Positions 1 through 64,000 of a stretch of 64,000 bases of DNA are shown here, piece by piece. Origin of the DNA: Eledone cirrhosa. Lineage: Eukaryota. The position numbers and the translations under genes are program-made. Below the pieces are notes generated by a model. That model was not told the origin of the DNA and did not search any database. It worked only from the letters and a program-made list of their open reading frames with translations. Positions within the stretch are counted from its first letter, which is position 1; each line of letters begins with the position of its first letter. The stretch spans positions 31,000,001 through 31,064,000 of the forward strand of contig OZ024761.1 of assembly GCA_964016885.1 (NCBI GenBank). Reading direction: 5' to 3'.

Positions 1-3000
1 GCTATGTGCTTTTACGATTCTCTAGAGAGGCCGGAAGATAGGTAAATATTGCTGATGAGTTGTAACAACAACGAAACTAGTTCAATATTCCTTGTCTGGC
101 TTTCTGGAGAATAGAGGAAAGGTGTTTCCTCAAAAACCAGTATGACTCTAAAAACCGGTTTGTCTGTGTGTTTACATACGGAATAGCTGGCCACTCACAG
201 TAAAGTGACCAGTGAAAAAAACTTGGTACATCTACATATGTATACGTGTGTGTATTCATATACATACTAGTATTTCAGTATACATATATGGATGTACATC
301 TTTAACTTAATTGTTTAAGCGTCAGTCATACAAAAGTGAGTTACAAACGAAACGAAATTTAATTTCGTTTCGTTATTTGTTTTTATCGTCTCCGTTGAAC
401 CGGTACTTACTCACACTCTATGCAAATTAGTCTGCCCACTACTAATTTTCATAGAAAAAGCATATAACGCTATGTGCTTTTACGATTCTCTAGAGAGGCC
501 GGAAGATAGGTAAATATTGCTGATGAGTTGTAACAACAACGAAACTAGTTCAATATTCCTTGTCTGGCTTTCTGGAGAATAGAGGAAAGGTGTTTCCTCA
601 AAAACCAGTATGACTCTAAAAACCGGTTTGTCTGTGTGTTTACATACGGAATAGCTGGCCACTCACAGTAAAGTGACCAGTGAAAAAAAACTTGGTACAT
701 CTACATATGTATACGTGTGTGTATTCATATACATACTAGTATTTCAGTATACATATATGGATGTACATCTTTAACTTAATTGTTTAAGCGTCAGTCATAC
801 AAAAGTGAGTTACAAACGAAACGAATTTAATTTCGTTTCGTTATTTGTTTTTATCGTCTCCGTTGAACCGGTACTTACTCACACTCTATGCAAATTAGTC
901 TGCCCACTACTAATTTTCATAGAAAAAGCATATAACGCTATGTGCTTTTACGATTCTCTAGAGAGGCCGGAAGATAGGTAAATATTGCTGATGAGTTGTA
1001 ACAACAACGAAACTAGTTCAATATTCCTTGTCTGGCTTTCTGGAGAATAGAGGAAAGGTGTTTCCTCAAAAACCAGTATGACTCTAAAAACCGGTTTGTC
1101 TGTGTGTTTACATACGGAATAGCTGGCCACTCACAGTAAAGTGACCAGTGAAAAAAACTTGGTACATCTACATATGTATACGTGTGTGTATTCATATACA
1201 TACTAGTATTTCAGTATACATATATGGATGTACATCTTTAACTTAATTGTTTAAGCGTCAGTCATACAAAAGTGAGTTACAAACGAAACGAAATTTAATT
1301 TCGTTTCGTTATTTGTTTTTATCGTCTCCGTTGAACCGGTACTTACTCACACTCTATGCAAATTAGTCTGCCCACTACTAATTTTCATAGAAAAAGCATA
1401 TAACGCTATGTGCTTTTACGATTCTCTAGAGAGGCCGGAAGATAGGTAAATATTGCTGATGAGTTGTAACAACAACGAAACTAGTTCAATATTCCTTGTC
1501 TGGCTTTCTGGAGAATAGAGGAAAGGTGTTTCCTCAAAAACCAGTATGACTCTAAAAACCGGTTTGTCTGTGTGTTTACATACGGAATAGCTGGCCACTC
1601 ACAGTAAAGTGACCAGTGAAAAAAACTTGGTACATCTACATATGTATACGTGTGTGTATTCATATACATACTAGTATTTCAGTATACATATATGGATGTA
1701 CATCTTTAACTTAATTGTTTAAGCGTCAGTCATACAAAAGTGAGTTACAAACGAAACGAAATTTAATTTCGTTTCGTTATTTGTTTTTATCGTCTCCGTT
1801 GAACCGGTACTTACTCACACTCTATGCAAATTAGTCTGCCCACTACTAATTTTCATAGAAAAAGCATATAACGCTATGTGCTTTTACGATTCTCTAGAGA
1901 GGCCGGAAGATAGGTAAATATTGCTGATGAGTTGTAACAACAACGAAACTAGTTCAATATTCCTTGTCTGGCTTTCTGGAGAATAGAGGAAAGGTGTTTC
2001 CTCAAAACCAGTATGACTCTAAAAACCGGTTTGTCTGTGTGTTTACATACGGAATAGCTGGCCACTCACAGTAAAGTGACCAGTGAAAAAAACTTGGTAC
2101 ATCTACATATGTATACGTGTGTGTATTCATATACATACTAGTATTTCAGTATACATATATGGATGTACATCTTTAACTTAATTGTTTAAGCGTCAGTCAT
2201 ACAAAAGTGAGTTACAAACGAAACGAAATTTAATTTCGTTTCGTTATTTGTTTTTATCGTCTCCGTTGAACCGGTACTTACTCACACTCTATGCAAATTA
2301 GTCTGCCCACTACTAATTTTCATAGAAAAAGCATATAACGCTATGTGCTTTTACGATTCTCTAGAGAGGCCGGAAGATAGGTAAATATTGCTGATGAGTT
2401 GTAACAACAACGAAACTAGTTCAATATTCCTTGTCTGGCTTTCTGGAGAATAGAGGAAAGGTGTTTCCTCAAAAACCAGTATGACTCTAAAAACCGGTTT
2501 GTCTGTGTGTTTACATACGGAATAGCTGGCCACTCACAGTAAAGTGACCAGTGAAAAAAACTTGGTACATCTACATATGTATACGTGTGTGTATTCATAT
2601 ACATACTAGTATTTCAGTATACATATATGGATGTACATCTTTAACTTAATTGTTTAAGCGTCAGTCATACAAAAGTGAGTTACAAACGAAACGAAATTTA
2701 ATTTCGTTTCGTTATTTGTTTTTATCGTCTCCGTTGAACCGGTACTTACTCACACTCTATGCAAATTAGTCTGCCCACTACTAATTTTCATAGAAAAAGC
2801 ATATAACGCTATGTGCTTTTACGATTCTCTAGAGAGGCCGGAAGATAGGTAAATATTGCTGATGAGTTGTAACAACAACGAAACTAGTTCAATATTCCTT
2901 GTCTGGCTTTCTGGAGAATAGAGGAAAGGTGTTTCCTCAAAAACCAGTATGACTCTAAAAACCGGTTTGTCTGTGTGTTTACATACGGAATAGCTGGCCA

Positions 3001-3658
3001 CTCACAGTAAAGTGACCAGTGAAAAAAACTTGGTACATCTACATATGTATACGTGTGTGTATTCATATACATACTAGTATTTCAGTATACATATATGGAT
3101 GTACATCTTTAACTTAATTGTTTAAGCGTCAGTCATACAAAAGTGAGTTACAAACGAAACGAAATTTAATTTCGTTTCGTTATTTGTTTTTATCGTCTCC
3201 GTTGAACCGGTACTTACTCACACTCTATGCAAATTAGTCTGCCCACTACTAATTTTCATAGAAAAAGCATATAACGCTATGTGCTTTTACGATTCTCTAG
3301 AGAGGCCGGAAGATAGGTAAATATTGCTGATGAGTTGTAACAACAACGAAACTAGTTCAATATTCCTTGTCTGGCTTTCTGGAGAATAGAGGAAAGGTGT
3401 TTCCTCAAAAACCAGTATGACTCTAAAAACCGGTTTGTCTGTGTGTTTACATACGGAATAGCTGGCCACTCACAGTAAAGTGACCAGTGAAAAAAACTTG
3501 GTACATCTACATATGTATACGTGTGTGTATTCATATACATACTAGTATTTCAGTATACATATATGGATGTACATCTTTAACTTAATTGTTTAAGCGTCAG
3601 TCATACAAAAGTGAGTTACAAACGAAACGAAATTTAATTTCGTTTCGTTATTTGTTTT

Positions 3659-3660
<2 letters not shown>
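1..3660 (+). repeat. 468-bp tandem satellite, about 7.8 near-identical units, open at the left window edge; hammerhead-containing (retrozyme/PLE pLTR-like)
   Basis: Unit start GCTATGTGCTTTTACG recurs at 1, 469, 937, 1405, 1873, 2340, 2808 and 3276. The differences seen are single-base homopolymer indels. The last unit is cut at about unit position 385, where (TA)n begins. Confidence 0.97.
45..89 (+). ncRNA. Minimal type I hammerhead ribozyme, one per satellite unit (cores at 52, 520, 988, 1456, 1924, 2391, 2859, 3327)
   Basis: Stem I AATATTG(45-51)/CAATATT(83-89); core CTGATGA(52-58); stem II GTTGT-AACA-ACAAC; GAAA(73-76); palindromic mini stem III AACTAGTT; predicted cleavage after GUU at 82. 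Confidence 0.88.
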
Positions 3661-8770
<5,110 letters not shown>

Positions 8771-8807
8771 TATATAATATATATATATATATGTATATAT
8801 ATATATG

Positions 8808-8958
<151 letters not shown>

Positions 8959-8964
8959 CTCTAT

Positions 8965-9217
8965 CTAAGGCGGGTAAAATTCCCGAGATCCATGGACGAG
9001 TTCTCTCCAGCGGTCTTTGTCCCCCATTATCGCTGCCATATCCTGCATCTCCAACAGACCAGTGTCTGTCCTTAGGGCATCAACATATGTTAACCTTGGT
9101 CTTCCTCTTCTAGTGTGTCCTTGTAGGGGCTCCCAAAGGAGCACTGAGTGCAATGTCAACTCTGGATGTCGGTGAGCATGTCCAGCCAACCTCAGTCTCC
9201 TCTGTGTCACTTTTGAC

Positions 9218-9220
<3 letters not shown>
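8965..9220 (-). mobile_element. 3' fragment of a second RTE-like LINE family
   Basis: RRLRLAGHAHRH...LLWEP...[11 protein letters not shown]...DRWR C-terminal motif, between TA tracts. Confidence 0.8.
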
Positions 9221-9266
<46 letters not shown>

Positions 9267-9438
9267 CATATATCATTGTTTATATGTCCATTTTTCCAGG
9301 CACACGTGGGTCAGACTGGCCCTTTTCAGCACAGCATCTCTCTGACGCATTCCTTTGTCATCTCCTCTGTGAGTCTCTGTGATTTGAGATCAGCTTACTC
9401 CGCCTCTGCCCAGGTCTTCCTTGGTCTACCTCTACTAA

Positions 9439-9501
<63 letters not shown>

Positions 9502-9540
9502 AATTAGAATTGGAGCTCTGAAATAGCAATATATATATGG

Positions 9541-9769
9541 ATGTATATATAATGTATTTTGCAATACACTTTATGCTTAATTAAAAGCATTTTGAAGACC
9601 GTAAGCTATTGTTTTAAAGTAGTGACAAATTCACTCACTTTGATCTCAGCAAATTTTTTGCTGAGATCAAAGTGAGTGAATTTGTCACTACTTTAAAACA
9701 ATAGCTTACGGTCTTCAAAATGCTTTTAATTAAGCATAAAGTGTATTGCAAAATACATTATATATACAT
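9541..9769. repeat. Near-perfect palindrome with about 113-bp arms in TA context
   Basis: Centre CTCAGCAAA-TTT-TTTGCTGAG at about 9655. Arms are reverse-complementary out to ATGTATATATAATG / CATTATATATACAT. Confidence 0.93.
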
Positions 9770-10207
9770 ATATATATATATAACAATATTAATGAAGATC
9801 GCTGGTATAAATACAGCGTCCATCGGCCAGCGCTTAACTCACTCATCAAATCTAGTGAATTGCAGTTATGCAGCTGTAATCACCTGTTGAGAGTGCACAC
9901 ACTTATAAAAAAATGATGAGTTGTAGTGCACCTGAGCACTGTACACAATAATTTCATCATTATTATTATTATTATTATTAAATCAGGATGAATTCAGTTT
10001 TAAACTAGTGAGACCATTACTCAACAGAGTACTTCATATTTGGAGTGTATATATATAAATATGGTTTAGAATAGGGGTACTGTATCCTTGCATGCCATGA
10101 TAAGTGATTAAAAGGGTTAGTATCAGGAAGGATATTTGGCTGTAAAACATTGCTTCAAAAAGTCATGTCCAACCCATGCTAGCATGGAACAGGTAGCATA
10201 AAAGTGG

Positions 10208-10247
<40 letters not shown>

Positions 10248-10306
10248 AAGGAGGGCATCAAATTGCAAGATTATGTAAAGCTGAATAATATTGAAACAAT
10301 TCTCAC

Positions 10307-10360
10307 CTGATGTAAGGTAGGAAGGCATCTACATCACCATTATGAACAGCAATAATATAC
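10307..10360 (-). CDS. Possible 54-nt orphan exon (YIIAVHNGDVDAFLPYIR)
   Basis: Minus strand has a TATTACAG acceptor, an open frame and a CAG|GTGAGA donor in non-repetitive sequence. Confidence 0.3.
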
Positions 10361-10524
10361 CTGTAATATATATGAGATAACACTAAACATCCATCCATGG
10401 TCCCAAAATTCCTGACAGTCATAGTGGTGCTGTATTGGCATACAGCATTTTTAGAGAATATATTATAAACAATTATTCTGTACACTCCTGTAAAGTGATT
10501 AGTGATAGGAAGGGCATTACAATC

Positions 10525-10738
10525 TTAACCCTTTAGCATTTAAACCGGCCATATCCGGCCGAAATTCTCTCACCTCTTTCTGTTCAAACCAGCTGTAACT
10601 GGTTTCTCATACTGATATTAAGGTATTATTCTCAAAATAAATAATATCAAAATCTCATAGATTCGGTATGTGAGATAAATCCTTTACCGTGAAAATATAA
10701 TAGTAAAATATAGAGTAATGTAAATGTTAAAGGGTTAA
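10525..10738. mobile_element. piggyBac-like MITE (TTAA-CCCTTTAGCATTTA termini); other copies or pieces at about 12122, 15420-15630/16250-16322, 19262-19488, 40450-40796, 44899-45120, 61565-61792
   Basis: TTAA|CCCTTTAGCATTTA ... TAAATGTTAAAGGG|TTAA inverted termini with a TTAA target site. Internal sequence is shared among copies. Confidence 0.8.
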
Positions 10739-10919
10739 GAAAGAAAACAATTTTTAAAAAAATGCATTAAAAACTTACGATAAGAGAAACGATGCAAAAA
10801 TCCAGATAGCGGTAACCACAGGAAATAACCACAGCATACCTGACCTTCGTTGTGGCTGCCATATAAGGAAGTAAATAAATAGAAAGAACTTCTATTAAAA
10901 TGAGAACCTTTTTCAAATA

Positions 10920-11220
10920 TTTGACAAATATTAAAATGATATTCGATCAATATTAAAATATTAGAATGATATTGGACAGATATTAAAATGATATTCGACT
11001 GATATTAAAATGATATTGGACAGATATTAAAATATTGGACACGTATTAAAATGATATTCGACTGATATTAAAATGGCATTAGACTGATATTAAAAGGATA
11101 TTCAACTGATATTAAAATGATATTGGACAGATATTAAAATATTGGACACATTAAAATGATATTCGACTGATATTAAAATGGCATTAGACTGATATTAAAA
11201 GGATATTGGACCAATATTTG
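10920..11220. repeat. About 20-22-bp minisatellite (GATATTAAAATGATATTCGACT variants)
   Basis: Repeated GATATTAAAATGATATT(C/G)GAC units. Confidence 0.85.
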
Positions 11221-11289
11221 ACTTAAGATTGTAAAGAAACATGCAAGAAAGTAGTGTAGATATGGTATGTAGGGTGTGATGTGGTGTCG

Positions 11290-11820
11290 TGTAGTGTAGA
11301 TTAACATGAAGGGTGGTGTGGTGTAGTCTAGATATAATGTGTAAGGTGGTGTAGAGTAGTGTAGATATAGCATGTAGTGGGGTGTGGCGTGGTATAGATA
11401 AAACATGTAGGGTGGTGGTGTGTAGTGTAGATGTAACATGTAGGGTGGTGGTGTGTGGTGAAGATATAACATGTAGGGTGGTGGTGTGTAGTGTAGATAC
11501 AACATGTAGGGTGGTGGTGTGGTATAGTGTAGATATAACATGTAGGGTGGTGGTGTGCAGTGTAGATATAACATGTAGGGTGGTGGTGTGGCGTAGTGTA
11601 GATACATGTAGGGCGGTGTGTAGTGTAGATATAACATGTAGGGTGGTGGTGTGTAGTGTAGATATAACATGTAGGGTGGCGGTGTGTAGTGTAGATATAA
11701 CATGTAGGGTGGCGGTGTGTAGTGTAGATATAACATGTAGGGTGGCGGTGTGTAGTGTAGATATAACATGTAGGGTGGTGGTGTGTAGTGTAGATATAAC
11801 ATGTAGGGTGGTGGTGTGGT
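11290..11820. repeat. 33-bp minisatellite (GTAGTGTAGATATAACATGTAGGGTGGTGGTGT)
   Basis: Tandem units. They produce the MLYLHYTPPPY-type repeat ORFs in several frames. Confidence 0.92.
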
Positions 11821-12078
11821 GATTCTTTCTCTATACTTTTTTCTTGATTATAATGCAACTAGGGCCTCAGGGATTCTTGCCTAGAGAATATCAGGGAGCT
11901 AAAATGAAAAACCACAAAGCTTTCTATCTAACGATTCTGCCACCACCACCACCATAGATTCAATAAAGTAAGCAGCAAGAACAATAAGATTAAGTAAAAC
12001 ACTTCAAGGTAGTGCTCCAGCATGGCAGCAGTCTAAATTTGAAAATCAATAGAAGAATAAAATAAAAGTAAAGGAATG

Positions 12079-12109
<31 letters not shown>

Positions 12110-12164
12110 CTGCACACATGTTTAACCCTTTAGCATTTAAACTGGCCATATCCAGCCAGAACTC

Positions 12165-13290
12165 TTTCTGGGTCTACCTACTCTGTAACTTCCGTCAATT
12201 TTGATCGCCCTGCACTTTTTTATACAGCTATCGTCTTTCATGCGCATCATGTGACCACACCAATGTAATCTTCTCTCAAGTAAACAGCATCTGATCCCTC
12301 TTATTCCTAATTTCTCATTTAGTTCATTTATGTTTTGCCGTTTGCGTATATTACTATTACATATCCAACGGAGCATGCATGTTCCTTTCCAGTCTGTGCA
12401 GTTCCTCTGCACACAATGCCTATGTCTCACTGCCATGCAACATCGCTGTTCATATACAGGCATCATACAATCTGCCTTTCATTTTTAGAGAGAAACCTTT
12501 TGTAGCCAACAACGGTATAAGCTCTCTGAACTTATTCCATCCCGTTCTGACTCTGGCTACTGTACTTTCAGAGCACCCTCCACCACTGCTGATTTTGTCA
12601 TCCAGGTAACGGAAAATGTCCACTATTTCTATAGAACCATCTGGGCAATGGAAGGAGCTAGTATCCTGTGGGCACTTGCTACTTATTGCACCTGAGCATC
12701 GGCCACATATATAATCTACGTTCTTAGATAGCTTACCTGTGATCCCACTACATCTTTTATGTACCCATAGTTTGCATTTGGGACATAAAATGGAATTTCT
12801 AACTACTCCTTTCCTACACACTGAGCATGGCCATTTCCCAGAGGGCACCTGTGCCCTATTTTCCTTTCTACATACTAGAACTTTAGTCTTAGACAAGTTA
12901 ACTTTAAGGCCTTTTGATTCTAGGCCATGTTTCCATGTTTAGAATTTCTTCTCTAGTTCAGCCATAGATTCAGCTATGAGAGTTAGATCATCAGCATATA
13001 GAAGTTCCCATGAGCAACCGGTCTTAAACTCCTCTGTTATAGCCTGAAGGGCAATAATAAATAGGAGGAGCTAAGGACAGAGCTCTGATGAACACCAACT
13101 TTTACGCTAAATTCTTCACTATATTCATTGTTAATTCTAACCTTGCTGACTGTTTCTTTATACATGGCTTGTTAGCTCTCACAAGCCATTCATCTACACC
13201 TAGTTTTCTAAGAGCCCACCAGATAATGGAGCAGGGACTCTGTCAAAGGCTTTCTCCAAGTCAACAAAAGCTAAGTAGAGGGGTTTACAT
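12165..13290 (-). pseudogene. Decayed RTE LINE copy related to 7014-8375
   Basis: Frameshifted pieces [26 protein letters not shown]...WPCSVC, FRYL, ERRLHWCGH. Confidence 0.92.
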
Positions 13291-13528
13291 GTAAATGTTA
13301 AAGGTTTATATCTACATATACACATACTTTTTTTTTTATCAATCCCAAAAGGATGTAAGGCAAAGTTGACTTTGGCAGGATTTGAACTCAGATCACAGAG
13401 AGCTACAACAAATAAAAAACACAGCAAAGCATTCTATCTGACCTTTTAGCGACCCTGCAAATTCTCTGCCTTACAAAATTAATATTTATGGAATAAATTT
13501 TACAGAAATAATGTAAGAACATTCTCAC

Positions 13529-13690
13529 CATGTTTGGCTCTTTGTGTGATAGAGTTACAAAAAATATCTTGATTTCTTCTAAGAATTCCAGATGGTTTTG
13601 ATGTAGTGTATACTTCTTTAAATCTAGTAATTCATGCTCGAGAAATGACTGATAAAATACTTGTATAAGGTATTTTGGACAAGTTGGTAG
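13529..13690 (-). CDS. Possible 162-nt orphan internal exon (LPTCPKYLIQVFYQSFLEHELLDLKKYTLHQNHLEFLEEIKIFFVTLSHKEPNM)
   Basis: TGTAG acceptor, 54 open codons and an ATG|GTGAGA donor in unique sequence. Product not recognised. Confidence 0.45.
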
Positions 13691-14088
13691 CTACATATAT
13701 ATATATATATATATATATCGTTGAAGTGAGACTCCAGAGTAACAAGGCCCATGACTTTGCGATTAATAAATATTTAAACTCTATTTTGGTGTTAAGTACT
13801 TTTTCTCATGTCCATCAATAATCAATAATACACGTGTGCGCGCGTTTTACTGTTAATGGTATGCTAAATTTTGTTTACTATTAATCACTATAACAGCAGA
13901 CAATCTTATTCACTCAAATATGTGTGTGAGTGTTATATATATATATATATATATGTAGATAAATCTACCAAGAGTTTACGGTAGTGTCCAATCCGTATGA
14001 AGAACTCAATGTAGTCCGGATATCATGGAAAGAAGAGATGCAATGAAAAATCACCTTCGGTGAAAGATAAACGGAATACAGAGTCAAG

Positions 14089-14508
14089 ATAAAATATTAA
14101 AAAAATAATGAATAAAACAATGAAACAGTTCCTTATATTAAACAAAAAAAGTTCATTATTTAACGATCGTTTCTAGGATATATATGTGTTAGAATTGGCA
14201 TGCATATTCAACAGATCTATGTACAAAATTATACAAAATTATACAAACTATCAAGATTAAATATACATACCAAACACACATATATGCCGTCTTCAGAAAT
14301 AAATTATTTCTGAAGACGGCATATATGTGTGTTTGGTATGTATATTTAATCTTGATAGTTTGTATAATTTTGTATAATTTTGTACATAGATCTGTTGAAT
14401 ATGCATGCCAATTCTAACACATATATATCCTAGAAACGATCGTTAAATAATGAACTTTTTTTGTTTAATATAAGGAACTGTTTCATTGTTTTATTCATTA
14501 TTTTTTTA

Positions 14509-14517
<9 letters not shown>
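14089..14517. repeat. Perfect palindrome with about 214-bp arms and a hammerhead motif on each strand
   Basis: Centre at 14303. Plus strand: ATTATTT-CTGAAGA(14310-14316)-long stem II-GAAA(14433)C-GATC-GTT-AAATAAT. Confidence 0.92.
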
Positions 14518-14557
<40 letters not shown>

Positions 14558-14726
14558 TAGTTAAACAAGATTCAATGAGTATGTCACAGAATGAGTTTTA
14601 CAGTAGATTGGAAGCACTCTACAGAAAAATAATTTTCCAGAGTTATTAATATTAATATATAAATATTGATTAAATACCTTGATTAAATCTTAACCATTTA
14701 ACATCTCAGGGTATGTTATGTATCAT

Positions 14727-14779
14727 ATTTTGTCCGATGAGGATGTACTGTTGTACATTCGAAATATGTATAATAAAAT
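14727..14779 (+). ncRNA. Decayed type I hammerhead (core CCGATGA), same family as 55394-55452
   Basis: ATTTTGT-CCGATGA-GGATGTAC/GTACATTC-GAAA-TATGTATA-ATAAAAT. Confidence 0.6.
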
Positions 14780-14824
14780 GTAATTGATCAAAAGAACATC
14801 TATTTTATTAATATTTATATATTA

Positions 14825-14864
<40 letters not shown>

Positions 14865-15965
14865 CACAATAGGTGGATTGTTAATTATTATATTAACTAG
14901 TTTTCTGTTGTTTAGTTTAAAGTTAGATTTTATCCCAGGTTACTGTTATATAGAGTATCAGTGGTAAAAATCCACATATATTTCGATCAGTTTAGTTCTA
15001 AAAATGTATAAAGTGAATCTAAGGAGGCAGGAATTTAAAATAAAATAAAACAACCACATGAAAATACTGCAGCAGTGCAGAGAGATGTGAAATAAACAAA
15101 AAAAAACTTCATAATTATACTACTAACAATCCCATTTTTACAATAATTATCTTTTTTACATAGGTTATTGACTTTAGAAATTAGATCCATTTTATTTATT
15201 TATTTATATATTTTGTATCAAGTAAAAAAAATAAATTTTAAGCACTATATCCTGTACATATGTCAAACTACTGGTTCTATATACGATTCTGGAAATTTTT
15301 ATATTTTGATACTTTTGATCTAAAACTACAGCTGGTTCTGGTTCTAAGAAACAGAGAAACACACGACTTCCGAAAGAAACAGAGACCCGCATCACTGCAG
15401 CTCATGCATCTCTACTTTAGCATTTAAACCGGCTATATCCAGCCAGAATTCTCTCACCTCTTTCTGTTCAAACTGGTCATAACTGGCCTCTCATACAGAC
15501 TTTAACCCTTTAGCATTTAAACCGGCCGTATCTGTTCAAAATGGCTGTAACTAGCTACTCAAATTTATGTTAAGGTATTGTTCTCAAAATAAATAATATA
15601 AAAATCTTATAGATTCAATATTATGTGAGACTAGCAGAAAAACCACCCTTTGAGTGGTTTTCTGCTAGCATGTGTAGTGTGTATATTGATATTATACGCA
15701 AGTATATATGCATATAGATATGATACATCAAATAAAATCCTAATTGACAATATACACAGACATTGAACGAAGACTGTGTTACACTCTCTTATGTAATCAG
15801 TAACGTAATCCATGATACATTAAAAAAAGACGATATTATATATAAACTGCATTAGGAAGTGTTGACATTTGAAAATTTTAAAGAAGTGAATCTTTAAATA
15901 AGTAATAAAATATATTTAATGAACAGCCACGAAATTCAGTAGATAAATTATGTAATATTCATTCA

Positions 15966-16155
15966 TTGGTGGATTGGCAGTATCAGTAGAGGGTCGGACA
16001 CTATGCTTTGACGCATAGAGTTACGCCCCTTGCCATTCTGAGTTCAAATCGTGCCAAGGTTAACTTTGCCTTTCATCCTTACGGGGTCGATAAAATAAAG
16101 TACCAGTAATGTACTGGGTAATTGCTGGCCTTGTGCCAAAAGTAGAAACAATTAT
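15966..16155 (+). mobile_element. tRNA-derived SINE; related copies at about 13330-13470(-), 18370-18470(-), 20148-20295(+), 25990-26155(-), 27650-28140(-), 49140-49320(-)
   Basis: A-box-like TGGCAGTATCAG and B-box GAGTTCAAATC, then the shared body AACTTTGCCTTTCATCC..GGGGTCGATAAAATAAAGTACCAG. Confidence 0.75.
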
Positions 16156-16329
16156 TTATTCAAAGTAATCCAACTTATTTTACTAATGGGATAAAAAAAT
16201 TATAAACAGTACACAGTCCCGTGCTCCTTACTTTATTATAGTTTAGATAATTATGTGAGGTAAAGCCTTTACCATGAAAATAGATTAGTAAATATAAAGT
16301 AATGTAAATACTAAGGGGTTAATAGAGTA

Positions 16330-16620
16330 TGTATAAGGCTAAGCATCTCTTGGTCGAGTTTAAAAGCAGTGTCACCCAGGCTGAGGAGGGTAAACTGTCC
16401 AAGTATCAGCCTCTCACAGATAGTTTTGTGGTAGAGCCTGTAGCTGTGGAGACTTTTGGCATTCTTGGCCCCCAGAGCACATCTCTACTCACTGCTATTG
16501 GAGCAGAATTGGCTGCCTGCAAGTGTGAGCCCCACAAGAGGGAGTGGCTATTTCAGCATGTCTCCCTCACTATCCTCTGGGGCAATGCATTCTCCATCCT
16601 TTTGGCCAGGACAAGTTAGT
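16330..16620 (+). mobile_element. 3' fragment of CRE-like (RLE) non-LTR retrotransposon; another at about 18190-18315(-)
   Basis: KLSKY...FVVEPVAVETFGILG...WLFQHVSLTILWGNAFSIL matches the C-terminus of the 42860-44395 element. Confidence 0.8.
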
Positions 16621-16640
16621 TAGAGGTGGAAGATATATAC

Positions 16641-16998
16641 CAGGGGTGTGCAACAGGCAACCTGCAGGCCACAATCTGGCCTGCCAGACCAGTCAGAGTG
16701 GCCCGCGATGACTGTTTTTAATTTTTACCTTGTAGGCTTATTTAGAATTTTTTTTGTAACCGTAATACAATTTTCTGTTAGTTGACCTATACTAAAGGGC
16801 TTCACTAATAGGGTTATGTGTACTATAATTTCCCAGTTCCATGTTATTTGTCTTTATTGTTTAAAAATGTATTCACAATGTATTTATGACTCAATTCACT
16901 GGTTTTCATTAGATTACATATTTTTGACAGTGACTGGCCCTAAGAGTTGTTCCAATGTTCAAAAGTGGCCAGCCAATGGAATATGTTGCACACCCTTG
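16641..16998. mobile_element. hAT-type MITE
   Basis: TIRs CAGGGGTGTGCAAC / GTTGCACACCCTTG, with imperfect 8-bp flanks ATATATAC / ATATAGAG. Confidence 0.7.
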
Positions 16999-17189
16999 AT
17001 ATAGAGGATACTTAAAATGTAGAGATTCAACAACAGAAACTTACACTCCATTTCTATACTGATAAACTGAAGAATATTAATCAGTTAATTCTTGTGATAT
17101 CAAACTGGTTAAAACCAACTTTGGTTCTATGAAGCCAAACCATCTAATTTATAAAAAGTTCTTATTTAATAAATTTGAATCATATCTTT

Positions 17190-17430
17190 CAATATGTCCC
17201 AGGAAAGAATCATAGGACAGATTTTATGGGGAAAAACCAACCAGCAGCAGACCCAGGGGTAGACCTTGAGCAAGATGGTTGGATAACATCCATGAGCTCA
17301 GCTGCTCTTGCTTGGGGATCTAGTCAGATCAATTGGAGATGGTTGCTTCTGACAGGACCCGTTGGAAGGAGTGTTTGAGGACTCTGCCTCCATGAAACCT
17401 CCCAGGAATAAGTGAGCGAAGAAGAAAAAG
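17190..17430 (+). mobile_element. LINE (RTE-like) 3' end relic; similar copy at about 40840-41080
   Basis: Shared sequence with a GRP..RWLDNI-like coding remnant, ending in CAGGAATAAGTG..(GAA)n. Confidence 0.6.
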
Positions 17431-19799
17431 ATCTTTCAACATAATTTTATCTAAGAATCATATGTTAATTTACTACCTTAGTAATGAAATAATAAATAGT
17501 TTTAGTTATTCCCACAAAATTCTTCATGAATGAATTTAAATAGAATGTATTTCATTAGCCCTTTTGATGCCAACCTAATTAAAATCAATACTTGGTTCTA
17601 TAAAGCAAACCATCTAATTTATTAAAAAGTTTCTGTTTGAATTATCATCTAATCTTCCAACTTAATTTTATATAAAAATCATATGTTAAGTTACTACTTT
17701 AGTAATAAAATAATAATTTTAATAAATCCTTCAAAATTCTTCGTTCATAAATTTAAATAAAGTGTATTACATTAGAAATATGGCACTGAAAGGATTTCAT
17801 CATAATTTTATGTAAGAACCATTGTTGAGTCGTCTCATTGCCCATAGCAGGACTGTTATAATTTTATAATAATGAAATTATTGTGTACAGTGCTCAGGTG
17901 CACTACAACTCATCAAAGGTGCATGTATAGTACATAGAATAATGTTCAAATGTCAGGAAAATGGACAGTGTATGAATCATGAAATACATGTGTATGTGTG
18001 TGTATGGAGGGGAGATATCAGGTGTAGTGTTGGCGAATTTCAGGAAGCATGGAGGTTTTAAAGGATGCAGTGATGCTGTATTTAACAATAGAAATTAAAA
18101 AAAAAAACTACCTTATATATTGGTTCTTGTCTCTTAATACTTTCTTCACAAGTATTCTCCACTACCAACTAACTTACCCTCCACTTTTGGGTCCTAGCCG
18201 ACAGGATGGAGAATTCCTTGTCCCGGAGGATGGCGAGGGAGATGCGCTGGAACAGTCACACCACCTTACTGAGCTCGCGCCCACAAGCAGCCAACTCCGC
18301 TCCGATTATACTTCAAGCATTCAGTTATGAGAAAGTATTCTAAATTTCTCAAATTATACATTACTAGCTTTCCATCATCCTCGAATGGATGAAAGGCAAA
18401 GTTGACCTCGGTGGGATTTGAACTCAGAGAGCAGAGAACCAAAACAAATGCTACAAATGCTGACATCCTAATACTCAATACAATGTGTATACTATTTGTG
18501 ACCCCCCCCCCCCCCTCTCTCTCTCTCTGTATACAGTGGAGTATAAAAAAGAGGAGGAAGTTATTTATTTATACAAATGAATTATCACATTTATGAAAAA
18601 TCATTTTTGCTTTCGTCATATAAAAAGTTTCATAGTAACCTGATGTGTGACAAACATGACTGGTTAAGTTAGTCTCTGTGGTAGCTGGTAAAATTAAGTT
18701 ACTTGGAGGCATTAGAACTTGTAATGCTGTTGTGTGTGTGGAGCTGTTGTGTGTGTGGTTATATACTGGGTCTCCCTCCAAAATGTATGCACACCGCTTG
18801 ATCAAGGATTACCTGGGGCTAAACAACAACAACAACATTGACACTACCACCATGACGATGACCACATTTGTATCTCTCAGTTTTCCCACTCTGCCAATAA
18901 CAGAGGAAAGAAGGGACATTTTAAGTTCCCATAACCGAGTTATCAAAGCAATGTCAAGTAAAAGACCTTCATACAATCCTCTTTATTTCTACACAAAGGC
19001 AAGAAAATGTTCCCTTTGACAAGAAACTACTCCTAAATTAAAATATTTTACACAATAAATATCTGTCACACCTCCAATGCAACAATCAATCCCATAAAAA
19101 TACATAACCACAAAAAAAAATTTTTTTTTAAAGGAAAACTATGTCATCTCTTTTTCTTAACATGAAAACATGTAATTCAATATCTGTAACATTCTTGTAG
19201 TTTATGATAAAAGCAGTGTCACAAATCAGTTTGTTAAACATTGCTATAGAAATTAACTGACTTAACCCTTTAGCATTTACATTACTCAATATTTACTATT
19301 GTATTTTTGTGGTAAAGGCTTTACCTTACATAATTATCTAAGATAATATTGAATCTATGAGATTTTGATGTTATTTATTTTGAGAACAATACCTTAATGT
19401 CAGTATGAGTAGCCAGTTATGACTGGTTTGAACAGAAAGAGGTGAGAGAATTTGGCCGGATACAGCCTGTTTAAATGCTAAAGGGTTAATGTGATTATTA
19501 ACCATCTTTCCAACAAAAACCCTGGGCACCTTTTTGAACTGAATTCCATTCTTGAGCAAGACACTTTATTTCATGTTGCTCCAGTTCACTCAGCTTTAGA
19601 AATGAGTTGCGACGTCATTGGTGCCAAGCTGCATTGGGCATTGCCTTTCCTTTGAACAACATTGGTGACATGGAGAAGGGAGATTCGTATGCATGGGCAA
19701 CTACTGGTCTTCCACAAGTAGCCTTGCCCGGACTTGTGCCTTAGAGGGGATCTTTCTAGGTGCAAATCCCATGGTCATTCGTGACCGAAGGGGGTCTTT

Positions 19800-20138
19800 A
19801 CCTTTTAATACCCGTCAACAAACTTGCTTACAAAATTAGAAAACAATACTTTCATAAACATTTTTTTCATGCTCAGAGTTGCTGAAGAATGGAACAAACT
19901 ACGTGCATCGGTTGTTAGCTGTCGGGGACACTACATCCTTCAAAACTTACATGTTCCCCAAAATTCACCAACACTACACCCGATATTCCCCCTCCATATA
20001 CACAGACCAACACATGAGTGTGTGTGACTGTGTATCATGACTCATACTTTTGTACATTATTCTATGTACGATACATGCACTTTTGATGAGTTGTAGTGCA
20101 CCTGAGCACTGTACACAATTTTCATTATTATTATTATA
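19800..20138 (+). mobile_element. CR1/Jockey-like LINE 3' fragment; related pieces at about 17860-18080(-) and 9890-9980(+)
   Basis: FFMLRVAEEWNKL..SVV C-terminal motif, followed by the shared tail GATGAGTTGTAGTGCACCTGAGCACTGTACAC..(ATT)n. Confidence 0.7.
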
Positions 20139-20689
20139 ACATCATAGAGCGGTGAATTGGCAGTATTAGTAGAGGGTCAGACGCCATGCTTTCTAGGTTA
20201 ACTTTGCCTTTCATCCATACGGGGTCGATAAAATAAAGTACCAGTAATGTACTGGGGTAATTGCTGGCCTTGCACCAAAAGTAGAAACAATTATTATTAT
20301 AACATCGGGACTACAGTTATGTGTGGGTGTATATGGGGGGGGGGGGGGGGGAGAGGGATATATAGATAGAACATCATTGTCATCATCGTCTTCATCATCA
20401 TGGGATGGGATGGGATGGGACTTTTCGAGGCAGTGTTTTATAACTGGATACCTCTCCTGGTACCCACTTGTCTGTTGCCTCCTATGACCTGCACGATTAC
20501 TGTGTACAAATTCTAAACCAGAAACACATTGCTAAATATGAGAATAGCATGGAAGATGATGATGATGATGATGATGATGATGATATATAATGTGTTATTT
20601 TTATCCCTTCATTTTACTTTTTTTCCTGTTATTTTAATGTTTTCCCACCACTCCCCCTCACACCCTTTCGGAACTCCTCTCTTTCCCAC

Positions 20690-20730
20690 CTTTCTCCTGA
20701 TGAAGGGCTTATGCCCGAAATGTCGTCCCT
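20690..20730 (+). ncRNA. Hammerhead core remnant; a similar one at 46729-46760
   Basis: CTGATGA-A-GGGC-TTAT-GCCC-GAAA-TGTC. The 46.7-kb copy reads CTGAAGA-A-GGGC-TAAA-GCCC-GACA. Stem I is not convincing. Confidence 0.5.
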
Positions 20731-20824
20731 CATCCCCACTCTCAAGCATGAACCTAATACCTAACACATTTCATAACTGTACTCCTTGTTGTTGTTGTTT
20801 ACTTTTCCAATATATATATATCAT

Positions 20825-21310
20825 CACCATCATCATCATTTAACGTCCATCTTCCACGCTAGCATGGGTTTAGACGGGAATTGTCCCACTTGAGGCAAGA
20901 TTGGTCGTCTCGCTCGTATAGGACGGTCTGGCAGGTTTTCTACGGTTGGATGCCCTTCTTAACACCAACCACGTTTACAGCGTGGACTGGGAGGTTTTTA
21001 CCGTGTTACCTACACGACCACATTACAGCGTGGACTGTGTTTTTTTGTTGTGACACCTACACTACCTCATTTGTTTAGGACTGGAAGTTGTGGTACCAAC
21101 ATAACTTTACAGGGAAAGGGGTGGTGTTGATGGGGGTGGGGGAGTGGGGTGTATATTTGATTAAGAGGTGCCTACTGACTGTAGGTTTCGCTTTGTACTT
21201 AGGCAAGGCGGGTCTTCTGTATTACTGCATAGTGCCAAAGATCTCGGTCCAGTGACATTGTATTAGAGAGGTGTAAGTGTGTAAGGTCGGAATTTATCAA
21301 ATCGTCCCAG

Positions 21311-21315
<5 letters not shown>
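20825..21315 (-). mobile_element. RTE LINE 3' end (same family as 7014-8770); another at 26220-26915(-)
   Basis: Reverse-complement match to the RTE stop region, 3' UTR and (GAT)n tail. Confidence 0.88.
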
Positions 21316-21359
<44 letters not shown>

Positions 21360-21361
<2 letters not shown>

Positions 21362-21972
21362 TAGCAGTGGTACCTGGCGTTGCACGGGATAAGGTATTTT
21401 GGAACGCGGGCCGCCAACAGACCTAATCATGGAAAAACTGCATGCCTGGACAATATGTAAAGAAAATAAACCGAATACTCTAATGGCTGGACAATCTTTA
21501 AGATTTTCCTCGATGAAGCCGGAAAAATGCAGGTTTTCACCTAATGCTAGGGGATCAAGAAAATGAATTTTTTTTTATGTGCATAATATGCCTTGAAATT
21601 CCCGGAAAATTGGCTATACGTAACGCCTCAAAAAAACCCCTAAAAAGCTGAAAAAAAATTTTTCACCTAATGCGGGCCCTAGGCCATAAAAAAGTTGGAG
21701 TTTCTTTGCTCACGGTATGAAGAAGAGACTGACTAATACATAGTCACAATTTCAAGGAAATCGGTCTGACATAACGCCTCAAAAGACCCCTAAAAAGCTG
21801 AAAAAACGCAGTTTTTCACCTACTGTGGGCCCTAGGGGATCAAAAAGTTGATAACACTCCCTGAAACATAAGTAATACACTTGTAAAGTTTAAAAAAAAT
21901 CGGTTGGGTACTTTTCGAGTTTTAGGGATTCAAACTCAGACAGACAGACATCCTCAGTTTTATATATATAGA
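21360..21972 (-). mobile_element. Non-autonomous Helitron-like element; further Helitron-like ends at 21973-22200 and about 22470-22515
   Basis: Minus strand starts TCTATATATATAAAA..(GTCT)n and ends CCCGTGCAACGCCAGG..CTGCTAGT (subterminal hairpin plus CTAG). Has an internal about 150-bp duplication. Confidence 0.65.
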
Positions 21973-23543
21973 ATAGCAGAAAACCACCCAGAGTGCGGTT
22001 TTCTGCTAGTCTATATATCTAAAACAGAGAATGTCTGTCTGTCTGTCAGCTCACTAAAACTTGAGAACCATCCAACCGATTGTTTTCAAACTTTAGACAT
22101 GTAATACTTATGGTCCTGTGAGTGTTTTGAGCAAAAATTGAGCAAAAATTATTTCAAATTTTCAATGCCCTAGGGACCGCAGGCGTTCTCTCTATATAAT
22201 TCTTAGTCTTTCTTTTTAGATAGATACATAGATATAACGTTGCGCCCTTATAATATCTGTCTGTATGTCTGGCTGTCTGCATTACGTCATTATGATGCGC
22301 TCAGCGCGATTCCCTCGGCCTCAGTAACCAAAGTTAGTGGAGAGGGGAAGGTAATGTTTCTGTAGCACGTGTTTTAGCGTCTATTCACTCTCTCTCTCCC
22401 GCTATCCCCCTCTTGTAGTCTGTCTCTTTCTTTCACTCTCACTCTCTCTCTACGCACGTGTTTCCACTGTCGGACAGACAGACAGAGAAATTGCTGGTTA
22501 TATATATAAGTAGATGAGTAAGTAATTGAAAACAGGATATATTTGGAGTGAGATGTTTCTTGTCAATCATACTGGTGTCACACTAAAATGTACCCAACCA
22601 CTTGCTGTAAAGTGATTGGTGTTAGGAAGGGCATCCAGCTGTAGAGATGTGCTAAGAGAGAATGAACAAGTTATACATCGTCATCTGTCTTATCTAGTTT
22701 CATAACAAAACATCCTGTTTGTGTGTGTCGTGGGAAGGGAATTGGGATTTGAATGCCGTGTCATTTTGTTCAATGTCAGAAATGAACTGCCACAATGATG
22801 AAAAATTTCTATTGTTCAGTTGAAATACATCCTGGTCTGTGGTCTGTGGTTGTTTCTCAACCAATTAAGTCAGTTTGTGAATAGTCCAAAATATTTTTTG
22901 TACTTGGTACACCACTTTATTTTGGTGTCTAGTTCTGGGTTAGCACATTCTAGAACATTCTATCACATGATTATTATTTTCATGGAAACATTTAACTCCT
23001 TATCAATATACCAACACTGCATTATCAAAGTTAGGTAGGTTTGTTATTGAACTTATAGCAGTGGAAATTTTTGGAGTTCTTGCCCCCCTCCTCGAGTCAT
23101 CTCCCTATTTACTGCTATTGGGGATGGAGTTGGCCACACACAGGAGTGAGTCCCATGAAGTGGACGGGAGTTCTTGGTCCCCAAACCATCTCCCTACTCA
23201 CTGCTATTGGAGATGGAGTTGGCCACACACAGGAGTGAGTCCCACAAAGTAGACTGGCTTCTTGTCAAACCTGTACCAGTGGAGACCACTGGTGTCCTGA
23301 GTAAGTGTGTGTGTGTGTGTGTATCATCATCATCGATTAACGTCTATCTTCCACGCTAGCATGGATTAGACGGGTTTGTCCCATTTAGATGCAAGTTGGG
23401 TCGGGTGACCGTGTCTTGCCCTTCCTAACACCTACATTTTACACTGCAGGCTGGATGTTTTGAGGTACCAGTATAATATACGTATATACATATATTAAGT
23501 AAGAATATTTTCGAAACAGCGAGTGGGTTTAAAATTATTAGAA

Positions 23544-23770
23544 ATGTAAGTTATCGCCGTATTTTGACTAAAGAAATTAAAGAAATTATTTTAGCCTGAT
23601 AGTGGGGTTAAGAACACTTGGAGAAATGGACGAACCCTCGGAGAAGTGGGTTCGACTCCCATGTACGTCAATACTCATCTTTTTCCATTTCTCCGAGGGT
23701 TCTTAACCCCACTATCAGGCTAAAATAATTTCTTTAATTTCTTTATTCAAAATACGGCGATAACTTACAT
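23544..23770. repeat. Inverted repeat with about 85-bp arms and a spacer containing GGGTTCGACTCCC
   Basis: ATGTAAGTTATCGCCGTATTTTG...GGAGAAATGGA / TCCATTTCTCC...CAAAATACGGCGATAACTTACAT, abutting (TA)n. Confidence 0.85.
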
Positions 23771-23974
23771 ATATATATATATATATACATACATGCAGAA
23801 GATATCACGATAATGATATACACACACATATATATACATTTGCGTGCATATACATGTACCATATATGTAATATACATACACATATCATATATATACATAC
23901 ACACTTCATATATAAACACAAATATATCATCAACCTCGTCGATTAGCATCCATCATTCATGTGTATGTATCATC

Positions 23975-24315
23975 ATTCATCATCATTTCATTTTACGTCC
24001 GCTTTTTCCCTGCCTGCAAGGGTGGGACGGGAACTGATTCTGGCTTGATTTCTACAGCTGGATGCTCTTCCTAACACCAACCTCATTTACAGTGAGTGCT
24101 GGGTGCTTTTTTGCCGTGGCACCTCCACGACCACTTTGCAGTGGAATGATATGGACTCCAGTCCCTATCATCTCATTTCTACAGCTGAGTAAACTGGAGC
24201 AATGTGAAATAAAGTGTCTTGCTCAAGGAAACAACACATCACCTGGTCTGAGAATTGAACTCACAACCTTTCGATTGCAAGGCCAATGCTCTAACCACTA
24301 AGCCATGTGCCTCCA
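23975..24315 (-). mobile_element. tRNA-head SINE with RTE-like 3' tail; near-identical copy at 42404-42736(+), truncated copy at 57765-57985(-)
   Basis: TGGCTTAGTGGTTAGAGC (A box) and GAGTTCAATTCTC (B box). The tail AAGGGCATCCAGCTGTAGAAA...GGACGTAAAATG(ATG)n is shared with the RTE 3' UTR. Confidence 0.85.
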
Positions 24316-24959
24316 TGTATATGTATATATGTTTGTGTGTATGTATGTATGAGTATGTGTGTTAGTAATAAACATAAAACACATATCTAGGATATCAGTT
24401 AATTTGGTTCTAAATAGTTTTCCCCAAATTACTACTATTAAGTTTACACATTATCTCATTATCTGACTTAATAGGATGTATTGTAACACATTATTTACTA
24501 TATAAATTAGTCTATTACCCATTCATTTGTTTTAAAGTTAGCATCAGAAATATTTGGTTTCAACAAATTCTAATGAATCTATATTTGTGGTGTGTATGTG
24601 TATATACATACATATATGATGGCTGCAACTTGATCTAGAGTAACGCCTTCACTTCATACTTAAGTATGAGCATCACAGATGTAGCTTTTTAGTTCTGCTA
24701 GGGACTTGCCTATGGCCAGCCATGCCATGCATCGCAAAAAATGTTACATATCAAGTGGTGTCTGTGCTTGAAGCTTGAGGAAAGACTGTATGGAGCCAAT
24801 CCCACTCTCTTAACATCAAATGCATTTACCTAAAAAGTGGAACTGGTCTACATCATTAGATGCAAATGAAGTCACAGGTTTTATATCAGAGTGACATACA
24901 TATATATGAATTCGTTACTAATAGCGATCAATTTGGAAATTTCTGTCCTAACTGAGGGA

Positions 24960-25045
24960 GTCTCTTGATAAGCTCGGAGCCTCATGGATAATGCAACGAT
25001 TAGACATTTCCACAAAGTATGAGCGAAACTGTTTACAGTCGGGAT
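24960..25045 (+). ncRNA. Decayed hammerhead motif
   Basis: GTCTC-TTGATAA-GCTC...GAGC-GAAA-CTG-TTTA-CAG-TC-GGGAT. The core differs from CTGATGA at two positions. Confidence 0.45.
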
Positions 25046-25150
25046 TAGAGGAATTTTTGGTACCGTTTATTTTTCCGTCAAACTTACATTTTAAACTTAG
25101 CCCCATTTAAATGATTATTTGTCTAGTTAATTTCTATGGAGTAGGAGGAA

Positions 25151-25211
<61 letters not shown>

Positions 25212-25786
25212 TATATACATATATAAACATACATACATGGGGCTGGGAGGATCCCTCAGTCATGTCAAGGACACGACAACCTCCTCATGTTGGTGACCTA
25301 CATGATAAATGTACCCTGTACATGCTGAAAGATGGTTGGTGATAAGAAAGGCATCCAGCCTTAGAAATCTTGCCAAACAAAGGGTTGGGAGGACCCTCAG
25401 TTGTATCAAAGACATAACAATCTTTCCTGTGCACTTGGTGGAACGGGAGACCATACATAAGCAAGACAGAGATCTTTGGCCTGTCTTGGAGATCAGTAGC
25501 TCCGCTTCAGTACCGATTTGGTCTATGTAGACTTATCAAACCCTTGTTAGCAGGGAAAGTGGATGTTAAATGATGATGAGGATGATGATGATGATCATCA
25601 TCATCATTTTTATGTCCACTTTTCTATGCTAGTTTGGATGGTATGGCTTGAGATAATGTTTTACAGCCTGATGCCCTTCTTGACATCAACACACAGGTGC
25701 AGAATTTACACAGCATATAGAGTTTAAATATTCTTTATTATGGCTAAGTGATGAGTTTTGTTAGTCAGAAGTTTCACCTCTTAGCC

Positions 25787-25841
<55 letters not shown>

Positions 25842-26154
25842 GTGTGTGGATTGATGGATGGTCCCTTAACTCCTGAGGGAGTCGTAGGAGTGCCATATTG
25901 ACATATGGCGTTTCTAGGGCATTTTAAAACCTGGTGGAGCCCAAACCCCTCCAGGTCTTAATAGAGCAGATTTCTTTCAGAGAAGGATAGAGAGTGAGGA
26001 AGAGATCGACTCCTGTACTAGACTGCTACTTTTTTTTATCAACCAGGAATGGATGAAAAACAATGTTGACCTCGGTAGGATTTGAACTCAGAGAGCAGAA
26101 ACGAATACCATAAAGCATTCTATCTGATGTTCTGATGACTCTGCCAATTCGTTG

Positions 26155-26185
<31 letters not shown>

Positions 26186-26961
26186 TTATTCAGGAAAGCT
26201 CATACATATATATATATCATCAGCATCTTCGTTTAACGTCCACTTTCCACGTTAGCATGGGTTAGAAGGGAGTTGTCCCACTTGGGGCAAGGTTGGTCGG
26301 GTGGCCATGTCTTGCTCATATAGGACTATCTGGCAGGTTTTCTACGGCTGGATGCCCTTCCTAACACCAACCACATTTACAGTGTGGAACTGGGAACTTT
26401 TTACCGTGTTACCTACACGGCCACATTACAGAGTGGACTGTGTGTTTGTTTCTCGTGACATCTCCACTATGTCGATCTCGATCTCATTTATCTCATTTAT
26501 TTGAACTGGATGTTGTGGTACCAACTTTATAGAGAGAGAGTGGTGTTGGTGGCAGTGGGAGGATAGGGTAGGGGTATTGGATTGGGGTGTATATTTGGTT
26601 AAGAGGTGTCTACTGACTAGGTTTCGCTTTGTACATAGACAAGGCGGGTCTTCTGTATTACTGCGTAGCGCCAAAGATCTCGGTCCAGTGACATTGTCTT
26701 AGAGAGGTGCAAGTGTGTAAGGTCGGAATTTATCAGATCATCCCAGGTTTTTCTGGGTCTACCTACCCCGTAACTACCATCAATTTTGATCGCTCAGCAC
26801 TTTTTTATACAGCTGTCATCTTTCATGCGCATCACGTGGCCATACCAACGTAGTCTTCTCTCGAGTAAACAGCATCTGATCCCTCTCATTCCTAATTTCT
26901 CACTTAGTTCATTTATTTATTTATATATATATATATACACACACACATATATATATATGCA

Positions 26962-27110
26962 TGAGCTTTCCTGATGATTTCCTTTGAATGAAACAGTTCT
27001 AGTCCTGTAGGAGCCATTTCTATATTAAATTTGTTGTTTACACTCTACTAATGTATCGAGTACCTTACTTACTTACTGTAGTTACCCCCGATTGAACCCG
27101 GGACTCACAT
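26962..27110 (+). mobile_element. Hammerhead-bearing short element in TA tract; family also at 27262-27350, 32090-32190 and 56968-57155
   Basis: CTGATGA-TTTC..GAAT-GAAA-CAG-TTCTAGTC-CTG-TA-GGAGC, followed by the shared tail GTACCTTACTTACTGT..CCCGATTGAACCCGG. Confidence 0.75.
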
Positions 27111-27118
27111 ATATATAT

Positions 27119-27168
<50 letters not shown>

Positions 27169-27747
27169 GTGGATTTCCGATGGAGGAACAGAGTTTTAAA
27201 AAAAAAGGCACTCAATAAGTTGATAGAGTATAGGCATCTTTATTTTATATAGAAATGTCTTTCTTCTACATGACTAGAACTGTTTCATTCTTATGAAATC
27301 ATCAGGAATGATGATTTTGTATGAATGAAACAGTTCTAGTCCTGTAGAAGTTATTTTTATATAAGAGAGAGAGAGTGAGAGAAGGGAAAGAGAGAAAGAG
27401 AGTGAGGGGGAGAGAAAGATTGAGTGAGAGAGTGAGGGGAGAGAGAGAGAGAGAGAGGGGAGTAAATAGAAAATAAATTAATTATGATTATTAAGAAGCA
27501 GAATTATGTAAAACATTTTGTCTCCGCCTTACAACTGCAGGAATTAACTTCTATTGTTTAGAGCAGGTGAAATACTTTGAAAGCAGCCTTTGTCCCAATT
27601 ATTTGTTTTGCCAGCTGAAGAAGTCAGTTAGATAGTTGTAATAATTGTTTTCGATTGGGACACAAAGCGAACAATTTTTAGGGCAGGGTGAGTCGATTAA
27701 ATTGACCTGAATACATTACTGGTATTTTATTCTATTGACCCTGTAAG

Positions 27748-28037
27748 CAAGAGCCTTGTTTCGGGGGGGGGGGGGGTACCAGGGGACAAGTCTCTCCCCC
27801 GCACACTTTTTCAAACGTCTATATTTTATTTTTTGTTTATTTGATATAACAAATTCTTTTAAAGCTTATTTTTTCATATTTAAACTTCATTTGAATATAT
27901 AAAATTTAATTAGCATAAAATTTTACTTATGAGATAGGGTCCAGGAAAGGCACCATACGCAATACTAACATGCTCCTTTAAGAATCAACAAATGTTGGTT
28001 TGTCCCCCTCCCATTTTTAAGGCAAACGAGGCCCCTG
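27748..28037. mobile_element. hAT-type MITE nested in a SINE
   Basis: Perfect 8-bp TSD CCTGTAAG (27740-27747, 28038-28045) and imperfect TIRs CAAGAGCCTTGTTT / AAACGAGGCCCCTG. The SINE sequence rejoins across it. Confidence 0.8.
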
Positions 28038-28409
28038 CCTGTAAGGATGAAAGGTAAAGCTAATCTCAGCAGGATTTGAAGTCAGTACGTAACTTTATGA
28101 CACGAAGCTTGGTGTCTGATGCTCTACCAGTTACTGCCAATTTCCCCCCATCCCCCACAAAGATTGATGTCATAATATCTCAACCTTTCATTCGGTTTTG
28201 TATTGAACGTTTAATAATATAACCAGAATTAGTCATCATAATTTTATATCCGTTTTCAACGTTAGCAATGGTTGGATGGTTCATCAGAGACTAAATCAGT
28301 ACTCAAGCAGGGAGATGGGATGAGGGGGGGGGGGCGTCTATCTTACTTATGTTCCTGTACTCTATGGGGTGCTCAAGCAATCTACGGGCCTGCATTTTGT
28401 TTACAAACT

Positions 28410-29110
28410 ATACCCAGGTTCTACAGAGTGCAATTTATCCTGACACCAGCACTAAGGAGCTTCTTATGTCTTTGACACAGCTGATGAGACCTCTCGACCC
28501 TTCGTTTGGCAGGTTTTCACAGCTGGATGCCCTTTCTATCGCCAACCACTTTACAGAGTGTACTGGGTGCAGTTATGGACACCACACACACTAAGGAGGT
28601 TATGTCTGACACAGCTCAAGACCTCTTCAACTTTTGGTTGGTTGGTTTTCCCGAGGTAGATGCCCTTTCTATCACCAACCACTTTACAGAGTGAACTGGG
28701 TGCAGTTATGGACACCAACACTAAAGAGGTTATGTCCTTGACACAGCTCAGTCCTCTTCAACTTTTGGTTGGTTGGTTGGTTTGTTTTCCCTAGAAAGAT
28801 GCCGTTTCTATCACCAACCACTTTACAGAGTGTACTGGGTGCAGTTATCATGAACACCACCAACACTAGGGAAGTTATGTCTTTGACACAGCTCAAGTTC
28901 TCTCCACCTTTCGTTTCACTAGTTTTCTACAGGTAGATGCTCTTCCTATCCGCAACCAGTTGATTTTATTGTGTAAATCACCAACAGTAGGGACTTTGTC
29001 TTGTCTTTTGACACAGCTGAAGAAACTTTTTGACAATTCATTTGGTACGTTTTTCACAGCTGGATACCCTTCTTATCACCAACCACTTTACAGAGTGTAC
29101 TGGGTGCTTT
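28410..29110. repeat. Degenerate tandem array of about 135-bp SINE/LINE-tail-derived units
   Basis: Repeated GATGCCCTTTCTATCACCAACCACTTTACAGAGTGTACTGGGTGC..GACACAGCTCAAG. Confidence 0.75.
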
Positions 29111-29548
29111 AAAAAAATAAACATCCCTCGCTTAACCCTCTTATGATCATATTTCTAATGAAATACCTCAGAGTATTTAGTTTCGGCACCTTCTCCTTAT
29201 ATTGTGAGTTCAAACATTGCTGAAGATCCCATTTCAAAAAGATGGCACCATATATATATCTAATAACCATTCCACCAGCTGCAGGTTGGCAACACCCCAA
29301 AAATCGTTTACCAGTGTACGTACTGCCAACACTCCACCCCCACCAAATGTCTGAGGTTTTATCCTTAAAACGTACAGCTACGACAATAAATACTAAAAAA
29401 AAAAAACAAAAACACTTTAATCCTCTTAATAGCCATGTGGCAAGTGGTGTAGTCAAGAACCTCCTTGAGTTTTGGCTCCGAGTCTTGACCTTCCGTAGAA
29501 ATGAGCTACTTGCGACATTTCAGCCTTAGCTATCTCTCTCTCTCTCTC

Positions 29549-29586
<38 letters not shown>

Positions 29587-29588
<2 letters not shown>

Positions 29589-30556
29589 TAAATATAAATG
29601 AAAATAGAGAAATTAATGTGAGCAAGAAGCCAACAGTAATTCATAATATATAAGTGACTATTACGTCAAGATGGAAAATATTTAACGTAAGATATGGGAA
29701 AATAATTCAATCTCAATTCAAAAAAAGTCAATACAGAAATTTTATCCACAGATTTTGTGTAATCCAGGGAAAAAAACCAATAGAGTCTTAACTCAGAATA
29801 AAATTAAGGGTAAATACTTATCCTTCAATTTGGAAAAATCTACAAATGCTCTATATAGTCTTAAAAAGAGTATTTCCCGAAACTTTTCAGTGGGGTTAGT
29901 CACAGTTAGAGTCGTTCATCAGTAGAGCTCAAACACGATAACCAAACTCCACTGCTAAAATATGCCAGAAAGGGAATTTAAAAGCAGGCTAGTTACACCT
30001 CGTGTGGAATTAAGATAATAAACACACATTGAGAACAGGGCTAGTGACGTCAGAATGAGACGGATGACTGTTTACAAGAAACAGCAGTCAAAACATTCCG
30101 AAAAAACTCAACAAAAGGTATGGAGTTCAGCATAAAGCAATATTATCGCGGTTTAAAAAAACCAAAAAAACCGGGATTAGTCACAAATAATTTTAAGCAC
30201 TCTAGGAAAATTTCCGAGTATAAATATAAATGAAAATAGAGAAATTAATGTGAGCAAGAAGCCAACAGTAATTCATAATATATAAGTGACTATTACGTCA
30301 AGATGGAAAATATTTAACGTAAGATATGGGAAAATAATTCAATCTCAATTCAAAAAAAGTCAATACAGAAATTTTATCCACAGATTTTGTGTAATCCAGG
30401 GAAAAAAACCAATAGAGTCTTAATTCAGAATAAAATTAAGGGTAAATACTTATCCTTCAATTAGGAAAAATCTACAAATGCTCTATATAGTCTTAAAAAG
30501 AGTATTTCACGAAACTTTTCAGTGGGGTTAGTCACGGTTGGAATCGTTCATCAGTA
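29587..30556 (-). mobile_element. 1.5-unit direct repeat (period about 632 bp) with a minus-strand hammerhead in each copy
   Basis: 29587-29922 repeats at 30219-30554. Minus strand: GCTCTA-CTGATGA-ACGA...TCG(G/T)-GAAA-TA..TA-TA-TAGAGC at 29848-29928 and 30480-30556. Bounded by TA tracts. Confidence 0.82.
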
Positions 30557-30646
30557 TATATATATATATCCCTCAATTTACCTCTCTCGTGTGTGTGGAA
30601 ATATATATATTTACGTCATGGTTAACTAAACGGAATAACCAGTTCT

Positions 30647-30692
<46 letters not shown>

Positions 30693-31444
30693 GACATATA
30701 AAATTTGTATAAAAGAGGAAATAAGGGGAGAATGAATTTCAATATGAAGGAAGAAATGTAGTTATGGAGAACGCGAGAGAAATAGCGTGAAATGAATCGA
30801 TAAAAATGATAGAGAGGGTAAGAAATCGCCAAACTAGTGGGAGATAGATCGAATTAATGAGGCAGGTAGATGAAGATATGTAGTATTAATCAGACAGGTA
30901 GACGAAGGAAGAAAGAAGAGAAGACGAAAGAATAAACGGACGTGGAGAAAAAAGACGGCGAAATGTATGAGGAATAGAAGTGAAAGTGTCGGTTGGAGAG
31001 AGAGGGGAATAAAGAGGGAGAGAGAGAAGACAGATGGGGAGAGAGATTGGAAGAAAGAAAACCCTAAATAGAAAGAGCGAACAGAATGAAAGACAGACGG
31101 AGAGAGGAAAGAATGAAAGACAGGCGGGGAGAGTGAGAAAAAAAGAAAGACCTAGATAGAGGGAGAGAGAGAGAGAGGGAAAGATAATAAAGATGGGTTT
31201 GAAGAAAGAAAGACTAAGAGCGAGGGAGGGGGAAAGAGAGATAGAGATGAGTTAGAAGAAAGACAGAGACCGAAGGAGAGAGATACATAGAGATGGGTTA
31301 GAAATAAAAAAGACTTAAGAGAGAGAGAGAGAGCTTACTAGAACTATAAAAGTATAGAGAAACTTAAAATATTGGCGCTCGGTAGGTTTGTTTAGATGCA
31401 AATAATTGCGAATGTTAGTGCTGATAGAGCACACATATTTGTGC

Positions 31445-31484
<40 letters not shown>

Positions 31485-31585
31485 GTGTGTGTGTGTGTAT
31501 TTATGTGTATGTGTATATATACATATATATTTATATATATGTGTGTGTGTATTTATGTGTATATATACATATATATTTACGTGTG

Positions 31586-31618
<33 letters not shown>

Positions 31619-31919
31619 CAAAGGCCTCCCAGCTGTGATCATTCCGATTTCTTTTAGTTTCTTTCAGTTCCCCTTGTATCTACGAATAAATTATCCCGTG
31701 TGTTTTTCCTTCTTTAAGATATAAAGGTGTGGTTTGAAGAAGATTTGGTAGTGATTTCTAACAGGATGAACGACCATGCATGAAGACTCTCTCTGTCTGT
31801 CTGTCTCTCTCTCTCCCTCTCTCTCTCTCTCATAATACTAGTTCAAACTCAAGTTTTCGTAAGTGAATAATTCCAAGTGTTTTATATATATATATATATG
31901 CATCACTGATTTTTCGTTT

Positions 31920-31962
<43 letters not shown>

Positions 31963-34051
31963 GTATATGTATATATATATGTGTGTGTGTGTGTGTATGT
32001 GTAAAACACCGAAAGAAAGACAGTAAGGTCTGATTTGAGGGAGATTTAGTAGCTATTTCTGCCATATAATATTTGAAATTGTTGATGATGATGATTTCTT
32101 TTTAATGAAACAGTTCTATATTGAACATGATGTTTACACTCTACTAATGTATTGAGTACCTTACTTACTGTGGTTTGAATCCAGGACTCACACAAAACCC
32201 CATCGACATAGAGTAGAAATTACGAAGCGTCGAAAGATAACCGATCTTCAACTAGTATTTTCGATATAATCCAATATATGTCTTAGCATAGAGACTTAGC
32301 TGAAAAACAACAACCGATAATTGGGGTTTCGATTGGTGCAGAAATAGGGTCTTGGATAAATGTTAGGGGTTTTTCTTTGGGGTGGGAGAAGGGAGATGGT
32401 AACTGCATGGCTGGCGTTCGATCAATACTTTCTAGTTCAACATTCTTGCCCCAACACTTATCAAGGAATTGTGTGTGTGTGCACGAGCCCTTGGGGCTAG
32501 AGCTGTGTGTGTGTGTGTGTGTGTGTGTGAGAGTTCGTAAAGCTGGATTTATTTGTATATGGGGGCAGGGTGGGTGGGTGCTAAATAATAATTCCTTTAA
32601 CACCCCTCTAGACAGAATGTGCTTCCAAGTAGTCTATATATATATGTAGCGAAATCACCCTTCGTTAAATATATATATATTTATTGAGAAGTGCGCTAGC
32701 AGCCGAAGTGTATAATAAAGTTATATCTATATATCCAATGTGTAGGTATGTAAAGACGCCAGAAAATACGAATTTCCCTGTATTTATACAGATATAACTT
32801 TATGTATATACACATACACATTATATATATATATATATACACACACACACATACGTGTTTGTATGTACGTCAGTGCATATGTGTGTTTAGGCACACGTTC
32901 GTATGAATAAGTGTGTTGACACATGTTTGCATGTATATATGTGTGGGTGTGTATGTGTCGACTAATTTTTCTATGTACAAGCAAGCATGCACATATTAGA
33001 ATGCATACGCGTGTATGCACATGTTTGTGTATATACATGTGTCTATATGCGCGTATTTGCATGTAAACGTGTGTGTATGCTCATCTATATATGAGTGTAC
33101 ATGTATTAATGTATAATATGTATACACAGAGACACCGAAATATATAGGCTCATGTGAATCTGGGAATATTTATTTGCTATAGCTATAAATCAAAATGCAG
33201 TGTTGTTTGTTCTCTTTAGAAAACAGTATACAATTTTATCACCTAAATTATACTACTTTGGCGAGAAGCATTGGCTTCTCACGCTCCACACACACACACT
33301 TAAATTTACACCCAACCCAACAAAAAACTTTAAAAAAAGGCAGAATATTGATCCACTAACAACGCAAACTACGTCAAATCTGTGTTTTTCCTTTCCTCAT
33401 CCAACTGTATAAATATCTTATCCTTGTTTCTACAACACACTTTCCTTCTTTTCCGTTTCTTCACTCCCATTATCGGAACTGATGTTTTCATTTCATCCTC
33501 TAATCAACAATTCCTCATATATCTATCTATCATTCTCTGTCTCTTTCTATCTTTCTCTCTTCCTCCATACAACATCCATGTGAACATGTCTCTGTCTCTC
33601 TCTATGTTTACATGTGGTTGCATGCGAAATCGCTCGTCTTTCCGTGTATATGTATGTATACATACGTGCATGTGCGAGGGAATGCGCGCGTGTGTATGCA
33701 TGTGCGTGTATGTGTGTACATACGTACACGCGTGTGTGAATACATAGATTATTGTGTATATGTGGATACGTGCATGTTTGTGTAAATACATGTGCGTGTA
33801 TGCGTATACGTACGAGTGTCGAGTGTTTGTATGTGTGCATATGTACATGTGTGTGTGTGTGTATACTTGCACGCTACCGAGTTAATTTCCACTTGTTATA
33901 TACAACTTACCTTGAAAAATATTGGTTCTGCATTAAATAGTGTCATTTCTTATCCATTGCCAATCTGTGTGAATGGATAAATATATACGTTCGTTGATTT
34001 ATATATATATATATATATGTTCACAACTGTGTTCGTTGATTTATATATATG

Positions 34052-34090
<39 letters not shown>

Positions 34091-34519
34091 TTATATATAT
34101 ATATATGTGTGTGTGTATATGTGTATGGTGTATTTCTTCTTCTTTCTGTCAGATACACTTCGATAACGACAATAATACAGGGAGTGTAAGCTCCTGTGTT
34201 GTATACAATCGTTTAAAAAAAAAGATCCGCTGTCCTACCAAATAACCAACATTTATGACAACATTTGCCGGAGCAAATGGCAGTCTAATTTAGGACGGCT
34301 CACCCCGTCTTCTTATCTCTCTCTCTCTTGACACTCCTCCGTTAGCCTCTTCTTTCTATGTTTTTCTCTTTCTTTTTCTCTCTCTCTCTTGACACTTCTC
34401 CGTTAGCCTCTTCTTTCTACGTTTTTCTCTTTCTTTTTCTCTCTCTTCACACTTTCTTTCCCGTCAGTCTCTTCGTTCTACGTTTTTCTCTCTCTTTTTC
34501 TCCCTCTGTTTTATATACA

Positions 34520-34640
<121 letters not shown>

Positions 34641-34849
34641 CTTTATCCCACTCTCTCTCGATATCGATCTCTCTCTATATATGTTCTCATCGTCTTTCAC
34701 TCGTCACCTCTGTACCTTCTCTCTCTCTATTTCTTCCTCCCACCCCATCTATCTTCTATATGGTTTACTTCTATCTCTCTTACAAACAAACACACAAAGT
34801 ACCAGTAATGTACTGAATTAATTGCTGGCCTTGTGCCAAACGTAGAAAC

Positions 34850-34893
<44 letters not shown>

Positions 34894-34951
34894 GCGTGTG
34901 TGCGCGCGTACCCTGTTGTACAGCCGACCGCGTTATTCTTCATTCTTTTAC

Positions 34952-35177
<226 letters not shown>

Positions 35178-35689
35178 CACATAATTATGTATATATAAAT
35201 ACACATACACATATAACCCTCACCACCACATTTATCACCAAACATATACATCTATCAGTCTTTTCGTTGGTCTCTGTTGCTGCATATTAGTTCCACTCCC
35301 TAACCTCTATTCCCTACCCACCCTCCCCTCTACCTACCCCTTACCCAGCCCCCTTAACCTCTACTTTCCACCACCACCATCATCCTCTAGTGTACCCTCC
35401 AATCCCTACTCACCACTCCTACCCTTCACCCACCCTAACCCTCAACCCTACCCTGTACCCCCTTCATCTACATAGCCATCTCCTTTTCCTCCTGTATGGC
35501 ATATAGCCTCCTTGCCCCCTACCTCGCCACCCAGTAAATTTACTCTTCTTTCTTATTTGGTTCTTTTATTTGTATCCACCCCCAACCCCAATTTTTGTCA
35601 TTCCCCAACACCACCACTTCAAAACAGTATCACCGCCACTGCCACTATCCCCATCACTGTTGCAGTCACCACCATTGCCACCACAATCA

Positions 35690-36592
35690 TCACCACTATC
35701 ACCAGCACCACCACCAACAACACCAACACATTCCTCACCACTATTGCCACCACAATCATCACCAGCAACAACACCAACACTGCTAACCACAATCATCACC
35801 ACCACCACCACCACCACCAACACCAACACGATCTTCACAACTGCCACCACAATCATCACCACCATCACCAGTACCAGCACCAGCACCACCACCACCAGTA
35901 CCACCACCACCACCACCACCAACACAATTTTCACAACTACCTCCACAATCATCACCACCACCACCAGCACCACCAACACCACCACCAACACCAACACGAT
36001 CTTCACAACTGCCACCACAATCATCACCAGTACCAGCACCAGCACCACCACCACCAGTACCACCACCACCATCACCAACAACACAATCTTCACAACTACC
36101 TCCACAATCATCACCACCATCACCAGTACCAGCACCGCCACCACCACCACCACCACCACCACCACCACCACCAACACCAACACCAACACCACCAACAACA
36201 CAATCTTCGCAACTGCCACCACAATCATCACCACCACCACCAGTACCACCACCACCACCACCACCAACAACACAATCTTCACAACTACCTCCACAATCAT
36301 CACCACCATCACCAGCACCAGCACCACCACCACCACCACCACCAGCACCACCACCACCAACAACACAATCTTCACAACTACCTCCACAATCATCACCACA
36401 ATCACCAGCACCACCACCACCAGCACCACCACCACCAACAACACAATCTTCACAACTACCTCCACAATCATCACCACCATCACCAGCACCACCACCACCA
36501 TCACCAGCACCACCACCACCACCACCAGCACCACCACCACCTCCAACACAATCTTCACAACTACCTCCACAATCATCACCACCATCACCAGT

Positions 36593-36623
<31 letters not shown>

Positions 36624-39600
36624 CCACCAACACGATCTTCACAACTGCCACCACAATCATCACCATCAACAACACCAACATCAACACCACCAACACAATC
36701 CTCACCAACACTGCCACCACAATCACCACCACCACCACCAGTACCAACAACAACAACAACACCAACACACTCTTCACCACCACAATCATCACCCTCAACA
36801 CCACCAACACAACCATCACCACCATCACCAGCACCACCACCACCAACATAATCATCACCACCATCAACAGCACCAGCACCACCACCACCAACACCACCAC
36901 CACCACCAACACCAACACTGCCACACCAATCATCACCACCACCACCACCAACACTGCCACACCAATCACCACCACCACCACCACCACCACCAACACTGCC
37001 ACACCAATCACCACCACCACCACCACCAACACTGCCACACCAATCACCACCACCACCAACACTGCCACACCAATCACCACCACCACCACCACCACCAACA
37101 CTGCCACACCAATCACCACCACCACCACCACCACCAACACTGCCACACCAATCACCACCACCACCAACACTGCCACACCAATCACCACCACCACCACCAC
37201 CACCAACACTGCCACACCAATCACCACCACCACCACCACCAACACTGCCACACCAATCACCACCACCACCATCACCAACACTGCCACACCAATCATCATC
37301 ACCACCACCACCACCAACACTGCCACACCAATCACCACCACCACCACCACCACCAACACTGCCACACCAATCACCACCACCACCACCACCACCAACACTG
37401 CCACACCAATCACCACCACCACCACCACCACCAACACTGCCACACCAATCACCACCACCACCACCACCAACACTGCCACACCAATCACCACCACCACCAT
37501 CACCAACACTGCCACACCAATCATCATCACCACCACCACCACCAACACTGCCACACCAATCACCACCACCACCACCACCACCAACACTGCCACACCAATC
37601 ACCACCACCACCACCACCACCAACACTGCCACACCAATCACCACCACCACCACCACCACCAACACTGCCACACCAATCACCACCACCACCACCACCAACA
37701 CTGCCACACCAATCACCACCACCACCATCACCAACACTGCCACACCAATCATCATCACCACCACCACCACCAACACTGCCACACCAATCACCACCACCAC
37801 CACCACCAACACTGCCACACCAATCACCACCACCACCACCACCACCAACACTGCCACACCAATCACCACCACCACCACCACCAACACTGCCACACCAATC
37901 ACCACCACCACCATCACCAACACTGCCACACCAATCATCATCACCACCACCACCACCAACACTGCCACACCAATCACCACCACCACCATCACCAACACTG
38001 CCACACCAATCACCACCACCACCACCACCACCAACACTGCCACACCAATCACCACCACCACCACCACCAACACTGCCACACCAATCACCACCACCACCAC
38101 CACCACCAACACTGCCACACCAATCACCACCACCACCACCACCAACACTGCCACACCAATCACCACCACCACCATCACCACCAACACTGCCACACCAATC
38201 ACCACCACCACCACCACCACCAACACTGCCACACCAATCACCACCACCACCACCACCACCAACACTGCCACACCAATCACCACCACCACCACCACCACCA
38301 ACACTGCCACACCAATCACCACCACCACCACCACCAACACTGCCACACCAATCACCACCACCACCATCACCAACACTGCCACACCAATCATCATCACCAC
38401 CACCACCACCAACACTGCCACACCAATCACCACCACCACCACCACCAACACTGCCACACCAATCACCACCACCACCACCACCACCAACACTGCCACACCA
38501 ATCACCACCACCACCAACACTGCCACACCAATCACCACCACCACCACCACCACCAACACTGCCACACCAATCACCACCACCACCACCACCAACACTGCCA
38601 CACCAATCACCACCACCACCATCACCAACACTGCCACACCAATCACCACCACCACCACCACCACCAACACTGCCACACCAATCACCACCACCACCACCAC
38701 CAACACTGCCACACCAATCACCACCACCACCACCACCACCAACACTGCCACACCAATCACCACCACCACCATCACCAACACTGCCACACCAATCACCACC
38801 ACCACCACCACCACCAACACTGCCACACCAATCACCACCACCACCACCACCAACACTGCCACACCAATCACCACCACCACCACCACCACCAACACTGCCA
38901 CACCAATCACCACCACCACCACCACCAACACTGCCACACCAATCACCACCACCACCATCACCAACACTGCCACACCAATCATCATCACCACCACCACCAC
39001 CAACACTGCCACACCAATCACCACCACCACCACCACCAACACTGCCACACCAATCACCACCACCACCACCACCAACACTGCCACACCAATCACCACCACC
39101 ACCATCACCAACACTGCCACACCAATCACCACCACCACCACCACCACCAACACTGCCACACCAATCACCACCACCACCACCACCAACACTGCCACACCAA
39201 TCACCACCACCACCACCACCACCAACACTGCCACACCAATCACCACCACCACCACCACCAACACTGCCACACCAATCACCACCACCACCATCACCAACAC
39301 TGCCACACCAATCATCATCACCACCACCACCACCAACACTGCCACACCAATCACCACCACCACCACCACCAACACTGCCACACCAATCACCACCACCACC
39401 ACCACCACCAACACTGCCACACCAATCACCACCACCACCACCACCAACACTGCCACACCAATCACCACCACCACCATCACCAACACTGCCACACCAATCA
39501 TCATCACCACCACCACCACCAACACTGCCACACCAATCACCACCACCACCACCACCACCAACACTGCCACACCAATCACCACCACCACCACCACCAACAC

Positions 39601-40335
39601 TGCCACACCAATCACCACCACCACCACCACCACCAACACTGCCACACCAATCACCACCACCACCACCACCAACACTGCCACACCAATCACCACCACCACC
39701 ATCACCAACACTGCCACACCAATCATCATCACCACCACCACCACCAACACTGCCACACCAATCACCACCACCACCACCACCACCAACACTGCCACACCAA
39801 TCACCACCACCACCACCACCACCAACACTGCCACACCAATCACCACCACCACCACCACCACCAACACTGCCACACCAATCACCACCACCACCAACACTGC
39901 CACACCAATCACCACCACCACCACCACCACCAACACTGCCACACCAATCACCACCACCACCACCACCAACACTGCCACACCAATCACCACCACCACCATC
40001 ACCAACACTGCCACACCAATCATCATCACCACCACCACCACCAACACTGCCACACCAATCACCACCACCACCACCACCACCAACACTGCCACACCAATCA
40101 CCACCACCACCACCACCACCAACACTGCCACACCAATCACCACCACCACCACCACCACCAACAGCAACAATGCCCCCACAACCACCACCACCAACACAAT
40201 CCTCACCACCACTGTCACCCCAATCATCACTGCTACTATCTCCATCACAAACACCACCATCATAACATCGTCATCGTTGTTGACACCATCATCATCGCCA
40301 TCATCGTCGTCATCATCATCATCATCATCATCATC
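35690..40335. repeat. CAC-rich low-complexity region with a 27-39-bp minisatellite (AACACTGCCACACCAAT(CAC)n) at about 36910-40160
   Basis: Many tandem units differing in the number of CAC triplets. Confidence 0.95.
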
Positions 40336-41189
40336 ACAACACTATAGAACTGAACTAATCCCTAACTATTCCTGATTATGATAAGATAATAAGTGATGGA
40401 GGTGGTTCTATGGTTGAAATGTGAGTATGAAGTCATCATGCCTAACCCTAACCCCTTAGCATTTAAACCGGCCATATCCGGCCAGAATTCTCTCACTTCT
40501 TTCTGTTTAAACCAGCCATAACCGTCTGCTCATACTTATGTTAAGGTATTGTTCTCAAAATAAATTATATCGAAATCTGATAGATTCGATGTTATGTGAG
40601 CTAGTTATGTCCGGCCAGAATTCTCTCACTTCTTTCTGTTTAAATCAGCCATAACCAGCTGCTCATACTTATGTTAAAGTATTGTTCTCAAAATAAATAA
40701 TATCAAAATCTCATAGATTCGATATTATGTGAGGTAAAGTGTTTACTTTGAAAATACAATAGTAAATATAGAGTAATGTAAATGCTAAAGGGTTAAAGGA
40801 GTGACACGAGATGACAGCTCCGATACTATGGGCTTGTGGTTAGAATATCTCAGGAAAGAATTACTGGACAGATTATTACGAGCAAAGCCAACCAACAAGA
40901 GACCAAGTGTTAAACCCTGAGTGGTTAGATAACATCCATGAGCTTGGCTGGTCACGCTTGGGGATCCAGCTGAATCAGCTGGAGATGGTTGCTTCTAAAA
41001 GGATCCGCTGGAAAGAGTGTTGAAGGATTCTGCCCCCACAACCCTCTCAGGAATAAGTGGGTGAAGAAGAAGAAGAAGACTCCTACACTCAGTTTTCGTA
41101 TGTAGTTGACTTGTGATTATTGAGGCACTCATTGTATTAACCTATTTGATACCAACCCAGCTGAAACCAGCTCTGGTTCTATGAAATAA

Positions 41190-41900
41190 AACCACTCATT
41201 TAAAAGGGTTCCTATTTAAACCTTTTAGTACTTTGTCAACCAAAACTGCTCTCACAAAACCACCCATTTTAAAGAGTTCCTATCTAAACCTTTTAATACT
41301 TTGTCAACCAAAACTGCTCTCACAAAACCACCCATTTTAAAGAGTTCCTATTTAAACATTTAATACTTTGTCAACCAAAACTGCTCTCACAAAACCACCC
41401 ATTTTAAAGGGTTCCTATTTAAACCTTTTAGTACTTTGTCAACCAAAACTGCTTTCACAAAACCACCCATTTTAAAGAGTTCCTATCTAAACCTTTTAAT
41501 ACTTTGTCAACCAAAACTGCTCTCACAAAACCACCCATTTTAAAGGGTTCCTATTTAAACCTTTTAGTACTTTGTCAACCAAAACTGCTCTCACAAAACC
41601 ACCCATTTTAAAGAGTTCCTATTTAAACCTTTTAATACTTTGTCAACCAAAACCACCCATTTTAAAGGGTTCCTATTTAAACCTTTTAGTACTTTGTCAA
41701 CCAAAACTACTCTCACAAAACCACCCATTTTAAAGAGTTCCTATCTAAACCTTTTAATACTTTGTCAACCAAAACTGCTCTCACAAAACCACCTATTTTA
41801 AAGGGTTCCTATTTAAACCTTTTAGTACTTTGTCAACCAAAACTGCTCTCACAAAACCACCCATTTTAAAAAGTTCTTATTTAAACATTTTGGTACGTTG
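41190..41900. repeat. 68-bp minisatellite, about 10 units
   Basis: CAAAACTGCTCTCACAAAACCACCCATTTTAAAG... recurs at 41241, 41309 and onward. Confidence 0.92.
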
Positions 41901-42859
41901 TCATCAAATGCTGTCCCTGGTTCTATGAAACAAAACCATCCAGTTTAATAGGCGTGTGTGTGTGGTATTAACTGTAGTTTAATAGGTGCGTATGATGTCA
42001 ACTTCTCGACCAAACACTTAAAATAATTCTGACAAAAATACACAAATTCCAACACAAAATGCCAACCACACAAGATGATGTGTGACAATGGTTTACAATT
42101 GAACAGAAATTTAGTTGTTTTATGTGAAATTATTAGAGCAAAATAACATCCTGCTTATGGAATATTGTAAAAAAAGTTAATATTTTTTATGTGTTTGCCT
42201 TTCATATATAAACGTCTGGTCATTTCCTTGACAGGAAATATCATGTTATTAAGTTTGAAATAGCAGGATATCAAGAGAAAAATTGATCACATAGGTTAGA
42301 GGGTTCAGTTTTTGGCTGTTGTAGATTTTTTGGGGAAAAACCTGTAGAAATAATTCACAAATATAAGCAACAAGGAAAAAAAAATTCTTTTGTTACCGTA
42401 TTTTGGCTTAGTGGTTAGAGCATTGACCTTGCAATCGAAAGGTTGTGAGTTCAATTCTCAGACCGGGTGATGTGTTGTTTCCTTGAGCAAGACACTTTAT
42501 TTCACATTGCTCCAGTTTACTCAGATGTAGAAATGAGATGATAGGGACTGGGGTCCCTATCATTCCACTGCAAAGTGGTCGTGGAGGTGCCACGGCAAAA
42601 AGCATCCAGCACTCACTGTAAATGAGGTTGGTGTTAGAAAGGGCATCCAGCTGTAGAAATCAAGCCAGAATCAGTTCCCGTCCCACCCTTGCAAGCAGGG
42701 AAAAGCGGACGTAAAATGAAATGATGAATGATGATGAAACTGCCTACAGATTTAAAATCATTTTGAAAATAATCAAGAATTTGAATGGATTTAGTAATAT
42801 AACTAACTTTCTTTATTGTGTTGTATCAGATGAAAGAATGGTATTTAACTAATGTATTG

Positions 42860-44395
42860 GTACACGATGGGGCCCACCCACAGCCCCGGCGGACAGAATG
42901 GAGAAGGCGTTTCCCCAGAGGACGGCAAGGGAGACGTGCTGGAAAATCCACTCCAACTCACGGGGCTCACACCTGCAGCTGGCCAGCTCAGCGCCTATGG
43001 TGGTGAGTAAGGAGGTAGCCCTGGGGCCGAGGACACCAGAGGTTTCCACTGCCAGGGGAACAACCACAAACCTGTCGGAGAGCGACCGGTATTTGAGGAG
43101 TTTGGCCTCGTCAGCCCGACGTGCAGCAGAACCTGGGTCAGTCGCAGACTGCACCAGGTTGCGGCTACAGAAAGTGTCGTGCAAGTGGCATCCCAGGCGA
43201 GGGGTTTGCCACCGCAGAACGGGAAGATGGTCATGCCATCTGGCCTTTTGCCGTCCCCTCGATCCAGCCCCACCGGCTCGAGCTGGGAAGGGAATCCTGC
43301 AGCATCCAAGCCATGCTTAATGACCTTGTTGAGGGCAGTATGGCGTGGAATGCGGCCGGCACTGTGGCGACAGGAAAGTGGGTGGAGGTCGAAAGAGTCC
43401 ACGGTGGAACTGCAGTGACATTGGTGTGGCTGGCAGATCCGGAGGCCAAGCCTCAGGGAAACGCCGATTCGTAGGCTATGGTTGTCTAGCTGTGTGCCAG
43501 TGGAGAAGGAGGGTAGAGCATGGATCCAGGCACCACTGTGGGGTTTGGAGGCCACACGAAAACAAGCAAGGAGGTGCTGGTCGAGCTGGCGCGTGAGCCT
43601 GTCTGAGGCCAGGCTGCACTGGATGGTATCCCAAGTGCGTTGGGGGGACTTGACGTCAACAGGGGGAGAAGGAGGAGGGACGTCTACTGGGCTAAGTTCC
43701 AGCCGGTCCCACGTCTCACAGGCGGCCTCACGTTCTCTGAACACAGAAGGTTCTGTTGTGTTTTGAAGAACCCTGCTGACGAGGACGCGGCACGAGGTTA
43801 CAGACGAAAGATACACCGGCAAAGCTAGTGAGATCGGAGACCGGAGGCCTAGGCCACCATACCTGACCGGTAAAGTGACCTGTTGCCACCCTATGTCGTC
43901 AAACTTGCGTTGCATATCCCCTCGGCTGCTGCTCGGATACAAGTATCGAGGTCAGCGAGGAGAGATGCCTGGGTGTAGCATGGAGCGCTGTGGAGTGTAT
44001 AGAGGAGCTTCGGCATGGCGAAGCAGTTCCTCAGCAGAAAAAGAGCTGGGTGGCCGTCAATCAAGCCCAGTCGGCTTGTGAGAGTCTGGAGCTGTTGAAG
44101 CCTGGACCTGATGGTGGAGCGGATGGCCGGCGGGTGGATTGGTGACCCGAGGATGAGGACATCCTCTTTGGGGGTCACCTGAACCTGGCGGAGAATGGAC
44201 CGCACGTCCAAGATGGAGGCTGGAAAGCTCGAGCATCGAGGCTGACGTTCACCACCTCCGACTTGGCCGAGTTGACCTGGAGGCCGATTCTCGCCAGGGC
44301 AGGAATCACCGATTGAAGGTCTTGGCAGACTGTCCGTACAGGCCCGCCCAACGTAGCATCATCCAGATACCAAACGTTGAGAGGGGCCGTGATAC
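42860..44395 (-). mobile_element. 5'-truncated, frameshifted CRE-like non-LTR retrotransposon (RT, Zn knuckle, restriction-like endonuclease)
   Basis: WYLDDATLGG (RT), GLQVNSAKSE, LPVRYGGLGL, CHC..HPLSC..RH..LN, RPDG..AWDAT and VPLAVETSGVLG across several frames. GC-rich island. Confidence 0.88.
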
Positions 44396-45124
44396 TAACT
44401 TTCTTATCATGAAGTTGGTGTTTGGAACATAACATAACAAAGGTTCTTTCAGAGAATTATGATGGAAGGGATTTTTTCTTTTTTTTTGATAAATATAAAC
44501 AGTTTAAAATAGATTATTTGTATCGTAAAATCAGAGGCAGTTCCAGGTGGCTTTTTATCAAAGGATTTAAGGGAACACATTTTTAGATTTTAAACTTAGT
44601 AGAACTGGTGGTGGTGGTGGTGGTGGGTGTGATGGTACTGACAGTAGTGGAAGAGCAGTTCTGGTAGTGGTGGTGTGGTGGTGATGGTGGCATGGGTGGA
44701 ATTCCTGCTTGTGGGTATGTCTACTGGGGTGGGGTTTGTTGCATTACTGGAGGTGACAGTGGCAGTATTGGTGAAAGTGGGAGTAGAATTCCTGTCCGTG
44801 AGTATGTCAGCTGTCAATAAGAAGAGAATTCTTGAATGCTGACAAAACAAAATTCATACATCTCAATGCAAAGTTCAATAAACAAATGCATACAGCAGCC
44901 CTTCAGCATTTAAACCAGCCATATCTGGCCAGAATTCTCTCGCCTCTTTCTGTTTAAACCAGCTGTAACTTGGTGCTCATACTGATGTTAAGGTATTGTT
45001 CTCAAAATAAATAATATCAAAACTCGTACATTTGATATTATGTGAGATAAATATGTAAGATCAAGCCTTTACTGTGAAAATACGATAGTAAATATAGAGT
45101 AATGTAAATACTAAAGGGCTAGAC

Positions 45125-46298
45125 CAGTAGTTCCTAACCTTTTTTATGCCATGGACTGGCTTCATGCCGGACAATCTTTCCACGGACCGGTAGTTGCAAA
45201 TATGTGTTATTTAAGTGCATTTCGATAAAGAGAGCAATTTATTAAAGGGAAGAAAAAGTGTATTGTGTATATGAATATTGAATATTTAAACAATCTTTTA
45301 AAATTAAAGTTCAATATTCAATTTATTTAAACAAGTTGTTTATTTATACAGGGTGTTCATAAAGTCTCTTTACAATTTGGAAAATATATTACAAAAGCAA
45401 TTGATGAGCTATCTTAATCAGATTTGTTCTATGTTCTTAGTAGTTATCAAAGTTTTTAATCAAACTGCATTTGTGCATTTCTGGTATTCTGTTGATGAAA
45501 GGGGTACTGTTAAATGAACCCCTAAAAAATGGCTACTCTTAAATGAACCCCTAAAAAAAGCCACAATGTGTGTTGTGGTTTATTGAAACAAGATCAGATA
45601 CGCAGACTCGGTGAAACTACAGAACTACGTATGGAAGGAGTCCACCGTGTGGTGTGGGATTGTGTGCAATCGAATCATTGGTCCAGTTTTCTTCAACGAG
45701 ACATCAATTACTACAAATGTTTACCTTGACCTTTTGACTGAATATGGTGGCACCACAACTAGATGATCTTCAACCAACAATCATTTTCCAGCAAGATGCT
45801 GCACCACCACATTGGGGACTGCATGTTTGTGGGTTCCTAAATCAAACATTTCCAGACTGGTGGATTGGAAGGGATGGCCCAATTCCCTGACCACCTCGTT
45901 CACCAGATATCACTCCTTTGGACTTCTCTATGTTAAAGATATTGTGTATCAAACAAAGATACGAGACATCACTGATCTAAAGCAAAAGATCACTGATGCT
46001 ATTGCCACCATTGATGAGGCTATGCTACAGCAAATATGGCAAGAAATCGAGTACCATCTTGATGTGTTTTGTGCAGCTAATGGTGCCCATATAGAGGTGT
46101 ATTAAATTAGTTTAAAAAAACACTTCAATATCTACTCCTCATTTTGTAACAATTTTCACATATTTGTCTTTTCATTTGCTTTTCTAATAATGTTTTTAAA
46201 TTATAAAGAGACTTTACGGAGATCCTGTATTTTGCGGTCTGGTAGCAAATGATCCATAGACTGGTACTGGTCTGCAACCCGATGGTTGGAGACTTCTG
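45125..46298. mobile_element. hAT (Charlie-like) MITE interrupted by a Tc1/mariner element
   Basis: Termini CAGTAGTTCCTAACC / GGTTGGAGACTTCTG, with flanks GGCTAGAC / CACTAGAC. Confidence 0.7.
45346..46230 (+). mobile_element. Internally deleted Tc1/mariner element with transposase remnant
   Basis: TIRs TACAGGGTGTTCATAAAGTCTCTTTA / TAAAGAGACTTTACGGAGATCCTGTA. Remnant motifs IIFQQDAAPPHW, WIG..P.SPDITPLDF, VKDIVY and NGAHIE. Confidence 0.85.
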
Positions 46299-46304
46299 CA
46301 CTAG

Positions 46305-46585
46305 ACGGTTTGGAGATTGAAGAAGTGGATGACTTCTTATACGTTGGCAGTATTATGAACGCAGAGCACAATATGGATACCAGGATAGGCAGGACAAAGG
46401 TGGGGGGGGGGTGTCTCTGATAAAAAAAAATACAAAAATGAAGCTATTCAAAGCAATGGTTGAGTCCATTCTCCTCTATGGATGTGAGTCATGGACACTG
46501 ACAAAAACACTCATAAAGAGGATTAGTGGCATATTAACCCGGATGCTGAGAAAAGTCCAGAACATCTCCTGGAGAACACAAGTAG
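46305..46585 (+). mobile_element. RTE-like RT fragment
   Basis: EEVDDFLYVGS and KLFKAMVESILLYGCESWTL motifs. Confidence 0.75.
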
Positions 46586-46837
46586 CAAATGTACTGTGCC
46601 TTTTGTTTTGTTATTTTTGTTTACCTTTTACACATACACACACACATATATGTATATATATTCAATTTTTTAAATTTACTTGGACTATATTTTCTGTATC
46701 CATCCTTTGTCATCCTGTCTCTGTACTCCTGAAGAAGGGCTAAAGCCCGACATGTTGAACTTTTTTTCCCCCTTTCCATATAAAGCATGAAACTAATAAG
46801 ACTTTTTGTACCTCTGTTGTTTCCTTGAATTATATAT

Positions 46838-47084
46838 ATAGTGAAAGAGTGAAGAATAATATGGTCAGCTGTACAAAAAAGGGTTTTATTTACAGTATTA
46901 ACAATTGTTTCATTGATCAGGTGAGTCTAAAGGCCGCTGATCACTTGAAATTGTGTCACTCGACCTTAAATACAGTGTGTGACTGATCAAATCATTGGAA
47001 TACTGATCAATGAAATAATTGTTAATACTGTAAATAAAACCCTTTTTATACAGCTGACCATGTTACTCTTCACTCTTTCACTAT
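46838..47084. repeat. Inverted repeat with a decayed minus-strand hammerhead
   Basis: Arms of about 82 bp. Minus strand: CAGTATT-CCAATGA-TTTGATCAG...CTGATCAAT-GAAA-C-AATT-GTT-AATACTG. A related tail piece is at about 34905-34952. Confidence 0.75.
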
Positions 47085-47242
47085 TATTGCTCCAAGAATA
47101 ACCTACATGGGAATTCTCGTAAACTCGTTACCTAATTAAGGAAACTTCTTGTTGAGTCAAACAACGCCGTAAATTAAAACTATCCATAGTACAGAGTACT
47201 CTCAACCTCTAACTGGATTACCTAAAACAATAACTTGTTATC

Positions 47243-47289
<47 letters not shown>

Positions 47290-47604
47290 GGTGTGTGTGT
47301 ATGTATGAAAATATATATATATTGGTTAAGAGAGTGAAACTGGCTTTGTGCAGTGCCTTTGCTCACTATAAAAGCTTCACGGCACAGGCATTGCTTTATA
47401 TCTGGAGATCTATCTGTACTTGTTATCACATGGTACCATGGGCCCAGCACTATGTGTCAATAATTGTCACAAGTGTAGTGTTTGTACCAGAGTTTTCAAG
47501 TCGCTGGCTGGACTAAAAAAAGTCACACTTGTTCAGCGCTTCGGTAGGAGTTCTCCTACATGGATATAAAGTAGTGGCCGTACTCGAAAACGAGTTGGCA
47601 GCCA

Positions 47605-47648
<44 letters not shown>

Positions 47649-49588
47649 TAAAATGATGGAATGATCAAAGCTAGAACACCTTTGATCATAGATCTGTTTC
47701 AATGAGAGCTGGCCTGGGGCTAAACAGCAAAGACAATGTTTACTTGTTTCTCAATTTTGCAGTGTAGAACCATTCCTTAGATAACAAGATAGTGCAAGCT
47801 ATAAGTGGACCTCTGGACTTATCAAATTAATTTTCCCTCTCATCATCATATTTTTATGAAAACAGATGTTTTTTTCATTTTCTAACTCCCCACAAAACTG
47901 TATATCTTTGTTTATAGTTAATAAAATATTTAATTCACAACTTTACTTTGCAATATTCTCATTCAGGCATATTTTTGGTTTTGTTTTTACTATATGCAGA
48001 AGATACCCATATATCTTAAAGCTGTTGATATAACAACACTCTCTTCCCTACATTTATTAGGCCATCCTTACACTCAAAATGTTGTTCTAAACCACTGCTG
48101 GGTGCTTCAGCTATCCTGCAGTGTTCGTGTTCCTAGAATTCAGTTTTAATGAAACATTATAGTTCAAGGTTAGACAGAAAAAAAAACAAAAAAAATTATG
48201 GTCTGATAAGTAAAAAAGGAATATGTGCAAACATTATTTCTATCGAGAAAATATCCTGCATCAGATTAAATTCCCCCAACACTTAAAGATACTTCCAGTT
48301 CTAAGTCTTCCACCACCACCACCACCACAACTACTGCCACCATAACCACTACTACCACCAGCACCAGCACCACTATAAGAAACCTTGTTAAGTTATGTTC
48401 CAAACACAAGCTTAATAATGGTTTCTTATTTAGGCCACAAGGCCAACAATTTTTTTTTTGGGGGGGGGGGGGGGGGAGTCGATTAAATTCACCTCTGTGC
48501 ATTACTGGTACTTTATTTTTAATGATGGAAAGGTTTTTAGATAAATATAGTGTTAAGAAGGGCATCCAGCTGTAGAAACCAAGCCAAAATCGGTTCTGTC
48601 TGAGCAAGACATGGTCACCTAGCCTTTCATTGCTCACAACAGGATAACCCGTCTAACCCATGCCAACGTTAGACACATGGAATTCAACACCCATGGGTGT
48701 TAGACACATGGAATTCAAAAAGGTGCTCAGGGTTGTTGTTGGCAAGATGGTTAAAATTTTGTTGGTGACTACCAAGTCAGTTGCCAGAGCTGTATGTTAT
48801 TTGAACGTTACAACAATGCAAAATGAATGGTAATCTTGGAATAAATTGAAAGCAACAAAGATGTTGGTGTGTCACCTAATAATTTATTTATCTGTCCTAA
48901 TATTTCGGGTCTAAAAATCCTTTGTCAGAAGACTATAATAAGAAACTGGCTTGAAGTGTGTGCTTTTGTTGTTGTTATTGGCTCGCCTGTAGCCTCCTAT
49001 TAAAGCTGTTTTCTATAGGAAATTATAGTTTTACAGATGAAGCATTCTTCTAATGGATATATTGGTCCCTAATGTTTTTCTGCTGTTACACATTTTTATG
49101 AGGGGAAAAAATATTGATCCATAATTTAAGCCAAATCCCAGCAAACTTTTGGGGAAGAGCAAAGTTGATTAATTAAACCAATCCCAGTATTTGACTGGTA
49201 CTTTATTTTATCAACTTCGGAAAGGCAAAAGGCAAAGTTGACCTTAGTGGAATTTGAACTTAGAATGTAAAGAGTCAGAACAAATACCAGAATGGAATTT
49301 AATCCAATCCTGCCAACTTAATGGAATGAAAAATATTGCATTGAAATGGCATTAGCTATTTAGAGCACCCCAAAAAACAAAAAACAAAAACACACTCATA
49401 CACACACACACTCATACATATATATATACACACTTTGTATCAATATACAAGAGCACATGAATAACAAGTGTTTAAGGGCCATCTTTCCTAGTAAATTAGG
49501 GGTTAGTTTTGCTAACAACAACAAATTATTTTCATCTTTATTATCAAGTACGATGTAGATTGAAGTAGTCAATCTCAACGAAATGTCC

Positions 49589-50707
49589 TCATTTTCTGGA
49601 ATCTTTCACCACTAATTCCTTAAATCCTGTTTTCTCATCGAATTCCCGAGTGAATGTAAGTCCTTGACATTCCCCGATGACCACTTCAACTGTAGTGTAG
49701 ACAATGAGATTCCCAAACACATGACCACCAACAACTTGTCCTTCTCCATCACTAAGGGACATATGAAGATGGTTATCATCAGACAGCGTTCCCACCAATG
49801 ATACAATTTCAAAATGGCCTTCGTAATCTTTCACCTATCAAGAATAAAACAAATCAAGTGTCATAAAGTGTTGTAGTTTGCTATAAACATTGTGGAATAT
49901 GAAATACAAATATAACTAAGAAATAAGTTTGGTTATTTGGAAGCCTGACAATGAGTGTAAGATACAAGTTCCAAGCATGGCTATGACAGACCAATAAAAG
50001 AAAAGTGACCCAGCACAGCTGCAGTCTAATGATTGAAACCAGTAAAACAATAGTGCCCCAGGATGGCCAGTCTAATGACTGAAACCAGTAAAAGAATAGT
50101 ATCCCAGCATGGCCACAGTCTAAATACTGAAACCAATAAAAGAACAATGCCCCAGCATGGCTGCAGTCTATTGATTGAAACTAGTAAAACAATAGTGCCC
50201 CAGGATGGCCATAGTCTAAGGACTGAAACCAATAAATGAATAGTGCCCCAGGATGGCCACAGTCTAAATACCGAAATCAGTAAAACAATAGTGCCCCCGC
50301 ATGGCCACAGTCTAATGACTGAAACCAGTAAAACAATAGTGACCCAGCATGGCCACAGTCTAATGAGTGAAACCAGTAAATGATTGGTGACCCAGCATGG
50401 CCGCAGTCTAATGACTGAAACAAGTAAATGAATAGTGCCCCAGGATGGCCACAGTCTAATGACTGAAATCAGTAAATGATTGGTGACCCAGCATGGCCAC
50501 AGTCTAATAACTGAAACCAATAAAAGATCAATAAAATAGGTTTACCGTAAAACTGTTAGCCATTCTCAAACGAGCTTTAGTTAAGCTCCCGACAGCAGTT
50601 ACAATGAAAGGACTTTTCAGTTGATTTTCTTGGACAAAATCTTTCAAAGTAGCAACCAATTCCTGGCCAGGTTTGACCCGCAGAGCATAGCATTTCATGT
50701 CACACAT
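49589..50707 (-). CDS. PPC/DUF296-domain protein, about 135 aa, two coding exons (50546-50707 and 49589-49834)
   Basis: Exon A MCDMKCYALRVKPGQEL...IVTAVGSLTKARLRMANSFT|GTAAAC. TTGATAG|exon B VKDYEGHFEIVSLVGTLS...HLHMSLSD..GQVVGGHV...VYTTVEVVIGE...FDEKTGFKEL. Phase-0 GT-AG intron 49835-50545. An acceptor at 50717-50718 implies a further upstream exon. Confidence 0.9.
49960..50525. repeat. About 59-bp intronic minisatellite derived from a SINE 3' end
   Basis: Tandem CCCAGCATGGCCACAGTCTAATGACTGAAACCAGTAAAA units. A single related motif occurs at about 12005-12060. Confidence 0.85.
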
Positions 50708-50791
50708 CTTGTTGGCCTGGAAAATAACAACAGTAACAACAATGACAACAGTATATATAAACCACCAGTAGAGTGTGTGTGTGTGTATATA

Positions 50792-50856
<65 letters not shown>

Positions 50857-50981
50857 TCATCATCATCATCATTTTACGTCTGCTTTTCCCTGCTTGCAAG
50901 GGTTGGACGGGTCCTATTCAGCACAGCATCTCTCCACTTGTCACGGTCCTTCGTCATATACACATATCCATATATACATAC

Positions 50982-51041
<60 letters not shown>

Positions 51042-51514
51042 TTCAAGAGTAACCAATCTTAAAGAGAGAGATGGAGATAGGAGAGGAGAAGAGAGATTGG
51101 TGAATTAGTTAGAAGCCAAAGCCTAAAGGCATGTGCTCAATGTGCAATAGACCACAGATTTCACTAGGAAGACATTATTAAAAGATTGTCAACATATTTT
51201 AGTTTGATGTAAGGAATGTAGAGAATAATAATAATAATATTAATAATAATAATAATGTCCGTTTACAATTGTTTCGCTACTCCATATAATGTTTCTGGAT
51301 CAAATGATTATAGATCATTATTGATCTGGTTCAGTTGAAAATAATTAACTTAGGTAAAAATAGAGCAGCTCATCGGAACTTCGAAAGGAATATAAATTAA
51401 AATAAGGAAAGAATGTTACATGAATGTAATGTTCCATATATTGGTATTTCACTATGGCGTCCTGGGTATATCTATTGTCTGCCATAGTCGAGCAGTATTC
51501 TTCTGTCGAGACTG

Positions 51515-51825
51515 CATTGTGTGAGATCTGCAAGTCTCTAGCAGGCTTGAGCAAATCTGGCCTCAGGAGCCACAGTCACAGCCATGTTCAAAGAGAACCA
51601 GTGAACTATGATCTCCATGGTATTGTGAAGGTTCACAGGCAACCTGATGCAAGACCTGAGGCCAGGGAGACAGATAGTTGCCGTCAATGTGTGAAGGAGT
51701 GCAAGTCTCTAGCAGGCTTGGAAAGCCATATCCAAGTGTCACACATCTGAATCTGACAAGTGAGGACAACCTCTCTAACCCATGCTAGCATGGAAATATT
51801 GACGTAAAATGGTGATGATGATGAT
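51515..51825 (+). mobile_element. LINE 3' end with C2H2-type fingers and (GAT)n tail; inverted copy at about 60950-61300
   Basis: CxxC..SxxGLxSH..H motifs (CRQCVKECKSLAGLESHIQVSH; CPECGKICLSKSGLKSHSHSH), then AACCCATGCTAGCATGG..GACGTAAAATGGTGATGATG. Confidence 0.7.
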
Positions 51826-52210
51826 ATGTATGTATGTGTGTGTGTGCGTATGCATATATGTATGTATTTACATGTATGAATATGTGGTCGGGGTGGAGGT
51901 GATACTAATACTGCAGAATGACAAATGCAGTTCTTGAGATGTTGGCCAAAAAATTCTATTGCAGCTGTAAATTATATTGTTTCACTTTTAGCAGAAAAAA
52001 GATGGTTAAAAGAGTTCCAAGTATTTTATTATGCGCATTTCAAAAACAAATATCATCATGAGATGATATCTGCGTTCTCATCAGATAAAATAGGGATACA
52101 TGATATGAAGCTTAAAAAACACTTGTGAATAGTGAAGTTTTAAATCAACATATGAAAAATAATTTAAGATTGATGTATGATATTGGGAAAAAGTGAGGGG
52201 GGGGGGGGGT

Positions 52211-52243
<33 letters not shown>

Positions 52244-52419
52244 GGAGAGAGAGAGAGCATAAAGTATTTCCCTAATTATAAAATATCATATCTCAGATAC
52301 TATTTGAGATTTTACTTTTTCATTGTTTTAATTTATAAATTTCCAGTTTAAAGTTTTTTCTGAACATGTTTTACATTTTCTTTTCTACAAGAAGTAGTTG
52401 TAATTTTCACTAACAAAAT

Positions 52420-53190
52420 GACATCACTACCACCACCACCATCATCATCACAACCACCACAACCAACATCACCACGACCACAACCAACATCATCACCACC
52501 ACCATCACCATCACCACCACCACCACCATTATCATTGCCACAACCAACATCACCACTACCACCACCACCATCATCACCATCACCACAACCACCATCATCA
52601 CCATCACCACGACCACAACCACCATCATCACCATCACCATGACCACGACCACAACCACCATCATCACCATCACAACCACTACCACAATCATTACCACCAA
52701 CACCACCACCATCATCATCACCAAGACCACAACCAACATCACCATCACAACCACCACCATTATCATCACCACAACCAACATCATCACCACCACCACCACC
52801 ATCATCATCAAGAACACAACCAACATCACTACCATCACTACTACCACCATCATCATCACCACCACGACCATTATCACCACAACCACCATCATCACCATCA
52901 CCACGACCACAACCACCACCATCACCATCACAACCACCACCACAATCATTACCACCACCACCATCATCATCACCAAGATCACAACCAACATCACCATCAC
53001 TGCCACCACCACCAACATCACCATCAATACCACCAACATCACCATCACTACCACCAACATCGCCATCACTGCCACCACCACCAACATCACCATCACTACC
53101 ACCAACATCACCATCACTACCACCACCACTAACATCACCATCAATACCACCAACATCGCCATCACCACCACCACCACCAACATCATCACC
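52420..53190. repeat. (CAC/CAT)n low-complexity tract; complementary tract at 63490-64000
   Basis: Triplet-rich sequence giving spurious Thr, Val and Gly-Asp ORFs. Confidence 0.9.
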
Positions 53191-53509
53191 ATTAAACACT
53201 GTTATCAACAATAACTGCCCCTCATGTCACTGATAAGTTGGTTTACAGAAAATGTTTCCTGTTTCTCACAGTCTCTATTTAACTTGAAATTAGTTTCACT
53301 ATAAAACGCATTCCTATTTCAACAGGGCATGAGCTGTGTAGTAAATGATGAAATTACTAGCAAATATGTACATGCATATACATACATACATACATATATA
53401 TATATGTAGGAGGTGAAACACAAATATTATTGCATGATGATGTTTGTTTTTGAAATGCGCATAATAAAATATATGGAACTCCTTTAACCATCTTTTGATC
53501 TTATATTAC

Positions 53510-54456
53510 ATCATCATCATCATCATCATCATCAACGTTTAACGTCCGTGTTCCATGCTTGCATGGGTTTGGACGGGGGTAGTCCCACTTGAGGCAAGAG
53601 TGATTGTCTTGCTCGCATAGGACTGTCTGGCAGGTTTTCTACAGTTGGATGCCCTTCCTAACACCAACCACATTTACAGTGTGGGTCTGGGAGGTTTTTA
53701 CCGTGTTGCCTACACGGCCACATTACAGCGTGGACTGTGTGTTTTTTTGTCGTGACACCTACACGATCTCATTTGTTTCGGCCTGGATGGCGCGGCACCA
53801 ACATAACTTTACATAGAACGGGGTGGTGTGGATGGGGTGGGGGTGGTGGCGGGACGGGGTGTATTTTGTTAGAGATGCCTACTGGCAAGGCGGGTCTTCT
53901 CTGTTACTGAGTACCGCCAAAGGTCTCGGTCCAGTGACATTGTCTTGGAGAGGTGTAAGTGTGTGAGGTCGGAGTTTATCAGCTCATCCCAGGTTTTTCT
54001 AGGTCTGCTTATTCCGTGGCTACCGTCTATCTTCATTGCCCTGCACTTTGTTATACAGCTATCGACTTTCATGCGCATCACGTGTCCATACCAACGCAGC
54101 CTTCTCTCGAGTAAACAACATCTGATCCCTCTTATCTCTAATTTTTTCCTTAGTTCGTTTATGCTTTGCCGTTCACGTATATTACTGTTACACATCCAGC
54201 GGAGCATGCAAGCTTCGTTCCTCTCTAGTCTGCGTATATCCTCTGCACACAATGCCCAGGTCTCACTACCATGCAACATTGCTGTTCGTATGCAGGCATC
54301 GTACAACCTGCCTTTCATTTTTAGGGAGAACCCTTTAGCAGCTAATAGTGGTATAAGCTCTCTGAACTTTTTCCAACCAGTTCTGACTCTAGCTACAGTA
54401 CTTTCAGAGCACCCTCCCCCACTGCTGATTTTATCGCCCAGGTAACGGAAGCTGTC

Positions 54457-54460
<4 letters not shown>
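53510..54460 (-). mobile_element. 5'-truncated RTE LINE, nearly identical to 7797-8765
   Basis: VDSFRYLG...TEKTRL matches the first copy almost residue for residue. A short deletion spans the stop codon. The 5' end abuts (TA)n. Confidence 0.95.
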
Positions 54461-54484
<24 letters not shown>

Positions 54485-54492
<8 letters not shown>

Positions 54493-55029
54493 ATACTTTG
54501 GGAGGGTCATGTTGCCAATAAGAAACACACGCACCAGTTGCTTTCACTTCAATTTATTATAATAAATTTATAATAAATTTATAAATTTATAAATTTCTGG
54601 TTGGTTGGTTGGTTGGTTCCACAACCAGATAGTTGTTTATATATAGTCATAGTTCTTTCGTCACACGCTCTGTGACCTCTTCAGTGACTGGGGATTCCTT
54701 TCTTTGTTTCTGTGCCTCTCCTTTGTTCTGTCCTACGCCTTCTGTGCCTCTCCTTTGTTCTGTCCTACGCCGTTTTGTGGCGTAGGACAGAACAAAGGAG
54801 AGGCACAGAAACAAAGAAAGGAATCCCCAGTCACTGAAGAGGTCACGGAGTGTGTGACGAAAGAACTATGACTATATATAAACAACTATCTGGTTGTGGA
54901 ACCAACCAACCAACCAGAAATTTATAAATTTATAAATTTATTATAAATTTATTATAATAAATTGAAGTGAAAGCAACTGGTGCATGTGTTTCTTATTGGC
55001 AACATGACCCTCCCAAAGTATAACAATAT
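54485..55029. repeat. Palindromic element with about 250-bp arms and a hammerhead in each arm
   Basis: Plus strand: AGTCA-CTGAAGA(54834-54840)-G-GTCAC..GTGAC-GAAA-GAAC-TA-TGACT. Mirror copy at about 54645-54690. The left arm has a 32-bp tandem duplication. Confidence 0.88.
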
Positions 55030-55081
55030 CGGTTTCAACACACGATTTCAGATAAAGAATCTTGCCAAACAAATTCAGAAA

Positions 55082-55115
<34 letters not shown>

Positions 55116-55191
55116 CGAAGGAAACGTGGGAAGGAACCAGGTGGACCATAATGCACCAAAGTACTCAATACTTAGGGTAGTAGAGTGGGTA

Positions 55192-55310
55192 ATAGGAACA
55201 AGTAAGACCCCGACGGCTGAGCTCAAGCCGTTTCGACGGCTAATTCTGGCGTCCAGAATTAGCCGTCGAAACGGCTTGAGCTCAGCCGTCGGGGTCTTAC
55301 TTGTTCCTAT
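55192..55310. repeat. Perfect palindrome made of two 3' halves of a hammerhead
   Basis: Centre CTGG-CGT-CCAG. Each strand reads ..GCCGTC-GAAA-CGGCT-TGAGCTC-AGCC-GTC-GGGGTC. Confidence 0.85.
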
Positions 55311-55393
55311 ATATATATATATATATATACAAAATGAACTTAAAACGGTAAGTTCTTGTTTTGGGATGTCAATATTTATAAAACAATTTTTGT

Positions 55394-55452
55394 ATTTTAT
55401 CTGATGAGGGCGTACCAAAATTTTGGTACCCTTGAAATATATATAATAAAAT
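55394..55452 (+). ncRNA. Type I hammerhead; inverted duplicate at about 63150-63210
   Basis: ATTTTAT-CTGATGA(55401-55407)-GGGCGTACCAA/TTGGTACCCTT-GAAA-TATATA-TA-ATAAAAT. Confidence 0.8.
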
Positions 55453-55586
55453 AAATATGGTTTTATAAAGACAGTTTCCATGTATTAATATCATTGATAT
55501 TATACTCCAGAAAAAAATCTTGTAGAGTGCTTCGTATCTGTTATAAATGAATTTGTTGAATAACCAACAAATTAAATATCTCTTTG

Positions 55587-55662
<76 letters not shown>

Positions 55663-56419
55663 CAATCTTTATCAAGCCTTCTTCAGATTTTGGTCTTCGT
55701 AATTATTATTATTATATATATATATCATCATCATCATCACCGCTTTACGTCCGTTCTTCCACACTAGCATGGGTTAGACAGGTTGTCCCGTTGTGGGCAG
55801 TGTCTGGTTGGCTGACCTTGTCTTGCTCATACTGGAACTGATTCTGGCTTGATTTCTTCAGCTGGATGCCCTTCCTAACACCAACCTCATTTACAGTGAG
55901 TGCTGGGTGCTTTTGTCCATAGCGCCTACACGACCACTTTACAGTGTGGGCTGGGTGCTTTTTGCCGTGGCACCTCCATGACCACTTTGCAGTGGGGTGG
56001 CATATTGTCTATATGCTTCAGCTTCGTCTTGTACCCGTGGGAAGTCGAGCCTTCTGTATTACTGTGTGATGCCAGAGGTCATGGCTGTGTGTCATCACCT
56101 TTGAGAGGTGCAATTGGGTACGGTCGGCTTTTATCACCTCTTACATATATATATGTGTGTGTGTGTTTGTATTTTGTATATCTAATGATATAGAGTATGT
56201 TTACGCATAAATATTTGAAAGCCTTTAGCTATGAATTTTGGAAGCTGATGGCATAGCATCATCTATCGAATTCCTGCAGAAGCTAGAGAGGGAAACTGCC
56301 GGCGATCATTTCTGACTGATGGTCATTATCAAGACAGTGCTCCCCTTATCTGCCCTGAATTCCAGCAAAGGGCACAGTAAGAGGATCACTGCCTTGATAA
56401 CGACCATTGATCAGAAATG

Positions 56420-56780
56420 ATTGTTGGTAGTTTCCTTGTTATGTAGCTATTAAACCAATCAATCACTGCAAAAGAATTACTCCACAAGGCTAAATGGGCC
56501 ATATCTCTAATTTTGAGTATAATTTTATTAAGCCTTCTTAAATCATATTTAGTGGGGTTAATGAGCCAAATAAATGGGTTAGTATTGAAATTTGATTTAT
56601 GATCCTTCAGAGTTAATGTTGCTATTCCATTCATGTTTTCTATTTAATTTTGTTTGGAGTTCATTTATGTTTATTGCCTCTGTGATTTGTCTAAACATTG
56701 CGTCTTTTCTGTGTGTAGATTCTATTTTTATTTCTATGTTCTCTAATTTACCCTTATGTTCTATTTTAGCATGTTGGTGG
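56420..56780 (-). pseudogene. Penelope-like element RT N-terminal remnant; part duplicated at about 61858-62040(+)
   Basis: TLKDHKSNFNTNP..LINPTK..L..LNKIIL...W.NS.AVIDWF resembles the conserved pre-RT region of invertebrate PLEs (recalled motif, not searched). Confidence 0.65.
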
Positions 56781-56799
56781 AGTACAGGTGATTCTTTAC

Positions 56800-56834
<35 letters not shown>

Positions 56835-57043
56835 TAAAATAACATTAAAGTTTAAGCAAAGAATCGCTGCTTTCACCCTTAATGGGATCTTCTGAAACTC
56901 AAGCCCTCTTTGGATTTTAGTCTTCAAATTTATTATTATTACTATATATATATATATATATATAAAGTTATTCCGGGTTGAATCGGAGGTAACCACAGTA
57001 AGTAAGGTACTCAATACATTGCAGAGTATAAATGTTTTAATAT

Positions 57044-57152
57044 AGAAGAGCTTCTACAGGACTAGAACTGTTTCATTCATGAGAAATCATCAGGAAGCGC
57101 TTCCTGATGATTCCTCACAAATGAAACAGTTCTAGTCCTGTAGAAGCTCTTC
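57044..57152. ncRNA. Back-to-back hammerhead pair (palindrome centred at about 57098)
   Basis: GCTTC-CTGATGA(57104-57110)-stem II-GAAA(57123)-CAG..CTG-TA-GAAGC, with its reverse complement immediately upstream. Confidence 0.82.
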
Positions 57153-57167
57153 CATATTATATATATA

Positions 57168-57760
57168 TATAATAATAAAGTATGAATTCCTACATGTAAA
57201 AAATACATATAGGGAAACAAGTATTATCCAACCGTATGCCCATGTGGTTATATGGCGGATTAATAAATTAACAAGCCAGAACATATAAAATCAAGGTCTA
57301 GCAAATAGAGAAAAAGTTTTTAAATAAATTTTAAAAATAAATTTTAAAAAATTCGCAGTACTTAGTATATGTGCCTTTACCGCGGTTTCATGCTTCAGAG
57401 TAAACGGAAAATCCAAGCGGATTTCCATTGAGAAGGGAGCAATCTTCAGAAGGCTCTTCTCCCTCGGAGAATACAAAATTCCAGAGTTCAAATCACAAAC
57501 TGATGCCATACAAAATCATTCCCAAATGAGAGCGAATGATGAAAGAAATAATTCTGTCTGGTGCCGTGTGCAAAGACAAAAGGCAGGGTGGACAGGTCAA
57601 TGTCCTGCCACTAGAAATAGCAGCAGTCCAAATGGCCAAAATTTTATCTCTACCTTAGGGGGAGATCAATAATAATAAAGTATGAATTGCTACGTGTAAA
57701 AAATACATATAGGGAAACAAGTATTATCCAACTGTATGCCAATGTGGTTCTATGGCGGTT
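57168..57760 (-). mobile_element. Direct-repeat-bounded element (about 90-bp repeats, period about 500 bp) with an internal hammerhead at 57373-57454
   Basis: ATAATAAAGTATGAATT...TATGGCGG at about 57172 and 57672. Minus strand: GCCTT-CTGAAGA-TTGCT...AGCAT-GAAA-CCGCGG-TA-AAGGC. Confidence 0.82.
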
Positions 57761-57982
57761 CTATTGCAAGGGTGGGACAGGAACTGATTCTGGCTTGATT
57801 TCTACAGCTGGATGCCCTTCCTAACACCAACCTCATTTACAGTGAGTGCTGGGTGGTTTTTGCCGTGGCACCTACACGACCACTTTGCAGTGGAATGATA
57901 GGGACTCCAGTCCCTATCATCTCATTTCTACAGCTGAGTAAACTGGAGCAATGTTAAATAAAGTGTCTTGCTCAAGGAAACA

Positions 57983-58034
<52 letters not shown>

Positions 58035-58037
58035 ATA

Positions 58038-58945
<908 letters not shown>

Positions 58946-58954
58946 TATATATAT

Positions 58955-59910
58955 ATATATAAGTATGTATACGTACATACATATATGTATACAGACGTAC
59001 AGTAGTATGTATACAAATCCACGGCCGGGGTACCGAAAACGATAAACAGAAAAAATGAAACAAAATTTCATTTCTCACTCTTAGTACGGCTGTTACTTAA
59101 ATATAAGTATGTATACGTACATACATATATGTATACAGACGTACAGTAGTATGTATATATATATACGTACATGCACACATATATATATGTACGTATGGAT
59201 TCACCGAACATTTATTATAATGCTCGGTGTGTTTGTAAACAAACATCCCGAATTAAGCCATACAGTGTCTAGCAACCATCGTTTGTTTACAAACGCACTG
59301 AACATTATAATAAATGTTCGATGAATCCATATGTACATATATATATGTGTGCATGTATGTATATATATATATATACATACTACTGTACGTCTGTATACAT
59401 ATATGTATGTACGTATACATACTTATATTTAAGTAACAGCCGTACTAAGAGTGAGAAATGAAATTTTGTTTCATTTTTTCTGTTTATCATTTTCGGTACG
59501 ATTAACTCACACGATATGCAAGTTAGGCTGCTCAGCCGTTAATATGCATAAGGAAAGTATATACTTTCAGACGTTCAATCATCTGGCAAGAAGGTATACA
59601 TTGCTGACGATAGCTAATAAGCTTGAAACTAGTACAACGTTCCTTTGTCAGGGTTGAACAAATGAGCAACGATAGTTGCTAGACACTGTACGGCTTAATT
59701 CGGGATGTTTGTTTACAAACACACCGAGCATTATAATAAGTGTTCGGTGAATCCATACGTACATATATATATGTGTGCATGTACGTATATATATATATAC
59801 ATACTACTGCACGTCTGTATACATATATGTATGTACGTATACATACTTATATTTAAGTAACAGCCGTACGAAGAGTGAGAAATGAAATTTTGTTTCATTT
59901 TTTCTGTTTA
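58955..59910 (+). mobile_element. Diverged dispersed relative of the 468-bp satellite: about 1.5 direct units (period about 426 bp) plus an inverted copy, hammerhead at 59599-59639
   Basis: CATTG-CTGACGA-TAGCT-AATA-AGCTT-GAAA-CTAG-TA-CAACG. Upstream GGTAC..ACTCACAC..TATGCAA.TTAG.CTGC aligns by eye with the satellite unit. Confidence 0.8.
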
Positions 59911-59925
59911 TATATATATATGTAT

Positions 59926-60058
59926 TTAGTCATGTAATAAACAACATAAGATGATTATTTGATTTACCAGTGGTTTCTTGAAGGCAGACACAACATCTGT
60001 CTTCAAGAAACCACTGGTAAATGAAATAATTATCTTATGTTGTTTATTACATAACTAA
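59926..60058. repeat. Palindrome made of two hammerhead 3' halves
   Basis: Centre TGAAGGCAGA-CACAACA-TCTGTCTTCA, then A-GAAA-CC-ACT-GG-TA-AATG on both strands. Confidence 0.75.
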
Positions 60059-60177
60059 TAAGCTCTGTAGCCTACATAGAGCACTCTTTTTTCCTGTACC
60101 TTTCTGACGGAAATACTTCACATATATATATGTATATATATATGTAAATATATGTATATATATGTATATGTATATAT

Positions 60178-60211
<34 letters not shown>

Positions 60212-60341
60212 ATATGCATATATATATATATATGTATGTATATATATTTATATATTTATATATACACATATATGTATATATATATATATATATATATGCA
60301 TATATATATATATATGTATATATATTTATATATTTATATAT

Positions 60342-60404
<63 letters not shown>

Positions 60405-60493
60405 CATATATATATATATATGTATATGTATGTATATATATTTATATATACACACATATATATGTATGTATATATATTTATATATTTATATAT

Positions 60494-60618
<125 letters not shown>

Positions 60619-60753
60619 TATATATACACACATATATATATATATATATACTGTAAATTCTAGTAGTAGAGAGTAGTAGAGAGTATATATAACTTCACAC
60701 ATTAACTGCCTACCATTCAGATTTAGGTTACTTTCCTGTTTATGATTCCAGGA

Positions 60754-62810
60754 ATTTTTCTGCTAAAAGTGAAACAATATAATTTACAGCTGCAATAGAA
60801 TTTTTTGGCCAACATCTCAAGAACTGCATTTGTCAATCTGCAGTATTAGTATCACCTCCACCCCCGACCACATATTCATACATGTAAATACATACATATA
60901 TGCATACATGCACATACACACACATATATATACACACACATACATACATATCATCATCATCATCATCATCACCATTTTACGTCAATATTTCCATGCTAGC
61001 ATGGGTTAGAGAGGTTGTCCTCACTTGTCAGATTCAGATGTGTGACACTCGGATATGGCTTTCCAAGCCTGCTAGAGACTTGCACTCCTTCACACATTGA
61101 CGGCAACTATCTGTCTCCCTGGCCTCAGGTCTTGCATTAGGTTGCCTGTGAACCTTCACAATACCATGGAGATCATAGTTCACTGGTTCTCTTTGAACAT
61201 GGCTGTGACTGTGGCTCTTGAGACCAGATTTGCTCAAGCAAATCTTTCCACACTCAGGGCACACCAATTCAGACAGTATTGGCCCAGGCCATATCTAACT
61301 TAATAGCACCACTTGACGAAGTCTTTCAAAGGGGCCGAAGGGGGATCTTTACCTTACTTGAATTCATATAGAGTATCAAATTTCAAAAGAGAGGCAACCA
61401 ACAGGATTTGAAGAAAAAAATCCGACTGATAAATGCTGTCCATGTTTACTTCAATAAAACCAGTAATCTATACCAAGTTGAGAGGAGTACATATCAATTA
61501 CTACTTGATCTTGTGACTGAAAACTGATTGGAGTGCAATTAACAGCATCAACAACACTGGTTTATCCCTTTAGCATTTACATTACTCTATATATATACTT
61601 TTGTATTTTCATGGTAAAGGCTTTATCTTGCATAATTATCTCACATAATATCGAATCTATGAGATTTTGATATTATTTACTTTGAGAACAATACCTTAAC
61701 ATAAGTATGAGCAGCCAGTTATGGCCTGTTTGAACAGAAAGAGGTGAGAGAATTCTGGCTGGATACAGCTGGTTTAAATGCTAAAGGTTTAAAAATCATT
61801 TCAGAACTAAATGTCTAGGACTGGATTGAACCCCTTGATCCTATAATTCCTCATTTTACTCTGAAGGATCATAAATCAAATTTCAATACTAACCCATTTA
61901 TTTGGCTCATTAACCCCACTAAATATGATTTAAGAAGGCTTAATAAAATTATACTCAAAATTAGAGATATGGCCCATTTAGCCTTGTGGAGTAATTCCTT
62001 TGCAGTGATTAATTGGTTCAATAGCTACATAACAAGGAAACTACCAACAATCATTTCTGATCAATGGTCGTTATCAAGGCAGTGATCCTCTTACTGTGCC
62101 CTTTGCTGGAATTCAGGGCAGGTAAGGGGAGCACTGTCTTGATAATGACCATCAGTCAGAAATGATCGCCAGCAGTTTCCCTCTCTATCTTCTGCAGGAA
62201 TTCGATAGATGATGCTATGCCATCAGCTTCCAAAATTCATAGCTAAAGGCTTTCAAATATTTATGCATAAACATACTCTATATCATTAGATATACAAAAT
62301 ACAAACACACACACACATATATATATGTAAGAGGTGATAAAAGCCGACCGTACCCAATTGCACCTCTCGAAGGTGATGACACACAGCCATGACCTCTGGC
62401 ATCACACAGTAATACAGAAGACTCGACTTCCCATGGGTACAAGCCGAAGCTGAAGCATATAGACAATAAGCCCCCCCCCCCCCCCACTGCAAAGTGGTCA
62501 TGGAGGTGCCACGGCAAAAAGCACCCAGCCCACACTGTAAAGTAGTCGTGTAGGCGCTATGGACAAAAGCACCCAGCACTCACTGTAAATGAGGTTGGTG
62601 TTAGGAAGGGCATCCAGCTGAAGAAATCAAGCCAGAATCAGTTCCAGTATGAGCAAGACAAGGTCAGCCAACCAGACACTGCCCACAACGGGACAACCTG
62701 TCTAACCCATGCTAGTGTGGAAGAACGGACGTAAAACGGTGATGATGATGATGATATATATATAGTAATAATAATTACGAAGACCAAAATCTGAAGAAGG
62801 CTTGATAAAG

Positions 62811-62859
<49 letters not shown>

Positions 62860-62983
62860 AAAAGATATATATAAACCCATAGAGTAAATATTTATTATTA
62901 GTATGGATTAAGTTTAAGCAAAGAATCGCTGCTTTCACCCTATTACAGGTTCTTCTGAAACTCATACATATATACATACATAT

Positions 62984-63016
<33 letters not shown>

Positions 63017-63271
63017 AGCAAAGAGATATTTAATTTGTTGGTTATTCAACAAATTTATTTATAACAGATTCGAAGCACTCTACAGGATTTTTCTGGAATA
63101 TAATATCAATGATATTAATACATGGAAACTATCTTTATAAAACCATATTTATTTTATTATATATATTTCAAGGGTACCAAAATTTTGGTACGCCCTCATC
63201 AGATAAAATACAAAAATTGTTTTATAAATATTGACATCCCAAAACAAGAACTTACCGTTTTAAGTTCATTT

Positions 63272-63308
<37 letters not shown>

Positions 63309-64000
63309 GCATGTACATATTTGCTAGTAATTTCATCATTTACTACACAGCTCATGCCCTGTTGAAATAGGAATGCGTTTTATAGTGAAACTAATTTCAA
63401 GTTAAATAGAGACTGTGAGAAACAGGAAACATTTTCTGTAAACTAATTTATCAGTGACATGAGAGGCAGTTAATGTTAATAACAGTGTTTAATGGTGATG
63501 ATGTTGGTGGTGGTGGTCATGTTGGTGGTAGTGATGGTGATGTTGGTGGTGGTGGTAGTGATGGTGATGTTGGTTGTGGTCGTGGTAATAATGGTGGTGG
63601 TGGTGGTGATGGTAGTGATGTTGGTTGTGTTCTTGATGATGGTGGTGGTGGTGGTGGTGGTGATGTTGGTTGTGGCGATGATAATGGTGGTGGTTGTGGT
63701 AGTGGTGGTGGTGATGTTGGTTGTGGTGGTGGTGATGATGATGGTAGTGGTGGTAGTGATGGTGATGATGATGATGATGATGGTAGTGGTGGTAGTGATG
63801 GTGATGATGATGATGATGATGATGGTCGTGGTGATAATGATCGTAGTAATGATGATGGTGGTGGTGGTGATGATGGTGGTAGTGGTGATGATGATCATGA
63901 TGGTGGTGGTGATAATGATAATGGTGGTGGTCGTGATAGTGGTGGATGTGATGGTGGTGGTGATGATGACAATGATGATGGTGGTGATGATGATAATGTG
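60754..64000 (-). repeat. Inverted segmental duplication of parts of 51548-56612
   Basis: 60754-61238 = revcomp of 51548-51998; 61858-63290 = revcomp of 55310-56612; 63300-63510 = revcomp of 53170-53385, continuing into the GTG tract. Confidence 0.92.

What the first reader, a model, noticed from the sequence alone, without database searches (positions are those of the whole stretch)
1..3660. 468-bp satellite with a hammerhead ribozyme in every unit: candidate retrozyme / circular-RNA array
Seen: eight near-identical units, each with a complete type I hammerhead (7-bp stem I, CUGAUGA, 5-bp stem II, GAAA, a tiny stem III with the palindrome AACUAGUU, and a GUU cleavage triplet). Established: minimal hammerheads with a palindromic stem III cleave as dimers in tandem repeats such as newt satellite 2, Penelope-like pLTRs and metazoan non-LTR retrozymes, giving unit-length linear and circular RNAs. 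Inference: a plus-strand transcript would be cut into 468-nt monomers that can circularise, and the head-to-tail identity fits rolling-circle reverse transcription by a PLE RT. I am not aware of this family being described, but could not search.
Basis: partly seen in the sequence, partly recalled or inferred. Interest (0 to 1): 0.92.

Follow-up and report, generated by a model that had tools for sequence, protein, structure and literature searches.

The report
Penelope-driven hammerhead retrozyme with internal promoter
This repeat is one arm of a young, high-copy mobile element whose 468-base unit carries a self-cutting RNA motif; its insertions show the marks of copying by Penelope-type retrotransposons and it carries a motif like the host's U6 promoter, which offers a testable answer to how such animal elements are copied and transcribed.

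Summary
In detail: 7.8 near-identical 468-bp units, each with a type I hammerhead that covaries across variants. It is not a local satellite. The window shows the right arm of a two-armed inverted insertion (6.9 + 9.4 units) lying in (TA)n. The family is dispersed (6,730 exact 21-mer hits; 40,324 hammerhead cores with a sister family). Arms end at two fixed unit positions, about 317 and 386; 20 of 21 two-armed insertions sampled by position carry one of each. That is the Penelope-like-element (PLE) 'tail' signature, genomic evidence for the so-far hypothesised PLE mobilisation of animal retrozymes. Each unit also holds a 14-bp motif found at -77 to -79 in this genome's U6, U6atac and RNase MRP promoters and not in U1/U2. 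Against: motif-TATA spacing is 4-5 bp shorter, the motif is also a hairpin arm, T-runs could stop Pol III, no autonomous partner was found, and cleavage, circles and transcription are untested. Verdict: non-LTR retrozyme, new variant of a known kind.

The parts
1..3661 (+). Tandem array of 468-bp units (7.8 in the window): outer part of the + arm (9.4 units, G000:C22:30999265-31003661) of a two-armed inverted insertion whose - arm (6.9 units) lies at C22:30996056-30999268, upstream of the window
39..92 (+). Type I hammerhead of unit 1 (repeated in all 8 units; CUGAUGA at 52, 520, 988, 1456, 1924, 2391, 2859, 3327): stem I 45-51/83-89 extended by 39-41/90-92 beyond a bulge, stem II 59-63/68-72, stem III 76-77/80-81; predicted cut after 82
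   Evidence: cleavage itself not tested
76..81 (+). Self-complementary ACUAGU of stem III; would give a 6-bp helix between two hammerheads (duplex -4.8 kcal/mol)
   Evidence: dimer action inferred from PMC4209133
418..431 (+). Motif matching the -77 to -79 element of host U6, U6atac and RNase MRP promoters (TATGCAAATTAG; in every full unit); also the 5' arm of a predicted hairpin 417-455
461..468 (+). TATA-like box 44 bp after the motif (43 bp in family B; 47-49 bp in host genes); predicts a start near position 25-29 of the next unit, at the foot of the hammerhead's outer stem
   Evidence: start site inferred
3587..3592 (+). Short-end site (unit 312-317), here in unit 8: where the other arm of each insertion ends
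3593..3661 (+). 69-nt 'tail' (unit 318-386) between the two fixed ends, holding a 13-bp hairpin (3621-3649) and a T5 run; 3661 is the long-end site of this arm
3662..7015 (.). (TA)n microsatellite flanking the long end (the far end of the - arm also lies in (TA)n)

Best explanation
A young non-autonomous retroelement of the animal non-LTR retrozyme kind, mobilised in trans by a Penelope-like element (PLE). Proposed cycle. (1, inferred, about 0.6) The U6-type motif and TATA at the end of one unit start transcription near position 25-29 of the next; polymerase open (Pol III about 0.35 overall). (2, inferred, about 0.8) Read-through RNA is cut by hammerheads at 82/83, probably as dimers through ACUAGU, releasing a 468-nt monomer that contains its own upstream promoter. 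(3, inferred, about 0.6) The monomer is ligated to a circle. (4, genomic footprint shown, enzyme inferred, about 0.9) A PLE RT/GIY-YIG protein cuts (TA)n and primes the two DNA ends at two internal sites flanking the tail hairpin, unit 386 for one end and 312-317 for the other. (5, inferred) Each cDNA runs round the template for 0.1 to about 30 turns and the two inner ends are joined, giving a large imperfect palindrome of two tandem arms. Some arrays are expanded locally afterwards.
For: Two fixed ends, one per arm: 20 of 21 two-armed insertions in a position-ordered sample from C1:0-54.5 Mb (32 loci; 10 single-armed, 1 uncertain left out; 0.5^20 about 1e-6); 17 of 18 in the best-hit sample of 27 loci; 9 of 20 family-B loci show two ends, all one long (363) and one short (301-308). 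Inverted arms, a tail on one end only and (TA)n targets are described for PLEs (10.1101/2021.04.23.441226, passages), and the tail ends are the two RT start sites of an anole PLE in vitro (PMC11167929, parts 1-2). RT + GIY-YIG PLEs in this genome also end in (TA)n at two positions. One template per insertion: 0.71 substitutions between units of an arm, 0.79 between arms, 1.88 between loci; six loci have a private variant fixed in every covering unit of both arms, up to 18 of 18. Arms run through the cleavage site: 1 of 53 inner ends lies at 83. Hammerhead under selection: 7 pairs change on both sides, 89.8% of cells paired against 26-46% in slid controls; the unconstrained position 17 is U, A or C, never G, in 35 of 35 variants. 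Circular monomer folds at z -9.6. Promoter motif scores 17.2 (A) and 20.6 (B) bits against 11.9-18.7 for left-out host promoters, 1.6-5.8 for 8 U1/U2 upstream regions, 0 of 242 genomic tiles and 0 of 1000 shuffles.
Against: No cleavage, circle or transcript was observed. No autonomous PLE with a similar terminal repeat or tail among 11 PLE 3' ends near arrays and 20 GIY-YIG loci of 150 listed. Sporadic variants shared by both arms (L037, L026) and periodic variants in the 27-unit arm are not what one monomeric circle gives. In vitro the anole PLE used unprocessed RNA and did not need the hammerhead (PMC11167929); 8 of 9 Xenopus retrozyme dimers did not cleave (10.64898/2026.07.22.740005). Motif-to-TATA spacing is 43-44 against 47-49 bp; TATA-to-hammerhead distance differs between subfamilies (57, 46, 38 bp); the motif pairs in a hairpin; the unit has T4, T5, T4 runs and many B copies T6-T7 before the long end, while host terminators are T5-T10. 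No pile-up of inner ends at the predicted start (3 of 53 at 30-39). L040 has two short ends and L193 an end at 101. The covariation rests on related sequences (two families, few independent events).
Confidence: 0.68

Rival explanations
1. Same PLE-driven insertion, but the template is uncleaved multimeric read-through RNA from existing arrays; the hammerhead is slow or acts later, and long homogeneous arms come from homogeneous source arrays plus local expansion.
For: Unprocessed RNA was the main substrate of the anole PLE in vitro; shared sporadic and periodic variants; weak 2-bp stem III and GUU triplet; arms cross the cleavage site, which this model predicts as well as a circle does.
Against: A linear template can only shorten arrays, yet private variants are fixed in 12 of 12 or 18 of 18 units at under 0.2% within-array divergence; most sampled insertions have arms of 1-3 units; coral, mussel and axolotl retrozymes give abundant circles (PMC7229834).
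Confidence: 0.22
2. On transcription only: the motif at 418-431 is not a promoter but one arm of an RNA hairpin (or a generic octamer), and the RNA comes from passive read-through, as reviews assume for retrozymes.
For: The motif pairs with 443-455 in A and B; shifted spacing; T-runs; PMC7761336 (passages) states that metazoan retrozymes seem to lack promoters.
Against: 14 of 14 match to one host U6 promoter; family A and the L040 B unit keep the promoter's C at a position where it mismatches in the hairpin; a TATA-like box follows in all subfamilies seen; newt and schistosome repeats have internal promoters (cited second-hand in PMC2220036 and PMC6765202).
Confidence: 0.38
3. The second arm is made by fold-back: one cDNA snaps back and is copied, or DNA-level rolling circle (Helitron- or foldback-like) builds the palindrome, the short end being an endonuclease cut.
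For: Several junctions have both inner ends at the same or adjacent position (L207 292/292, L031 446/446, L049 336/335, L203 346/343); arms share variants.
Against: Most junctions join unrelated positions; either arm can be the longer (e.g. short-end arm about 30 units against 0.7 in L173/L174; long-end arm 26.8 against 9.0 on C3); a DNA-only route does not explain selection on the ribozyme.
Confidence: 0.08
4. Ordinary satellite grown by unequal crossover, or an assembly/concatemer artefact.
For: Near-perfect identity inside the window; palindromic structure can arise in long-read artefacts; some higher-order periodicity.
Against: Dispersed over many contigs with private variants; fixed ends that differ between the two arms; asymmetric arms; the same two ends in contigs of a public run (that run may be of the same organism as the assembly).
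Confidence: 0.02

Closest known systems
Animal non-LTR retrozymes (coral, mussel, axolotl; PMC7229834; survey in 10.64898/2026.07.22.740005)
   Same: Non-coding tandem units, GC under 45% (about 36%), canonical type I hammerhead in each unit, highly self-paired predicted circle, tens of thousands of copies, coexisting PLEs.
   Different: Unit 468 bp (170-400 in the first paper, within 51-972 in the second). The parts I read do not report inverted arms, two fixed ends, (TA)n targets or a promoter; 'inverted' and 'microsatellite' occur 0 times in PMC7229834. No terminal-repeat homology to a PLE found here, unlike 24 of 57 Xenopus families that matched TEs (21 of the 22 TEs were PLEs).
Penelope-like elements (Penelope/Poseidon, Neptune, Naiad)
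   Same: Partial tandems, inverted 5'-truncated copy, tail at one end, (TA)n bias, type I hammerhead with palindromic stem III, two start sites near a stem-loop.
   Different: No ORF; tail 69 nt (59 in family B) against 30-40; up to about 30 units per arm; hammerhead canonical (6/4/2 bp) and not the minimal PLE form.
Newt satellite 2
   Same: Tandem hammerhead repeat with weak palindromic stem III and an internal snRNA-type promoter (second-hand: PMC2220036, PMC6765202; the primary paper PMC308520 was not held).
   Different: Reported as Pol II; here the motif matches the host's Pol III type-3 genes and not U1/U2.
Schistosoma Sm-alpha hammerhead SINEs
   Same: Tandem layout lets the promoter in one unit transcribe the next; Pol III (PMC6765202, passage).
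   Different: Their promoter is recalled as tRNA-type (not checked); here it is an upstream U6-type element. No sequence comparison was made.

Membership tests
Animal non-LTR retrozyme | Canonical type I hammerhead in each unit of a short tandem repeat | tested here: met
   8 of 8 units; covariation; HH9 match below cut-off
Animal non-LTR retrozyme | Non-coding, low GC, no LTR-type flanks | tested here: met
   GC 0.357; no stop-to-stop frame of 120 aa or more inside the array other than those made by the TA tract; PBS/PPT not searched
Animal non-LTR retrozyme | Dispersed mobile copies | tested here: met
Animal non-LTR retrozyme | Highly self-paired monomer | tested here: met
   -150.6 kcal/mol, z -9.6 against 60 shuffles, 66% paired; prediction only
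Animal non-LTR retrozyme | Self-cleavage and linear/circular monomer RNA in vivo | not testable with these tools
   needs bench work or RNA reads
Animal non-LTR retrozyme | Target-site duplications (when present) | tested here: inconclusive
   both flanks are (TA)n, so a duplication cannot be read
PLE-mobilised element | [quoted passage not shown] | tested here: met
   20 of 21, 17 of 18, and 9 family-B loci
PLE-mobilised element | Inverted 5'-truncated copy; (TA)n bias | tested here: met
PLE-mobilised element | Sequence shared with the terminal repeat of an autonomous PLE | tested here: inconclusive
   none in 11 + 20 PLE 3' regions; only a small part of the genome's PLEs was seen
Autonomous PLE | RT + GIY-YIG ORF | tested here: not met
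   no ORF in the unit
Pol III type-3 (U6-like) promoter | Host upstream element | tested here: met
   17.2/20.6 bits; 0 of 242 tiles, 0 of 1000 shuffles
Pol III type-3 (U6-like) promoter | TATA at host spacing (47-49 bp after the element) | tested here: not met
   43-44 bp
Pol III type-3 (U6-like) promoter | Template free of terminators over more than one unit | tested here: inconclusive
   A has T4/T5/T4, the L040 B unit T4 only, other B copies T6-T7; host terminators T5-T10
Pol III type-3 (U6-like) promoter | Measured start site and polymerase | not testable with these tools
   needs 5' RACE and inhibitors

The most novel reading that the evidence does not exclude
A SINE-like parasite that has solved the loss of an upstream (U6-type, Pol III) promoter by ribozyme-made circular permutation: the RNA circle carries its own external promoter, a PLE dimer primes both strands of a (TA)n break at two different internal sites on the circle, and both arms roll, building palindromes of up to about 17 kb in one event, with template switching between retrozyme families (A to B in L040) as a route of recombination.
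Probability: 0.3. Interest if true: 0.82.

Novelty: new variant of a known kind. Interest (0 to 1): 0.63.

Why it matters
How animal retrozymes are copied and what transcribes them are open: PLE involvement rests on co-occurrence and terminal-repeat phylogeny (PMC7229834; 10.64898/2026.07.22.740005), and a review says they seem to lack promoters (PMC7761336). This family is young (copies up to 100% identical on different contigs) and numerous, so its insertions record the reaction: two start sites, one per DNA end, flanking a hairpin. That gives exact coordinates for in vitro tests of PLE priming on a circular template and a candidate promoter to mutate. It also points to retrozymes as a source of multi-kilobase palindromes and tandem arrays in this genome.

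Tried and rejected
Rfam at gathering score: nothing in the window; the microRNA, snoRNA and sraA matches at E-value level come from hairpins and are below their cut-offs. Hammerhead on the minus strand of the unit: none. Sequencing runs: no RNA holder listed; the four runs laid are contigs of unrecorded kind and say nothing on expression. U1/U2-type promoter: the motif was absent from 24 of 24 U1/U2 upstream regions, so a plain Pol II snRNA promoter was rejected. Of 12 U6 loci 5 lacked the motif (upstream replaced by other sequence) and of 6 U6atac loci 5 lacked it; the weight matrix used the five distinct promoters that had it. Insertions from linear cleaved monomers: 1 of 53 inner ends at 83 (one further end abutting an N gap dropped; values read by hand). 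An apparent family-B end at query position 50 was a cut-off of the search. L024, where an arm adjoins a PLE ORF, proved to be separate insertions. Partner PLE by sequence: none; the tail pattern search (37,675 hits against 250 control) was not followed into loci. Earlier findings of the scan: none. Not-in-print rests on searches of the open library only; Repbase, Dfam and subscription journals were not available, supplements were not read (those of PMC7229834 list further invertebrate retrozymes and may hold this family), so the family may already be catalogued as a repeat. 'Octopus' as a search word was my impression of the genome, not a tested identification.

Full report
Observation. The window opens with 7.8 copies of a 468-bp unit, differing only by single-A indels, followed by 3.3 kb of (TA)n. 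Every unit holds a type I hammerhead with the predicted cut after position 82; 0 of 5000 shuffles gave one as good. Rfam finds nothing at gathering score and Hammerhead_HH9 at 37.7 bits, below its cut-off. Across 25 variants chosen from 35 distinct ones, 89.8% of cells pair (26-46% in slid controls), all four stem II pairs and three stem I pairs change on both sides, and stem III never varies; the sequences are related, so this is a few independent events. Position 17, not fixed by my pattern, is U, A or C in all 35. The conserved anatomy (6-bp stem I, 4-bp stem II, 2-bp stem III with a short palindromic loop) is the canonical metazoan form that PMC4209133 (passages) says works as a dimer. Cleavage was not tested.

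Beyond the window. The window is G000:C22:31000001-31064000 of a 3.0-Gb genome. The + array starts 736 bp upstream (9.4 units in all) and is joined through a 4-bp overlap to a 6.9-unit array on the - strand; both outer ends lie in (TA)n. The unit occurs on many contigs, often at 99-100% identity. An exact 21-mer of the unit has 6,730 hits (control 0); the hammerhead core pattern has 40,324 (control 8), which include a sister family B (422-472 bp; 68% identity over aligned columns).

Two ends, one per arm. Arms end at unit 382-387 (long) or 308-317 (short). In 32 loci taken in order along C1, 21 were two-armed: 20 mixed, 1 with an end at 101; 10 were single-armed, some with a second arm of a few bases, and 1 uncertain pair was left out. 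Of 20 family-B loci, 9 showed two ends, all mixed (301-308 and 363; one ragged); the rest were single-armed, cut or broken. Contigs of run X1 also leave the unit for TA repeats at these two places. An inverted truncated copy, a tail on one end only and (TA)n targets are hallmarks of PLE insertions (10.1101/2021.04.23.441226, passages); for an anole PLE the tail lies between two internal RT start sites near a stem-loop (PMC11167929, parts 1-2 of 4). Here the 69-nt tail holds a 13-bp hairpin. PLEs with RT and GIY-YIG domains are present and also end in (TA)n at two positions, but none of 31 3' regions compared shares sequence with A or B beyond retrozyme copies lying nearby and simple repeats. 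Mobilisation by a PLE is therefore read from the footprint; the partner is unidentified.

Template. Units differ by 0.71 substitutions within an arm, 0.79 between arms of one insertion and 1.88 between insertions; six insertions have a private variant in every covering unit of both arms. Only 1 of 53 inner ends lies at the cleavage site, so the template is circular or uncleaved. Fixed private variants in arrays of 12-18 units favour rolling on a monomer circle, as shown to exist for coral, mussel and axolotl retrozymes (PMC7229834, results parts 1-2 of 3 and discussion). Against a pure monomer circle: sporadic variants shared by both arms in L037 and L026 and periodic variants in a 27-unit arm need multimeric templates, conversion or later expansion; the anole PLE did not need its hammerhead in vitro; 8 of 9 Xenopus dimers did not cleave (10.64898/2026.07.22.740005, parts 1-3 of 5). 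In L040 one arm passes from family A to family B at the shared tail hairpin, which reads as a template switch or later recombination.

Promoter. Unit 418-431 matches an element at -77 to -79 of three distinct U6 promoters, one U6atac and the RNase MRP promoter of this genome (7 of 12 U6 loci, 1 of 6 U6atac loci, 1 of 1 MRP; 0 of 24 U1/U2 loci). A matrix from those five scores A 17.2 and B 20.6 bits, left-out host promoters 11.9-18.7, eight U1/U2 regions at most 5.8, and is not reached by 242 genomic tiles or 1000 shuffles. A TATA-like box follows, predicting a start at unit 25-29, just ahead of the hammerhead. After cleavage the monomer would carry this upstream promoter inside itself. Against: spacing is 43-44 bp, not 47-49; the motif is also a hairpin arm; T-runs of 4-5 (A) and up to 6-7 (some B copies) lie in the unit, the longest just before the long end, while host terminators are T5-T10. 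I put a working promoter at about 0.6 and Pol III at about 0.35. A review states that metazoan retrozymes seem to lack promoters (PMC7761336, passages), though newt and schistosome repeats are cited as having them (PMC2220036 and PMC6765202, passages; primary papers not seen).

Comparison and novelty. It works like, and meets the sequence-level definition of, an animal non-LTR retrozyme; RNA-level criteria are untested. It is not an autonomous PLE. I found no description of this family, of two-ended inverted retrozyme insertions or of a U6-type element in a retrozyme in searches (most listed papers seen as titles and abstract starts only; supplements, Repbase and Dfam not seen). PMC10886601 (passages) added nothing. 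That the host is an octopus is my untested impression. Verdict: real, new variant of a known kind; interest 0.63, because it turns two open questions on retrozymes into tests with exact coordinates while the kind of element is known.

Noticed in passing
L040:5317-6906 (G000:C3:124.4 Mb): One arm switches from family A to family B at about 10 bases shared in the tail hairpin, then runs about 3 B units to B's short end.
   Followed up: partly
L151-L174 (G000:C1:5738093-5752747): Family A variant with a compensatory stem II change; about 30 units in one arm and 0.7 in the other.
   Followed up: partly
L039:94-6028; L197: Insertions in which the cleavage triplet is GUC (12 of 12 covering units in L039).
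   Followed up: no
window 55340-55600 (+), 63015-63275 (-), 51990-52200 (-): Short copies of other families with minimal PLE-type hammerheads, beside (TA)n; the same motifs recur in many fetched loci.
   Followed up: no
window 54880-55085: 3' end of a PLE terminal repeat like that of L024/L027, ending in (TA)n.
   Followed up: partly
window 55116-55308: About 190-bp element with a long perfect internal palindrome, flanked by (TA)n; also seen in L027, L038, L113, L121, L191, L192.
   Followed up: no
window 7016-8375 (+), 12450-12938 (-), 53869-54460 (-): 5'-truncated LINE fragments with RT motifs (RTE-like by recall); the first starts at the far side of the TA tract.
   Followed up: no
window 42850-44358 (-): Broken non-LTR retrotransposon frames with an RT and a restriction-like endonuclease look (by recall).
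   Followed up: no
window 35667-40212: 4.5-kb CAC-rich minisatellite with long open frames in several phases; other minisatellites at 11281-11818, 41188-41903, 49990-50527.
   Followed up: no
window about 50790-50917 (+): Possible coding exon (starts MCDMKCYALR) resembling a PPC/DUF296-type protein by recall.
   Followed up: no
L056, L057, L059-L061 (G000:C19:31.79-31.83 Mb): In the U6 tandem cluster, 5 of 10 fetched copies have the upstream element replaced by other sequence while the TATA is kept.
   Followed up: no
L062-L085: U1/U2 promoters share an AATTA near -88, TCAGT near -56 and an AT-rich box near -30, unlike the U6-type element.
   Followed up: no
inner ends: In the best-hit sample inner ends cluster near unit 197-204 and near 455-468, both at predicted hairpins; less clear in the position-ordered sample.
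   Followed up: partly

Follow-up and report, generated by a model that had tools for sequence, protein, structure and literature searches.

A palindrome holding two ribozyme halves

The 64,000-nt stretch of the Eledone cirrhosa genome analysed here (the window) contains at 55195-55307 a perfect palindrome whose 55-nt arms flank the 3-nt centre CGT, and this raises the question of how a sequence comes to carry one half of a hammerhead ribozyme on both of its strands and the other half on neither. On each strand, GAAA (starting at 55268 on the plus strand and at 55234 on the minus strand) is followed by stem III, whose loop is palindromic, and then by GUC and GGGGT. On the plus strand this 3' half spans 55268-55295, with the loop TGAGCTCA, GUC at 55288-55290 and GGGGT as the 3' strand of stem I. 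The CUGANGA half, with the 5' core box and the 5' strand of stem I, is absent from both arms, and no hammerhead was found at this copy among the 150 of 293 Rfam matches listed. Rfam matches of miRNA type to palindromes and TA repeats were all below threshold and were discarded. Up to this point the locus is as described in the original prediction, which had gone on to propose that a cDNA folded back at the ribozyme's own stem II and self-primed its second strand, so that RNA structure dictated the DNA rearrangement.

Two features had been overlooked, an 80-nt tail on the left arm and (TA)n at both ends. The left arm runs on through 55115-55194 (minus strand), a stretch absent from the right arm, and (TA)n adjoins both outer ends (55084-55114 and 55308-55329). 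With element positions numbered from the G of GAAAC as 0, the tailed arm (55195-55249, minus strand) covers -15 to +39, including the 3' half of the hammerhead, and the tail-less arm (55251-55307, plus strand) covers -17 to +39 and stops at an internal site between CC and TA (CC/TA). Where the arms meet there is a 1-base insertion at 55250, the junction being scored as -15/-17. The central hairpin (55237-55269) is not stem II, as had been supposed; because the native stem-loop II of non-palindromic copies is different and about 54 nt long, this hairpin was created by the inversion. We also considered a MITE or TIR DNA transposon and rejected it, as the two ends differ and the junctions vary from locus to locus, with neither a fixed length nor identical termini.

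An identical arrangement, but extended on the right, is found at 59926-60058 (plus strand), a head-to-head palindrome of a second family, family B, which has GAAA at 60007 and, as predicted, stem III and GUA (60017-60019). Its tail is on the right arm only (60059-60120, plus strand) and is followed by (TA)n. At this site the palindrome does centre on the native stem-loop II: the non-palindromic copies L034, L035 and L041 have CTGACGA and then the same hairpin and loop. The fold of 59926-60058 has z = -12.4. Neither palindrome is a product of chance, since both come from repeat families: exact matches in the 3.0-Gb genome numbered 24,224 for a 27-mer of the first palindrome (family A) and 741 for a 23-mer of the second (family B), while both reversed-pattern controls gave 0.

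Other repeats lie in the same window. A tandem array of 468-bp units at 1-3650, which we take to resemble a retrozyme-type repeat, contains eight matches to the Rfam hammerhead model HH9, at 37.7 bits against a gathering score of 52. Palindromes of a third family, family C, at 57040-57157 and 27273-27340 have their centre just 5' of the core, one tailed arm, and arms that retain all or almost all of the hammerhead. A different family contributes two identical, complete type I hammerheads, which lie 7.8 kb apart at 55391-55455 (plus strand) and about 63150-63210 (minus strand). Palindromes of other families that are flanked by TA or arranged head to head also occur, at 9552-9758, 14092-14514, 21937-22045 and about 54490-55030; the centres of some are met again at other loci, and no hammerhead was recognised in any of these four. 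A block with strong strand skew at 34000-42000 (GC skew about -0.9 and AT skew about +0.7 at 36-40 kb) is probably composed of simple repeats.

Identity of family A and its complete hammerhead

Thousands of head-to-head stubs were left by a Penelope-like retrotransposon, and the window palindrome is among them. Long copies of family A encode a reverse transcriptase (RT) followed by a GIY-YIG domain, and arrays that repeat in tandem every 3,531-3,546 bp (about 3.53 kb) contain intact ORFs of 717-719 aa (L381-L384) with YRDDG and YIG motifs, that is, a single ORF with the RT and then GIY-YIG, as in EN+ Penelope-like elements (PLEs). The general PLE layout was found as well, with tandem or partial-tandem copies, a pLTR, an optional tail and an inverted short copy. 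The protein contains RWR, DKT, CNCPDRSIC (the CxCX5C linker), CNLC (CxxC) and CKH (CxH), which together with insertion into (TA)n correspond to the RWK-like, DKT, CxCX5C, CxxC/CxH and target features of the Hydra clade; judged by these motifs and not by a tree, family A can be assigned to that clade. Neighbours of the ORF in the ESM Atlas (0.96-0.99) included GIY-YIG and RVT_1 clusters, Pfam gave no match for it, and a PDB sequence search also failed to recognise the RT. The arrays, composed of near-identical 3.53-kb units, are L381-L385 (G000 C1:437.20 Mb, C1:91.48 Mb and C2:11.11 Mb), and those with intact ORFs (L381-L384) are candidate active sources. In family B, the tail, TA targets and hammerhead are present, and on the protein side only a 96-aa GIY-YIG-like peptide was seen, in one of 13 long loci examined (L210).

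The original prediction had expected GACCC(C)-CTGANGA upstream of the same hairpin. An upstream core half does exist in full family A copies, bearing out that the palindromes carry hammerhead halves of a retroelement family, but it takes the form ACCCC-TTGANAA, about 61 nt upstream of GAAA, with CTGANAA in some subfamilies (3,516 matches), and it precedes a different, longer stem II. Full copies hold the parts of a type I hammerhead, with ACCCC (the pairing partner of GGGGT), UUGANAA, GAAA and GUC, and both the core boxes and stems I-III were found. The core is of the U3:A8 type, a described variant of PLE hammerheads (PMC4209133), and CTGANGA is not the form present. Among 20 aligned full copies, picked by core pattern, N7 was represented by all four bases and six copies had a C3-A8 mismatch, the divergence being too low to show stem covariation. 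This mismatch would be expected to weaken catalysis, yet several subfamilies that have C3 with A8 reached a high copy number. Most copies read through the cleavage site, and hence their templates were uncleaved at GUC. The apical loop of the native stem II is predicted at about -30 to -23 (fold of L063; z only -1.2).

Two 3' ends, a 5' limit and an added G

In tailed arms the end before TA is fixed (identical in 94 of 173, with most others being point variants), while tail-less arms end at the internal CC/TA. Nearly all short palindromes combine the two, 98 out of 102 joining one tailed and one tail-less arm, with two tailed on both arms and two unclear. At 362 matches the tail is joined to 5' UTR sequence instead of TA, and in the 30 such loci viewed the sequence is 5' UTR, reaching an ATG about 92 nt on where long enough. 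The order in the element is therefore loop II, GAAA half, tail, 5' UTR and ATG, and the GAAA half and tail form the leader of the coding RNA, because the tail runs on into the 5' UTR and ATG. The tails of families A and C, otherwise unalike, have GTATTGAGTAC in common (window positions 55161-55171, 57007-57017 and 32149-32159), which may be a protein-binding site lying between the RT start sites.

At the opposite end, we scored the 5' stop of 137 unique tail-anchored copies, retained from 151 inputs after dropping duplicates and six without a tail anchor. Stops fell at -10 to -24 in 87 copies, at -9 or 3' of it in 35, past -100 in 14 and between -25 and -99 in only one (L142, scored at -30, lies at about -75 by eye, and L194, scored at -20, is a long copy with a 1-nt deletion). 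None of the 102 short inverted partners reached beyond -24, and the solo copies L148, L158 and L167 stop at the same wall. The wall contains TCAGT or TTAGT (TYAGT), an Initiator-like motif with its A at -18; no match to a DPE at +28 was seen by eye. About a quarter of the tailed arms (32/137) score -20 to -24, beyond A(-18), stops that are explained in part by microhomology at ATTC/GAAT and may call for an additional start close to A(-22). A splice acceptor at TTCAG was ruled out, as arms extend past the AG, and so was poly(A) cleavage at the wall, AATAAA being absent from most subfamilies. No sharp wall was resolved in family B. Among the first 100 full-core copies, 48 had a full-core inverted partner within 5.2 kb, against roughly 11% long arms; because long arms pair with long arms, the data fit short and long classes of RNA template and not independent stalls.

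The base just before A(-18) is also peculiar. In the first 100 of 3,903 R-AGTCC matches, the purine before A(-18) was G in 88 and A in 12, compared with 25 G and 75 A at the control position -16 (first 100 of 873; Fisher p = 3e-20), these sets of 100 being the earliest positions on contig C1 instead of a random sample, with counts made by eye. Of the non-native bases at -18, G accounted for 16/100, and G preceded A(-22) in only 27/100, T being native there in one subfamily. The added G is not a genomic variant, since in the native upstream context it was found 7 times versus 5,614 with T or C, and the intact arrays, which come from the subfamily richest in G copies, have T at this position. 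It is present on both arms at 141 loci, in several subfamilies, often with a T before it, and also after bare TA or unrelated flank (L329, L339 and L321). When 43 G arms were inspected by eye, no shared sequence was found upstream of the G. The partner arm could have supplied the G in about half of them and could not in the others, which include copies joined directly to TA. By analogy, a non-genomic G is the signature that would be expected from copying an mRNA cap, as untemplated 5' G at L1/SVA junctions has been read as a copied 7mG cap (PMC4859970). In family C (57040 type), G precedes the A located 7 nt upstream of the core (AGCTTCC) in 38 of 100 matches, a count without a control position that is no more than suggestive. 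The window copy lacks the G, its arms ending at -17 and -15, so for this copy the cap step rests on the family.

Origin of the head-to-head copies

From the sequence features described above, we consider it probable that the palindrome consists of head-to-head short PLE copies in (TA)n, formed when two target-primed cDNAs ran off the 5' end of a capped RNA and were then end-joined. The main transcription start would be A(-18) of TCAGT/TTAGT, within loop II, as predicted from the DNA. The endonuclease would nick both strands of (TA)n, the RT would prime at two leader sites, the tail end and CC/TA, and the two cDNAs, some 140 and 60 nt long, would each run off at the cap, the G being a putative copy of the m7G cap. 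The two cDNA 3' ends would be trimmed by a few bases and joined head to head at short microhomologies or with templated insertions, and long copies would derive from read-through RNA reaching a downstream pLTR. The CUGA-equivalent half would be missing from the stubs because it lies upstream of the proposed RNA start. Direct-orientation joins of the 5' UTR/ORF start to a wall-starting arm, with 1-3 nt of microhomology, were observed at L353, L354, L355, L357 and L360 and suggest template jumps after run-off.

In the competing idea, a single cDNA folds back, on stem II or on a small hairpin in loop II, and self-primes the second arm; self-priming has been proposed for such junctions (PMC3846280). 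A fold-back arm cannot exceed its template strand, and the first strand must be the tailed one. However, in 26 long inverted loci, mostly chosen for a core in both arms, the longer arm was the tailed one in 12 and the tail-less one in 10, with two near-symmetric, one tailed on both arms and one unresolvable. The tail-less arm is therefore not a copy of the tailed arm, as it reaches further 5' in 10/22 asymmetric long pairs (binomial p = 0.83), several by >1 kb, although deletions after insertion could explain some of the asymmetry. Among 93 short pairs the tailed arm was longer in 33, the tail-less arm in 25, and 35 were within 2 nt. The presence of the G on both arms at 141 loci also argues against fold-back. 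Inverted arms of family A include loop-II sequence (to between -10 and -24), and the 5' strand of stem II was kept in no short palindrome of this family, the opposite of what a stem-II fold-back predicts. Junctions that are loopless and self-complementary are common (GTAC in five loci, also TGAGCTCA and TCGA), as are templated insertions of repair type (L109, L147, L152, L162 and L250).

Other observations agree with fold-back at least in part. The subfamily marker was the same on both arms in 79 of 88 pairs, so that the arms come from one RNA or one source, as fold-back likewise predicts. The native loop is in the tailed arm at the 59926 site and at L060, and nine junctions at the ATTC/GAAT mini-hairpin of family A loop II have the compatible orientation, against four mirror junctions (L086, L172, L189 and L159); a further mirror junction is L226 of family B, centred on stem II with the native loop in the tail-less arm. 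A tally by eye of 30 tail-anchored family B loci, counting three near-identical loci as one, gave about 17 palindromes, 11 with a core in at least one arm and only one or two centred on stem II. In 1.43 Mb of sequence with 272 palindromes, four other hammerhead-bearing clusters were found, in which the centre is mostly 0-95 nt 5' of the core and in a few cases within stem II. Centres are not random, as the original prediction had it, but in these other families they are mostly 5' of the whole ribozyme. RNA structure does provide microhomology at some junctions, namely the 59926 site and the mini-hairpin loci, and fold-back is possible there, but as the general cause it is contradicted by the longer tail-less arms and the loop-II sequence in the arms, and we regard it as very unlikely.

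It is also conceivable, but unlikely, that two primings took place but that the wall marks either a structure at which the RT halts or an uncapped RNA end left by cleavage within the stem II apical loop, with a terminal-transferase preference accounting for the G. The predicted apical loop adjoins the wall (its z being only -1.2) and some arms go past -18, but enrichment of the G is confined to a single position, the partners of long arms are long as well, unlike in a random stall, and the family C G lies 5' of the whole ribozyme, away from the stem II apex. If the stubs were instead a non-autonomous family from short master loci, with a transcript starting at a templated G, the ratio of short to full-core copies of about 7 to 1 (24,224 versus 3,516), the T that often precedes the G and the retention of all leader sequence downstream of the start would be accounted for. 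We find this highly improbable, given that nothing is shared upstream of the G among the 43 arms, junctions differ between loci and the G occurs in several subfamilies; it would, moreover, still place the RNA 5' end at -19/-18. The repair-type insertions at the five loci named above would suit a shrinking of long inverted insertions after integration by deletion of the palindrome centre, a process that gives no reason for a one-position wall, for solo copies ending at it or for the added G, and that has a negligible chance of being the explanation.

Priming of two cDNAs that run off a capped leader may extend to PLEs at large, a generalisation that we put forward tentatively and with some doubt. 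The RT would prime both strands from two sites of a capped leader, and the run-off cDNAs would either join head to head, giving tens of thousands of hairpin stubs, or jump templates into partial tandems, with palindrome centres mapping the start of each family. Here, the promoter would split the ribozyme, self-cleavage at the 5' end would be impossible for the coding RNA, and the whole hammerhead would be confined to read-through RNA. If true, a major origin of this genome's short perfect hairpins would be explained, and PLE promoters could be read from junction sequences alone, the family A model predicting a transcription start to the single base. The route of inverted insertion and the role of the hammerhead are both open questions in the PLE literature, as far as represented in the sources cited here.

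Earlier publications already describe inverted truncated copies, the tail, the U3-A8 core and a pair of RT starts, and the self-priming idea, mostly contradicted in family A, was not new either (PMC3846280). In the portion of the open-access literature covered, no fixed run-off point, cap-type G on both arms or ribozyme-splitting start was found. C-terminal EN+ PLEs of the Hydra clade target (TA)n and have a hammerhead, an inverted 5'-truncated copy and a tail on one end (PMC8557442), all of which family A shares, together with the RT then GIY-YIG order, RWR in place of RWK, DKT, the CxCX5C linker, and CxxC and CxH around conserved E and N. It differs in having a unit of 3.53 kb versus "generally <3 kb", a tail of 80 nt versus 30-40 nt, and a U3:A8 core with a long stem II; the sections of that source considered here do not describe a fixed truncation point or a cap G. 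Minimal PLE hammerheads (PMC4209133) resemble family A in the U3-A8 variant, the palindromic loop 3, an extra base after position 9 and ribozyme pairs on opposite strands, whereas the family A stem-loop II is about 54 nt long and likely holds the transcription start, and most copies are only the 3' half.

The non-genomic G at the 5' junction is shared with full-length L1/SVA insertions (PMC4859970), but in family A it is found at stubs about 60 and 140 nt long and may be present on both arms of one insertion. For PAc, a Poseidon element of Anolis, both target strands are cut and extended in vitro, two internal RT starts bound the tail and the RNA is uncleaved (PMC11167929). Family A would agree in both-strand priming, in two internal RT starts that define the tail and in an uncleaved template, with the difference that the PAc starts are in the ORF and both family A starts are in the 5' leader; in the parts of the PAc study considered, inverted insertions are not explained and the RNA 5' end is not mapped. 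Lastly, the inverted pLTR junctions of Adineta Penelope elements (PMC3846280) have junction palindromes, an optional tail and an Inr-like motif in the pLTR, as family A does. They were read as self-priming on an antisense template, whereas family A favours two sense-templated cDNAs and provides genomic evidence for priming of both target strands in vivo, against that published reading.

Follow-up and report, generated by a model that had tools for sequence, protein, structure and literature searches.

Non-LTR retrozymes and their RNA circles have been described by Cervera and de la Pena (2020, PMC7229834), and the available text of this study and of a 2020 review (PMC7761336) proposes that multimeric cDNA is made from them by Penelope-like elements. 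The review states that the retrozyme repeats carry no motif which indicates their partner. Li, Clavereau and Pollet treat retrozymes as derivatives of Penelope elements, and report that one of nine predicted hammerhead dimers was active (bioRxiv 10.64898/2026.07.22.740005).

Penelope-like elements have an inverted arm, a tail which is often found at one end, and a bias towards TA (PMC8557442, PMC3846280). Frangieh et al. studied the Poseidon element PAc of Anolis in vitro and described two internal starts of reverse transcription, with both strands being extended (2024, PMC11167929). In the sections available, ribozyme cleavage was unnecessary for insertion and no difference in start site was seen between the strands. 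Two questions are stated as open in this field: the origin of the inverted, one-tailed Penelope insertions, and whether Penelope moves animal retrozymes via circular RNA.

The window analysed here is a stretch of 64,000 nt from Eledone cirrhosa (contig OZ024761.1, positions 31,000,001 to 31,064,000), and all coordinates refer to it unless a locus is named. It contains two related repeat families: S, a satellite with a 468-nt unit, and D, with a unit of about 425 nt, represented by an element at 58960-59910. It is likely that a Neptune-type Penelope-like enzyme produced the head-to-head D insertion, by copying a probably circular RNA from both DNA ends.

Anatomy of the D element and of the satellite array

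The D element is not one copy but a pair of head-to-head arms (minus strand, 58960-59283; plus strand, 59281-59910), which ends at site B on the left (58960) and at site A on the right (59910). According to the arm mapping, the left arm consists, from the outer to the inner end, of unit positions ~366-311, a jump of about 290 nt that leaves no ribozyme, positions 21-1, and then 425-189. The arms share 3 nt at the central junction (59281-59283; arms 955-1284 and 1282-1911 of locus L001). The right arm, delimited by alignment and arm mapping, spans 1.5 units: positions 228-425 and 20-425, between which a short stretch is deleted where the units meet. It carries the only hammerhead of this copy, the left arm having lost its own.

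On the plus strand, motif matches place an octamer-like site, ATGCAAGT in this copy, at 59516-59523. It is followed by a type I hammerhead motif at 59592-59644, which is recognized by its core and pairing and has no Rfam hit at the gathering score. Site B, where most insertions have the end of their opposite arm, is read through here (59849-59855); it lies 55 nt upstream of A. Between B and A, a hairpin forms the one-sided "tail" (59870-59909, -10.8 kcal/mol, z -3.3), and the site A terminus passes into (TA)n at 59910-59921, as seen in the sequence and in the end-plus-TA matches. The first-pass annotation had pointed to a GAAA..TTTC hairpin just before (TA)n, and it is indeed present in both families (z -3.3 in D and -4.1 in S), with a C-G to U-A change in D against S.

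The (TA)n target to the left of the insertion (58940-58959) also serves as TA tail to the adjacent element, which is hammerhead-like but unrelated. The latter (58036-58945, also found at 56800-56899 and 62839-62962) is another TA-flanked repeat with inverted arms, whose hammerhead-like core reads CAGAAGA for CTGANGA; the same repeat end flanks locus L108 and the C4 array. An inverted repeat of about 95 bp lies directly to the right of the D element (59926-60020).

The D element has no long non-repetitive ORF, no reverse transcriptase (RT) was found among the ORFs of the window, and a tblastn search of the window with eight Penelope proteins gave no match. It thus lacks what defines an autonomous Penelope element, an ORF with RT plus GIY-YIG between pseudo-LTRs (pLTRs). 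Elsewhere in the window, an open frame with a PHD-finger match (12453-12938, minus strand; Pfam PF00628, E 2e-6) is probably a host exon.

The window satellite is also head-to-head. Its right arm (1-3659, plus strand, 468-nt units) has its last predicted cut after 3357, B at 3592 and A at 3659, and it abuts a (TA)n-type microsatellite, the target of the array (3660-7015). The array reaches 3.9 kb further left than the window, where the left arm terminates at site B; in total, 6.9 minus units, with their end at B (unit position 401), face 9.4 plus units, with theirs at A (position 468).

The kinship of the two families, first claimed by eye, is significant in two comparisons (z 24-38). The local alignment of 3100-3662 with 59284-59912 has a score of 252 (z 37.8; 500 dinucleotide shuffles gave 39.7 +/- 5.6, with a maximum of 63), and the S unit 1-468 aligns with 59284-59910 with a score of 178 (z 23.8). 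The alignment extends through the final base of each copy, TTTGTTTTT followed by AT at 3659 and TTCTGTTTA followed by T at 59910, so that both run into (TA)n at the matching base, as had been proposed. Sites A and B can both be aligned between S and D. The contrast between a "satellite" and its "dispersed cousin" holds for the kinship, but not for the idea of separate kinds: the two show one architecture with different arm lengths. D variants are also present in four sequencing runs of undefined kind, which has no bearing on expression.

Fixed termini, targets and junctions

Judged from the mapped copies, the fixed ends are two, A and, 55-67 nt upstream, B, and they flank a hairpin. A single fixed end was considered, and dropped for these two. 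Exact patterns of 35 letters, each consisting of an end plus TA, matched the genome 2846 times for D site A and 2510 times for D site B, compared to 4 times for a control D site which has 7 nt of TA homology, more than A or B. Reversed control patterns had no match. For S, site A plus TA gave 1980 matches and one young variant of site B plus TA gave 101, two counts which are not comparable because older S subfamilies carry other letters at B. The S and D termini number in the thousands and are found on many contigs. Like retrozymes, which are dispersed and have no LTR, PBS or PPT, the copies show no terminal direct repeats beyond the unit tandems.

The pairing of the two ends was counted locus by locus. 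In a sample of 51 distinct D loci obtained with internal probes (60 fetched, 9 duplicates removed), a motif caller recognized at least one of the two sites as an end in 49. It called both ends in 27 insertions, among which 25 are A/B, one is B/B (L012) and one was called A/A (L159); on inspection, the latter is a miscall of a B-like end. In family S, 47 insertions were examined, and all 36 that have both ends at A or B are A/B. The first 20 new loci selected by a B end include 15 with A at the far end, one ambiguous case (L086), two whose second arm ends elsewhere and two without a second arm. The first 20 loci selected by A have 21 A ends, 16 of them with B opposite and five without an S arm having an end. 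Six arrays taken from an internal probe or from the window comprise five A/B and one with B only. Five second S arms are shorter than 30 nt and were read by eye. Against a clean A/B rule stand the B/B insertion L012 in D and the ambiguous L086 in S.

It had been suggested that the element has one defined end, far from the ribozyme cut, and that scattered termini would argue against it. The termini do pile up, and the end lies 276 nt (D) or 302 nt (S) away from the predicted cut; what has to be revised is the number, as there are two start sites in strict pairs and not one.

Twelve two-arm D insertions were examined for target duplications. Three with clearly non-TA flanks have duplications of 13-15 nt, including 2-3 nt common to the element, and the others have TA flanks, which are uninformative in this respect. 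The A/B ends also hold in non-TA targets. An inverted truncated arm, a one-sided tail, a microsatellite target and a short target duplication give S and D the anatomy of insertions mobilised by Penelope.

Added bases are present in 9 of 29 S central junctions. In the 20 others, an overlap of at least 3 nt is found 8 times, compared to 6.7% in simulations (p 2e-5, a value that may be inflated, the BLAST ends being taken against one reference unit). The predicted cut is passed by 23 of the 29 A arms and 25 of the 29 B arms (4 of these 29 insertions were picked with a ribozyme-spanning probe), and the inner ends do not pile up at the cut, 4 of 58 being within 10 nt. A linear cut-to-cut monomer copied once cannot yield such arms. 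An exact twin-priming fit of the inner ends was rejected: there is a weak post hoc excess near B (13 of 29 A-arm inner ends, in an interval chosen after looking). Symmetric junctions are few (L083, L090, L115), with inner ends within 3 nt in about 3 of 29 insertions. The arm lengths within an insertion are correlated, with a Spearman coefficient of 0.48 for 25 insertions selected by their ends and of 0.65 for 15 young insertions.

Ribozyme, unit haplotypes and the Penelope partner

Both families are non-coding tandem repeats whose units each carry a type I hammerhead motif. In the window D copy, the core CTGACGA is at 59604-59610, GAAA at 59625-59628, and the cut is predicted after GUA at 59634. 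Helix III has two pairs on a palindrome (ACTAGT), a type which is reported to work in dimers (PMC4209133). Across eight multi-locus haplotypes, the catalytic core is constant save for N7 and the cut base H17, and 5 of 16 helix pairs change on both sides (two in stem I, three in stem II). The helix cells are paired in 93.8% of cases, compared to 30-49% in slid controls, and the compensatory events are few because the eight haplotypes represent only about three lineages. The hammerhead core, and a stem II that differs completely in D and still pairs, are as first described. The covariation shows that the fold is constrained across about three lineages, which agrees with the proposed selection on the ribozyme but is no proof that the window copy is active.

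Several features suggest that the S and D ribozymes are weak: the 2-bp helix III, the U.U with which stem II begins in D, and the GUU triplet of the window S hammerhead. The window D copy also has an A.C mismatch in stem I. A search of the window with Rfam at the gathering score gave no matches, and the minimum-energy folds of the hammerhead region are no better than those of shuffled sequences (z -0.6 and -0.8) and do not form helix III. The support for the ribozyme therefore comes from the core and the covariation.

Among 447 matches from S and D units, 443 read ATGCAAAT. This octamer precedes the ribozyme core by about 90-100 nt in both families (unit position ~36-43 in S) and is possibly a promoter element, perhaps of the snRNA type known from newt satellite 2. 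At least eight further hammerhead-like cores of the form CTGANGA..GAAA occur in the window in several other families, some as opposite-strand pairs (20697, 26971, 27305, 54684, 54834, 57093, 57104 and 57449). A tandem dimer of about 459 nt with a TA end, in L177:5510-6419, belongs to a different hammerhead-bearing family.

Young insertions have substitutions fixed over all the units of both arms. Five are fixed across the 20 units of L076 and seven across the 6 units of L085; L084 has four substitutions in 38-39 of its 39 units, and one private change. The 38 units of array C12 have seven singletons and no shared variants, a star-like pattern, and both singletons and homogeneity could in part be assembly effects. 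Young arrays with two arms showed no variant common to a unit and its counterpart in the opposite arm. In the D element, the three homologous segments have two substitutions in common, which also occur in 3 and 2, respectively, of 58 other units; recurrence is possible, because both are of the CpG type. One haplotype per insertion would fit the repeated copying of one monomer, for example rolling-circle copying. Arrays reach 39 units and arms about 30, and the youngest arrays rank among the longest.

Partly shared variants were observed in 5 of 20 multi-unit S insertions; in array C3, one variant is found in 3 of 6 units. L100 (G000:C1 5738093-5752744) has a 31-unit arm with patterned, shared higher-order variants, which looks like early higher-order repeat formation from a retrozyme insertion, and would be typical of later expansion. 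Some arrays therefore also expand or homogenise after insertion.

The genome has more than 10,000 GIY-YIG candidates, and 50 Penelope loci were examined. The long frames carry YLDDC and a CX4CXXC linker. As a linker of this type is a mark of Neptune-type elements (PMC8557442), they can be provisionally assigned to this type. L176 (G000:C1 145872308-145875121, minus strand) has an open Neptune-type frame of 938 aa with RT and GIY-YIG, and is 97% identical to several truncated copies; its family appears young and is possibly active. Among the ORF-coding copies, L186 is head-to-head with a tail of about 45 nt on one side, and L181 and L186 both have symmetric junctions. The L182 family has two ends about 40 nt apart, and its 21 matches, some of which are duplicated, comprise 9 short, 11 long and 1 cut off.

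In the chimera L112, an S arm that terminates at A is linked by 40 nt of S to a truncated arm of the L182 family, whose own end is the short site in TA. As the sequence reads, this chimera is one event in which two RNAs followed the same end rule. It is the one clear co-insertion of S/D with Penelope among 97 S/D regions screened, which also include a weak chimera (L097). An nhmmer search of the 50 Penelope loci with S and D found no pLTR or 3'-end homology, and gave only independent S/D insertions and TA-rich noise. The partner assignment therefore relies on one clear and one weak chimera.

Several candidates were discarded. The S/D copies which lie next to ORFs in L188 and L187 have TA on their flanks and represent independent insertions, not a parent pLTR, and the L140 copy was set aside, being judged by orientation only. 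A look-alike of D site A at the short end of the L182 family was rejected, as 118 of 500 shuffles reach its score. A regex scan of the 3' regions of the Neptune-type L182 and L176 detected no hammerhead core of their own. When the L176, L177, L182 and L116 families were inspected, a AACCGGTA-like motif was observed 100-150 nt before the 3' end of three of them, and also just after site A in S; it may be due to chance.

Mechanism, alternatives and known systems

The S and D families are very probably retrozymes mobilised by Penelope, and we are fairly confident that their insertion is primed from both ends of the target. The reiterative copying of one monomer is probable, and we lean slightly towards a covalent RNA circle as the template. 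The first-pass annotation had proposed that the array is a retrotransposition product primed at TA, and the anatomy of the insertions (paired fixed ends, TA targets) supports this reading. Transcription and cleavage by dimeric hammerheads would produce a monomer RNA, which a host ligase would close into a circle. The enzyme would nick both strands of (TA)n at positions roughly 10 nt apart, so that 3' overhangs are left. Synthesis would be primed at A from one target end and at B from the other, with each cDNA making 0.1 to 30 turns of the template before the two are joined at their ends via a few paired or added bases. More tentatively, and at somewhat less than even chances, two-ended priming could be obligate: a dimer would load one start site per broken end, and two rolling circles would operate at once on the ribozyme-made circle. 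This would give a head-to-head satellite of up to ~18 kb in one event, with no separate second-strand primer, and from a retrozyme which has no sequence in common with the enzyme's RNA.

The same enzyme might use the same ends on a long, uncleaved multimeric transcript of an existing array, with no circle. The Anolis element used mainly uncleaved RNA in vitro (PMC11167929), the S/D ribozymes look weak, and arrays of up to 39 units are available as templates. We consider this unlikely, because all units in the two arms of an insertion carry a haplotype specific to it, which requires a one-unit bottleneck at each generation, and young arrays have no variants common to matching units of opposite arms. 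Just as doubtful is the proposal that insertions start with one or two units per arm and are lengthened afterwards through slippage or unequal exchange. Local amplification is the view preferred by Li et al. (bioRxiv 10.64898/2026.07.22.740005), and the patterned variants of L100 and the variant in half of the C3 units point in the same direction, but the longest arrays include the youngest ones, C12 has a star-like pattern, and both arms tend to be long together.

The inverted arm could also result from fold-back self-priming of one cDNA, or from antisense RNA, and not from a second target end. The symmetric junctions of L083, L090 and L115, and of the ORF-coding L181 and L186, are compatible with the self-priming model of Arkhipova et al. 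(2013, PMC3846280). The inner ends mostly differ between the arms, however, the arms of L112 stem from two RNAs, and fold-back gives no reason why the second arm should stop at a different fixed site, B; its probability appears low. It is hardly credible that there is no defined start and that the ends result from chance TA microhomology or from breakage driven by the microsatellite. Both A and B are TTTA-like and have 2-5 nt in common with (TA)n, but the 4 copies ending at the control site largely refute this idea; non-TA targets show the same ends, which also fall on homologous bases in the two families. The counts bear on both open questions: there is one arm per start site and one haplotype per insertion, the arms run across the cut, and a chimera follows the same rule. 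With these counts, the Penelope-retrozyme mechanism can be tested directly, and the genome also supplies a substrate and an intact 938-aa enzyme frame for an in vitro assay. If the mechanism is true, a mobile RNA would also give rise to satellite DNA in a single step.

S and D are real, abundant new families of a known class, the non-LTR retrozymes, with a Penelope "tail"; the surprise is limited because this class and, in qualitative terms, its layout have been published before. No published counts of A/B pairing or arm-haplotype tests were found, in a search mainly outside subscription papers and supplements. A term search of an octopus repeat annotation (PMC13282606) found neither ribozymes nor retrozymes.

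The metazoan non-LTR retrozymes are similar in being non-coding tandems of a few hundred bases with one type I hammerhead each, a low GC content, thousands of copies and Penelope-like elements in the same genome (PMC7229834). The axolotl HHR_Amex2 has, as described, the same U.U at the base of stem II as D. RNA circles were shown in those studies, whereas S and D are known here from sequence; conversely, the text available there includes no terminus map, A/B head-to-head layout or haplotype test. S and D also differ in having no homology to a Penelope pLTR among the 50 loci.

In L1 twin priming, two target-strand primers lead to a head-to-head insertion. In S and D, unlike in L1, the second primer uses a fixed site, B, and both arms can be many units long.

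Neptune, Poseidon and Naiad elements, as far as the cited texts describe them (PMC8557442, PMC3846280), share with S and D the partial tandems, an inverted 5'-truncated copy, an often one-sided tail, a bias towards microsatellites or (TA)n, and target duplications, of 8-10 bp in their case. S and D differ by the absence of an ORF, a tail of 55-67 nt compared to 30-40, arms of up to 30 units, and an A/B pairing which is counted here as near-obligate.

A parallel to the two termini is found in Anolis PAc, in the portion of the study available: two starts bound the tail and lie close to a stem-loop, at a distance from the ribozyme cut; the target is AT-rich, both strands are cut and a dimer is predicted (PMC11167929). 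The template was linear in that case and the tests left out whether each insertion uses one of each start, which is the pattern that the S and D insertions display.
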